A stretch of 63,187 bases of DNA, counting the filler, from Pelomyxa schiedti (taxonomy: Eukaryota; Protista; Evosea), in NCBI GenBank assembly GCA_020536535.1. It is 19 parts of 19 records of this genome, joined end to end, with 100 filler letters (N's around TTAATTAATTAA, not from the genome) between each part and the next. Parts side by side here need not be neighbours in the genome. Positions count along the whole stretch, not along the records: positions 30,993 to 45,827 come from JAHLWZ010001164.1; 18 more parts are not named here. One strand, 5' to 3'. The notes under the pieces were generated by a model, which worked only from the letters and a program-made list of their open reading frames with translations, was not told where the DNA came from and ran no database searches. Within the stretch, counting starts at the first letter, position 1. Every line of letters starts with the position of its first letter. The translations under genes were made by a program, and so were the position numbers. Shown in pieces: positions 1 to 63,187 of this stretch.

Positions 1-701
1 CGCTTTGTTTTTGTTGTTGTTTTACAGTGGCTCGGCAGAGGTATAAAAAGTGGCTCATGAGACCCCACGATCACGTTGTGAGTCACATGGGGCGTCGTCA
101 CTCAGGGGAAAAGGGGAAAAAATGATTGGATTTTCGCCCAACTGTGTGTGTTCCGTTTGGGACTGCGAAAAGTTTTTTCGAAGAAGTTATTTTCATAATG
201 ATCTCTTAAGCCCATTACCCTGTTTGGACCCTCGTTGGAATTTGAATCGAAAGAAAAACAATCAGTGAGGTCCGGTAATGGTGAGTTGTCTGAAACAAAA
301 TGGTGTCTGTTCTGGCGTGCTGTGCACTCGCTAAGAATTCTTCGAGGATATGTGCCAACGGGTAGGCTATCAGTTCCACTGCCGGTCAGTAATACCATCA
401 TTTCTGCAAGCACTCAGTGTTTCAAATGATTGCCAAGTAAGTGGGAAGAAAAGCCAGAAACACTACAACCTCAGGATAAAGGAAATAAATAGGTACGCTG
501 AGAACCTGTAAATGAAAATGTAATGAAAGTACAATTAGAATCATTGCCAGAGTATTGATTCCGTTACTGGCACAAATTTGCTGTATCATAAGCCAATATG
601 TACATATCTAATATTAACAACGTGTAATTGCCAGTACATAATTTAACACCTGTTGGGATTGTGTAAATGTGAAAGTTAAAGTAGACAATAGAAAGATATA
701 A

Positions 702-776
702 GTGTCAGCCGGGAATTGAACCCGGAACAACAGCCCCCAAAGAGAGCTGTTATGATAACCGTTTCACCACAGACAC
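702..776 (-). tRNA. tRNA-like gene, isotype undetermined (11-nt anticodon loop)
   Basis: Minus strand reads GTGTCTG TG GTGA AACGGTTA TCAT A ACAGC TCTCTTTGGGG GCTGT TGTT CCGGG TTCAATT CCCGG CTGACAC. Acceptor stem 6/7 pairs, D-arm with GG, 5-bp anticodon stem, 4-nt variable loop, perfect T-arm with TTC. Anticodon loop is 11 nt instead of 7. Confidence 0.75.
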
Positions 777-848
777 GATATAGAATTGAACCAGACAATC
801 GGTGGGAATTGGGCCTGTGGCCACAAGCCCAAAACCACACCAACCCCA

Positions 849-1097
849 GTGGGGTTCTGAGCCCCCTGGCCATGAGGCTCAGAATCCCACAAGGCACCCC
901 CAAAAGAACAAGAGGACGTGATCCCCCGGCCAAGGGGGAAACAAGACCAACTTGGTTCATTTGAGTTGTCAAATGACAGCAGATCCGGGCTCCCGGGCCA
1001 GGGAACTCAGATCCACCAAAAACCAAAAGAGAACGAGAGGAGGTGAGGACGTGATCCCCCGGGCGAAGGGGGAAACGAGCCCCAATCCAACTTGCTC
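849..1097. repeat. Two degenerate ~110-bp modules, each with two GC-rich hairpins
   Basis: GAGGACGTGATCCCCCGG..AAGGGGGAAAC occurs at 912 and 1045. A long hairpin GTGGGGTTCTGAGCC/GGCTCAGAATCCCAC spans 849-890, with a weaker equivalent near 982-1013. Confidence 0.6.
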
Positions 1098-1856
1098 CTT
1101 TTTGGGTCGTACAGTCCAATCGCAGAGCAGCATACAACAACAGGCGCCAGACAATATCCCACAATAAGAAACTAGCACAGCGATGGCGCCACCAAGTGAG
1201 CAGAGAGCCGAAGCAAGCGAAGCCAAGCCGCCAGCGTCGCCGTGGGATCCAGCCAGGGATTGGGGGGATGGGGTGGGGCCCTGGATATTTTTGCGGGCAA
1301 GAGGCACCGGTGGAGCCCGCGACGGACACCAAAAAATCCTACCGACCTGCAGCCCCCCGGCTGTTCAACGGCGGGACAGCCGGTGTTCGTCATCGCGTGA
1401 TCGACGCGTTTGTTGGTCGTGTGACTAGATATGTGACCACACCCTTATTGTGTTGTTTGTGTCGTTGTTTCTGTTGTTTTTTCTTGTTTGTTGTCCCACA
1501 ACCCTTAAAGTTCCCAGATCTTGTGGGAAACAACGACAACAATTTTTTTTGATTTTTTGGGATCAAAACAAAAAAAGAGGAGGAAGGAACACTGTGTGAT
1601 TGGGTAAGGAGTTCATTCAGCACATCTTATAGCCGAACACACTGAATTGCTCAGTAAGTGCCCGTTGAGGTGCAAATTCATGTGGTTAGGGGGATATCTA
1701 TTAAGGGCACCTCCCACAACTTGTGGGAAACCCTTATCTAAAACCCGACGTTTGACCGCCGTGTTTTTGATGATTAGTCTTCATGCTGGATAGGTAGTTA
1801 GTAGTATTCGATGGATTTCGATTTTGATGTCTTTGGTGTGGCTCTTTGCATTGACT

Positions 1857-1956
1857 NNNNNNNNNNNNNNNNNNNNNNNNNNNNNNNNNNNNNNNNNNNN
1901 TTAATTAATTAANNNNNNNNNNNNNNNNNNNNNNNNNNNNNNNNNNNNNNNNNNNN
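1857..1956. other. Artificial contig spacer (first of 18)
   Basis: 100-nt N/TTAATTAATTAA/N spacer with stops in all six frames. Also at 3541, 5958, 9403, 12843, 15101, 18750, 26247, 30893, 45828, 47077, 48694, 49889, 52950, 54640, 55946, 57130, 61444. Confidence 0.98.
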
Positions 1957-2668
1957 GCTGTGTGGGGGGGCGGGGCGGCTGCGAGTATACGACACTAGCG
2001 GCGGGGACCCACCACAGGTGGCGGCACCGTGGGTGGGGAGGACGAGAGGCCATGCATGGGGACACTGGGGTCGCGGCAGTGCGGTCCCATAATAATACGG
2101 CAGCAACAGTTGCTGGGGTGGAGGCTGCTGTCCGGTTGTTTGTTGTCTGCGTGCTCCGAACAGTCGGACCCCGGTTGATTGTAATTCCGGGAAAAGGTCG
2201 AAAGACACCCGCAGCAGTCCTGTCCGGGTCTATACGTATTCAAACAGACCCTGGAACTCGTATTGGCCAGAGAAGTGCAGTCCTTCATGTAGTCCGCCAT
2301 ATGTTTTCGCTTCCCAGTCCAATTCAGGGCAATTGCTACTAATTAAGTATTGGGAAAAACCAATTGGCGGGAAAAAACACTTTAAAAACAAAAAAAAGCA
2401 AGCAACAATCATAAAAAAATAAAAAAACGACACATCTTGGTCCTGTGAGGCAATACCCGGTACGTCCTGCGTCCTTTGTTGCGACAACCGCCTCTCTTTA
2501 ATTGCTCACAACAACAGATCTCACTTGTTGTCTTGTTGGATCGGTGAGCACGCCGGGGGGTGGTTGTGTCGTCTGCGAGATCTGACGGGGCGGGGTTGGC
2601 ATCGCGGTGCTCAGCAGCAGTTCAACAACAACAACATCGTAATCATTGACAACAACACCACACGTTTG

Positions 2669-3301
2669 CAAAACACGGCCTTTTCCTGCGGGAGAGAGCC
2701 GCGAGGCGTTGCCTGACGACGGGGCCTCCGTCACGGGGCCTGGCCCTGCGATGGGACTCCAGCCGTGAGACTTCGTCTAGGCGACACTTGCTTCACGAGC
2801 GGACGCAGCGACGGGACCTCCGTCACGGGGCTTTGCCCTGCGATGGGATCCGGCCAGAGGCATCCGTGGCCACACTTTCCACCAACACTTCTTCTTCCTC
2901 CTCTTCGTCTGGGCTGGTTCACAGTGACTGCGTGCTGTGTGCTTGCTCATCATCGTTTTATCTTGGACCTGCTGTGTAACTACTCACTGTGACAGTCAAA
3001 TGGTAATATCCTCCTTCATTTGTGTTTCGGTGCTCACATCAAATCCAGATTCACCACACACCAGTATCAGTGGTGCATCCGGTTTTTTGCTCTGACATAC
3101 GTTGTGGCTGACGTCGCGGTTTGTGGTCAGTGCGTCAAAGACCGAGACAACAGCACAGCAAAACAACACCACCCACACCACAAAACACGGCCTTTTCCCG
3201 TGGGAGAGAGCCGCGAGGCGTTGCCTGGCGACGGGGCCTCCGTCACGGGGCCTGGCCCTGCGATGGGACTCCAGCCGCGAGACTTCGTCTAGGCGACACT
3301 T
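2669..3301. repeat. 121-bp GC-rich direct repeat, 2 copies plus a partial third
   Basis: 2669-2789 and 3181-3301 differ at 4 positions. Partial diverged copy at about 2808-2848. Confidence 0.9.
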
Positions 3302-3640
3302 CACTGTGATTCCAGATCACACCCAGAGTGGGTTCCAAGCTGTTCCCAAAGGGTGGTCTCAAAATGTGAAAAAACACTACCCAAGTGGAGAAAGTGGAGG
3401 TAAAATCACAACGGGCTTGATTTGGGTGCTCCCAATGTGGACACACAGTGGTCCCCAGGTGGTCCCTGTTCCAGCCCCTCACCCCCAGTACTTTCATAAA
3501 GAAACTTTTTTTTTCTTTTGCCTGAAGTCGAAAACCAACTNNNNNNNNNNNNNNNNNNNNNNNNNNNNNNNNNNNNNNNNNNNNTTAATTAATTAANNNN
3601 NNNNNNNNNNNNNNNNNNNNNNNNNNNNNNNNNNNNNNNN

Positions 3641-5269
3641 GTGCTGCCGTTCAACTGCACGCGGAGCTGCATAGATTCTGAGAGATTGGTGCAGCCACCA
3701 TGCGCATCGATTTCGCGTGCAATAGCGGCAACAACAGGGCTGTCACTGTTATTCGCGAGTGTCACACTCGCTCGCCGGGCTGCGTTGTTGCGAAACGTCA
3801 AAAATTAACTTAATTAATTTGTTTGCAAAAAAGAGTAGGTAGACTCACTTGTGCTGGACTCGTTTACGCTGATAACACTTCCGTTGGAAGCACCAAGGAG
3901 GTATCCATCTTGCGTGGTTACGTAAATCATGTTCTTACCAGCCGCAATCTAGTTTATGTTAATTGTTCTGTCCGATTTCCACACCAGTTCTCAGACCTCG
4001 ACTAGATCCTCCGACAAGGACTGGACTGTTCGCGTGCCAACAACTACTCCGAGAAGCTCTCCACTCGAACTCATATCTGGGTCCATCAATCAATCTAATC
4101 GAAGAAGGTTGAACATACAAGGGTGATACGACGAGATCGCAACGGAGGGATTCTGAACGGTGACAACCTAAACAGTAACATTGGACCCAGTCAAGTTTCG
4201 GGGTTGAGTGAGAATCACCTTTCCCCAGTTTGGAACACCTCTAAGCATGTCTTGGTAAACTCCATCGGTGACAAGCTTGGCATATGAGGGGTATGTTGCG
4301 GAGGCACCTTGGTTTGACTTTCTCACTTCTTTGTTGGTGACTGCATCAACCTCATAATATGTCAGCCCGTCCGTGGCGTTGGTCTTTCGGCCACATGTTG
4401 CCTTTGAGTTTAACATGTGAGTAAACTGGAATTGTGAGTGGTATGAGTGAGCGACACGTACAGAAGTGGCCCCAAATCGGCCAGTGCAGATGAGTGTTAT
4501 GTTAGGGGAACGGAGGGAAATGGCAGCTATTCTGTTTGAAAAGTGAGAATGTGACATCAGGGTTGGGAAAGAACACACAATGAAGTTACTGTAAAGTGAA
4601 CATATCTTGGCCTCAGAGTACTTGCCCACTGCGGGTATGAATTCATGTCAATGTTCCTGAATCGCACCCACTGGACCTTTTGTTTCCCAACCAAACAGTC
4701 AGAGGAAAGAGGACAGAGGAATTTAAAGAAAAACATAAGTGGAACACACCTCAGCAGCCAGGTTTGCATCTGCCTCTTTCACAATATCCTCAACAATATC
4801 ATGGACGTTTTTCGATAGTGACTCAACCAGAGTTTCTGTAATTGCGTCAATGCTGGAATCAGCCTTCTGATACGACGTCGCCCACACAATGCTGCTTGGT
4901 GTGGCGACCAGCACGATCTAAGAGAAAAAAAAGAGTTGGTAAGTCCACGGTACAAATGGGAGACAGAGATATCGAAATGCACACTGAAGTCAAAATGAGC
5001 ACCACACTGAATGGTATTGACGGCGAGCATGACCAAGAGGCTTTTTTACCGCCGTTTATGCCGCCACTGATTCTCCTGGCCTCCCTCATGCTGGCGTCAT
5101 CCTCACACATCTCCGCCTCGCGCTCCTTGGCTATAACGCTGGGTGCTATCACTACAGCATTCACGGTGCTGCTGGCAGAGCTGGAGCTGCGAGATGGGAC
5201 CAAGTCATTGCAGGGCTCAGGACCACTCTCATTTGGTTGCTCTGGTTGCACTTTGTTCACCCTTGGCAT
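3641..5269 (-). CDS. Membrane receptor, N-terminal part (TM + Cache-like extracellular sensor domain); 3' truncated, multi-exon
   Basis: Exons give MPRVNKVQPEQ..., a hydrophobic segment (SIPFSVVLILTSVCISISLSPICTV/IVLVATPSSIVWATSY), then ...MIYVTTQDGYLLGASNGSVI...RRASVTLANNSDSPVVAAIAREI. This resembles the Cache-type ectodomains of protist receptor cyclases/kinases. The effector domain lies beyond the contig end. Confidence 0.5.
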
Positions 5270-5671
5270 TGTTGGTACCGTGGTTATTCCCCACCTGTTT
5301 CTTTGGTTTTATTGTTAAAAGTTCTTCTGCTGTTCCTGTTAAAAAAAGAAGCAGTTTGCGAAAAACGGGAAATCACAGGTAGGTAGAATTCTATGTACTG
5401 ATGGTCAAATTGGAACGATAATCAACATCTCCAGCAAATCGAGACAAATTAGCCAAGAGGACATCTCGACATCTTGACACACCACCCTGATTTCTCTGCA
5501 CTCGTACGTACCACCTCTCCTTCCAGGAATATCGGCACCTCGACTGCCGCTCCTTCGCAAGTTCTCAATGGTGCCCTGGCCCAAGCGTGCCCCCTCTCTG
5601 AGACACAGGCAGGTGAGTTCCACCAGATTCGGAATCCAAAACACGCCTTTTTTTTTCCCGTCGTCGCGTTG

Positions 5672-5957
5672 ATGTTGCGCCATCGGCATCGGCCGAAACT
5701 CGCGTGCGACGCGGCGGAACCTACCAACGAAACCGAACAGGACGACAGCGCCTCAGCGTGCTCCTCCCCTGCACCCCGTAAGAAGACCGGCGGCGGCGGG
5801 GGGGAGCACGCAGCCGAGGCGGGAGCGGGGGCGCGGGGGGACGAGGACGAGGAGGAGATACTGGCCAAGGAGGCGGCGCTGGAGCAGGAGCGGCTGGGCG
5901 TGCTGGCCGCGGACATCGACTGCCTCAGGAACCCGGACGACGACGTGTACAAGGGCG
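5672..5957 (+). CDS. Hypothetical protein, 5' fragment
   Basis: GC-rich open frame MLRHRHRPKLACDAAEPT...EEILAKEAALEQERLGVLAADIDCLRNPDDDVYKG running into the spacer. Confidence 0.5.
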
Positions 5958-6057
5958 NNNNNNNNNNNNNNNNNNNNNNNNNNNNNNNNNNNNNNNNNNN
6001 NTTAATTAATTAANNNNNNNNNNNNNNNNNNNNNNNNNNNNNNNNNNNNNNNNNNNN

Positions 6058-9000
6058 GGGGTGCATCATGGCAACAAGGACATCAACGAGAAGCCTGTGT
6101 GTGCCACGCTGTGACTCTGATGGCGGTGGTGGAACTGGGAACGACGTGACGAGTGCCTCCGTGGTGAATCGTGACATGTCGTGGTTGAGGCTGCTGCCAA
6201 TGGCCTTGCGCCCTGGTGGCAGGAGTAGATTGTAGAACGTGAGTGCGAGTGCAAACGAGTCGCACTTGGAGTATGAGAACATGGCGCTGCCACCCCTCAT
6301 GAGATTATGCGCGAGTGTGCTGAGTTCGGGCGGCATCGTGCCCACGTTGCCCCACGGTAGTGTGGCGTGTGATATCATGCAGTCCAGATTGGTGGTGAGG
6401 CACTGCTGAGCTTCCCCAAACCCGATCATTGTGACTTTTCTGGTTTCCGGGTCGACCAAAATGCTGCTTTCCTTGATGTCTCTGTTGTGATATCAGTGCT
6501 TTGTGAATTGAAAGAAGATAGCACCTGTGCACAACGGAATTGGATTCGATGTGATGGACTGCCTTGAGTGCTTGCTTGAAAACATTCAATGTCACATCAA
6601 CAATAGTCGCCTGTGCACTTCGGTGAGAAAAGTGAAGACCGGAGGTGGTTGCACACACAGGATCCAGGGTGGATAAAAATTTGAGCAGTGTGATGCCACA
6701 AAGAGGCAACAGAATCGCCACTGACTTGTTTACAGCAAGGTCTCGGAAGAAGGACTGCTCTTTTGGAATGGCGCCAACAAATTCATCTGGGAACCTTATT
6801 GGGTAGTTGAGCAGGATTCATCATGAATAAAGGAAGAAACCTTGGGATGATGATCGCACCCAACGGGTGAATCACATTCGGGTGATGCGGGATAACAGAC
6901 AGATTCATACACTCCACCATGTACTTCCGCCTCAGTATCGTATCCCTTGCTGTGTTTTCCCAGTTGAACATAACTTTCATGACCATCTTCTTGGCCAAGG
7001 ATGCTGCCGGTCCGGCAGAGTACAGTTCCGGTGTTGTTCCCTTGTAGAGCACCTGGAAGGCAATGCAAGAAGATCCTGATCCAAGGAGTTTATCAAAGGA
7101 GAAGTCTGAAACATCGGCCGAAATAAGTGTCGACATGGTGCTGAGCTCTTCCTGTGATGGCATAGAAAATTAAGTCAGGGAGAAGGAATCTTGAGCTCTT
7201 GTGCGATTCACCTTGAATCTTCTTGTATCTTCATCCAAATGTGCCTAATTGTTCAGTGCATGTTGTTTTTGTTAAAATGGCTGGAGGAATGGAAGAAAAG
7301 GAAAAAAAAAAAAAAGACCTGCAGTATTCTCATTTGTTCTTCACTATTGTCCAGAGAGGCCTGCATGACTTCTTTTTCATGTTGCAGTTGTTGAATAAGC
7401 CCTTCCTGCTGTCTATTTGTGGTTGACACCGCAATAACACTGTCACTTGTGTTGAGAGGGAGGGAAGATTCTGTGGTGGTGGGGAGTGCTGAGATGGCCT
7501 GATCAGCACCCATCCTCTTGCTCTTTTCTGGGTTCATCATCCCAACAATCACTTCCAGAAGCCGTCGCTGTTTTTCTGAACTGACCGGAATCGGGAACGC
7601 CGATACGAGAGCCTGTGTCGTGAACTGCCACATGTTTCCATTCATCCGGCTTCCAATAAACTTGTGTTCCGGTGGCAGTAACGCATCATAAAACGTGAGC
7701 GCGAGTGCAAACGAGTCACACTTGGAGTACGAGAACATGGCTGCCCTGTTGGTCTTGACGAGGTTCCGGAGAAGGGTGCTGAGCTCCGGTGGCATTGTGC
7801 CGGCATTGCCCCATGGTTGAGTGGTTGGTGAGACCATTGAGTCCAGGTTGCTGTTGAGGCACCGCTGTGCCTCACCAAAGTCGATGAGAGTGAGCTTTCT
7901 GGTTTCCGGATCCACCAAGATGTTGTCTTCCTTTATGTCTCTGTGTTGTATTATTGAGGGGAAGCATCCAGAAGGACGGGAGTTTATCGCGCACTTGTGA
8001 ACAATCGAATTGGATTCAATGTGGTGGACTGCCTTGAGTGCTTGTCTGAAAGTATCCACAGCCACTTCAATGTCTCCCTGCAAAAAACCGGAGGGATGAG
8101 AACCGCGAAGAATAGAATTGGATTGAGTACGTACAAATGAAGACAAAAATCGTGACAAGGGTATCCCACAAAAAGGCATGAGAAATGCAAGCGACCTGTT
8201 GACTGAAATTTCCCGGAAGAATGGCCTATCTTTTGGGAGGGATTCCATGAAGTCATCTGGCAACCTTTTTGTTTTTTTTGGACAAGTTTGTTGAGAAGTA
8301 CACTCGGGAAGAAAAACCTTGGGATGACGATGGCACCCAACGGGTGAATCACATTCGGGTGATGCGGAAACGATGATAGAGTCACACACTCAGCCATGTA
8401 CTTCTGCCTCAGGATGGTCTGCCTTTCAGTGCTCTCCCAGTTGAATAAAACTTTCATCACCATTGTTGTTCCCTCCGGCATGGTTGATGCTTGTAGACCT
8501 GTTCCTCCTGGAGGTCCGGAAGTTGTGTTCCTGTGGAACCGCACTGTGAAGGCAGCAGCACTCGCACCTGTTCCCAGGAGCCGACCCAAGGTGAAGTCCG
8601 TGATATCTGCCGAAATCAGTGATGTCATTGACTCAACCATGCGCTGTGTGTTGGTGTATTCATCAGAATCACAATCACAGGCGGTACAAACCGACACAGA
8701 AAGACCTGGTATCTTCCCACATCTTCATTATATTTATTCTGCATTGTTCTCTTCTCATCTTGAAGCTGTTGTATCATCCTTTTTGCCTGCCCTCTTTATC
8801 ATGAGGAGACCAAGAGCACAAACAAACCAAATCCACGCATAAACTGGCACACACAACCAAACAAACGTACATCCTCTGTGCGATGAGTCTCTTCCTCCAC
8901 CTCTGAAACCAAGAACGCAATTTGTTGTTTCAGCTCCTCGATTTCCTGTGACAGAACTGGGAGCATGAAAAAAAATAAAATGTCGAATACCAATTGGTGT

Positions 9001-9095
9001 CTGGCCCGCTCGTCCATCAGAATCTTTCTTGTGGCTTCTAATTCGGTGACACCCCCTTTTCTTGTGTCGTTGCCATCCGGTCCTGCCCCTTTCAT
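6058..9095 (-). CDS. Coiled coil + PINK1-like kinase + coiled coil + PINK1-like pseudokinase; 3' truncated, multi-exon
   Basis: Domain 1: LGTGASAAAF, MKVLFNW, PHHPNVIHP, HRDIKEDNILV, IDFG, WGNAGTMPPEL, FSYSKCDSFA. Two phase-0 GT-AG introns join it in frame (LQ|AHLDEDTRRFK|EELSTMSTLISAD) to domain 2, which has HRDIKESS and IGFG. Confidence 0.8.
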
Positions 9096-9169
9096 TTTAG
9101 TGATGATTCCGCGAAGGTACTTCCATCAGGATTAATTGGTAAACCTTCTCATCTTCCCAACCAGGGCAA

Positions 9170-9402
9170 ACCAAGCCAGATCTTTGTTTCTTCAGTCTTG
9201 GTCAGCTCTCCACTACGCACCTCATCAAGAGTGATGCCAAACTGTTGCATTGTGAACGTGGCCACATGTGGTGATGCCGATACCACACCCAGGAAGTGTG
9301 TGCGTATGAATGCTGCATCAATGGCGTCACCGTAGTGGTTGAGTATCGCCTGCCACCCTGCAAGGTTGATGTAAGAGCTTGGTGACAGCCGCGTGTCAAA
9401 CA
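9170..9402 (-). CDS. 3' end of a lineage-specific protein
   Basis: Open frame from the contig edge: FDTRLSPSSYINLAGWQAILNHYGDAIDAAFIRTHFLGVVSASPHVATFTMQQFGITLDEV...WLGLPWLGR*. Confidence 0.45.
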
Positions 9403-9539
9403 NNNNNNNNNNNNNNNNNNNNNNNNNNNNNNNNNNNNNNNNNNNNTTAATTAATTAANNNNNNNNNNNNNNNNNNNNNNNNNNNNNNNNNNNNNNNNNN
9501 NNCCCCCCCCCCCCCCCCCCCCCCCCACCCCTCACAGTG

Positions 9540-9779
9540 TCATGAGCTGGCTGGTTGAATCACACACACACCGTCGCACGCTTGTGAGATGACTCTCACG
9601 AGCCTGAAGTTTGATGCCACGACCACGCTCCTCTTGGCTGTGTTTTGCACGTTGTCGACTGCGGCCGACCGCCCCAGCCTCGCGAAGAAAGCGTCGCGCT
9701 CCCTAATCGACCTCTGAAACTCCTCGCTGCCATCAACAAGGTCCGACGTCGATGTGGTGGCGCTTTCGTGGTTTCCCAT
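9540..9779 (-). CDS. 5' part of a hypothetical protein with an N-myristoylation-like start
   Basis: ATG start MGNHES (MGxxxS), continuing to near the poly-C contig end. Confidence 0.4.
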   Translation of the reverse strand: MGNHESATTSTSDLVDGSEEFQRSIRERDAFFARLGRSAAVDNVQNTAKRSVVVASNFRLVRVISQACDGVCVIQPASS

Positions 9780-9944
9780 TTTATTTTTTTGTTATGATCT
9801 TTGTTTGGGGGTTAGGAAAGAACAGTCTTGTTTGCTGCCAATTCACGTATGTATCACTGTTGCAGTAGTGGCAGGACAGACAAACTCACTTTCAGTGAAA
9901 AGTCCAAACCCATCTATTTTTCCCTTTCAAAATGATCGCCGTGA

Positions 9945-11583
9945 CTATGGTCCAGGGCAGCCTTTGATTGATGCCATATGGCGGCGATGTGGCGACACTT
10001 CACAGGCTGTTGCGAAATGGAGCCGATGTAAATTCTCAACCACGGGGCTATGTATGCACCAACTCAACCCAACCCGACCCAACCCAAAACATACAAAAAG
10101 ACAGCGCTGCACTCGGCGGCCTTGCGTGGATCCACTTCGTGCGTTGGTCGACTTGTGCAAAGCGGGGCTGTTGTGAATATTCAGGTACGTATATCGGTTT
10201 ATGTGTATCTTCTCCTTCCTACCAATCATGATGTCCTCTCCTTTTCCAGGCTGAGGGTCTTCCTTTTTGCATTGGAAGTGCACCGTGGGTAACACAACCT
10301 TCCCCTTTGATGCTTCATCTCACCTTTTTTACCCCCCTGTTTGATTGTGGTGCTTGGAAACTATTTCATTTCTCAGAAAGTATTATGTCCACCCCTGCTA
10401 TGCCGATTAATCTCTCTTCCCAGATAGTATGTCCGGTTTTCCATTGTCTTTATCATCACTTTCTCATCATCTGGTGCTGGGAACAAATGAAATAGGGAGA
10501 TGTGCGCTTTACTAATATAATACATTGTTTTTCCACAGACACCTTTGCATATGAAAGGGACATTTCGCCATTGTAAAACTTCTGCTGAGTTGTAAGGACA
10601 TCAATCTGAATATTGAGGTAACACCTTCACAATTCTTTTTTTTTTCAAAAAAGCACGGCATGAAGAATTCAAAAGGTGAGACTTCCTTTCCACCAATGCA
10701 ACAACCACTTCAAATGCCACCACAATTTCAAATGCAACTGCAACCACAACCAAGTTTCAACTTCACCCAAGTGCTTTCACTGCTCAGGGCAGAGTTCTGT
10801 CTCAATGGTGATTCCCTTACCGGCGGCTCCTTTACTCACCAAAGTGAAGACAAGGAAATTGAAACAGTTGTGAAAACCGTCAAGGCGCACTTTCAAAAGG
10901 TTATTTGCTCCCAAAAATTAAGAAAATGAGCATCACATTCCCAATAATAAATATTAATGTTAATTTGTAACCAAATGATGTCTCCGCATAACAAATTCAC
11001 TCATCTCTGGGGCACAGTTGCTTGATGGGAACAACTTTCTCCAGGGCCGCCTTGCAGAGGTTGAGAATGTCAATCAGAAATTGAGAACCGCCCAGAAGAA
11101 TTGGGAGGAGGAGTCGGAGCAATTCAAGGTTTGGGGGGTTCTTTTTCTCACCAACTTGAATCTCACCGCAAACAATCAGCACAATAACATCGCTGATCCC
11201 GGCCGGAATCTCTCAGTTTGCTGCAAAAGAACTCCTTGGAACCTGCTCATATGGCGTAGCATGCTGTGTGGAGGAGTTTGCTTGTCCGGTTCCCCGCGTT
11301 CGTTCTTGCCCTCCTTGCCCCCACAACAGCAGGTTCCGCTCACTCTGAATGCATTCCACCAAGCTCTTTCCGCAGTCAACCACCTTGAGTCAAATTTGAT
11401 TGTCCACGGGTGTGCCGCTTTTTCATTTCCATCCTGGATTCTAACCTCGAAAGCAGAGACATCAAGGAAGATAACATCGTTGTTGACCCGCAAACCAACC
11501 GGCTCACACTTATTGACTTCGGAATGGCGCAGCAATGTGTTCCAGACAACCAAGGCCGCAGCGGCAACATCATCATAATCTAA
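9945..11583 (+). pseudogene. Degraded ankyrin-repeat + coiled-coil + PINK1-like kinase gene
   Basis: Ankyrin motifs (PLIDA/GDVATLHRLLRNGADVN, KTALHSAALRG, TPLHM/GHFAIVKLLLSCKDIN) with apparent frameshifts near 9975 and 10558. Kinase remnant LLGTCSYGVAC ... HQALSAVNHLESNLIVH|DIKEDNIVVDPQTNRLTLIDFG lacks subdomains II-V and stops right after DFG. Confidence 0.65.
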
Positions 11584-12449
11584 GGCAAATCCAGGTGCTT
11601 TTTTTAGTCACTGAAAACACCTTGTTTTAACCGTTGATCAGCCTTCCCCCAATGGTTGTTTCTGCTGTGTGATCCAGACGACTGTGCACATAAGGCAGCT
11701 GCCTTTCCTTGTCGAATCTGTAATATGTACAATACCCCATGTCGTTATGCAGTACTAACTCCTCTAGGTGCTGCTGCTGAGGCAACCAAGCATTATATGT
11801 GAACCAAAGAATTATTCAACCAGAGCTACAGTCCTGTCTTATGTTGCCAGCTCTAAATACACCGAAAATTTACTCAATTTTCTCCCGCCACATAAGAACT
11901 GCACAACAGACTGTGCCCCTTGCCTCCCTGCCCATGATGCCTGCATGGGATCGCAACACTGCAATAATCCAAGACCACACTTATCCCGTACTCCACCAAA
12001 AATCTTTACGAAAACAAGAACTTCAATAAGTTACCAAGTACATAACCATCCCCCAGGATATATGTTGCCGGCTATTAAGCACATTACGTGTTACACTATT
12101 GTATTGTGTGACGAGGAAACGATGCCTCCGACTCAAGCGGAGTCAGAACTGCTAGCTGAAGGTTGTAGTCACTCAAACTGTAACTACCACACAAACCACT
12201 TGCATGAGTCCCACATCAAGGGAGTGTGGAAGTTATCAAGCGGTTCTCTTCCAGTCATCTCTGCATTGACCTAGGTTAGGTTCTTTTTTCTTTCTGCAAT
12301 GATTTTATGTCTATCTTATGTTCTTGTGGGTGAAATATTATCAAGTTCCAGTATTATTCAAAAACTTAAACAAGTATTTTAAAAATGTCTTTTAACATTC
12401 TAGTGCTGATAATGCTGAAGAGGAGTGATGTGCATTAAATGCCTTTCTT

Positions 12450-12842
12450 GGCTTTGTTGCTCCTGTCAAACTCGAGTTTGACAAAGTCGGACACATCGCC
12501 CTCCTGTGTTCGACTTGGTGATTTGATTTCCAACCTCCATAACTTGTGCACACAAGTTCTTTTCTGTCTCTACAACCAAATGGCACCCAGACACCCAACC
12601 AACACAATTCCAATCAAACTTTACACAACCCAGCTTTCTGGTACCAATGCACATCCCATAATTCTGGTAGAGAAAAAAAAAGGAGGTTCTTAAGATAAAA
12701 ACATAGAAGGAAACTGGGCTTCCCCCCTACCATCAGGCACCTCCTTTCCCCCAGCATACAACGCATTGGCGTGGGCCACGTCTCTGGCCACACCAATACC
12801 CCTTTCCCGGCAATACCCAAGGAACACAGCCGCCCTCGCGCA
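12450..12842 (-). CDS. Sel1-like repeat protein, 3' fragment
   Basis: Exon ARAAVFLGYCRERGIGVARDVAHANALY matches the Sel1 pattern. Downstream exons end ...EGDVSDFVKLEFDRSNKAKKGI*. Confidence 0.4.
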
Positions 12843-12942
12843 NNNNNNNNNNNNNNNNNNNNNNNNNNNNNNNNNNNNNNNNNNNNTTAATTAATTAANN
12901 NNNNNNNNNNNNNNNNNNNNNNNNNNNNNNNNNNNNNNNNNN

Positions 12943-14036
12943 CAAGTTGAGGCCCACACTTCAGTGGTGGTCACCTCATCACTGCTGCAGAAGTTATCAT
13001 TGTGAGAGAAATATCTCAGCACAAATGGTCTGGAAAATCTCCTGTCAGAGAACACAATCAAAAAGAAGTGAGGAGGAGCGCACGGGTTCGTGGTGTCAGG
13101 AATGAGAGTCCAGGGGTCGGGCTCTGCAGCCACACATGACCAGGTCTCCATCCACTCGGGGCCAGCAACGCAGTCATATGAGTTGCAATCATCAGTGTAA
13201 TAGTACTCGTACCCGAGGATCGCTGTGGTTCCATCACATGCTCCAACTGTTGCAATGTTATCCGTGGTAGGTGAAAGGGGAATACACTCAGAGCAAGCAC
13301 ACACCATCACTTGAAATTGCATGGTAAGTGATGAGCTGATAGTCCGCTGTTGGAGTGGCAGCGGCTTCACAATCCAGAGAAAAGTAGCCGCTTCCCGAGG
13401 AGTAGAAGCATTCGCCGTGGCGATAGCCCCCCCAAGGAGTGAGCAGATCATAGGCGTAGCCTTCAGCACATGTAGAGTCGTCGTAGTTGGCCGTTTTCTG
13501 GAACGAGTCAGAGAAGAAGGGGAAAAGGAAGGAATTTACATAGAGTTCAGCTATTGCTTTGTTGCATGTCCAGCCACGGTAGGATGTCATATAAGTAGAG
13601 AACACACAAGTGTCCTTGGCAACGACAAAATGAGTCACGTCTTTTCCATTGCAGTCATCTGACCACTGAGTGTAGGTATAATCACTTGAACAAAGTAAGC
13701 CGAAGGAAGAAGAATCCCCATACATACGGATCATCAAAGTAGGAATCAATTGCCGGCATAACGTCGTGGCACACAGTCTTGTAATTATAGTCATATCCCC
13801 AAGAGCAAATAGTGTCTTCGGTGCAGCTTGAAGTCAGTTCCACGTCCACGTAGATCACGTTGTTGCATGAAGTCGAGTCTGAGAGGGTGAGAGTGGTGAG
13901 GTACAAATGCAGGAAAAAAGCAGAACAAATGACCGGATAAACTACCAGTCATTTCGTAGTAGGTGACTTCTGTCCACACGGCCGAGGTTGTGCTGAGGAA
14001 CGCACAGAAAAGGGACACCAGAAATGTGCACCTCAT
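12943..14036 (-). CDS. Cys/Tyr-rich secreted or surface protein; 3' truncated, multi-exon
   Basis: Signal-peptide-like start MRCTFLVSLFCAFLSTTSA. Repeated Y-x-D/S-x2-C motifs across exons. Confidence 0.65.
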
Positions 14037-14481
14037 CCTTGTGTGATTGTTTTCGTTGTGGTTTTTGGAGCTTGTTCGTGGCTTTTTAAATCTGATAATT
14101 GCACATTTGCATTAGCTGAACGGGACAGATGAGATGTGAATGAATCTGACACGCGCAGTTTTTCACTGTGAAAGAAACGCGTTTCAATTTCAATGTGCAC
14201 AACCCTATTGCTTTTCCTTCACAAGACCAAATAACTCATACCGGGAACAGTTGGTTGCAGATGCGTCCACCAGAGTGCAAATGTGAGGCCATCATTTCGT
14301 CAGGCATGAAGCCCCAAAAACCATGGACAAAGCTAGAGCTGGCAGGAGTTCCTACACTTGGGAGGTTGGTGTTGAGAAAAAAACTATGGTTTGTCAGGCA
14401 AAGCATCAGCAAAACGTGACAGGATATCCTCCATCACCAAGAGTCGATCTCATAACCAATCAATAATTTGATTCGACGGTG

Positions 14482-15100
14482 ATGACAAGTGGAGGGCGTG
14501 TGGTGTTCAGTTGCGTACAAAACGCACTACGCCTACGTAACGTCGTAACGTAACTCACACCCGATGTTGTGAATGCGTTTTGTTTGTTTGCTTGTTTGTT
14601 TTTTTTCTCTCTCTCTCTCTCGCAGTTGGGAATATTCCGTATGACGTGAAGGAGGAGCAACTGGTGGAGCACTTTGCGCGTGTGGGTCCTGTGGTGTCAT
14701 TCAGGTTTCTCGTTTTGGCATCGTTTTGCTTGTTTGATTGATTATGGCTAAGATTAATGCATGATCCTGGAACTAATAAGAGGCGAGGTTATGCTTTTTG
14801 TGAATATCGGGATCCTGAAACAGCTCAGAGTGCAATTAGAAACTATATGCAAAATTCTTATGACATGACTTGCTAATCCAACAACATTTTCCCTTTTTTA
14901 TTTTTGTTTTTTTTTTTTGGCCCTTACACTAGACAATTCTGAGTTCTTTGGAAGACTTCTCAGAGTTGACTTTGCAGACAACGATAAGCCACTCCCACCA
15001 GCAGGTGGGCCTGGAATGGGAATGCAACCACCAGGTGGAAACTATTCGTACACCAACCAAGGATACAACTACCCACCAAACCAACCAAATCAGCCTCCAC
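14482..15100 (+). CDS. CSTF2: CstF-64/RNA15-type RRM protein; 3' truncated
   Basis: Spliced MTSGGRVVF|IGNIPYDVKEEQLVEHFARVGPVVSFR|LMHDPGTNKRRGYAFCEYRDPETAQSAIRN|LDNSEFFGRLLRVDFAD aligns without gaps to the CstF-64 RRM. The third intron must be AT-AC (14845-14929). Confidence 0.85.
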
Positions 15101-15299
15101 NNNNNNNNNNNNNNNNNNNNNNNNNNNNNNNNNNNNNNNNNNNNTTAATTAATTAANNNNNNNNNNNNNNNNNNNNNNNNNNNNNNNNNNNNNNNNNNNN
15201 GGTAGACGCTGTCCCAGCGGCAATAGCAGGAGTTGTCGTAGATTCATCTGGGGAATGTTATGTTGTGCAAAGTTATTGTCTTATCACAATTACCTTGTT

Positions 15300-16080
15300 C
15301 CTTGGGGCTTGATTCCTTTGGCACCAGGGGAGTATGGTTGGTGGTAAGCACAGAAGAGTGCTAGTCGTTGCTGGAATTTGTACATTTGAGCTGGTCATTG
15401 CTGGAATGTACTGAGGAGTGCTGGTTATTGCTGGAATGTGTAGATATGAGCCAGTGATTGCCGGAATATGCAGGCGATTGCCAGTGGTTGCTGGAATGTG
15501 TGTATTTGAGCCAGTGATTGCCAGAATGTGTGTATTTGAGCCGGTGATTGCTGGAATGTGCTGGTGAGCACCAGTGGTTGCTGGAATCTGTAGATGGGAG
15601 CTGGGGATTGCTGAAATGTGCTGGTGAATGTTGGCAGTTGCTGGAATCTGTAGTTGGGAGCTGGTTAATGCTGGAATGTAGTGATGAGTGTTGGTAGTTG
15701 CTGAAATGTACTGGTTAGCGCTGGTGGTGGCTGGAATGTGTAGTGGGGAGCCTGTGATTACTGGAAGGTTGGATGTTGTTGGAGTGTACTGGTGATTGCC
15801 GGTGGTTACAAAAACATGTTGGTCAGTGCTGAAAGTTGCCGGAATGTGCTGGTGAGTTTCAGTAGTTGCTGGAATGTATTGTTGAGTGGTAGGGGTTACC
15901 CCAGGGCGTTGGTGGGCTGCAGTGATTGCCAGAATATTAGGGGGAGGGCATGGACTTTCTGGAACATGCTGTGAAGCGCAGGTAATAGATTGATGGGTTC
16001 TGGCGAGGTCTGGCAGTTGCTGGAAGGTGCTTGGAAGTGCTAGTGCTGGCTGGAACATGCTTGTGAGTGTTGGTGCTGCC
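15300..16080 (-). repeat. 39-bp (13-aa) degenerate tandem repeat, about 20 units
   Basis: Recurrent GTTGCTGGAATGT core. Minus frame gives HIPATTG(N/S)HQ-like units. Confidence 0.85.
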
Positions 16081-16559
16081 TGGAGCGTGCAAGTGGGTGC
16101 AAATTGTTGCTGTTGAGTGCTAACTGAAAGCGAGTGTTGGTAAGTTACAGGTTGGTTTTGCAGGAGGTTCCTGGTGATTTGAAGAGCGAATCTAACACAG
16201 AATTCTCAGAGACAAAACTGACTACTGGTTCAATGAGGGCTGTTAAGGTTGATGGTTGATGCGCAGGTGGTGTTGAATTCATTGCCAGTGTTAAAGCTTT
16301 CAAACATACACTTTGAACCAGAGAATTCAAAGCAGGGATTTCATGCCACAAAGTTTCCACAAAAAGTTGAACTTGGTCATCAGAAAAGGAGGAATCCAGT
16401 TGTTTGAGTGCTAATACTAGTGCAGCTTTGAAGGTGTTCCTCATTTCTTGTTCCCACATTTCATTTGAGCCTTGCCGGGAGACTCTTGTTGGGTTGCCCA
16501 AGAGAATGTGAGATAATTTGTTGGAGGTACCATTGTGTGAAAGATACTCTCTTGGGGTT

Positions 16560-17760
16560 CCTGGGATACACAGGGTGGAGCAGATGTATGGCTGTTGGAA
16601 CTTTCCCATGGTGAGGTATTAACTGGCCACAGACCAGCTCTCCTCCAACCAGTTTGAATGAGGTCTGGAACCAGAGCATACTGTAGAGCCTCTGCAGTGG
16701 CAATGAGCAACTTGCCTCGTTTTGCAGGTCCAGTATCCCCTGAGACAGGTTCATAATGAGAACTTAGCTTTTGTTTCAAAACGGCAAAAGGTGCAAGGTC
16801 AATGGTTGAAAAATGTGAGAGGAATGGGGAGGGATTTTCACTTATTGAATATTATGTGTTGATTGCAGTGCTAGTGCTTCTGGGTTATCTCATGTTTTGT
16901 GACCATCACAAACCAAGACAGAAGGAGCAAAAGGATTCTGCATAGTCTTTCACATGTTCTCCACAAAAGGTATAAAGATATCTTTAATCCAAGCTACATA
17001 AATGGCAGTGTTAATCCAACCTTTGGAGCTTCCTGACCAAGCAAAAGCACCTTTAAGGCAATGTGGAAGGGCAGGTAATTTCTTCAAAGGAAGAATGAAT
17101 AAAGTGGGTAAATGTTCCCCTGCAGCAGAATGGCTACCACAGCAGTAATATGTTTACCTTTACAGGCTTTGTCAAGGGCAGTTGGGCAAACATCCCCATA
17201 TGTCAGTCTTTTGACTCCTTTTCCCCTTGCCTCTGCAGAAATAAAAGTTTCATCCATATTGAAGAGAAGCTTAGAAGAATAGGTTTGAGATTCTAGCAAG
17301 TCCTTCCATTTCAGTAGAAACTCTTTAAGAATACCCTTAGATAACAGCCGTGTTTCTTCCATAAGCCATGTTGTGCAGAAATGGAGATTTGGATGTCGTT
17401 CAACAAAAATCCCTTTAGCCATCTCTTGCTGAATATAGGCAGCTTGGTCACATCCTTTCCACTACTAACCCAGAAATCTCTAAGGAGGTGTTTGAGTTCT
17501 GTTAAGGTTGGAAAGTACTCAGTTGTAGCCAAGTCAATACTTTTGGTAGCAATTGCCTCCTCTTCTGTCTTAGTAAATAAGAGTGGGTGTCCTTTCTGAC
17601 AGGGAGAAGTGGTAGACTTGACAGGGTGAAGTTTACTCTGCAGTTGACGGCGATTCAGCTTATTTACAGCAATGCCTTTAGAAACCCCATACTTTTCAAC
17701 TAAAAGCACTGCTTTTTCTAAGGCTGTTGCACCTTGATGTAATGAGTATTACTGGAAAAA
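16560..17760 (-). mobile_element. Decayed pogo/Tc5-like (DDE_1, CENP-B-type HTH) transposase
   Basis: FSKRWLKGFL (HTH_Tnp_Tc5 end), LLFNMDETF (first D), SSKGWINTAIYVAWIKDIF, VLVCDGH (second D), a frameshifted QPxD region, then GWRRAGLWP. Two frameshifts and in-frame stops. No TIRs found. Confidence 0.85.
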
Positions 17761-17829
17761 CAGGTGATTACCTGTGGGTAGTTCTTTCAACAATTCTTGT
17801 GCTTCTTGAAGTGTGGGTTTAGCAGGGTT

Positions 17830-18340
17830 CAAGTCCTTTTGAATTACCTGGGCCAATTTGATTGACTTTGAGAGTGTGTTGCCCTTTGCACTGACTGTAC
17901 TGCTGCTTGTGCTACTACTGGCTGTGTTGTCTGTGTTGCTGCTTGTGCTTGTTGTGCTGCCTGCATTGCTGCCAATATTGTTGTTGCTTGTGTTGCTGCT
18001 TGTTGTGCTGGCTGTGCTGCTGCTTGTGCAACTGCTTGTGCTGCAGCCTGTGCTGTTGTCCACGCTGGTAATTGTGCCACCTGTGCTGCAGCCCATGCTG
18101 CTACTTGGGCAACTGCTCAAGCTACAACTCATGCTGCCCGTGCTGATGCTCATTGTGCCACTGCCTGTGGTGCTACCCATGCTACTACAAGTATTTCTGG
18201 AAATATTTGTGGTGTTGCCCATCCTGCGAACTGCGTTGTCACCCACATTAATAGCGGCGTTACCACAAGTGCCACTACACATCCCACAACTACATTGGTT
18301 GCAACCAACACCAGTGTCACTGTTGCACGCCATACACGAA
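17830..18340. repeat. Low-complexity GCT/TGT-rich microrepeats
   Basis: Short GCTGCTTGTGCT-type units. They give S/T/N-rich or A/Q-rich frames on - and poly-Leu/Val on +. Confidence 0.7.
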
Positions 18341-18849
18341 TCACCCGGAGCCACGGCACGGTCAGATCTGATCAAATACAAACAACCAAGTCTTCTGTGA
18401 TGGAACATTAGACACTGCACATTTTCGGTCTAAAACAGATGAAAGACTCGCGTGCAACAGTAAGGACGGAAGGCGTGAACACGAGCGACTGCGTGTTGCA
18501 GACTCGGTCCCAGATTCATCCTGCAGATAGCGGAACAGTGTTGAGCAATGGGGGACAGGTCGGGGCTCCCATCCTTTGGGGGGCGCCTCTCGCGTGTTTG
18601 GGGTTGTCGGCGCCGCTGGGCGAGGCGAAGTGTAACTGCTGCAACAACAGCATCCAATCCAAGTTGAACACGCCACTTGTCACGTGTTGGATGAGATGCA
18701 TCGCGAGATAGATCCGCACTAAGCTCTTTATAGTTGGTGTTATAATTAGNNNNNNNNNNNNNNNNNNNNNNNNNNNNNNNNNNNNNNNNNNNNTTAATTA
18801 ATTAANNNNNNNNNNNNNNNNNNNNNNNNNNNNNNNNNNNNNNNNNNNN

Positions 18850-21800
18850 ATTCGGAAATCGATTCACTGAGGATTAAAAACGACTCCCTTCTTCAAACCG
18901 CATCCAGTACAAAAGCGGAATTGGAAAATCGTGACAAATTACTCAAAGATTGCAAAAAGGAACTGGAATTACACAAAAATAAGCTCAAGGAGCATGAGTG
19001 CCAACTGGGGCTTACACAGCAGAGATTGAATGAAACTGAAACTCTGATGCAGCAATCCAAGATGGAGCTGGAGAATTACACAAGGGAAATGGAGTCCAAG
19101 CTTGAAAAACAGGGCAGAGATCAACGCGAAATGGAGGCTGACCATGAAAACACCCTGAAACAAGTAAACAATGACCTGGAATCACACAAGCAACAAGTGA
19201 GGGCACTTGAAGACAAATTGAAGAAATGCAATCAACGCAATGACGCCCAAGAAATTGAATTGATTCAAAAGCTTGAGCAAATTGGATCTCTCAAGACAGG
19301 GCTATCTGAAAGCCAGCAACATGGCGAGAAGTTGGAAAATGATCTTGAACGTCTAAACACACTTAATGCATCCCTTGAACTTAAGCAGCAGTCCCTTACC
19401 GCGCAGCTGGAGGATTTTTCAAGGAAAATCACCTTGCTGGAGGGGCAAATATCCAGTGGAGATAACAAAAACAGGGACCTTGAGTTGGAATTGAGGAACC
19501 TCTTGCAGCACAAGGGAAACCTGGAACTTGATCTCTCATCACAAAAGGAGAAAAGCACGGCCCTTGTGGCCCAATTAACTGCAGAGAAAAGCCAGCTAGC
19601 ATCCCAGATTCAAATAGCCAATGAAGAATTCCTCAACCTGCGGGCCGATTTTGAGAAGGAACAGCAGCACAACAAAGAAGTTGAAGAAAAGATCCAAAAG
19701 AAGCGGCACACCTGCAAGTTACTGAAAAAGGATATGGAAGAGAGTAAAAATTCAATCAGTGCCCTGGAAGAAAAGCTTGCCCAGCACCACCAGCAGAACA
19801 CAGATTTACAGGGAAAGCTTGCAAATATGCAACGGGACAGTTCTTCAGTGAAATTGGAACTGGACAACAAAGCCAAGTATTGCCAAGACTTGGAAGCCCA
19901 GATATTGATGCACAAGGAGCAGTACAAGAGCATTGAAGAAGAGTTAAAGCAAGCTAAATTAAGTTGCAGCCAGTGCTTTGCACGCATCCAAGAATTGGAA
20001 GCAGGAGCACATGAAAGTGAGAAACAGATGCAAGCACTCAGAAGTGACCTGAATAGCAGTGTGCAAAAGTTACAGGACTTGGATATTCAATCCAAAGCTG
20101 AACTGCAGTCCCTGGAATCGCATGTAAAGGACATTTCACAGGAAAGTGAAAAGCTGAAGTTGCAGCTTGCTGCCAATCAGCACCTGAGCCAACAGCTGCA
20201 AGAACAGCTTGAGAAAGAGACCTCTTCCAAAGTGTCTGTGGAAGCCAATTTTGTTGAACTTAACAAACAAAACAAAAGTTTGGAGGATGACCTCCAGGAG
20301 CACAAAAAACAGCTTGCCAGCCACTTGCACACAATCACAGAGCTTGAATCGCAACTCAACCTTCAGAATCAAGCTGTAGCAAGTACCCAGGCTGAGCTGC
20401 TGAGAGAAAGGTCACAAAGAAAAACTGTGGAAAAAGACCTCAGGGATAAAATCGGCATGCTTGAAGTTGAGCTTTCGGAGCAGAAGAATACCTGTTCTTT
20501 GCTGGAGAATAACTTCCAGAACCGCTCCCAGCAACTTCAGCATTTGACTGACGAACTTGAAATTAAGGTGCAACAGCAAAATTCACTACAAGAAGACATC
20601 AACAAAGAGAAGGAACGCAACACACAATTCACTCTCATGGTAGAGGAGTTAAGAGGCCAACTTGCAGAGCTAGGTGCCAAGTACGAGGACTGCAAGCAAT
20701 GCAACTCTGTGCTTAAATCAGAAGTGGACAAGAACAAAGAAGTCATTCTGCAATATGAATACAATTTGCAACAAAAGAGTGTGATGATATCCAGTCTGGA
20801 AGGGGAAATTGCCCAGATCAATCAAAAGAAAACAGAAATGAAACTAAGCTACGAGCGAGCACTGGAAGAACAGAAAACAGCACTGACAAGTGAAAAGCAA
20901 AGTGCACTCCAGAAACGAGAAGCCGCACTAAACACAGAAAAACAGAACGCACTTGAGCAACAGGCAAGTGCATATAATGCTGAAAAGCAGAACGCACTCA
21001 ATCAACAGGAGGTTGCACTCAACACTGAGAGGCAGAACGCACTGGAACAGCAAAAAATTGCACTTGAAGCAGAAAAAGAAAACGCACTTAAAGATCAAGC
21101 AGCCACACTCAACACTCAGAAGCAAAGTGCACTTGAAGACCAGGCAGCCACACTTGGTGCAGAAAAAGAGAATGCACTTGAAAAACAAGCTGCTGCACTC
21201 AGCACAGAAAAGCAAAACGCACTTGAAAAACAAGCTACTGAACTAAATGCTGAAAACCTGAAGGATCTAGACCAAAAGGAGGCTGCACACAGGAAAGAGC
21301 AGCATAAGGCACTTGAAGAGCAAGAGATTGTACTCAGGAAGGAGAAGCAGGAGGCACTTGAAGAGCAAGAGATTGTACTCAGGATGGAGAAGCAGAAGGC
21401 ACTTGAAGAGCAAGCAGTTGCACTGAACACCGCAAACCAAAGTGCACTTGAAATGCAAGCCATTTCACTCGAAACGGAAAAGCAAAGTGCGCTACAGCAG
21501 CAAAAAAACACACTTGAGGAGGAAATGAAACAACAAGCATTGGCACTCAACACAGAGAAGCAGAAAGCACTTGTGCAGCAGGAATTTGCACTCAAGGCAG
21601 AAAAGCAACAAGCACTTGAACAGCAGGCCAGCGCACTGGAGTCTGAGAAGGAGAAAGCACTTGAGCAGGAGGCAGCCACACTCAACACAGAGAAGCAGCA
21701 GGCACTCGAACAGCAAAAAAGTGCACTGTATGCTGAGATGCAAAGTGCCCTGCAAAAACAGTGTAGTGTACTGGGTGCTGAAAAGCAAGAAGCACTTGAG

Positions 21801-24800
21801 CAGCAGGCAACTGCATTCAGCACAGAGAAACATCAGGCACTTGAGCAACAAGCAAGTGCACTGGATGTTGACAAGCAAAGTGCCCTGCAGCAAAAAGCAG
21901 CAGCACTCGATGCAGAAAGGAAGGGTGCACTTGAACAGCAAGCAGCTTCACTGAATGCAGAAAAGCAGAGTGCACTGGAACAACAAGCCAACAGACTGGA
22001 GGCAGAGAAGCAGAGCGCACTGGAGGTGGAGAGGCGGAGAACCTCAGCCAGGTTGTGTGAACTGAAGGAGGAACTGGAGAGGGCACTGGAGGCAGAAAAG
22101 CAGTCCAGTGCGGCCCAGCTGGCAGAGCTCCAAGGGGTCATGGAAAGCTCACTGCAACAGCAAGCTAAAACACTCGAGGCAGATAAGCAGAGTGCACTTG
22201 TACAAGAAAAGCAGAACAGCTCTGAAAGACTTGCAGAGCTAAAACAGGCCATGGAAAGCCAGCTTGAAGCAGAAAAGAAGGCTAGCTCCAACAAGCTGGC
22301 CGAGGCCAAAGAGGGCATGGAGAGGGCACTCCACCTACAGCAGCAGCAACACAAGCAGGAGCAAGAGCAGGCAATTGCAACAACAACTGCACAGATCCAG
22401 CTGGAGGTTGAAAGGGAAAGAGAAGCACTGAGGAGGGTGCTGGAAGAAGCTGCACAAGTGGACAAGCAAAGGCATCTTGAATGTGAGCGATGCAAATCAG
22501 CATATGAGCAAGAACTGGCCAGGCTTCATCAGCTTCTGCAAGAAAAGGAACAAGAGCTCAAAGATAAGCTCAACACAGAAAGACAGAGTTGGTCAGGCAA
22601 GCTTGCTGACCTCAAGCGTGACATGGACAATTCACTTGAACAACAGGCGACTGCTCTCAATGCCGAAAAGCGAAGTGCACTCCAACAGCAAGAAACTGTG
22701 TTCAATACAGAGAAGCAAAGTGCACTCGAGCAGCAGGCAACTTTGCTTGATGCAGCAAAGCAGAATGCACTCAACCAGCAAGAAACACTGCTCAGTGTGG
22801 AAAAACAAAGTGCCCTTGAGCAACAAGCAGCTTCCCTTGGGGCTGAAAAGGAGACCATACTCAGGCAGCAAGAGGCTGCTATGTCAAAGCAATCAGAGGT
22901 GTTTAAACATTGTGAAGACAAGCTTGCACACCGCAAACAAAAAATCAGAGACTTCAAGTCAGAGGTGGAGAAGTATAGTCACCAGAACAAGCAGCTGGAA
23001 GCTGAACTCCTGCAATGCCAGCAGCACTGCAAAGCTCTTGAAGAAGAGGCTCAAAAGAGTTGCAAGCACAACAAATGTCTGGAAGAAGATCTGAGCACAT
23101 GCCAAAAGAGAAATGAAGCACTACATGATGAAATTGAGCAATGCACACAATTAGCCACAGTTGCTGACGAGAAATTGGGAAGCTTGACACAACACAACGC
23201 AACTCTTTCAACTGAAATAGACCAGCACAAACAATGTGCTGAGGGACTTGCCAACAAACTTGGCCAAGTAAATCTCTTTTATATAGTTTATATATTATTT
23301 ATATATATTTATAACTTGGTCACACCTAACCACGCAAACTACGTCAGATCAGCAACCAGCTTGATGCGCAAGCACAGGAAAATGCAAAGCTCACCTCAGA
23401 AATTGAGGAGCAAGCCAAAGCTGTTTTGGGTCTTGAGAGGCAACTCACAGATGAGAGAAATCTCAATCAAATGCTCACAACTCAAGTTCATGATTTGGGT
23501 TTGCATGCGCACCAGCAGGAAGAAGAGCTGAATCTGGTGCGGGAGCAACTCTTAAAATCGCAGATGGAATTGCAGCAGGGCAAGAGCGNNNNNNNNNNNN
23601 NNNNNNNNNNNNNNNNNNNNNNNNNNNNNNNNNNNNNNNNNNNNNNNNNNNNNNNNNNNNNNNNNNNNNNNNNNNNNNNNNNNNNNNNCAAATGCTCACA
23701 ACTCAAGTTCATGATTTGGGTTTGCATGCGCACCAGCAGGAAGAAGAGCTGAATCTGGTGCGGGAGCAACTCTTAAAATCGCAGATGGAATTGCAGCAGG
23801 GCAAGAGCGAACTGCACGATTCATCTGGACAAAATGCCTCCCTCACTCTGCAACTGCAAAAGCGTGATGAACTTATAGAGGAACTTCACTCGCAATGCAA
23901 CAAACTAGAGGAGCGGGTCAAGAACTTGGAAGGGACAAAGATAGACCTTGAACACAGGATTAATGAAAACCAAGTGTCCAGTTCCAACTTGGAAATGGAG
24001 TGCAGAAAGCTTCAAGATCACATTCAAGAGCAAACTAGTACCATATGCACACTTGGAGAGTCCGTCAAGAAATTTGAAGCCAGTTCAGATAACTTTAAAC
24101 AGCGTACAGAGATGCTGGATTCACAACTTTCCCAGAGCCAAAAAGAAATCACAATTCTACAAGAAAGAGCCGAGTTACTGAGCAAGGAAAATGCCAGGCT
24201 GGAAGAGGATCTCAGCAAACAAAGCCAGGCTGTCAAGCACCTTGAAGATGACATTCTTCAACACAAATCACATGAGGAAGCCCAAGACAGAGAAATTGGC
24301 ATTCACAAAACCAAAATAGGTGATATGGAAGCTGAAGTAGAGCAACAAACAGGAGTCATCAACCACCTGACTTCAGAGAACGAATCACACAATCAAAGAA
24401 TTGCAGACCTTTCCAGTGAAATTGATAAGCACAACCAACTTTCCAAATCACAACAAGAAGAGCTCAGTAAACAGCAAGGAAGGATAACCTCTTTGGAAAA
24501 CGACCTGCAACAAATGGCATTACTTGAGGCAGAGCTTAAGCAACGCAATCTCGCCTCACAGGAGGAGCTTTGTGCAAAGCAACAGGAAAACACAAAACTG
24601 AAAGAAAGCATTGAGCAATTACACACCACCCTTTCAGGCCATGTCCAACAATCCGAGGAAAAAGTGCTGGTGTTAGAGCAAACTATGTCCCAAAAGGGGT
24701 TGAGCATCACCAACCTAGAACAGGAGCTCTTGCAATGCAAAGAAGTTATTGGAAAACAGCAGTTGGATATAGAAAAATATTCAGCAGAAGTAGGAAGACA

Positions 24801-26246
24801 CAAGCTGCATGTTGAAGAACTCCAGAATGAGATACTGAGCAATACACGAATTTCAGAGCAACGTGCAGCTGAGATGGAGCAAACCAAAGCAGACTGCCAC
24901 AGTCTGCAAGACTGCCTTTCACATGCTGAACTAGAAGCAAAGATGCTACAAGAAAACCTGGTCAATTCAAAAGAGCGCATTAAACAGCAGCAAGAAGACC
25001 TTGATAAGTGTGCCAAGGCTTATGAAGCGCAAAAAGAGGAAATCAATGTGCACATCCAAGAACTGTCCAAGAGTGAGCAGCAGAACCAGGAATACACCAA
25101 GCAAATTGCTCTTAAAGTTCAGGAAAATCAAAAGTTACAGCTTGACCTTGACAGTGCAAGAATAACTATCTTCGATATGAAATCTGTCACTGAGCAATTA
25201 ACGTCACAAGTGGCCAGACTTGAAGCAGAGTTGACAACTATGGCGCAAATGCACGCTAATAAAGAAGAAGCGCACCTAGAGCAAGAGGGAAAAGCCAATG
25301 AAGAGATTAGCAACCTCAGGCGAGCACAAGCAAGTCTTGAAGAGGTCCTGAGAAATCAGCAAGAATCTCAGAAGAACCTCGAAATTAGTCTTGCACAGAT
25401 GAAAGAGTGCAATGGTATTCAAGCCAATGAACTGGATGAATGCAAGCAACAAAGTGAAGCCATCAAAGAGAAAAATAGTCAGCTTGAAGATAAAATTAAA
25501 AAAAAGAAGTGTAAAATCGGGGCACTGAAGAATGACTCCACACAACAAACACTTAAAATTAAAGCACTGGAAGGTGAAGTTGCCTACAACCAAGAGCACA
25601 TACAAAGCCTCAACCGTGAAGTGGAAGGTGCAGCAAAAATTAATTGCTCCCTAACTGCTGATGTCACTGCACTGCATAAACAAATCGAGGGACTCAATGG
25701 GGAACTCACTCAAAGCAACCAGCAGCTAAAAGAATTGGATTTTGCACTGAAGCAGCAAACACAATGTTGCAAAGATCTGGAAAGCAAAGTAACAACGCTC
25801 CACAGTGACATCACAGCTGCTCAGTCCAATCTGTCTGCATTAAGGGAGGAAAACTTGGCCCTGAACACAGAAATTGACCTCCAAAAGCACAAGGTTGCAG
25901 CTCTCGAAACAGAGCTCAGCACACACAAGCAACAGAGTGAGAATGAAATCTTGAAGTACCAGATGAAGTGTACTTCACTTGAAACTGAGTTGCAAGCATC
26001 ACAAGAGCGAAGCCAGGTGCTAAACGTTGAATTGAACAAGAGCAACCTGAGAGCTCAGGATTTTGAATCCAAGTGGAAACTGTCTGAAGATAACATTTCA
26101 CAGCTTCAGCAGAGGGTATCAGAGTTGACAACACAATCCGCAGCGGAAATAGAGCGCCTTAACCAGCAACATGGACTCGACCTGAACAAATTGGACCAAC
26201 AGCTAAAATGTCTGCAAGAAGAAGTTGAAAAGCAAACAACAACTAT
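18850..26246 (+). CDS. Giant coiled-coil protein (>2300 aa), both ends truncated
   Basis: The 1536-aa and 868-aa E/K/Q/L-rich ORFs join through a phase-0 intron (23268-23347) and the 121-nt overlap across the gap at 23589-23688. Confidence 0.9.
20870..22870 (+). repeat. 42-bp (14-aa) coding tandem repeat
   Basis: AALNTEKQNALEQQ-type units with period 14 (two heptads). Confidence 0.9.
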
Positions 26247-26346
26247 NNNNNNNNNNNNNNNNNNNNNNNNNNNNNNNNNNNNNNNNNNNNTTAATTAATT
26301 AANNNNNNNNNNNNNNNNNNNNNNNNNNNNNNNNNNNNNNNNNNNN

Positions 26347-28278
26347 GGGGCCGCGCCCGGCGGCGGGGAGAAGGCCCAGAATCGGGAGGGAGAGGGCGAG
26401 GGAGCAGGAGGAGAGGGAGAGGGAGAGGGGGAGGGAGCCGAGGGGAAAAGGCCTCCTGGGGATGGTGGTGATGAAGAAATGGAGGAACAGCAGAGGCGGC
26501 GGGAGGCGGGAGAAAGCGACAGGTTGGCGGCGCTGGTCAGGACACTGGTGCCGGCCAAGGTGAGTAACAAGGCGGCAACCGGGAGCAGGAGCGGGAATGG
26601 AAAAGAGGGGTGTTGTATATTGCCAGTGTTGGGAAAAGTGACCGCTTTTAAGGTAGGCATCAAACAAAAAAAAAAATTGTTTGTAGTATTATAGCCCAAT
26701 ATGTAAAAAGGATGACATTATCTCAGTACTTCCAATGCACCTTACGCCATGCTTTATACATCATCTGTTCCAAGCACTTGTAAAGGTTACTACTGCTTAC
26801 TTCGGTATTTCTTTTTCACACTTTTTAGGAGTATCACCAAGAAGAAGAAAAAAATTTTGTTTGTGAAACATGCAGATGCAGGAGGAAACTGGAGGTAAAC
26901 CTGTAATTTCCTCCTATTTCTGCCCATTTCCACTCCTTTAAACATTTTGTAGATTGAAGTTTTCCGGGTTTTCATTAAAAAGATATTTTCATTCCAAGAT
27001 AATTCGCGAAAAGAAAAGGAGTCTGCCATTGCCATGCAGAGCCTTTTGGAAGAAGAATCCAGTCGAACAAACAGGAAGCCAAAGGTAATTAAGGAGAAGT
27101 CCGCGGCAGCCGACAAAAAGACAAATAGCACACAAAGTACCACTCGTAGTAAACCAAAACCTTCCAAACCCACCCCCACTATGAAGGCACTTCCCAAAAC
27201 AGATACATTAACGCACAGAACTATAACTGGGAGCCAACCGATTAGTATGTCATTGCTAGCAAGTGATGACATCAATTTAGCCCCGAAGATACTGCCTAGT
27301 ACTGGATCCTGGGAATTTGTGAAAAAAAAGAAAAGTAAGAAACCACCAACCCCAGTCGAACAGATACCAGTTGCTTGCCAAGGTCACCACACATATCACC
27401 TTCGTAACCCTGTGGAACACAACCACATTCCACACATCCACTGCCAGAATCCAAGGCCCACTTCTTCCCAGTGTTCCCTTGCATCAGCTCCAACTTTTTC
27501 ATGGGGCTCCAGATGCACAGTTCCACCCAACAATGAGACGGGCAGCACTTGCACACAAACCTCTTCCAACACAATTCCTTCTGAACCCTTACCTCCCAGT
27601 CAAACTGAACAGACTACTGAGAAAGTACCAGAACCACAAGCTTCCCCCCAACACCCGGAACCCATCAACAAAGTGAGAATATTGGAGGCCATCACAGCCC
27701 TCNNNNNNNNNNNNNNNNNNNNNNNNNNNNNNNNNNNNNNNNNNNNNNNNNNNNNNNNNNNNNNNNNNNNNNNNNNNNNNNNNNNNNNNNNNNNNNNNNN
27801 NNTGAACCCTTACCTCCCAGTCAAACTGAACAGACTACTGAGAAAGTACCAGAACCACAAGCTTCCCCCCAACACCCGGAACCCATCAACAAAGTGAGAA
27901 TATTGGAGGCCATCACAGCCCTCGTCAATCAAGTGAGTCTCCTCCACATAAACCACTTCTTCTCTCATCACATTTTGTTACAACAAGATACCTGTGTTTG
28001 ATGGGAAAGATATTACTCCAGAAGACAATGACTGGCTCAAGTCCGCACTACAACCTCTGCTACCAAAACTATCAGAGTACCTCAGTACTACCACTACTGG
28101 TAGCAGCAGCAGCAGCTCTTTATTTCACAGACAGGTGCACCTTGAGAATACACAACATTTCCCAGGGTCATGCTTCTGGTTGCCTGACCTTTTCGCGAAC
28201 GAGCACTCATGCTGGCTGCAATGTGTCAATGACGGTGAATCCTGTTGCTGTTCCCCACCATCAAAAACCAACCCATGA
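26347..28278 (+). CDS. Low-complexity hypothetical protein; 5' truncated, multi-exon, spans scaffold gap
   Basis: Charged/Pro-Thr-rich ORFs 26479-26694, 27034-27897 and 27994-28278, separated by GT-AG intron-like segments. Confidence 0.45.
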
Positions 28279-28360
28279 ATCAAAAACTTTCTTCGTTTGA
28301 CATTAACGTTAATGTTTTCCCATCACTCCACTAACGGCGAAACATCGCCGAAGAAAATAG

Positions 28361-29647
28361 GTGATGAAACGAGAGATACCAGCGGCGGCGTCGTCGACGA
28401 TTGAGGCCGTCATCGACGCACGATCGCAGTTCGTTGCGTTTGCGTGTGCGTCGATCGACAGGTGTGGCCGACGCAGCCCGGCCCGCCTTTTCCTTGTTGA
28501 GAACCCCGCCGCGTTCGAGGAATTCGGCCCGCAGTGGGTCGTCGGCTGCGCCAGGAGGGTCGGGACCACCCTCTCGTTCCGGGCCATGCGCGCACCCGTG
28601 TGTGACATCTGGACACCCGAAGGCCGTTGCTACTACTTCAAGGCTGCCGCCAGGGTGGACGTGTTCATTGGGCTGAGTGCCACCCTGGGGGTGGTGTGGT
28701 GCAAGTGCTGGACAGCGAGCGAGGCGCCACTGAGGATGGGTGATGGGTGGGCTGTGGAGAGGTCACTGGGTGGTGGTGGTGGTGGCGGTGATGGCGATGG
28801 AATGGGAAGGTACCTGGTGACAAATAAATCGTATCAGGGACTTGGATGTGTGCTTGATTGTGCCAAGCACACAGTGGAACTGCTGATGTACCCAAAAGCG
28901 GTTTCAGAGAGCCTTGCGTCTGGATTCTGGGTGGCCAATCGCAAGTGGCTGGTGTTTGCAATCACTCCATCCCAGGAAACCCTGACCAATCTCATTGTGT
29001 GGAAGATGAGCGAGGTTGCTCCTTCATCTGTGAGACATGGTACTTATTTGAAACTCACTGTGCTTATTGAAGTGTGTGGTGCCATGTTCTCCCATTTCAA
29101 TCCTTGTGGTGATGAGCTTGTTGTCAGTGCGTCCTCATCTACTGATGACGGGAGTGGGTGCCTTTACTTTGCAGACCTCGAGAAGAGTGTTGAAGCAGGA
29201 AAAGTAGTTATCACCCATACACTCGCAATTTCAGAACCTGCGTTTGACTTGCTCTGGGCTGCACCTGACACAATCCTCGCAATGCACTTTGGTAGTTGTG
29301 GGATCAAGGTCTACAACACAAAGACGAGGGAGCTGCAGATATTCCCTCATTCAGAGTACCAGCACCTGGAATGCATTCCACCTGCACACTTTGCGTTGAT
29401 GCTCAGATATCCTCCAGGGAACACAGTGAGAGAGGTATACAGCACTTCAGACACCAGGCACCCATTGAGTAAAATTGAACGCAGCGAATTGGACCCTGAC
29501 TGGCAGGTACATTCCACTGACCCCGGAATCTATGCCCTGCAGATATTCCCAGGTTCACCAGCACAGCAGACATCACTGCAGTTATCAGTCTATGATGCAA
29601 TAACAGGCCAATCAATTGCGATTGTCACCATTACACCCACCCTGTGA
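28361..29647 (+). CDS. Lineage-expanded family protein with F-box-like N-terminal motif and beta-rich C-terminus
   Basis: Single-exon 428-aa ORF. The motif DARSQFVAFACASIDRCGRRSPARL is shared with ORFs at 51328 and 61781. Confidence 0.8.
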   Translation: MMKREIPAAASSTIEAVIDARSQFVAFACASIDRCGRRSPARLFLVENPAAFEEFGPQWVVGCARRVGTTLSFRAMRAPVCDIWTPEGRCYYFKAAARVDVFIGLSATLGVVWCKCWTASEAPLRMGDGWAVERSLGGGGGGGDGDGMGRYLVTNKSYQGLGCVLDCAKHTVELLMYPKAVSESLASGFWVANRKWLVFAITPSQETLTNLIVWKMSEVAPSSVRHGTYLKLTVLIEVCGAMFSHFNPCGDELVVSASSSTDDGSGCLYFADLEKSVEAGKVVITHTLAISEPAFDLLWAAPDTILAMHFGSCGIKVYNTKTRELQIFPHSEYQHLECIPPAHFALMLRYPPGNTVREVYSTSDTRHPLSKIERSELDPDWQVHSTDPGIYALQIFPGSPAQQTSLQLSVYDAITGQSIAIVTITPTL

Positions 29648-29973
29648 TGTGAACGGCACTTACACTGAGTTACTACTTTATTCTTTGAGTCCCCATGCAT
29701 AATTTTCCAGTCAAATCCCAATAAAATATTAATAATTTATTATTAAGTATTATTTAATTATAATATTTATATTATTATATAAATGCCACAGGTGTATGGT
29801 TGTTGGGTGTTGTCAACAGCCGTTCTAAATCTCCCCCATTAATAATGCCCAGTTGGGGAAAGCTAAACGGCGTTGCCAGAATCGTTTTCACGCATCTTTG
29901 GTTACTAGATCAGATCATCGTATCTTCGTTCAACATCGACAAAAAAAAAACCACAACAGACAACATTGAAAAC

Positions 29974-30892
29974 ATGACAACAACACCGTTGTCTGGGAGA
30001 CACCCCACGACGACGACGACTAGAGAGATGGCCATGTCGCGCGCTGTGGCGGTCTCGCGCGTGGTGTGGGACTCGGTGGTGCCCTGGCTCGTGCCCGAGG
30101 CGGCGTCGGCGTCGTGGCGCGACCCGGCGGCGACGGCGGGGATGAGGCTGAAGCACGCGGTGGCGCTGTGCGTGGTCGGCGAGGGGCTGTTCCCCCTGAG
30201 GGGGCTCGTCCGCAGGGCCCTCGTGCGGCACTCCAACAAGTGGCACATGGCCCTGCGCGCAGCGGCGGAGGCCGGGAGCCCCTCGTGCGTGGACTGGCTG
30301 GTCGCCACCAGGAGGACGCAGAGGGAGACCGAGGACAACGACGAGCTCATGGAGGAGGAGGCGAGAGGGCGGGAGAGAGAGCGAGGGGGGGAGGAGGGGG
30401 AGGGGGAGGGTGGAGGTGTGATTAATCATCAGCAGCAGATGGAGGCAGCGATGAGGAGGAGGAGAAGGAGGAGGGAGAACAAGGAGTTCGTGTGTGTGCT
30501 TGCGGGGCTGTGTGTGGGCGGACACCTGGAGATGGCTCAGAGGCTGGTCGGCGGGGGCTGTGGCTGTGGCGCTGTGTCTGCGTCTGTGTCTTGTGGCGGT
30601 GGTGAGAGTGATGAGGGGCATGAAAATTACTGGGGGGATCAGGAGCTGTGCGATCACGTGAGGGAATCAGGAACCCTGTGGAGGGTCTGTCAGAGGGGGT
30701 GGAGTGACGTGGCTAAGTGGCTGGTACAGAGGTTCGGAATCAGGGAACCATGGGAATTCGTGCGGCCGCTCGAGGGTGCACTGGAAGGGAATCAGCTGGA
30801 GTTGGCTCAGTGGATGGTTGGCACCTTCGGCTTGGCGGAAAGGTTCAGGAGATACAGCACTCTGGACCTGCACTCGAAGGCGTGCAAGAGTG
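29974..30892 (+). CDS. Ankyrin-like repeat protein; 3' truncated
   Basis: ALRAAAEAGSPSCVDWLV, LCVGGHLEMAQRLV, VCQRGWSDVAKWLV, ALEGNQLELAQWMV. Confidence 0.75.
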
Positions 30893-31436
30893 NNNNNNNN
30901 NNNNNNNNNNNNNNNNNNNNNNNNNNNNNNNNNNNNTTAATTAATTAANNNNNNNNNNNNNNNNNNNNNNNNNNNNNNNNNNNNNNNNNNNNTTACTGTA
31001 TCAGTGCGATGCCAGCAGTCAATTGCCACTGTTCACAGACTCAGCCGGCGAACGTAACCCCATAGAGGCCCAGTGTTGGTCGCGCTATCGCCTCGTGCAG
31101 GGCCCTTGTGCCCATTGGTGAGACATCTGACCCTTAGGCGTCGTCATTGTGCTTTCCACTTCCCCCAGTCTCTGCCCTGTTCCAGATAGAGTGGCGATCA
31201 GCTGGAGTTTGCCTTGGTTATTTTTTTTTTTTTTGGCGTGGGTCCTGTTCTACTGGTTGGAATCCTCAAATCAGGCCTTCCTCCCCTTTGGGAATTCCCA
31301 CTGCCCTTCGTTGCACTTGTGATCCCACAGCAACCTTCCCCTTCAGCGGTATCAGCCAACTCACTGCTGTGCGTATTGTTGCCCCTGTGGTAGTTCACTG
31401 TCTGCTGCATGCTGTCGTCCTGCAGTGCCTCCCCTG

Positions 31437-31935
31437 CCTCCTTCTATCAAGGGGCAGTGTCCTCATCCTGCCATCTCCTCCTTCTTTCGAGGGGCTGACG
31501 AGGAGCAAGATTCCTTCCTCCCGCCTCTCCAGCTGTGCCTCCTCCTTATATCAAGGAGTGGTGTGTGTCCACCTCCTTCTATCAATCAAGGAGCTACCTT
31601 CCATCCTCCTTCTATCGAGGATCAGTTTCCTCCTACTTCCTCTTTCAACAAAGAGCAATGTCCTTATCCTGGTTCCTCCTTCTATCAAGGATCAGTTTTC
31701 TCCTCACACCTCCCCCTTCTATCGGGGAGTACTATCCTTGTCCTCCTTCTTCTTCTTCGATGAGCAATGTCGGAATCCCCCTCCTCCTTCTATCGAGGAG
31801 CCACCTTCCATCCTCCTTCTGTCGAGGATTGGTTTCTTCAATCAGTTTCCTCCTGCTTCCTCCTTCTATTGAGGGCAGTATCCTCCCACTTCTGTCAAGG
31901 AGCAAAACCCTTGTCTGGCCTCCTTCTCAAGGAGC
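31437..31935. repeat. Array of about 14 palindromic CCTCCTTCTATCAAGGAG-like units with variable spacers
   Basis: Unit starts at about 31437, 31477, 31541, 31572, 31605, 31636, 31675, 31712, 31742, 31783, 31812, 31859, 31885, 31919. Core CTCCTT-n5-AAGGAG. Spacing does not preserve frame. Confidence 0.85.
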
Positions 31936-32504
31936 CAGCACCTCCTGCAATCATCGTTTTTCCATTGGCCACAGGCCTGGCGCCTTCTCTCATGGTGTGG
32001 TCATGTCCGGAAGTGGATGTTGGAGTTAGTGAGGAGATGCAGAAGTTGCAGAAATGGTTTGGGAGGGAATATGTTGTTGAGTAAGGGGGTGTTGTTCCCT
32101 AAGTTCATCAGTTGTATACAGGACCACGAATTGCTTTGAGTAAATTAATTTAAAAAAGCAAACAAAAATTATGGTAGAAAGATACATCAGAATGAGACCA
32201 CTCTGAAAGAGTGGGACAACCTGTCTTTCGAATAAGTAGGAAGTCCTTGTCATGATTCACAACTTCCTCATTAAAAAAAACAACAACACTAAACCTCTGT
32301 GTCCTTAGGAACCTTATGTCCACTTGCTGTGGAGATTGTTACTGCTGCTTTTTGTTGTCCACCAAACACCTCCACTGATTTCCTAGAGTGCCGAGAGACA
32401 CTTTGGCCGAACCGGACCACAATCCAACAACGTGTGCTGTTCCGATGTCCTGTATGTAATGTATTTTGATTTTCTATCCGGCTCGATCAAGACACAGATC
32501 TATC

Positions 32505-32614
32505 GGCGGCGAAAATTGTGGTGCGAAAACTTTCATCACTGATCGTGAGACGCCAAAGTTTTCAGCAACGAAAGTTTTCGGCGACGAATGTTTTACAGAA
32601 CGAAGGTTTCTCAA
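32505..32614. repeat. 16-bp tandem repeat x4 plus related motifs
   Basis: CGCCAAAGTTTTCAGC AACGAAAGTTTTCGGC GACGAATGTTTTACAG AACGAAGGTTTCTCAA, preceded by GGCGGCGAAAATT and TGCGAAAACTTT. Confidence 0.7.
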
Positions 32615-33949
32615 CATAGGGTAGTCTATGGTGCCTACCACACTTGCCATCCCACCATCACCTCACTCCATGAGCAGCATCTTCTCCACTCCTTTGGTAT
32701 TTGCTTCCCACGGTGCTGTGCCTACTGCTGCTCTTGGTTCCCGTGCTGTTGAATGGGCTTATATCAGCACACTTACTCATCAGTTGCACCTGTGTTCCTG
32801 TGGCCGCCGTTTGTATCCTTACCAACCTGTCACCCTCACTTCTGCTCTCCCCATGGTGTTCTCATTGCACTGCTGCTCACACCTCCAGTGCCACCCTCCT
32901 GGCTGCTAGCCAAGTGCTGTAGTTGGTGTAGTACGCTGGTTGAAAATCAGTGGTCCTCAGTGTTGTATTGAATGTGGTACCAACAATTTCTGACTCGACC
33001 CATCTCCATTGGTGAGACACAGCCGATTTTTACTGGCCCATGATTCCGATTGCTTACTGAACTGTCCCCAGCTGAGTAGAGACACCATTGTCATATCACC
33101 TCCTTACCGCCTTCTAAGGTTCCAGCCATCTCTGGTTGCCTTGTGTCCTGTTTGGTGAAATCTAAGTCTGTCGATCGGAGCAGACCTCCTGTTGCCAGTG
33201 AGCTACCTGGCCCTGCCTTGCTGTCTAGGTCAACAGTCTCCTCTTCCCCTGGAGTCTTCTGGGCGGCTGACATCTTCAAATGTGCTCCCTTGAGAGCCAC
33301 TGCAGTTGATCCTGCTGTGCTGTGTCCACTGTAGTATTTGCTGGCACTGCACCACTCGAGGACAACATCGCTACGTGTTTGTCCATACTGACGAGGGGAT
33401 GATACCTTCGTTTTCCGACTCCTCGCGTTTGTTGGGCACACTCTGTTGCGTTTTTACTGTGGGCTCCCCTTGCGAATTGTTGCGTTTTCCATCGATCACC
33501 GTTTACATCTCCTCCACAAGCACGAGGCTCGCCTTCGCCTTCGTTTTCGTTTCGTTTTCGTTTTTCCTTTCGTTTTTCGCTTTGTGCTAGTCAATGACTC
33601 GCCACAGATAGTGAAGAGTCTTTCGCAGCAGTCTGCAGATTAACACAAAGAAAGAATAACATCCGGACCAGATAAAAGCTTGTTCGCTGCTAAAGTTGTT
33701 TGGCACAGCCATCCAGTGACTTCGCGTCGCTGTTCTAATCACTGATGGATTTCTGGGAAAACTACCGCGAATCTGTTGGGACCCTGAGGGAGATTCAGGC
33801 GACACCTAGAACTGATTCTAGCGCCTTTATCAGGCGGGAACAACACCATCGTAGTTGAGCAAGCAAAAGCTAAAGTAATAAACAATAAACTCTTGTGTTT
33901 GTATTCGGGCTTCTTTCTCCCTTACACAAGTAAAACAACAACCATCAAC

Positions 33950-35338
33950 ACCCCGGCACACCTCACAGTGTGGTGGTCACTATCCAAACCCAATCTACCT
34001 CGCCACACTATCGTTCAAATTTCATTTCGACACGGCCTCAGTAACGTTGCAGTCGCAATTCTGCCGCCGGTGGAACTGGCGTGCCGGTGGTTGCAAGTGA
34101 TTCCCTCCCCATTTCTAACGCTACCCTCACTCTCACTCAGCAACCACACCACAACCATAGGTTCGGGAGCCAGTGTACCTTCAAGCACGCGTGCGTGGTA
34201 TGCGGCAGCCCCGGGCACACCGCGCGGCAGGCCCACGGCGGCCTCGCCGGCCCCGCCCGCAGAGCCATGCTCACTCCCGCCGACGGCGGCCTGTTTCAGC
34301 CGCACCAGGGGCCCCTGGTCGACTCCCCCTCGGACACTACCAGCACCACAACCAGCGCCGAGTGGGACGCCGCTGCCGAGAGGGACAAGGCTGAGCAAGG
34401 GGAGGGGGAGAGGGAGAGGGAGAAGGACAGGGCGCGGGGCCTCGGGGACTTTGGCGCGTCGGTGGGGAGGCTGCGGGCCACTGGGAACGAGCACTTCAGG
34501 GAGGGGCGGTACGACGAGGCGCTGAGGTGCTACAACGCCGCGGTGTCGCGCCTGCGGGCCGTGGTCCCGCACCCCGAGGCCTACCAGCACTCATGCCAAT
34601 TGTCCGCTACTACTGCCGCTGCCGCCACTGCAACTGACTCCTCTGACTGTGCTTGTGGCGGCGACGTCGGCGCCGTAGCCGTCGGTGTCGGCGTCGGCGA
34701 TTCTACCGAGTCCCGTGCCCAGACTGGGAATGATTCTCGCTCCGAATCGCCGCGGACTGGCTGCCCTACGCCGCCACCGCCTGCGACAAGCACCGCGGAA
34801 CGCGTGAGTGACGGTGAGATGGAGATGGAGAGCGAGGGAACATCGGCGGAACATGAGCCTGTCGTGGAGTATGGCGCCATTTCACAGGCTTCTGTGTCCG
34901 TTCTGCTGTGTAACGCAGCTGCATGCTGCATTCAGTTGGGCGATCCAACAAAAGCCGCATTGTACGCTGGAAGGGCCATTGTATATGATGAATCAAACAT
35001 CAAGGCCTGGTACAGACGTGCCTGCGCCTGTATGTGTTTTTTTTTGCCGTTCTCTCTCTCTACACTGTGTGCTTTCACACAAACTCAAAAAAGATGAACA
35101 ACTGGGGAAGTACACTGAGGCGGAAAACGACTTGATGCACATACTAACAGAAGAACCACACAATTTGGCAGCACAGGCCAAACTGAGGCAGCTTCAGGAA
35201 CAATTTCATCAACGAGAGGCTACACTGTGTAGAAATATGCTATGTATTCCGGAACCGACACCCACATTGACAACAGCAAATCAAAGTGACAACCAATGTG
35301 ACAATTTGGTTGGGCACAGCATTTTTGATGATGAGTGA
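33950..35338 (+). CDS. TPR protein (FKBP/CyP40-type TPR) with N-terminal Cys/His zinc finger; start uncertain
   Basis: FCRRWNW...CTFKHACVVCGSPGH; LRATGNEHFREGRYDEALRCYNAAV; LLCNAAACCIQLG..AALYAGRAIVYDESNIKAWYRRACA; QLGKYTEAENDLMHILTEEPHN. Confidence 0.75.
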
Positions 35339-35387
35339 ATGAATGTAGAGGAAAACAATATCATATTAATATTCACGTTTTCTTGTC

Positions 35388-36404
35388 TCAAGTCCTAAAA
35401 CGGGCCTCCCTTCCTCTGTTGGCTGTAGCCTCCCTCTCTTTGTCCCTTTCTCTATCCCGCTCACGGTCTCTCTCACTGTCCCTGATTCTATTGCTCCGCG
35501 AAGGTGAGTCACGCTGTCTCATAACATCCCTGTCCCTCTCTCTGTTGTCCCTTCTGAAGTCTCTTTCACGGTTATCTCTGTCTCTATCCCCCCTTTCTCT
35601 GTCACGGTTATCTCTGTGCCTGAATTCTCTTCCATGTGGCTCATTTGATGACCTAGCGGCATCAGCAGCTCGAAGCTCGGCGGCATCAGCAATTGTAAGA
35701 CTTACATCAAGAAAATCACCAACTTCAAAATGCAATTCGTCAAGAGTCTTGTTCTCATCCTCGGAATGGCCTATTCCCCATGTGCTTCCAACCTTTTTTC
35801 AATAAGGTTATGTTGAATGTAATGAATAGGATTAGAGCGGTGTGTTTTTGTTTAGATGGTAAAAGTGACAATATTTTACCTCCTTGATTACATTTCGGCC
35901 CATTTTATCCGGATAAACAAATGCAAACCCTATTTTTGCCTCACGTCTGCGTGCCACTTCCCGTACTTCTTTTATCAACTCAGTCAATTCGCGGAGTGTT
36001 GCATCACGCCTAATAACAGTGTCAATTTCATTATCACTGCTCTATGAATCCAGTAACCATGTGTGAATCTGCAATTCGTCCTGCAGAGGCTCCTTGCCTC
36101 TCACCTGGTATTCCTCGATGGGGTGGTGGCCCCCTGCACGAGTGAAAACCCTCAATAACAAAGGGCAAGTCTATACCACCAAAGTAAACAAAACAAAGGC
36201 GTAGAGCTCGAAGTATTTAAAAAAAAAAACGAACAAAAGGCACGCGAATGACACACGAACCTTCTCGCGATCTACGTCGCCCGGTTTGAGGATCTTTCTC
36301 GACGGCACCGCAACAGAGGCTTCCGAAGTGACCGTTGACGTAGGGGCTGTAGAAGATGTAACAGCGGCACTACCACCACTCGCCAACACCGGATCTGTTT
36401 TCAT
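35388..36404 (-). CDS. SAP18: Sin3-associated protein SAP18 with RD/RS-rich C-terminal tail
   Basis: Exons give VDREK..., VFTRAGGHHPIEEYQVRGKEP..ELQIHTW, ARRREAKIGFAFVYPD, DENKTLDELHFEVGDFLDVSL. Confidence 0.92.
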
Positions 36405-36617
36405 CTTCGTGGAGCCTTTTTTTTCCTGTGATTTCAAGAAAGAGAAAATTCGCCTTGGCATGTTAGGCAAGGGATGCCAACAAAAAAAAAGGACCCTAGT
36501 ACTACATACAGGTCGGTGTGATTTTGGATACACACAAACACACAGAAAGAAAAGGAGAACAGGCAAGTTTTTTTGTTTTTGTTTTTTTACTCTGGGGAAT
36601 ATGTAACAAAGGGAGAT

Positions 36618-37120
36618 TTAGTGTCCGTGTTTCTTGTGTGCCTTCTTGGCGGCTTTCTTGGCATCGTGGGCATCGATCTTCTTCATCTTTCCCTTCTTGC
36701 TCATGTAGTATCCTGGTGGGCATCCAACAGCTATTAAAAGAAGTACGTGAGATTCAAGAAACGAGGAAGTAATAAAACACCCCTCCGCACACAGCCCCCA
36801 CCACAAAGTCAGAAAAGTACAGGGGGAGGACATACTGTTAAGGCCCATGTGCATTCCGGGAGGGGGCATGCCCATTCCCATGCCAGGTGGTGGCATCATT
36901 CCGGGCATCATGCCTGGTGGTGGCATTCCCATGCCCATGCCGGGTGGCGGCATCATTCCTGGCATCATGCCTGGTGGCGGCATGCTTCCCATCATCCCGG
37001 GTGGTGGCATTCCGGGGTATCCCATTGGTTGACCTGGCATCATGCCGGGCATGGGCTGGCCTGGCATCATTCCTGGCATTGGTTGGCCGGGCATCATTCC
37101 GGGTTGTCCAGGGTAACCTT
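36618..37120 (-). CDS. Small Pro/Gly/Met-rich protein with basic C-terminus
   Basis: PGQPMPGMM and PPPGM repeats. Final exon GCPPGYYMSKKGKMKKIDAHDAKKAAKKAHKKHGH*. Start codon not resolved. Confidence 0.65.
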
Positions 37121-37696
37121 GTTATTACACTGCGTAAGAAACGATGTTTGCTGCGTTGGTGTCATCACCGCGATTAATACGTGTTGTTATTACAAAAGCA
37201 AAAACATCGCACGAGGACCGCGAATAGGAGGAGGAAGAGGAAACGAAACAAGCGTTTTGGTTTCTTTTAGGGCGATACAACAAAAAACACAAAATTTCGT
37301 AGCCTACCGTAAGACATTGTTACTGTCGGTCTTGTTGGTTGTGGGTTTTTTGTTTAAAATGAATTTTTTTTCGGGCCCTTTTTGTGCTGTTGCTGTTACT
37401 AAACCTCCATTCTCAGGAATAGCGGTTTGTCAAACTTGATGACAAGGTTAGCCAACTGAGAGAAATAGCAGAAAACCAAAAAAGCCCCGGTTGTGCTGCC
37501 TCAGTATCCCGCGGTCCGCCGCTCCGTTCGGGGGAATCCCAACTTGGCAAGGTCTACGGCCCAAAAGGGATGCAAGGTGAATCTGAAACCGGCCTTTCGT
37601 GTGAAATCACACGGCTACGACTTTTTAAATCGAAAAAAACACCCGGCATGACACAAACTCATAAACACGACGCGACAGAAGCAATACAACACAAAG

Positions 37697-39349
37697 ATGT
37701 CTCTAGAGGCAAGCACTACTAGTGATGCGCAGCCGAAATGTTGGACTTGTGGGACGACTATACCCAAGTTGGATCACACTGTCCACAAGCAATGCAGCCG
37801 GTAGGATCCTCATTTTCTTTCCCTCTTTTTTAAAACACATTGGCAGAAGTTGTAATATAGTAGTGTTAGGATTATGTTTAACGAAAACTTTTTTTTTTTT
37901 CAAGGTGCAAGCTTGCAGTATTTTGTAGTGGGGTGTGCTTTAAGAAGGGATGGAAAGACCATAAGAAGCATTGCAATATTGTTGCTATACCAATTGACAG
38001 GGAACCAGAGTATGCTATTATGAATGAAAACTGTGATTAATAAAAGGAAATATATTTCTACTGTTGCTAACCACAACCAAAGTGCACACACCAGAGCGGC
38101 GCAAAGCAGACAGATGCAACAGGAAACTGTTGCAGCTTCTGTGCCCAAGCCACAAATTATTCACGCCAAGACCAACCCCTCTGCACCCCTTCCAGAGGGT
38201 TTTGTCTCTGCTGATACAATTACATCAGAGAATATGCCTTCAACCACCACATCTTCCTCACTCCCAGAGGAACTCACAACACCCTCTCCTACTGTCTCAA
38301 GCACCACTACCTCTTCCTCAGAGGGTTCCCAAAGAATTCTGCCAGCAACTGGAAAAGTTAATATAACTGGCGATTCTCCAACTGCCATCAAAGATCAGGC
38401 ACGTCTACAAGCCATGATTGGCTCTGGACGTGGCAGCAACATACACACCATTGCAGGAAAAACCTTGGTAGATGCCACATTGACTTCCACCGAGATTCCA
38501 GAGGTCAGAATTCCTTCAAAGCCTTAATTGTTTTACATCTGTGGTAGGGCGCTGCACTATGCTTTATCAATTGTACAGAATGCCAATATAGAATTGAGGC
38601 ACCTTCTGTGAAAATTTTCCTACAAGGCTGTGTTGGACTTAAGTTGCACATTGTGGGGAAAGTCATAACGAGCACTGTAGAGATCTTTCACTGTGAAGTA
38701 TGCAAAACCTAGAAGCAAGCTCGAATCTAACACCCTTCAAACTACAGCGTATAAAGGCTGTAATGAGTGGTGAAGTACACACAGTACAAGCCGATATGAA
38801 TCGGGACCTTGAAATAGAATTCCCTGATCAAGCCTCTTTCCGAATGATTGTTTGGGCAGGTTGCTACAACTTTAAGATTAAGGTTTGTTCCTCCATTTTG
38901 TTACAGTTTCTGACAATATCATATCAGGTCGGAGAAATGGAGCTGATTACCGGGTTTGATGTAATGAAAGGACACTACAAAAATATCCGAGAAGATATCA
39001 GTCAATTCAAAGTACCCCCATTATCTCTGCCAAATGCCCTCTCACTGAACTACAGGTGCACTTCGTGCAAAACAAGCTTATAGCTGAACGTGTTGTGCGA
39101 CTCGACAATGGCTTCCCTACTACCAAAAGGGAAGCGGACGAGTTTGACAGGTTTTTCAATGAACCGAAGCACCTATCTAGATTTTTTTAACACCCACGCA
39201 GACGCCAAGAAGAAAATATCCAAAGACGGGCCAAGGAGATGGGAATTACAATCAAAAGGAAACAACCCACTGGACCAAAGGTCGGGCGCAACGAGCCTTG
39301 TCCTTGTGGTTCCGGACAGAAGTACAAGTCCTGCTGCCTTTCTGGATAA
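37697..39349 (+). CDS. zf-MYND + low-complexity region + CAP_C/cofactor-C-like beta-helix + C-terminal SEC-C motif; multi-exon
   Basis: CWTC..QCSR|[23 protein letters not shown]; [37 protein letters not shown]|..TVQADM..IVWAG; [20 protein letters not shown]|; [20 protein letters not shown]. Confidence 0.8.
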
Positions 39350-39890
39350 CCAAGTCTGAAAGTTCAATCACCAATGTAACCAGCAAGTACAACGGCCTCA
39401 AGAGTGCCATTCAGGCATTTTTCTCCTCACCAGTTTCTGTGTGAGTTGAGGAAGCCTTGTGTACTGTTGGAGAGCTGGTTGCTTGGTGCTTATTCCTGTG
39501 AAATAATAAGATGAAAGTTTTTTTACAGCCTTGGTTTTATCTTTTCCCGTCGTGGACAAAAACCCTAAAGGACGTTTTTTTTGGTTTCCACAAACTCCCT
39601 TTACAGTAACCCCCTTCGCACCCATAATAGATCTGCGGTCCGATTAGCGTTTCCCGGAAAATCAAGTGCAGGAACCTACATCAACGCGAGAAACGACGTA
39701 ACCAGAAAAGCGGTGCCTCTTTGTGGTGCCACCTCCCAAACCAACCAAAAGCAACAAAAAAATTTGAAAGCACAGCCCTGTCAAACACCAACCAGTTTTC
39801 TTTGGACTTCTTTTTTTTTCCCCTCCCACCTGCCTCCCTTTTTTTTGGTTCTGATTGGTGCAGGGGAGTAGGCACACCTAGGAGAAGTGA

Positions 39891-42800
39891 ATGTTTTTAT
39901 CGAGGAGACATGGGTTATTGTCCAGTTCGGAGCCACTTCCACCACCCGAGTACTTGCCACCTCAGAAAGTATGTACTATTTTCGTTCATTGTCCCTTCTT
40001 TGTTGGTTTTTTTTTCCCTCACCTATCTGTCAAATGTTTATTTTTGTATTTGTAGGCAGTAGTGCCGGAGCAGGTCAACATTAGAGTCAATGGCAGACCT
40101 TTGAGAGTTGGTTATGGATGGACAATACTAAGGGCCTGCAAGGAAAATGGAATTCACATTCCTACACTCTGTCATCACCCAAGTGTTCCTCCTTTCGGGA
40201 AATGTGGAGTTTGTGTTGTTCATGTGGAGAGGGGTCACTCTTCAACATCTTTGCAATCCTCTTCTGGCGGCTCAACCCCGATTATCCCCTTGCTAACCCC
40301 ACCAAAAAGATCGCATCCACACCACTTCACTTCCCTGCTCCATCAAAAACCACAGTTTGTCATGTCATGCAAAACTCTTGTAGAGGAGGGAATGGTAATA
40401 ACTACCAACTCTGCTGCTGTTGTATATCAGTCTACTACCAATCTTGCAGAATTCTTGGGTACAAGAAGATTAGAAGGAATGCTGCCTGCCCCAGAAATTG
40501 AAGATTTACTGACGTATACCAGGGTTTGTTATCATGCAAAACTATCATTTCTCAAATGTAAAAAAAAAAAAAAAAAAAGAAATCTAGAGCAGTTAATGAC
40601 CAGCAGCAAGATTACGCAGTAGTGCGTGATCAGAGTTTATGCTGTCTATGTACACGTTGTGTTCGTGTTTGCTCAGAAATCCAGAACATGAACGTCCTCA
40701 GAATTGTATTCACTTCTCCTCTCAGTCCCATTATGTTTGAAAATGAGCTTCCTTTGCACGCAACCAGCTGCATAACATGTGGACAGTGTACCTTAGTTTG
40801 TCCTACAGGTGCTGTTTCTGAGAGATCTGATTGTGCTGTTGTTGAGAGGGAACTCGAAATGGCTTGTGCACTGGCCAAGTCAGGCAAAGAAAAGAAGATA
40901 TTCATACTTCAGACAGCACCCTCGAGCAGAGTATCTATTGGAGAGCTGATGGGTGAGGAGCCTGGAACAGATTGCACCTCGAAGCTCGTAGAAGCAGCTC
41001 ATACCATAGGCTTTGATCTGGTTTTTGACACACAATTTGCTGCTGATACCTGTGCCACTCATGAGGCTATTGAGTTGGTAGAGAGAGTGAATGCTGGAGG
41101 GCCGTTTCCTCTTTTTACCTCATGCTGTCCTGGTTGGGTGAAGTTGGTTGAAAATGTAACCTCTCCTTCTCTCTTTCGCTGATTTAATAGCAAACAGAAA
41201 TACCCGCACTTGAGGCCATTACTGTCAAAAGGAAGGTCGCCAATGATGATGCTAGGATCCATGATTAGAATGATGATGAAAAGGGACAATATACCAAGAG
41301 AAAAATATTTTGTGGTTGCACTCATGCCCTGTCTTGCTAAGAAAGAAGAAATAACACGACCGGAACTTAAGGATCCCGAGTGAGTTATTTCTGAAGTCTA
41401 TTCTTCCTTATGCTTTATGCAGAGGGAATTCTGATGTAGATGTAGTCCTCACTGTGAGAGAAATGGCTGTACTACTTAAAAAACGGATGGGATCTATGGG
41501 ATGGGGCAATTTAGGCTCTGGAAATGGTTCTTTTGATGAGCCATTTAATTTATCCAGTGGTGGTGGTACTTTATTTGCTGCTAGTGGTGGTGTTACAGTA
41601 TGTACCGTCATCTACTTTATTGGATATTTGAAAACTTCTTTTCCCTCTAAAAAAGGAAGCTTCTCTCCGTGTTGCATATTCATACCTCTCAAAGGAGAAA
41701 CTAACACCAAGTGTGTCGTCAGCCTTTGAAGAATGTCGCAGTGCTACAAAGCCAGATTCATGGTTGGAAACCAAGGTCGATGTCACTCCTGGGCATCGAC
41801 TTCACTCAATGCTCGATGTTGCAATTGTGAGTGGCACGAAAAAGATCCAAGAGTTTCTTTCTTCTGAGGGCTTGAATGACCCAGAGTCTGCAACTGAAAG
41901 GGGTGGTCACCGAAAGCACTTCGTAGAGTGCATGTGCTGCCCAGGGGGGTGCATTGGAGGTGGAGGGCAGCCAAAGTCTTTGGATGAACACATTGTTGAA
42001 AAAAGACGTTCTGCAATTTACGTTCTTGATAAGATAGCTTCAGAGAGGTCTCCATACCAAATGCAGAACAAGTTTCTGCATCATCACATTGGAGGGGTTA
42101 TGTCAGAAAAAGGGCGTGCCCTACTTGAATATGACCATCCAATGTTTTTGTCACCTAGAACAACAATGAACTTTGATGATTCTGCTTCAACAACTTGTGA
42201 AGCCTCGGCTCGTCTTTGCATCCTCTATGGCTCACAAGGAGGACTTACAGCATCTTATGCCAGAAAATTGCATTCCTTCTTCGAAAACAATTTAAATGAA
42301 CAGATTGTCATACATTCAATGGACAGGCGAGTAAGAGAACAGACACTTTTCATATGCTGACAATACTATAGGTTCCCCCTCAAGCTGCTGAACACTTGTC
42401 TCACACTAATTTTCCTTACTTCCACTTGGGCCACTGAAGAAAAATTGATGCCGTGCAACGCACAAAAATTCTTTGAATATTTGTGCAGTGTCCCATTGAA
42501 TCAACACCACAAAAAACTTGCTGGAACACGCTTTGCTGTTCTTGGATTTGGTTCAACCAAATACCACGAGGTCTGTCTGTTAGTGGAAAAGACGTTCCTG
42601 TGATAATATTTTTAGTTTTGTGGATTTGCTGTCCAATTACACACGATGCTGAGGAGATTGGGTGCTTCCCCGTTTATGGATCTTGTAAAAATCGACGTTG
42701 AACGACCTGACAAGTATTCCTCTCCCTCTAACATGCTAACTAAAAATCGCTTCCAAAAGAGGTGCCAAGCCCTTTAACCGTTGGATGCAAAGTATTACTT

Positions 42801-45800
42801 CCAGTCTCATCTCAACAAACCTTCCATCACCAAGAGTTTTATTGATTCCCTCTGTTTCTCCTGGTTTCTTCCAAATCCCCTCACTTTTTTGCTTACTCAA
42901 ACGGTCAGCAAGGCATAAAGGGGCAACACTGGTGTCTCCAGCCGGTTGCCATACTGTGACAGTAGCGAAGGTAGCGGAATACAAAACCTTGTCAAGTGCC
43001 ACAGAACACTATTTCTATGTTGAATTCACGACAGAGAAGAACTTTCTTGAGTAAAAACTCTGCTCCTTGTATCAAGCCCACTTACTGTTCCCAGTCCCGC
43101 ACCTGGTGACTACTTATATGTAATGCCCTCAAATCCAAGAGCAGAAGTAGAGCAATTCCTGAACTCTTTTTACCCAGGAATGAGCAATGTACCAATTACA
43201 ATTCTCTCTCTTTCGGGTAATACTCTCCCAGTCTGTCGAGAGATTCACAAATTATAGGAAAACCACTTGAGAGTATACCTTCACACCTCACTGTTTCACA
43301 ATTATTTGAGCAGTTTGTTGATCTTTATGGGCGACCTTCCAAAGATTTTGTTGAGCGTCTTCTTACAGCATCTGGAGAAGAAACCCAGTATGTAAAAAGC
43401 ATATTAAATATTCATCTGGTCTCCTTCTAGAATATTCACTTCCCAACCAATAGTCCTCTGGTTGGTGTGACCTTTGACCATGAGAGTTTTGTTCAGTGGG
43501 CAAAAGAACAGACTTACCTTGGGATACTCAAACAGTTTAAAAGCAACCTTGTCTCACTTGAAGTACTCCTTACAATGATTCCCACTATTTTGCCTCGGTG
43601 TTACACACCCATTCACCTCGATCCACCAAAACCCCATACTATAGCCATTTGCGTCAAAGTCATAGAGGATGGATTGTGTTCTAGATTCCTTGTAAATTCA
43701 AGTACACTGTCCGATATGTTTGTTGTACAATCTCCTTATTCACGTCTAGAAAGAGGGGACAAAATAAATGTTTATGTGACTGGATGCGAACTTCCACAGC
43801 CAATCTTCTTCCAAGACAACAAATTGCATCCCAGTCCAAAAGCACTTGCACCAGAACAAGCCTCAATGAAAGCCGTTCCCAATTTGAACCCTCCTCTTCC
43901 AATTCCAGTGAAACCAGTGGGCAGGTATCTTCGCATTTTTTCTCCAATTTCTGAAGGACAATTGTAGTGCCTCCTCTTCACCAAGAGAATCGAGTGCCAC
44001 ACCAAGAGAATCGAGTGCCACACCAAGAGAGTCAAGTACCACTCCTCGTGATGACATATTCCCACTGTCCCGTTCCGTTCAAAAGCTCACGTTTTCTAGT
44101 ATGGGTCGTGTGCCTGTGGGNNNNNNNNNNNNNNNNNNNNNNNNNNNNNNNNNNNNNNNNNNNNNNNNNNNNNNNNNNNNNNNNNNNNNNNNNNNNNNNN
44201 NNNNNNNNNNNNNNNNNNNNCACCAAGAGAATCGAGTGCCACACCAAGAGAGTCAAGTACCACTCCTCGTGATGACATATTCCCACTGTCCCGTTCCGTT
44301 CAAAAGCTCACGTTTTCTAGTATGGGTCGTGTGCCTGTGGGACTTCCAGTGAAGGAATCTTTTCACCTTACCAATAATCTGAAAGACAAGGCGAGATTTT
44401 CCATAGAGGATGTTCTCACAGCCAAATTTTCCCTCAGTTTTTATCCTCCAAATGGAGTGATAAAGTCACATTTCAGTGTTGACATACAAGCAACCCTGAC
44501 AGCCTTCTGCACTACTGTAATATCATCGGAGACCCACATTATAGCAGAATTCTCAGGGAAAACTAGCCAAACTGCTTTTCCCATTTTGGCAGAGACAAAG
44601 CTTTCTGTCAAACTGGACTTCGATGAAATCCACCGTATAGATCAAGTTGGAAAGGGGGGCTATGGGACTGTCTTCAAATCAGAATGGAGAGGACAAGATG
44701 TTGCCGTCAAGTTGTTGCACAACCAGGATCCTCTCCCTGAAGAGAAACGTGACTTTGAGAGGGAGTGTGCTGTGCTGGAGGAATTACGCAGCCCATATAT
44801 TGTAGCATTTGTTGGTTTCTGCCTCAATCCCTTGTGTATAGTCACAGAGTTCTTGCCACTCGGCAGTTTGAGCAAATATATATTTGGAAATCCTCCCTCT
44901 AGCCTCAGTGTGGAGTACAAACAAAAAGCAATGCTCAATGCTGCAACTGGAATGACATTTTTGCACAAAAGGTTATTCAAGATTTCACTGAGGATTGCAC
45001 TAACTGACACTTTTTAACTTGCAGTGGAATTATGCACAGAGATCTTAAACCGGACAACATACTTGTTGTCTCACTGGACTCTAAGCAAAGTGTTGTATGT
45101 AAATTGACCGATTTTGGTACCACTCGCGAATGCACGGAGCAAACAAAGAGGCTAACACAGGGGATAGGAAGTTTGTTTGCCTGTTCATACTATCGTCATC
45201 TAACTTATTGTTGCAGCACCTACTTTCATGTCCCCTGAAGTGTACCAGGGGGGGCAGTACTCCACACCCACTGATGTTTTCTCGTTTGCAGTACTTCTAT
45301 ATGAAGTTTTTTCTGGCATTCAGTCCTACTCAGGACCAGAATTCAGTCAGGACTGGAGTGAGTTCCCTCCGTTTTCGTCTTCCTGGTTCTAACTTCATAC
45401 AGTGATTCCGCAATATGTGATAGCTGGAAAAAGGCTGGCTGTCCCCCCGTCAGTACCGGAACGAATTGCAAATTTAATTAAAGTATGCTGGGCACAAGAC
45501 CCGCAAAAAAGACCATGTGAGCCGATCCTTCACATTTCTAATCCTAACCTCTTCCAAACAGCCTTCTCTATCATTCAGATAGAACTTGATTGCATAGCCA
45601 ACAACAAACCCCGGCACCTCTCCCTTTCACTATCACCACCCCCACATCCAACACAACAACAACCACCCGCACAATTACAACAAGAACAAGAACGAGAAAA
45701 CAGTAGCAGTAACAACAATGAACCTCACTACAACCGGCACAAACACCGCAGACCAACAGTGTCATCCTCCCCTGAAAGAACCCTAAAGGACCTCTCTTGA
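39891..45800 (+). CDS. [FeFe]-hydrogenase - flavodoxin - FAD-binding - Ig/MSP-like - TKL protein kinase fusion (about 20 exons)
   Basis: Frame stays open through manually placed introns: 39969-40055, 40514-40587, 41156-41197, 41380-41422, 41598-41655, 42327-42371 (GC-AG), 42571-42615, 42714-42759, 43051-43094, about 43217-43259, 43392-43430, 43925-43967 and four kinase introns. There is no stop between hydrogenase and kinase. Single stop at 45798-45800. Confidence 0.82.
40056..42160 (+). other. hydA: Domain: [FeFe]-hydrogenase (F-clusters + H-domain + small-subunit region)
   Basis: 2Fe-2S: TLCHH..GKCGVC..SCKT. 2x4Fe-4S: CCLCTRCVRVC and CITCGQCTLVCP. H-cluster motifs FTSCCPGW, MPCLAKKEE, ECMCCPGGCIGGGGQP. 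Also QTAPSSRVSIGE, DTQFAAD, SGGVTEASLR. Confidence 0.97.
42200..43800 (+). other. Domains: flavodoxin (FMN) + CPR/CysJ/NOS-type FAD-binding domain, without NAD(P) domain
   Basis: ILYGSQGGLTASYARKL, FLTSTW, PCNAQKFFEYL, RFAVLGFGSTKYHEFCGFA; PGDYLYVMPSN, FVDLYGRPSKDFVERL, IPTILPRCYT, GLCSRFL, GDKINVYV. Confidence 0.9.
44322..45620 (+). other. Domains: Ig/MSP-like pre-kinase domain + TKL-type kinase (Entamoeba TMK-like)
   Basis: AETKLSVKLDFDEI, VGKGGYGTV, VAVK, ERE, HRDLKPDN, DFG, GIGTPTFMSPE, DVFSF, CWAQDPQKRP. All catalytic residues present. Confidence 0.95.
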
Positions 45801-45927
45801 GGAGGACTTCATTATGTACAAAAAAAANNNNNNNNNNNNNNNNNNNNNNNNNNNNNNNNNNNNNNNNNNNNTTAATTAATTAANNNNNNNNNNNNNNNNN
45901 NNNNNNNNNNNNNNNNNNNNNNNNNNN

Positions 45928-47076
45928 ACTGTTCAAGAACTGGTAATGAAGGTTTGAGGACCTCCCCAACACAATTGGAGCGTCATTCCGAGCACACAAG
46001 GGTGTTCACCACATGCCATCGTAAATATTGCTTTCGCCTGTTTCTCCAATACTTACCTGTCACAGGGGGGACATCAGACTCGAACTGTGGGACACAGCAG
46101 GTTATCACTGATTGCCGCTTTTATTCCAACCTTACATTCAATAGGGCAAGAGAGGTTTCCGGACCTTTCATTCTCCTTCGCTACGTTTTGAGGATAGTTT
46201 ATTCAAACTTCAGTAAGATACCGGGCTCTTACTCCAATGTACATCAGAGGAGCCTCAATGGTGATTGTCGGGTGAGGCACTTTACTCACTGCCAAGTACA
46301 CTTTTAACTCAAAACCTCTAAGTTACGAAATAACGGATACAAATTCTGTTGACACTGCACTTCTATGGCTGACAGAGGTTTGTTCTCTGTTTAAGTAAGG
46401 TAATACAAACTTAAATGCCTCATAAGCTGAAATCACACCCAAACGTAACAACACAAGTATTGATTGGCAATAAAGTGGACTTGGAAAGGACCCGGCGTGT
46501 TCCTGTTTGGAGGGGACAAGAAATAGCCAGAGACCACAGTTTGCATGCCTCTTTTCTATTCTCTTTTTTCATAATTTCACAGATTTACTATTCACTGAAA
46601 CCAGTGCCAAAACTGGTCAAAATGTCCAAGAACTGTTCTGCGTTACCACCCTCCTTCAGCTTCTGCACATCCGAATGAAGGAATTCCTCTCGACACCAAC
46701 CACATACTTGGACTTCTACTTCGAAGGCAACAGCATCACCAACTTCATCATGACACCGCACTCTCCCTGCTCCGGAGGCTATTCCCACACACGCACAGCC
46801 ACACCACCATCAGAGCCGGCAAGGGTTCTCCACTGGATTGTGTTTTACTGGAAGCAGTTCTTCATCACATTCCTGTGCTCCACAATCCACCCTCACCTGC
46901 GGCACATTCCACAACAATCCAAGAGGGAAATTCTCACACTGGCATTCCCGTGGGTTATGCCATGGCTCTCGCTCCTCAAGAGAGGGATACTGGACCCCTC
47001 ACATCCCCTCGTGACTGAGTTCCTCGTCACGGTTGCCAACAGGCTCATTGAGTTCCCATTTGAAATCAAACGTTGT
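45928..47076 (+). CDS. Rab-family GTPase (Rab5/21-like switch I) with long C-terminal extension; both ends truncated
   Basis: PNTIGASF, LWDTAG|QER|YRALTPMYIRGA, VLIGNKVDL, ETSAKTGQNVQELF, followed by about 150 aa of open frame. The P-loop exon lies beyond the contig edge. Confidence 0.85.

Positions 47077-63187: not shown

Follow-up and report, generated by a model that had tools for sequence, protein, structure and literature searches.

Organization of the locus

The window, a stretch of 63,187 nucleotides with filler included, contains on Pelomyxa schiedti contig JAHLWZ010001164.1 a coding region whose features are collected in Table 1. Once an assembly gap is collapsed and the introns are removed, a single frame runs from iron-sulfur and hydrogenase domains through two flavin domains, a Ser/Thr/Pro-rich linker and a β-sandwich to a protein kinase, and in translation its sole stop is the terminal one. 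The initial annotation had read the same order in one frame, and every feature that it listed was found in place. Its splicing by hand gave the single frame, but missed two further in-frame introns and the GC-AG intron of the flavodoxin-like domain.

Table 1. Features of the fused gene and of the gap that interrupts it (positions counted from the first nucleotide of the window)
Feature	Position	Strand	Evidence or remarks
Whole fused coding region	39891-45800	+	1596 aa, 19 exons after gap collapse
Exons 1-7	39891-39968, 40056-40523, 40580-41155, 41198-41379, 41423-41597, 41656-42326, 42372-42570	+	
Exons 8-14	42616-42713, 42760-42863, 42909-43050, 43095-43216, 43258-43387, 43454-43701, 43750-43924	+	
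Exons 15-19	43968-44120 joined to 44342-44971, 45025-45170, 45217-45357, 45403-45516, 45562-45800	+	terminal TGA
2Fe-2S domain (Fer2_4, NuoG-like)	40056-40523	+	Pfam Fer2_4, E=9e-17; Cys ligands conserved family-wide
Two ferredoxin-type 4Fe-4S motifs	40580-40804	+	Pfam Fer4/Fer4_9/Fer4_7; CxxCxxCxxxC at 40637-40672 and 40766-40804
H-cluster domain, four exons	40898-41990	+	Pfam Fe_hyd_lg_C in three exon pieces
P1, TSCCPGW	41117-41137	+	
SPMMM	41237-41251	+	clade-specific
P2, MPCLAKKEE	41324-41350	+	
P3, ECMCCPGGCIGGGGQP	41926-41973	+	
Flavodoxin-like (FMN) domain, three exons	42217-42763	+	weak Pfam Flavodoxin_1, one exon
GC-AG intron	42327-42371	+	inside flavodoxin-like domain
Connecting domain and FAD-binding barrel	42764-43802	+	Pfam FAD_binding_1 in two exon pieces; ends at GDKINVYVTGCELPQP
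Two extra in-frame introns	42864-42908 and 43702-43749	+	
FAD barrel motifs	RCYTPIH 43596-43616, GLCSRFL 43671-43691	+	
Weakly conserved post-FAD tail, then S/T/P-rich linker	43803-44055	+	21-bp repeat, three copies at 43979-44042, PRESSAT units (tandem repeat finder)
Junction intron	43925-43967	+	43 nt, GT-AG, phase 2, CAG/GTATCT...TTGTAG/T
ASH/PapD/MSP-type β-sandwich	44056-44618	+	aa 1153 to about 1266; straddles gap; strand A before ATG 44322
Assembly artefact	44121-44341	.	100 N (44121-44220) and second copy (44221-44341) of 44000-44120
TKL-type kinase domain, five exons	44619-45566	+	Pfam PK_Tyr_Ser-Thr/Pkinase in four exon pieces
Kinase motifs	GKGGYG 44649-44666, VAVK 44700-44711, HRDLKPDN 45035-45058, DFG 45110-45118, SPE 45231-45239	+	
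Low-complexity C-terminal tail and stop	45567-45800	+	translation; pN 0.46 between paralogs

Residues 1-1174 of the model are identical to GenBank KAH3732501.1, and its last 429 residues equal the GenBank kinase model in length and span. Hence, GenBank also splices out the junction intron, after which its hydrogenase model stays open up to the gap. Removal of this intron preserves the frame, as had been claimed, and its retention would place an in-frame TAG at 43965-43967; the support for the splice comes from the gene models, the paralog and intron-free relatives. A scan of the sequence between the intron acceptor and the Met at 44322 found no in-frame ATG. An exact look-up of the ORF at 44322-45014 in public assemblies returned nothing, and no P. 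schiedti transcript-derived fragment across the FAD-linker-ASH junction of the paralog was found among the protein fragments of 220-700 aa that were searched.

The hydrogenase half

The 2Fe-2S domain carries a P/S-rich insert (about aa 85-124) that is absent outside the two P. schiedti paralogs. Among canonical in-frame introns that would excise this insert, 40224-40355 was the sole candidate, and it was rejected: the loop left behind would be too short, and both paralogs keep the insert in frame, for which reason it was taken as coding. The stretch that follows the domain lacks the His and Cys residues that would ligate a third 4Fe-4S cluster, and the cysteines of the two ferredoxin-type 4Fe-4S motifs are invariant in the family alignment.

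All three H-cluster motifs are intact here and conserved in the family; their positions and the Fe_hyd_lg_C matches bear out the intact H-domain of the initial annotation. The best solved relatives of the domain are HydA1 of HydABC (8a6t, E=3e-81) and CpI (3c8y). The segments TSCC, HEAIELVERV and RSPMMM, which by way of the CpI motifs we take to hold the proton-transfer residues at their CpI positions, namely the relay Cys of P1, two Glu and an Arg, and the Ser ahead of PMM, are retained across the clade. On the grounds of motifs, proton-transfer residues and structural matches the core is assigned to the group-A catalytic type, as had been proposed. In the bacterial sensory hydrogenases of the HydS type the active site is altered and the proton-relay Cys is lost. 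The present domain has retained this Cys and the remaining catalytic residues and thus resembles a functional enzyme, not HydS.

A flavin module without a NAD(P)H domain

On the exon-fragmented gene the Pfam matches to Flavodoxin_1 and FAD_binding_1 are weak, but both are strong in the intron-free relatives, and the flavodoxin-like domain can be aligned with its FMN-binding counterparts in NOS reductase and CPR. Throughout the family, the flavodoxin motifs GSQ, TSTW..LMPxNA and GFGSxxY are kept. NOS reductase and CPR align no further than the FAD barrel, only about 70 residues separate the barrel from the next domain, and neither the window nor any clade member gave a Pfam match to PF00175, the NAD(P)H-binding domain, whereas more distant 'long' hydrogenases have it. 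The diflavin module of the initial annotation is thus only partly upheld, since the gene has its flavodoxin and FAD barrel but, like every member of the clade, no NAD(P)H-binding domain. Its absence strengthens a non-metabolic reading of the protein. The published metabolic picture of P. schiedti is corrected on this point: at least three of its 'long NADH-dependent hydrogenases' are without this domain, and for that reason should not be listed among enzymes that oxidise NADH.

Linker, β-sandwich and kinase

In the linker frame the codon score is 12.0, against 13.0 ± 5.1 for the exons, which over 51 codons only is compatible with coding; TPR[DE]S units of the linker recur in the paralog. The domain between linker and kinase, originally described as Ig-like, is predicted by AlphaFold2 (pLDDT 91.9) as a β-sandwich of the ASH/MSP type. 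Its top Foldseek matches are the OCRL1 ASH domain (3qbt), the PapD-like domain of CEP192 (6fvi), HYDIN (2e6j) and MSP (1msp), all with probability 1.00 and a TM of about 0.65-0.72, and relatives of the domain give weak Pfam matches to ASH/Cep192_D6. The fold requires residues before Met 44322 as strand A. In a 32-sequence alignment a conserved FPLxVS..LxF precedes this Met, and kinase homology in the database starts 14 residues upstream of it.

The catalytic core of the kinase is complete, comprising GKGGYG, VAVK, FERE with the αC Glu, HRDLKPDN, DFG, the APE-like SPE, and KRPSF with the final Arg, all conserved in the family. With the kinase of the 84%-identical paralog as query, the nearest solved structures are MLK4, CTR1, TAK1, MLK1, Roco4, DLK and LRRK2. 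Motif set and neighbours agree with the intact TKL kinase of the initial annotation.

Conservation and origin of the fusion

A paralog of the gene, Pelo_9301 (KAH3758890.1), is 74% identical, gap-free and annotated as one '[FeFe]-hydrogenase' of 1593 aa. Its coding region likewise falls into 19 exons, divided by introns at corresponding positions, and its locus shares the upstream neighbour of the fused gene. The junction intron of the paralog (42 nt) lies at the same place and in the same phase, is unrelated in sequence and gives a TAA if retained. Between the paralogs pS is about 0.75 (saturated) and pN is 0.08-0.18 in every domain; judged by these values, both halves are under purifying selection.

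Beyond the two P. schiedti genes, one relative (P0151) carries the full architecture in an uninterrupted genomic ORF of 5280 nt on a 26.8-kb eukaryotic metagenome scaffold, and two more full-length members (P0155 and P0157) come from gene-sized contigs, that of P0155 being identical in two samples. Going by these sequences, the fusion is conserved in Pelomyxa, with two paralogs, and in several uncultured relatives. It is probably also present in Mastigamoeba, where a single, flawed gene model (g192) joins hydrogenase, flavodoxin, FAD, ASH and kinase domains. In a further relative (P0253) a degenerate P2 motif occurs together with a dead kinase. When the kinases were placed in a tree with 45 other ASH-TKL kinases, those fused to a hydrogenase formed one clade (SH-aLRT 96) whose inner grouping matches that of the hydrogenase tree. 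Such agreement between the hydrogenase and kinase trees points to a single ancient fusion event. In other proteins the same ASH-kinase unit lies behind lectin, laminin-G, ankyrin, EGF, PBP and cyclase modules, from which we infer that it is a cassette which the lineage attaches to many N-terminal domains.

One gene divided at an artificial gap

In GenBank the gene is divided at the gap into a "partial" hydrogenase that extends to 44120 and a kinase of 429 aa at 44322-45800; the fused gene thus corresponds to Pelo_16670 plus the kinase model placed after the gap. The stretches 44000-44120 and 44221-44341, which flank the run of N, are identical over 121 nt with 0 mismatches. According to the assembly paper, the P. 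schiedti genome was obtained from amplified single cells, assembled with SPAdes using k-mers up to 121 and scaffolded with P_RNA_scaffolder; the overlap of the flanks equals the largest k-mer of the assembler. The scaffold join was made from RNA-seq read pairs, and a join of this kind shows only co-transcription of the sequence on either side. Over the gap site the gap-free paralog matches the collapsed sequence in length and is colinear with it. Because of the exact overlap, its match to the k-mer of 121 and the length of the paralog, excision of 44121-44341 leaves both sides continuous and in one frame, and on this sequence evidence the N gap is a scaffolding artefact.

That the locus encodes a single fused protein, as the initial annotation had held, we consider highly probable, the paralog, the single ORFs of relatives, the trees and the artefactual gap all agreeing on one gene. 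If there were two separate genes, as in GenBank, the hydrogenase-flavoprotein would terminate with the TAG that retention of the 43925-43967 intron creates, or soon after, and a 429-aa kinase would begin at ATG 44322. GenBank does annotate the locus in this way, an ATG does exist there, and the 51 codons that stay open ahead of it are, taken alone, only modest evidence for continuity. However, the division coincides exactly with the artificial gap; the ATG, a copy of that at 44101, falls inside the β-sandwich; the paralog, annotated as a single protein, has Gly and no ATG at this position; intron-free relatives carry the whole protein in one ORF, and the hydrogenase tree is congruent with the kinase tree. 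Two genes are hence very improbable. A junction formed as a chimera during single-cell whole-genome amplification or assembly, or a locus decaying as a pseudogene, might be suspected given the amplified single cells from which the genome derives and the scaffolding gap in the contig, but either is extremely improbable: the hydrogenase-to-kinase junction (43800-44000) sits within the left contig, away from the gap; the junction recurs at the independent locus of the paralog, which shares its upstream neighbour, and also in other organisms, and there are 1596 codons without frame breaks, with pN far below pS. The annotation of the contig is corrected here to one gene that had been divided in two at an artificial gap.

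Possible function of the fused protein

To our knowledge, no eukaryote is known to sense H2, and the bacterial sensory [FeFe]-hydrogenases are understood only in outline. From the architecture we infer that sensing of H2 or of redox state would be a reasonable function for the fused protein. In the mechanism that we propose, the flavins would be the end of an electron chain without a pyridine-nucleotide partner. H2 acting at the H-cluster and cellular oxidants acting at the flavins would determine the redox state of this input module, and this state would be relayed by conformational change to the kinase, which would then phosphorylate downstream targets. In a host that relies for its fermentation on a methanogen to keep H2 low, metabolism or behaviour could thereby be coupled to H2 pressure. 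P. schiedti hosts a methanogen (PMC10579272), in keeping with the initial annotation, which had tentatively placed the DNA in a lineage with methanogen endosymbionts.

Given flavins without a pyridine partner and an ASH-kinase cassette found on many N-terminal domains, the hydrogenase-flavin half is most likely an input module, a role that we favour by a little over an even chance. Three observations speak for it: all catalytic and cofactor motifs are kept; NAD_binding_1 is absent in the clade but present in distant 'long' hydrogenases, and in the sister gene Pelo_9198 a RasGEF replaces the kinase. Whether such input would actually control kinase output we put at slightly under even; the AlphaFold and sequence data are uninformative on allostery, and redox control of the kinase is putative. 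The most specific form of the proposal, a eukaryotic one-protein H2 sensor in which H2 is oxidised at the H-cluster, FMN and FAD are reduced with no NAD(P)H outlet and the TKL kinase is switched in consequence, is a tentative and on balance unlikely candidate. If it were true, Pelomyxa, and free-living Archamoebae in general, would adjust their fermentation, motility or handling of symbionts to the H2 pressure that their methanogens set, and the sister proteins would drive Ras signalling through RasGEF from the same hydrogenase-flavin input unit.

The kinase might instead be ancillary to an enzyme. A non-pyridine electron acceptor could make the fused protein purely metabolic: electrons would pass to a quinone, another flavoprotein or O2, and the tethered kinase would regulate or localise the hydrogenase, for example by autophosphorylation of the S/T-rich linkers upon signals of another kind. 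The searchable literature treats the fused genes as metabolic "long hydrogenases", and the P. schiedti genes are counted as cytosolic H2-evolving enzymes (PMC10579272); retention of all group-A catalytic and proton-path residues and conservation between the paralogs of S/T-rich linkers with TPR[DE]S units would fit this role. Loss of the NAD(P)H domain, however, removes the only known donor site of the enzyme class, the ASH-kinase cassette otherwise stands behind domains of the ligand-binding type, and a hydrogenase-flavin unit joined to RasGEF in Pelo_9198 is better explained by an input module than by an enzyme with a private kinase, so that a purely metabolic role seems rather unlikely. A sensor of something other than H2 must also be considered, with an Fe-S/flavin chain reporting oxygen, oxidative stress or iron-sulfur status and a cytosolic H-domain that never receives its 2Fe subcluster, by analogy with Nar1/NARF, hydrogenase-like proteins without hydrogenase chemistry. 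Flavins without a NAD(P)H domain react readily with O2, which favours such a sensor, and oxygen is the main hazard to this anaerobe. The HydE, HydF and HydG maturases of P. schiedti have organelle targeting signals, while prediction places Pelo_16670 and Pelo_9301 in the cytosol (PMC8887013), so that the H-cluster might stay incomplete, a discrepancy that argues against H2 chemistry. Against a sensor of this kind, the H-cluster motifs, the bridging Cys, the Lys, the Met residues and the proton-relay Cys and Glu are strictly conserved across a deep clade, which one would not expect of a 2Fe site that always stays empty. The degenerate P2 and dead kinase of P0253 further suggest that the two activities are kept or lost together, and we hold a sensor blind to H2 to be improbable. 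Under the preferred reading, the hydrogenase-flavin half as input module, the fused family is a concrete candidate for the monitoring of H2 or redox state by a methanogen-dependent anaerobic amoeba.

Comparison with known systems

The initial annotation knew of no described example of such a fusion. Literature searches for a hydrogenase-kinase fusion and the papers found on Pelomyxa, Mastigamoeba and the Archamoebae gave no mention of either kinase or RasGEF, but the statement needs to be qualified in that the sequences themselves are public, KAH3758890.1 as an '[FeFe]-hydrogenase' of 1593 aa and the Mastigamoeba protein as a gene model. The eukaryotic 'long' [FeFe]-hydrogenases of Trichomonas, Stygiella, Pygsuia and Pelomyxa consist of a NuoG-like N-terminus, HydA and a C-terminal CysJ/CPR-like diflavin reductase (PMC10579272). 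They share with the fused protein the order of 2Fe-2S, two 4Fe-4S, group-A H-domain, flavodoxin and FAD domains, and homology is clear over about 1100 residues. The fusion differs from them in being without PF00175 and the small-subunit-like PF02256 and in carrying ASH and TKL kinase domains instead. Its clade is set apart from the 'long' hydrogenases by a long, fully supported branch and is marked by SPMMM, GGVTEA, a 2-residue insert in the FMN loop and RCYTP.

The closest named relative of the hydrogenase half is Pelo_9198 (KAH3758981.1, 'Fe-hydrogenase 2'), with 62% identity in the Fe-S and H-domains and 45% in the flavodoxin and FAD domains. The NAD(P)H domain is likewise absent from it, and its gene model, the only source for this part, has RasGEF_N and RasGEF where the fused gene has ASH and kinase. 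The C-terminal half has its counterparts in other ASH-TKL kinases of Archamoebae, such as Mastigamoeba m51a1_g2964 and Mastigella TRINITY_DN5525, which have the same cassette at 35-40% identity. At their N-terminus these proteins have a lectin, laminin-G, ankyrin, EGF, PBP or cyclase module, or nothing; the hydrogenase-flavin unit occurs in one clade only.

Bacterial group C sensory hydrogenases of the HydS type, with PAS, histidine-kinase or HATPase domains, likewise place a hydrogenase and a signalling output in one polypeptide (PMC11406978), and the logic proposed for them, from H2 to signal, would be the same in the fused protein. Pfam found no PAS domain in the latter. Unlike HydS, it keeps the catalytic residues of group A, among them the relay Cys and the Met residues; a flavodoxin-FAD relay is inserted, and the output is a eukaryotic TKL kinase of the Ser/Thr type instead of a His kinase, the origin of the two being independent. 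The fused protein may act like a sensory hydrogenase, yet it is not a member of group C.

Gene structure and the assembly gap

Once spliced, the gene is a single open frame of 1596 codons in 19 exons, separated by 18 introns of 41-87 nt. One intron is of the GC-AG type, which accounts for 1.59% of the introns of P. schiedti (PMC8887013). Two others, of 45 and 48 nt, are in frame and devoid of internal stops, so that they pass for coding sequence if overlooked; the residues they would encode are missing from the relatives and from the paralog. A P/S-rich insert (residues about 85-124) lies within the 2Fe-2S domain, between the CxxC pair and the fourth Cys. It is in frame in both P. schiedti paralogs, with differing sequences, and missing from all other family members, and no convincing intron was found to account for it.

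Coordinates of the features (window positions)
Feature	Position	Strand	Remark
Contig JAHLWZ010001164.1	30993-45827		identical; 14,835 nt, GCA_020536535.1
TPR-repeat ORF	34081-35097	+	338 codons
Met/Pro/Gly-rich repeat protein	36618-37103	-
Fused gene (Pelo_16670 plus kinase model)	39891-45800	+
P/S-rich insert	40230-40350
GC-AG intron	42327-42371
In-frame intron	42864-42908		45 nt
In-frame intron	43702-43749		48 nt
Junction intron	43925-43967
21-bp repeat	43979-44042		three units
Identical gap flanks	44000-44120, 44221-44341		121 bases, 0 mismatches
N run	44121-44220		sole one in the piece
Segment deleted to close the gap	44121-44341
Exon used as search query	44223-44970
GenBank kinase model	44322-45800		429 aa

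In GenBank the locus is covered by two gene models, whose boundary coincides exactly with the N run. Residues 1-1174 of the spliced model equal the GenBank hydrogenase protein, which therefore also splices out the junction intron and continues across the linker as far as the gap; the C-terminal 429 residues agree in length and span with the GenBank kinase model, and the two models share the overlap MGRVPVG. The genome was assembled by SPAdes with k-mers up to 121 and scaffolded by P_RNA_scaffolder, which uses RNA-seq read pairs to link contigs (PMC8887013). Since the length of the identical flanks equals the largest k-mer, the contigs overlap by exactly one such k-mer, with 100 N inserted as a placeholder. 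Deletion of the redundant segment joins GTGCCTGTGGG to ACTTCCAGTGAAGGAA with the frame kept, and the base count at this spot is equal in the gap-free paralogous locus. The nearby 21-bp repeat has a unit that is a multiple of three, hence a frame shift from it is impossible. Another gap of the assembly, at a second locus (L005, 710-809), is likewise a fixed 100-N placeholder from RNA-based scaffolding. Further gaps may be closable through the k=121 flank overlap, and such placeholders may have divided other genes into separate annotated models.

Two other features were observed on the contig. The TPR-repeat ORF (Pfam TPR_2 E=2e-8) lies in a stretch of 63-66% G+C, the remainder of the piece being about 44%, and the contig annotation lists no gene there. 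The repeat protein, built of units like MMPGQPMPG from 27/30/57-nt tandem repeats, overlaps an annotated 134-aa gene and matches no Pfam family.

Domain architecture

Pfam searches of exon pieces detected Fer2_4, Fer4, Fe_hyd_lg_C (three pieces) and PK_Tyr_Ser-Thr/Pkinase (four pieces), together with weak matches to Flavodoxin_1 and FAD_binding_1. Among solved structures, HydA1 of the HydABC complex (8a6t) and CpI are the nearest matches to the H-domain, and the flavin part aligns to NOS reductase and CPR up to the end of the FAD barrel and no further. For the kinase, queried through its 84%-identical paralog, the nearest solved structures are MLK4, CTR1, TAK1, Roco4 and LRRK2, and it was thus assigned to the TKL group. 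The approximately 115 residues ahead of it form a predicted beta-sandwich (pLDDT 91.9) with Foldseek matches to the ASH domain of OCRL1, the PapD-like domains of CEP192 and HYDIN, and MSP. The hydrogenase and kinase motifs named in the initial annotation are all intact, and the architecture it described is confirmed, while the signalling function it proposed is a candidate one.

A single fused protein

When the exon 44223-44970 was searched against 1.8 billion representative proteins, the best matches started at about query residue 20, which lies 14 residues ahead of the Met whose codon is at 44322. These upstream residues, FPLxVS..LxF, are strand A of the ASH domain according to a 32-sequence alignment and the predicted fold, so that a protein begun at this Met would start within the ASH fold; the stretch from the acceptor at 43967 to this Met has no other in-frame ATG. 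The paralog Pelo_9301 (KAH3758890.1, contig JAHLWZ010000730.1), 74% identical over its whole length, is gap-free, is annotated as a single protein of 1593 aa and has Gly at the place of the Met. Its junction intron, of 42 nt, is at the same place and phase, is unrelated in sequence and gives TAA if retained. A SEC-C/zf-MYND gene upstream of both loci indicates a segmental duplication.

Intron-free relatives carry the full architecture in one ORF. P0151 (1759 aa) is encoded by an unbroken ORF of 5280 nt on a metagenome scaffold of 26.8 kb, among eukaryotic genes (SCAMP, DAG kinase, SPRY); P0155 (1692 aa) and P0157 (1602 aa) each fill a gene-sized contig, and that of P0155 occurs in two samples in identical form, 5' end included. 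P0244, P0158, P0001, P0002, P0008, P0156 and P0159 also belong to the family, in full or in part. The Mastigamoeba balamuthi model m51a1_g192 (P0249, 1741 aa) has the same order, hydrogenase-flavodoxin-FAD-ASH-kinase, with a truncated kinase (Pfam positions 41-210 only) joined to an MFS transporter, probably by merger of two adjacent genes, so that the Mastigamoeba protein calls for a new gene model.

Separate trees of the two halves, as the initial annotation had suggested, gave matching histories. In the ASH-kinase tree, which includes 45 other ASH-TKL kinases, the 11 hydrogenase-fused kinases form a single clade (SH-aLRT 96), and its inner grouping agrees with the tree of the hydrogenase part. 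Synonymous divergence between the two P. schiedti paralogs has reached saturation (pS about 0.75); the Fe-S/H-domain, flavodoxin, FAD, ASH and kinase parts have a pN of 0.08-0.18 and the tails one of about 0.5; all domains are under constraint. The two-gene reading, implied by the GenBank split, is contradicted by the homology upstream of the Met, ASH strand A, the paralog, the intronless relatives and the matching trees. Public assemblies and junction-spanning protein fragments yielded no P. schiedti transcript across the junction. We conclude with high confidence that the locus encodes a single fused protein.

Loss of the NAD(P)H-binding domain

Only about 70 poorly conserved residues separate the FAD barrel from the ASH domain, and NAD_binding_1 was found neither in the window nor in any relative of this clade. 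Of the diflavin module initially proposed, the flavodoxin and FAD parts are there, but the module is truncated. More distant eukaryotic long hydrogenases have both PF00175 and PF02256. In the hydrogenase tree all proteins devoid of the NAD domain group together with full support, at the end of a long branch: the kinase fusions, Pelo_9198, two Mastigella eilhardi transcripts, and Mastigamoeba hydrogenases 5 and 9. This clade is set apart by SPMMM, GGVTEA, two inserted residues in the FMN loop, and RCYTP, and cofactor ligands and catalytic residues are all kept across it, with the sole exception of P0253 (Logan assembly, 1397 aa). The latter has a degenerate kinase (VHGSLHP for HRDLKP, GYS for DFG, no VAxK Lys) and an altered P2 hydrogenase motif, SSCISKKEE, and it may have lost both activities jointly.

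Among named relatives, Pelo_9198 (P0161, KAH3758981.1; L004 3001-9542, JAHLWZ010000721.1) is the nearest to the hydrogenase half. It too has no NAD(P)H domain, and its gene model places RasGEF_N and RasGEF after flavodoxin/FAD, where the kinase would be. It is a predicted second signalling fusion on the hydrogenase-flavin input unit. The transcriptome ORFs P0243 and P0162 (M. eilhardi, EukProt) and P0248, of 1691-1799 aa, are hydrogenase-flavodoxin-FAD-ASH-like; the approximately 600 residues that follow match no Pfam family, with a weak beta-propeller hint in P0248. In the Anaeramoeba flamelloides and A. ignava 'iron hydrogenase' proteins (P0263-P0272, NCBI), which are hydrogenase-flavodoxin, precomputed Pfam lists WD40 and beta-propeller families; Anaeramoeba would be another lineage joining hydrogenase to a protein-interaction module.

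Proposed mode of action

The polypeptide thus combines a hydrogenase core of catalytic appearance with an Fe-S relay, sites for FMN and FAD, an ASH sandwich and a Ser/Thr-type TKL kinase that looks active, and it has no pyridine-nucleotide site. We propose that the hydrogenase-flavin half would act as an input module whose redox state controls the kinase. The input role is suggested because the reductase part has lost the one substrate site known for it, because kinase and RasGEF, two different signalling outputs, are attached to the same unit, and because ASH-kinase is a cassette put in this lineage behind many ligand-binding-type domains (H-type lectin, laminin-G, ankyrin, EGF, periplasmic-binding-protein-like and cyclase modules). 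Bacterial sensory HydS has an altered active site, and the H-domain described here is free of such an alteration, which speaks against sensing. So does the prediction that the P. schiedti maturases are organellar and this protein cytosolic (PMC8887013). The protein could instead be metabolic, passing electrons to a non-pyridine acceptor. Taking these points together, control of the kinase by the redox state of the hydrogenase-flavin half has at best about an even chance of being correct.

Comparison with known systems

The P. schiedti papers class Pelo_16670, Pelo_9301 and Pelo_9198 as energy-metabolism hydrogenases. The CysJ domain of long hydrogenases is said to hold an NADH pocket, used as an argument for NADH reoxidation (PMC10579272); as these three proteins lack any NAD(P)H-binding domain, the cytosolic redox scheme of P. 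schiedti may need revision. The initial statement that no example had been described needs qualifying, since the sequences are public and the database entry of the paralog is one single '[FeFe]-hydrogenase', but no paper found mentions the kinase. Neither kinase nor RasGEF appears in the P. schiedti papers, the Archamoebae organelle comparison or the Mastigamoeba genome paper, and a wider literature search returned no hydrogenase-kinase fusion. The fusion is real, conserved and overlooked. Its N-terminal 1100 residues belong to the eukaryotic long hydrogenases, described in Trichomonas, Stygiella, Pygsuia and Pelomyxa (PMC10579272), although it lacks the NAD(P)H domain that is a criterion of that group. 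By function, the nearest concept is that of the bacterial group C hydrogenases with PAS or histidine-kinase domains (PMC11406978), a group outside which the P. schiedti protein falls.

What the first reader, a model, noticed from the sequence alone, without database searches (positions are those of the whole stretch)
43431..43970. The NAD(P)H-binding domain of the diflavin reductase is missing, cut where it should begin
Seen: after PRCYT, GLCSRFL and GDKINVYVTGCELP the frame runs into a Pro-rich linker (QPIFFQDNKLHPSPKALAP...). There is no GxGTGxAP motif anywhere before the kinase. Established: in CPR/CysJ/NOS the FAD domain ends ..F.LP.. and is followed at once by PIIMIGPGTGIAPF. Inference: without a pyridine-nucleotide outlet the FMN/FAD arm may act as a redox store or conformational switch (open/closed FMN-domain motion as in CPR) rather than as a catalytic NAD(P)H reductase. 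This supports a sensory role.
Basis: partly seen in the sequence, partly recalled or inferred. Interest (0 to 1): 0.75.

Follow-up and report, generated by a model that had tools for sequence, protein, structure and literature searches.

The report
Hydrogenase-flavoprotein-kinase fusion lacking NAD(P)H domain
In the anaerobic amoeba Pelomyxa schiedti, a hydrogen-converting enzyme carries a two-flavin arm that has lost its NAD(P)H-binding domain and is joined instead to a protein kinase; relatives share this layout, so it looks like a hydrogen or redox sensor rather than the NADH-burning enzyme it was published as.

Summary
The piece is a Pelomyxa schiedti contig. It carries one 19-exon gene, 39891-45800 on the + strand, equal to Pelo_16670 / KAH3732501.1, "[FeFe]-hydrogenase, partial". 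Spliced RNA contigs confirm the exons.

The protein reads: 2Fe-2S, two 4Fe-4S, H-cluster, flavodoxin (FMN), connecting plus FAD barrel, Ser/Pro linker, Ig-like domain, protein kinase. It has about 1590 residues.

No NAD(P)H domain exists in any frame of the contig. Pfam finds none. A purpose-built HMM scores at most 2.7 bits here, against 74-124 bits in held-out canonical fusions. The folded arm aligns to rat CPR residues 71-517, which is where the NADPH domain would begin.

The 100-N gap is an artefact. It hides nothing and only truncated the public annotation.

The truncation is ancestral. It defines a monophyletic Archamoebae clade (Pelomyxa, Mastigamoeba, Mastigella, environmental sequences). 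Its output modules differ: kinase, RasGEF, or another domain.

The arm is under purifying selection and keeps its flavin-binding motifs.

Best reading: a hydrogen/redox-poise sensor. This is inferred, not shown. Published work counts this gene as an NADH-dependent metabolic hydrogenase.

The parts
39891..45800 (+). Whole coding region of the gene (Pelo_16670 / KAH3732501.1, extended here). It has 19 exons and 18 introns of 41-87 nt (17 GT..AG, one GC..AG). The product is 1589 aa, or 1596 aa with a third PRESSAT unit.
   Evidence: Spliced RNA contigs. The splice model gives one open frame. The first 1139 aa are identical to P0001. The model is collinear with paralogue P0017, which has the same exon count and near-identical exon lengths.
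40056..41973 (+). 2Fe-2S (Fer2_4), two 4Fe-4S and the H-cluster domain. Motifs: L1 TSCCPGW 41117-41137, L2 MPCLAKKEE 41324-41350, L3 ECMCCPGGCIGGGGQP 41926-41973.
   Evidence: Pfam Fer2_4, Fer4 and Fe_hyd_lg_C. Motif coordinates.
42217..42713 (+). Flavodoxin (FMN) domain. Loops: YGSQGGLTAS 42217-42255, LTSTWATEE 42415-42441, LGFGSTKYHEF 42541-42618.
   Evidence: Pfam Flavodoxin_1, 60.9 bits in P0001. Alignment. The model aligns to the NDOR1 FMN domain with Z 24.5 and rmsd 1.6 A over 153 residues.
42760..43796 (+). Connecting domain plus FAD-binding barrel (exons 9-14). It ends at ...GDKINVYVTGCELP.
   Evidence: Pfam FAD_binding_1, 69.2 bits, profile positions 6-185 of 222. The AF2 model has pLDDT 86. 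It aligns to rat CPR residues 71-517.
43454..43701 (+). Exon 13, inside the finding. It holds PRCYTPIH (43593-43616) and GLCSRFL (43671-43691).
   Evidence: RNA joints 43387>43454 and 43701>43750. Coordinates.
43702..43749 (+).
   Evidence: RNA contig of X4 skips it. The paralogue has an intron at the same place.
43750..43924 (+). Exon 14: the last barrel strand, GDKINVYVTGCELP (43755-43796), then the start of the Pro-rich linker (from 43797). This is the point where an NAD(P)H domain would begin.
43925..43967 (+). 43-nt GT..AG intron between the end of the arm and the linker exon.
   Evidence: RNA joint 43922>43966, cut +2.
43968..44300 (+). Ser/Pro/Thr-rich linker with 21-nt PRESSAT tandem units (43979-44041). 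Both RNA and DNA k-mer contigs break here.
44121..44220 (.). 100-N scaffold gap. It is an artefact: the 121 nt on each side (44000-44120 and 44221-44341) are identical overlapping contig ends.
   Evidence: Exact identity. X3 DNA contig record 13 joins across it. The paralogue has one uninterrupted 807-nt exon here.
44289..44603 (+). Ig-like (ASH / MSP / Cep192-D6-like) domain between linker and kinase.
   Evidence: Weak Pfam hits HYDIN_VesB_CFA65-like_Ig, Cep192_D6 and ASH. Conserved in kinase-type and Mastigella-type relatives.
44625..45605 (+). Protein kinase domain of PK_Tyr_Ser-Thr type, with all catalytic motifs: GKGGYG, VAVK, HRDLKPDN 45035-45058, DFG 45110-45130, SPE.
   Evidence: Pfam. 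Coordinates. Four RNA-confirmed introns.

Best explanation
Shown: the finding lies at the C-terminal edge of a truncated diflavin arm inside one expressed 19-exon gene of Pelomyxa schiedti.

The protein's domain order is:
- 2Fe-2S, two 4Fe-4S and a fully canonical group-A H-cluster
- a flavodoxin (FMN) domain
- a connecting domain plus FAD barrel
- no NAD(P)H domain
- a Ser/Pro linker
- an Ig-like domain
- an active-looking protein kinase

Also shown: the NAD(P)H domain was lost once, in an ancestor of a clade of Archamoebae hydrogenases. That clade descends from classical hydrogenase-CysJ fusions. The remaining input module was kept under selection and joined to different signalling outputs.

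Inferred mechanism:
1. The hydrogenase equilibrates with ambient H2, and/or with ferredoxin through the N-terminal FeS chain.
2. It loads or unloads electrons onto FMN and FAD.
3. The flavins have no hydride outlet, so their redox state reports H2 / redox poise. O2 or other oxidants could reset it.
4. A redox-linked change in the arm, such as the open/closed FMN-domain movement known from CPR, alters kinase activity. In paralogues it would alter Ras-GEF activity instead.

On this reading the protein is a eukaryotic, single-polypeptide counterpart of bacterial hydrogen-sensing hydrogenase/kinase systems. It is not an NAD(P)H-dependent H2-producing enzyme.
For: One gene, expressed:
- Spliced X4 contigs give GT..AG joints through the arm and the kinase.
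- One open frame runs 39891-45800.
- Paralogue P0017 (1593 aa) has the same 19-exon structure, with linker, Ig-like domain and kinase N-lobe in a single exon.
- Environmental relatives P0026 and P0027 are uninterrupted 1602- and 1692-aa ORFs on 4.9-5.3 kb contigs.

No NAD domain. The fold ends at the CPR 517/519 boundary.

A clade with swapped outputs, none carrying PF00175:
- kinase: P0017, P0003, P0004, P0006, P0009, P0018, P0026, P0027, P0031, P0033
- RasGEF: P0007
- Ig-like plus an unassigned C-terminal region: P0005, P0011, P0030

The clade is monophyletic (SH-aLRT 100). It sits on a 1.51 substitutions/site stem, nested among CysJ-fused hydrogenases.

The arm is not vestigial:
- dN is 0.097 (flavodoxin) and 0.144 (FAD). 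Compare 0.118 (hydrogenase), 0.140 (kinase), 0.417 (linker) and 0.403 (tail).
- Columns invariant across the truncated and canonical arms include the S-T of the STW/STY loop, G-x-G-x-x-x-Y, R-x-Y and the G of GxCS.

The hydrogenase motifs L1, L2 and L3 are all canonical. The proton-relay residues, read by eye against CpI numbering recalled from memory, also look intact.

Biological context: P. schiedti depends on a methanogen that keeps H2 low (PMC10579272).
Against: - No biochemical data exist. Flavin content, H2 reactivity and kinase regulation are all untested.
- The hydrogenase looks like a competent catalyst, not like bacterial sensory HydS. In HydS, as I recall, the proton-relay Cys and the Met residues are replaced.
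- Canonical relatives have about 8 extra residues just before GLCS that the truncated arms lack. From memory, that CPR hairpin contacts the ADP part of FAD, so FAD binding could be altered.
- The RNA contigs do not bridge the 21-nt tandem repeat at 43979-44041. In this locus, a single transcript across the arm-kinase junction rests on the open frame and on relatives.
- The direction of control could be the reverse, with the kinase regulating the enzyme.
- The docking test of arm against Ig-like domain plus kinase gave no verdict.
Confidence: 0.55

Rival explanations
1. It is still a metabolic hydrogenase. The FMN/FAD arm passes electrons to or from a partner other than a pyridine nucleotide, for example O2, a quinone, ferredoxin/flavodoxin or another protein. 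The kinase is a regulator or scaffold of the enzyme (autophosphorylation, localisation) rather than the output of a sensor.
For: The H-cluster motifs are fully canonical, and the proton-relay residues look intact when read by eye against CpI numbering from memory. The N-terminal FeS chain typical of ferredoxin-linked enzymes is present. The flavin motifs are conserved.
Against: The same arm is joined to RasGEF and to other non-kinase modules. That fits an input module with interchangeable outputs better than an enzyme with a dedicated regulator. The clade sits on a very long stem after the domain loss. No acceptor site is identifiable.
Confidence: 0.25
2. The arm is a vestige or mere spacer. 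Flavin binding is lost, and the hydrogenase domain alone (or nothing) matters.
For: The match to solved diflavin reductases is weak at sequence level (E about 0.7). Ser is changed to Thr in RxYS. There is a shortened segment before GLCS.
Against: dN of the arm equals that of the hydrogenase and kinase, and is 3-4 times lower than in linker or tail. The cofactor-contact columns are invariant across the clade and its canonical relatives. The AF2 fold is confident, with pLDDT 86.
Confidence: 0.07
3. NAD(P)H is still used. Either a separately encoded NAD-binding domain docks on the FAD barrel in trans, or there is a non-canonical site.
For: None was found here. The idea is only that the exposed face of the FAD barrel must be covered by something.
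Against: Nothing NAD-domain-like is on the contig. The loss is old and clade-wide. P. schiedti keeps a separate complete hydrogenase-CysJ, P0039, with GLGTGIAPF and PF00175.
Confidence: 0.05
4. It is an assembly or annotation artefact. On this view the NAD domain sits in the N gap, or two neighbouring genes were read as one.
For: There is a 100-N gap between arm and kinase. The public protein is annotated as partial and stops at the gap. The RNA contigs break at the repeat.
Against: The gap flanks are an exact 121-nt overlap. A DNA contig crosses the gap. DNA contigs break at the same repeat, so the break is a k-mer effect. The paralogue and transcript-derived relatives from other species show the same uninterrupted architecture.
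Confidence: 0.02

Closest known systems
Hydrogenase-CysJ fusions of anaerobic protists (Trichomonas vaginalis, Pygsuia biforma, Stygiella incarcerata; here P0039 of P. schiedti, P0034, P0037, P0042)
   Same: Both have an N-terminal 2Fe-2S, two 4Fe-4S and a group-A H-cluster, followed by a flavodoxin and an FAD domain. The truncated clade nests among these fusions in the hydrogenase tree.
   Different: The classical fusions continue into ...PP.dp..P(I/V)(I/V)M.G.GTGIAPF and a full NAD(P)H domain, and have Fe_hyd_SSU. This protein stops at the barrel, lacks PF00175 and PF02256, and carries a linker, an Ig-like domain and a kinase instead.
Diflavin reductases (CPR, CysJ / SiR-FP, NOS reductase, NDOR1/Tah18)
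   Same: FMN domain, connecting domain and FAD barrel share the fold. Foldseek E is about 1e-25. VIA Z is 21-24. The model aligns to rat CPR 71-517, E. coli SiR-FP 64-441 and nNOS 750-1249.
   Different: There is no NAD(P)H domain. That means no catalytic Cys/Asp and no C-terminal stacking aromatic, which belong to that domain (my knowledge of CPR). Sequence identity is only 16-24%. The motifs are RxYT-P-(I/L)-H and STW instead of RxYS-IASS and ST(Y/F).
Bacterial hydrogen-sensing systems: group C sensory [FeFe]-hydrogenase HydS (PAS domain, neighbouring kinases/phosphatases) and regulatory [NiFe]-hydrogenase HoxBC/HupUV with histidine kinase HoxJ/HupT (my knowledge; HydS in PMC10055695, listed)
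   Same: The proposed logic is the same: a hydrogenase whose redox state is read out by a signalling protein rather than used for metabolism.
   Different: There is no homology of the signalling parts. Here the coupler is a truncated diflavin arm, not a PAS domain. The output is a eukaryotic-type kinase or RasGEF in the same polypeptide. The H-cluster surroundings are catalytic-type, not HydS-type.
Published reading of this very gene: 'long' NuoG-HydA-CysJ hydrogenases of P. schiedti (Treitli et al. 2023, PMC10579272)
   Same: It is the same protein: KAH3732501.1 = Pelo_16670. Its paralogue KAH3758981.1 = Pelo_9198. Both are listed as HYD, energy metabolism.
   Different: [quoted passage not shown] That holds for P0039. 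It does not hold for Pelo_16670, P0017 or Pelo_9198, which lack the domain and carry a kinase or RasGEF.

Membership tests
Diflavin reductase (CPR/CysJ/NOS-reductase type) | Flavodoxin-like FMN domain with phosphate loop and two aromatic-bearing loops | tested here: met
   Pfam Flavodoxin_1, 60.9 bits. The YGSQxGxTA, STW and GFGSxxY loops are conserved. Z is 24.5 to the NDOR1 FMN domain.
Diflavin reductase (CPR/CysJ/NOS-reductase type) | Connecting domain plus FAD-binding barrel with RxY(S/T) and GxxS/T motifs | tested here: met
   FAD_binding_1, 69.2 bits. R-x-Y is present in 14 of 14 aligned truncated arms, and the G of GxCS in 14 of 14. The model aligns to CPR 71-517. Actual FAD binding is not testable here.
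Diflavin reductase (CPR/CysJ/NOS-reductase type) | C-terminal NAD(P)H-binding domain (GxGTGxAP and following motifs) | tested here: not met
   No PF00175. The custom HMM scores at most 2.7 bits in all six frames, against 74-124 bits in positive controls. There is no regex match.
Group A [FeFe]-hydrogenase | H-cluster motifs L1 TSCCPxW, L2 MPCxxKxxE, L3 ExMxCxxGCxxGGGQP, and F-cluster cysteines | tested here: met
   All three motifs and two CxxCxxCxxxC(P) motifs are present. Fe_hyd_lg_C scores 224 bits. Activity and maturation are not testable here.
Group A [FeFe]-hydrogenase | C-terminal small-subunit-like segment (Fe_hyd_SSU, PF02256), as in the canonical CysJ fusions | tested here: not met
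   PF02256 is absent from every member of the truncated clade. It is present in P0039, P0034 and P0037.
Sensory group C [FeFe]-hydrogenase (HydS) | PAS domain, and replacement of the proton-relay Cys and the Met residues near the H-cluster (from memory) | tested here: not met
   No PAS hit. TSCCP, MPC and ECMxC are all kept. It may work like HydS but is not a member.
Eukaryotic protein kinase (PK_Tyr_Ser-Thr / TKL-like) | Gly loop, VAIK Lys, HRD, DFG and APE-like motifs | tested here: met
   PF07714 at 68 bits on the N-lobe exon, plus hits on later exons. GKGGYG, VAVK, HRDLKPDN, DFG and SPE are present.

The most novel reading that the evidence does not exclude
Archamoebae possess a family of single-chain hydrogen (or H2/O2 redox-poise) sensors. 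In each, a working [FeFe]-hydrogenase charges a dead-end FMN/FAD arm. The redox state of that arm switches a kinase, a Ras-GEF or another output. In Pelomyxa this could let the amoeba monitor the H2 drawdown by its methanogenic endosymbionts, or steer its behaviour along H2/O2 gradients. I am not aware of any H2-sensing signalling protein described in a eukaryote.
Probability: 0.4. Interest if true: 0.9.

Novelty: new variant of a known kind. Interest (0 to 1): 0.75.

Why it matters
1. It corrects a published metabolic model. At least three of the "long" P. schiedti hydrogenases (Pelo_16670, its 81%-identical paralogue P0017, and Pelo_9198) cannot oxidise NAD(P)H through their CysJ-like arm. 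The argument that NADH-dependent H2 formation by these enzymes explains the dependence on the methanogen needs revisiting. Only P0039-type enzymes qualify.

2. It defines a conserved, modular input domain: hydrogenase plus a flavin arm without a nucleotide site. That domain is joined to kinase, RasGEF and other outputs. This makes eukaryotic H2/redox sensing directly testable in culturable relatives such as Mastigamoeba balamuthi.

3. A natural diflavin arm without its NADPH domain is a useful system for asking what the FMN/FAD pair can do on its own.

4. The public entry KAH3732501.1 is truncated by an artefactual gap and can be completed.

Tried and rejected
- phmmer of the FAD exon against PDB sequences gave only E about 0.7. 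The sequence alone is too divergent, so structure comparison was needed.
- Complex prediction of the arm (with FAD and FMN) against the Ig-like domain plus kinase of P0017 gave no verdict, with scores 0.14 and 0.11. This is not evidence either way.
- dN/dS ratios are not reliable because dS is saturated (1.9-3.0, or not computable). Only the dN comparison between domains is used.
- The hit P0010 (axolotl, 4555 aa) is a mesothelin-like repeat protein and was dismissed as spurious.
- Nyvltova et al. 2015 (PMC4379409), on the Mastigamoeba hydrogenases, is not held. I cannot exclude that the domain make-up of M. balamuthi hydrogenases 5 and 9 was noted there.
- Literature searches for hydrogenase with kinase domain, RasGEF or hydrogen sensing in Archamoebae found no description of the fusion.
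- The upstream ORFs at 38024-39360 have no Pfam hit and were not pursued.
- The number of PRESSAT units is unresolved. It is 2 in the X3 contig and 3 in the window's left flank and the X1/X2 unitigs.
Full report
**What the piece is.** The 14,835-base piece (30993-45827) is a Pelomyxa schiedti contig (Archamoebae). A phmmer search with the exon under the finding returned a 99%-identical protein, P0001. This is NCBI KAH3732501.1, "[FeFe]-hydrogenase, partial [Pelomyxa schiedti]", recorded on one contig of exactly 14,835 bases. The ORF pattern is that of an intron-rich eukaryotic gene.

**Gene structure and expression.** Four public runs of one sample hold the sequence.
- Three runs give unspliced contigs, so they are DNA.
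- Run X4 gives contigs that skip 41-66-nt segments bounded by GT..AG (one GC..AG). These can only come from RNA.

Using these joints, I placed intron 2 (40524-40579) from the X4 contig's skipped letters together with its GT..AG ends. I placed introns 4 and 5 by splice sites and reading frame alone. Intron 1 comes from the public annotation. Together they give one open frame from ATG 39891 to the stop at 45798-45800, with 19 exons.

Inside the finding:
- 43431-43453 is intronic.
- Exon 13 is 43454-43701.
- Exon 14 is 43750-43924.
- 43925-43967 is a 43-nt intron.

**The gap.** The public protein stops at ...GRVPVG, at the 100-N gap.
- The 121 nt on each side of the gap are identical.
- A DNA contig of run X3 runs straight across.
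- The frame continues into an Ig-like domain and a kinase.

The gap is therefore a scaffolding artefact and hides nothing. RNA and DNA contigs both break at the 21-nt PRESSAT tandem repeat (43979-44041). That is a k-mer effect, not a transcript end.

The paralogue P0017 (1593 aa, 75% identical overall) lies on another contig, L001. It has the same 19 exons with near-identical lengths. Its linker, Ig-like domain and kinase N-lobe sit in one uninterrupted 807-nt exon.

**Is the NAD(P)H domain really absent?** Yes, on four lines of evidence.
- Pfam finds Fer2_4, Fer4, Fe_hyd_lg_C, Flavodoxin_1, FAD_binding_1 (to about position 185-203 of 222) and the kinase, but never NAD_binding_1.
- I built an HMM from the NAD domains of nine canonical relatives. 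It scored 74-124 bits on four held-out hydrogenase-CysJ fusions. Its best score was 2.7 bits among 550 six-frame pieces of the whole contig, and at most 0.2 bits on the proteins of the truncated clade. No GxGTGxAP-like string exists.
- Introns are too short to hide exons.
- An AlphaFold2 model of residues 672-1095 (pLDDT 86, pTM 0.85) matches NOS reductase and CPR (Foldseek E about 1e-25). Model residues 1-407 align to rat CPR residues 71-517 and to E. coli SiR-FP 64-441. From my knowledge of the CPR structure, the NADPH domain starts at about residue 519.

In canonical relatives from the same search, the barrel is followed at once by P(I/V)(I/V)M.GLGTGIAPF.

**A family, not an accident.** Only ten proteins among 1.84 billion representatives match the FAD exon. 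Word-based searches with P0001 added more. The set comprises:
- three P. schiedti proteins: this one, P0017 with a kinase, and P0007 = KAH3758981.1 with RasGEF_N+RasGEF
- Mastigamoeba balamuthi hydrogenases 5 and 9, and gene model g192 with a kinase
- Mastigella eilhardi transcripts, and P0030 (an EukProt transcript of unnamed source), each with an Ig-like domain and an unassigned ~600-residue C-terminus
- about ten environmental sequences, most with a kinase

None of them has PF00175 or PF02256.

On a tree of the hydrogenase core they form one clade (SH-aLRT 100). The clade sits on a 1.51 substitutions/site stem, nested among eukaryotic CysJ-fused hydrogenases that do have the NAD domain (quick search, no bootstrap). 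The most economical reading is one ancestral loss, followed by exchange of output modules.

**Is the arm alive?**
- Against paralogue P0017, dN is 0.097 (flavodoxin) and 0.144 (FAD part). Compare 0.118 (hydrogenase) and 0.140 (kinase), but 0.417 (linker) and 0.403 (tail). dS is saturated.
- Columns invariant across truncated and canonical arms are the cofactor-contact positions: the S-T of the STW/STY loop, GxGxxxY, RxY and the G of GxCS.
STW occurs in 14 of 14 arms. R-x-Y occurs in 14 of 14, followed by T in 11 of 14, usually as YTP(I/L)H.
- From my own knowledge, Trp is the usual FMN-stacking residue of flavodoxins, and RxYTxxS is the FAD motif of cytochrome b5 reductase. Neither variant therefore implies loss of flavin.
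- One caveat: canonical relatives have about 8 extra residues just before GLCS that the truncated arms lack. This might affect the ADP part of FAD (from memory, untested).

**Hydrogenase and kinase parts.**
- L1 TSCCPGW, L2 MPCLAKKEE and L3 ECMCCPGGCIGGGGQP are canonical.
- Residues matching the CpI proton relay (C299, E279, S319, E282, R286) look conserved. I read these by eye against CpI numbering recalled from memory.
- This is a catalytic-type enzyme, unlike bacterial sensory HydS.
- The kinase has all catalytic motifs.

**Mechanism.**
- Shown: a conserved hydrogenase plus FMN/FAD input without a nucleotide site, covalently joined to signalling outputs.
- Inferred: electrons from H2 (or ferredoxin) reach the flavins and go no further. 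The flavin redox state then reports H2/redox poise and, through a conformational change of the arm, controls the kinase. I give this 0.55.
- Main rival (0.25): a metabolic enzyme with a non-nucleotide partner, with the kinase as its regulator.
- Minor rivals: a vestigial arm (0.07), a trans-acting NAD domain (0.05) and an artefact (0.02).
- The docking test gave no verdict.

**Comparison with the literature.**
- Treitli et al. 2023 (PMC10579272) describe the "long" P. schiedti hydrogenases as NuoG-HydA-CysJ. [quoted passage not shown]
- Their supplement lists KAH3732501.1 = Pelo_16670 and KAH3758981.1 = Pelo_9198 as HYD, energy metabolism.
- The statement holds for P0039, which has RAYSIASS, GLGTGIAPF and PF00175. 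It does not hold for the three clade members.
- Zahonova et al. 2022 and 2023, and the M. balamuthi genome paper, do not mention flavodoxin, CysJ, kinase or RasGEF fusions. Further searches found nothing either.
- Nyvltova et al. 2015 could not be read.

**Verdict.**
- It is a new variant of known kinds: hydrogenase-CysJ fusions and sensory hydrogenases.
- It has a direct consequence for a published metabolic model and offers clear experiments.

Noticed in passing
window 44000-44341: A 100-N scaffold gap lies between two identical 121-nt contig ends. It made the public protein KAH3732501.1 'partial' and cut off its Ig-like and kinase domains. The number of 21-nt PRESSAT units (2 or 3) differs between contigs.
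   Followed up: yes
window 42327-42371: One of the 18 introns is GC..AG rather than GT..AG. The RNA joint supports it.
   Followed up: partly
window 40230-40370 (within exon 2): A Ser/Pro-rich insertion of about 40 residues sits inside the 2Fe-2S domain, between the CxxC pair and the last Cys. The RNA contig is continuous over it, so it is coding. Paralogue P0007 has a much longer insertion at the same place.
   Followed up: partly
window 39891-39968 (exon 1) and relatives P0019, P0026, P0027, P0030, P0031: A short N-terminal motif, PPxP(D/E)YLP(P/E)Q, is conserved across the clade ahead of the 2Fe-2S domain. Its function is unknown; it could be a docking or phosphorylation site.
   Followed up: no
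P0009 (environmental, 1397 aa): One clade member has both a degenerate H-cluster L2 motif (SSC instead of MPC) and a degenerate kinase (HGS for HRD, SGY for DFG). It looks like a doubly inactivated relative.
   Followed up: no
P0080 (Anaeramoeba flamelloides, 1151 aa): This is a hydrogenase with a flavodoxin domain and WD40/beta-propeller Pfam hits. Fusion of hydrogenases to non-catalytic modules may therefore also occur outside Archamoebae.
   Followed up: no
window 40517, 43634, 45224: Run X3 shows single-base differences (T>C, C>A, T>G) against the window. By my reading, 43634 is a synonymous third position of a Pro codon in the FAD exon. This could be allelic or cell-to-cell variation.
   Followed up: partly
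window 34045-35335 (+) and 36621-37121 (-): Upstream neighbours include a GC-rich (up to 64%) gene whose translation reads like TPR repeats by eye. On the other strand there is an ORF rich in Pro/Gly/Met repeats (PPPGMM...).
   Followed up: no
window 40558-40579: A run of about 19 A's lies in the 3' part of intron 2. The read tool masked this stretch as a repeat.
   Followed up: no
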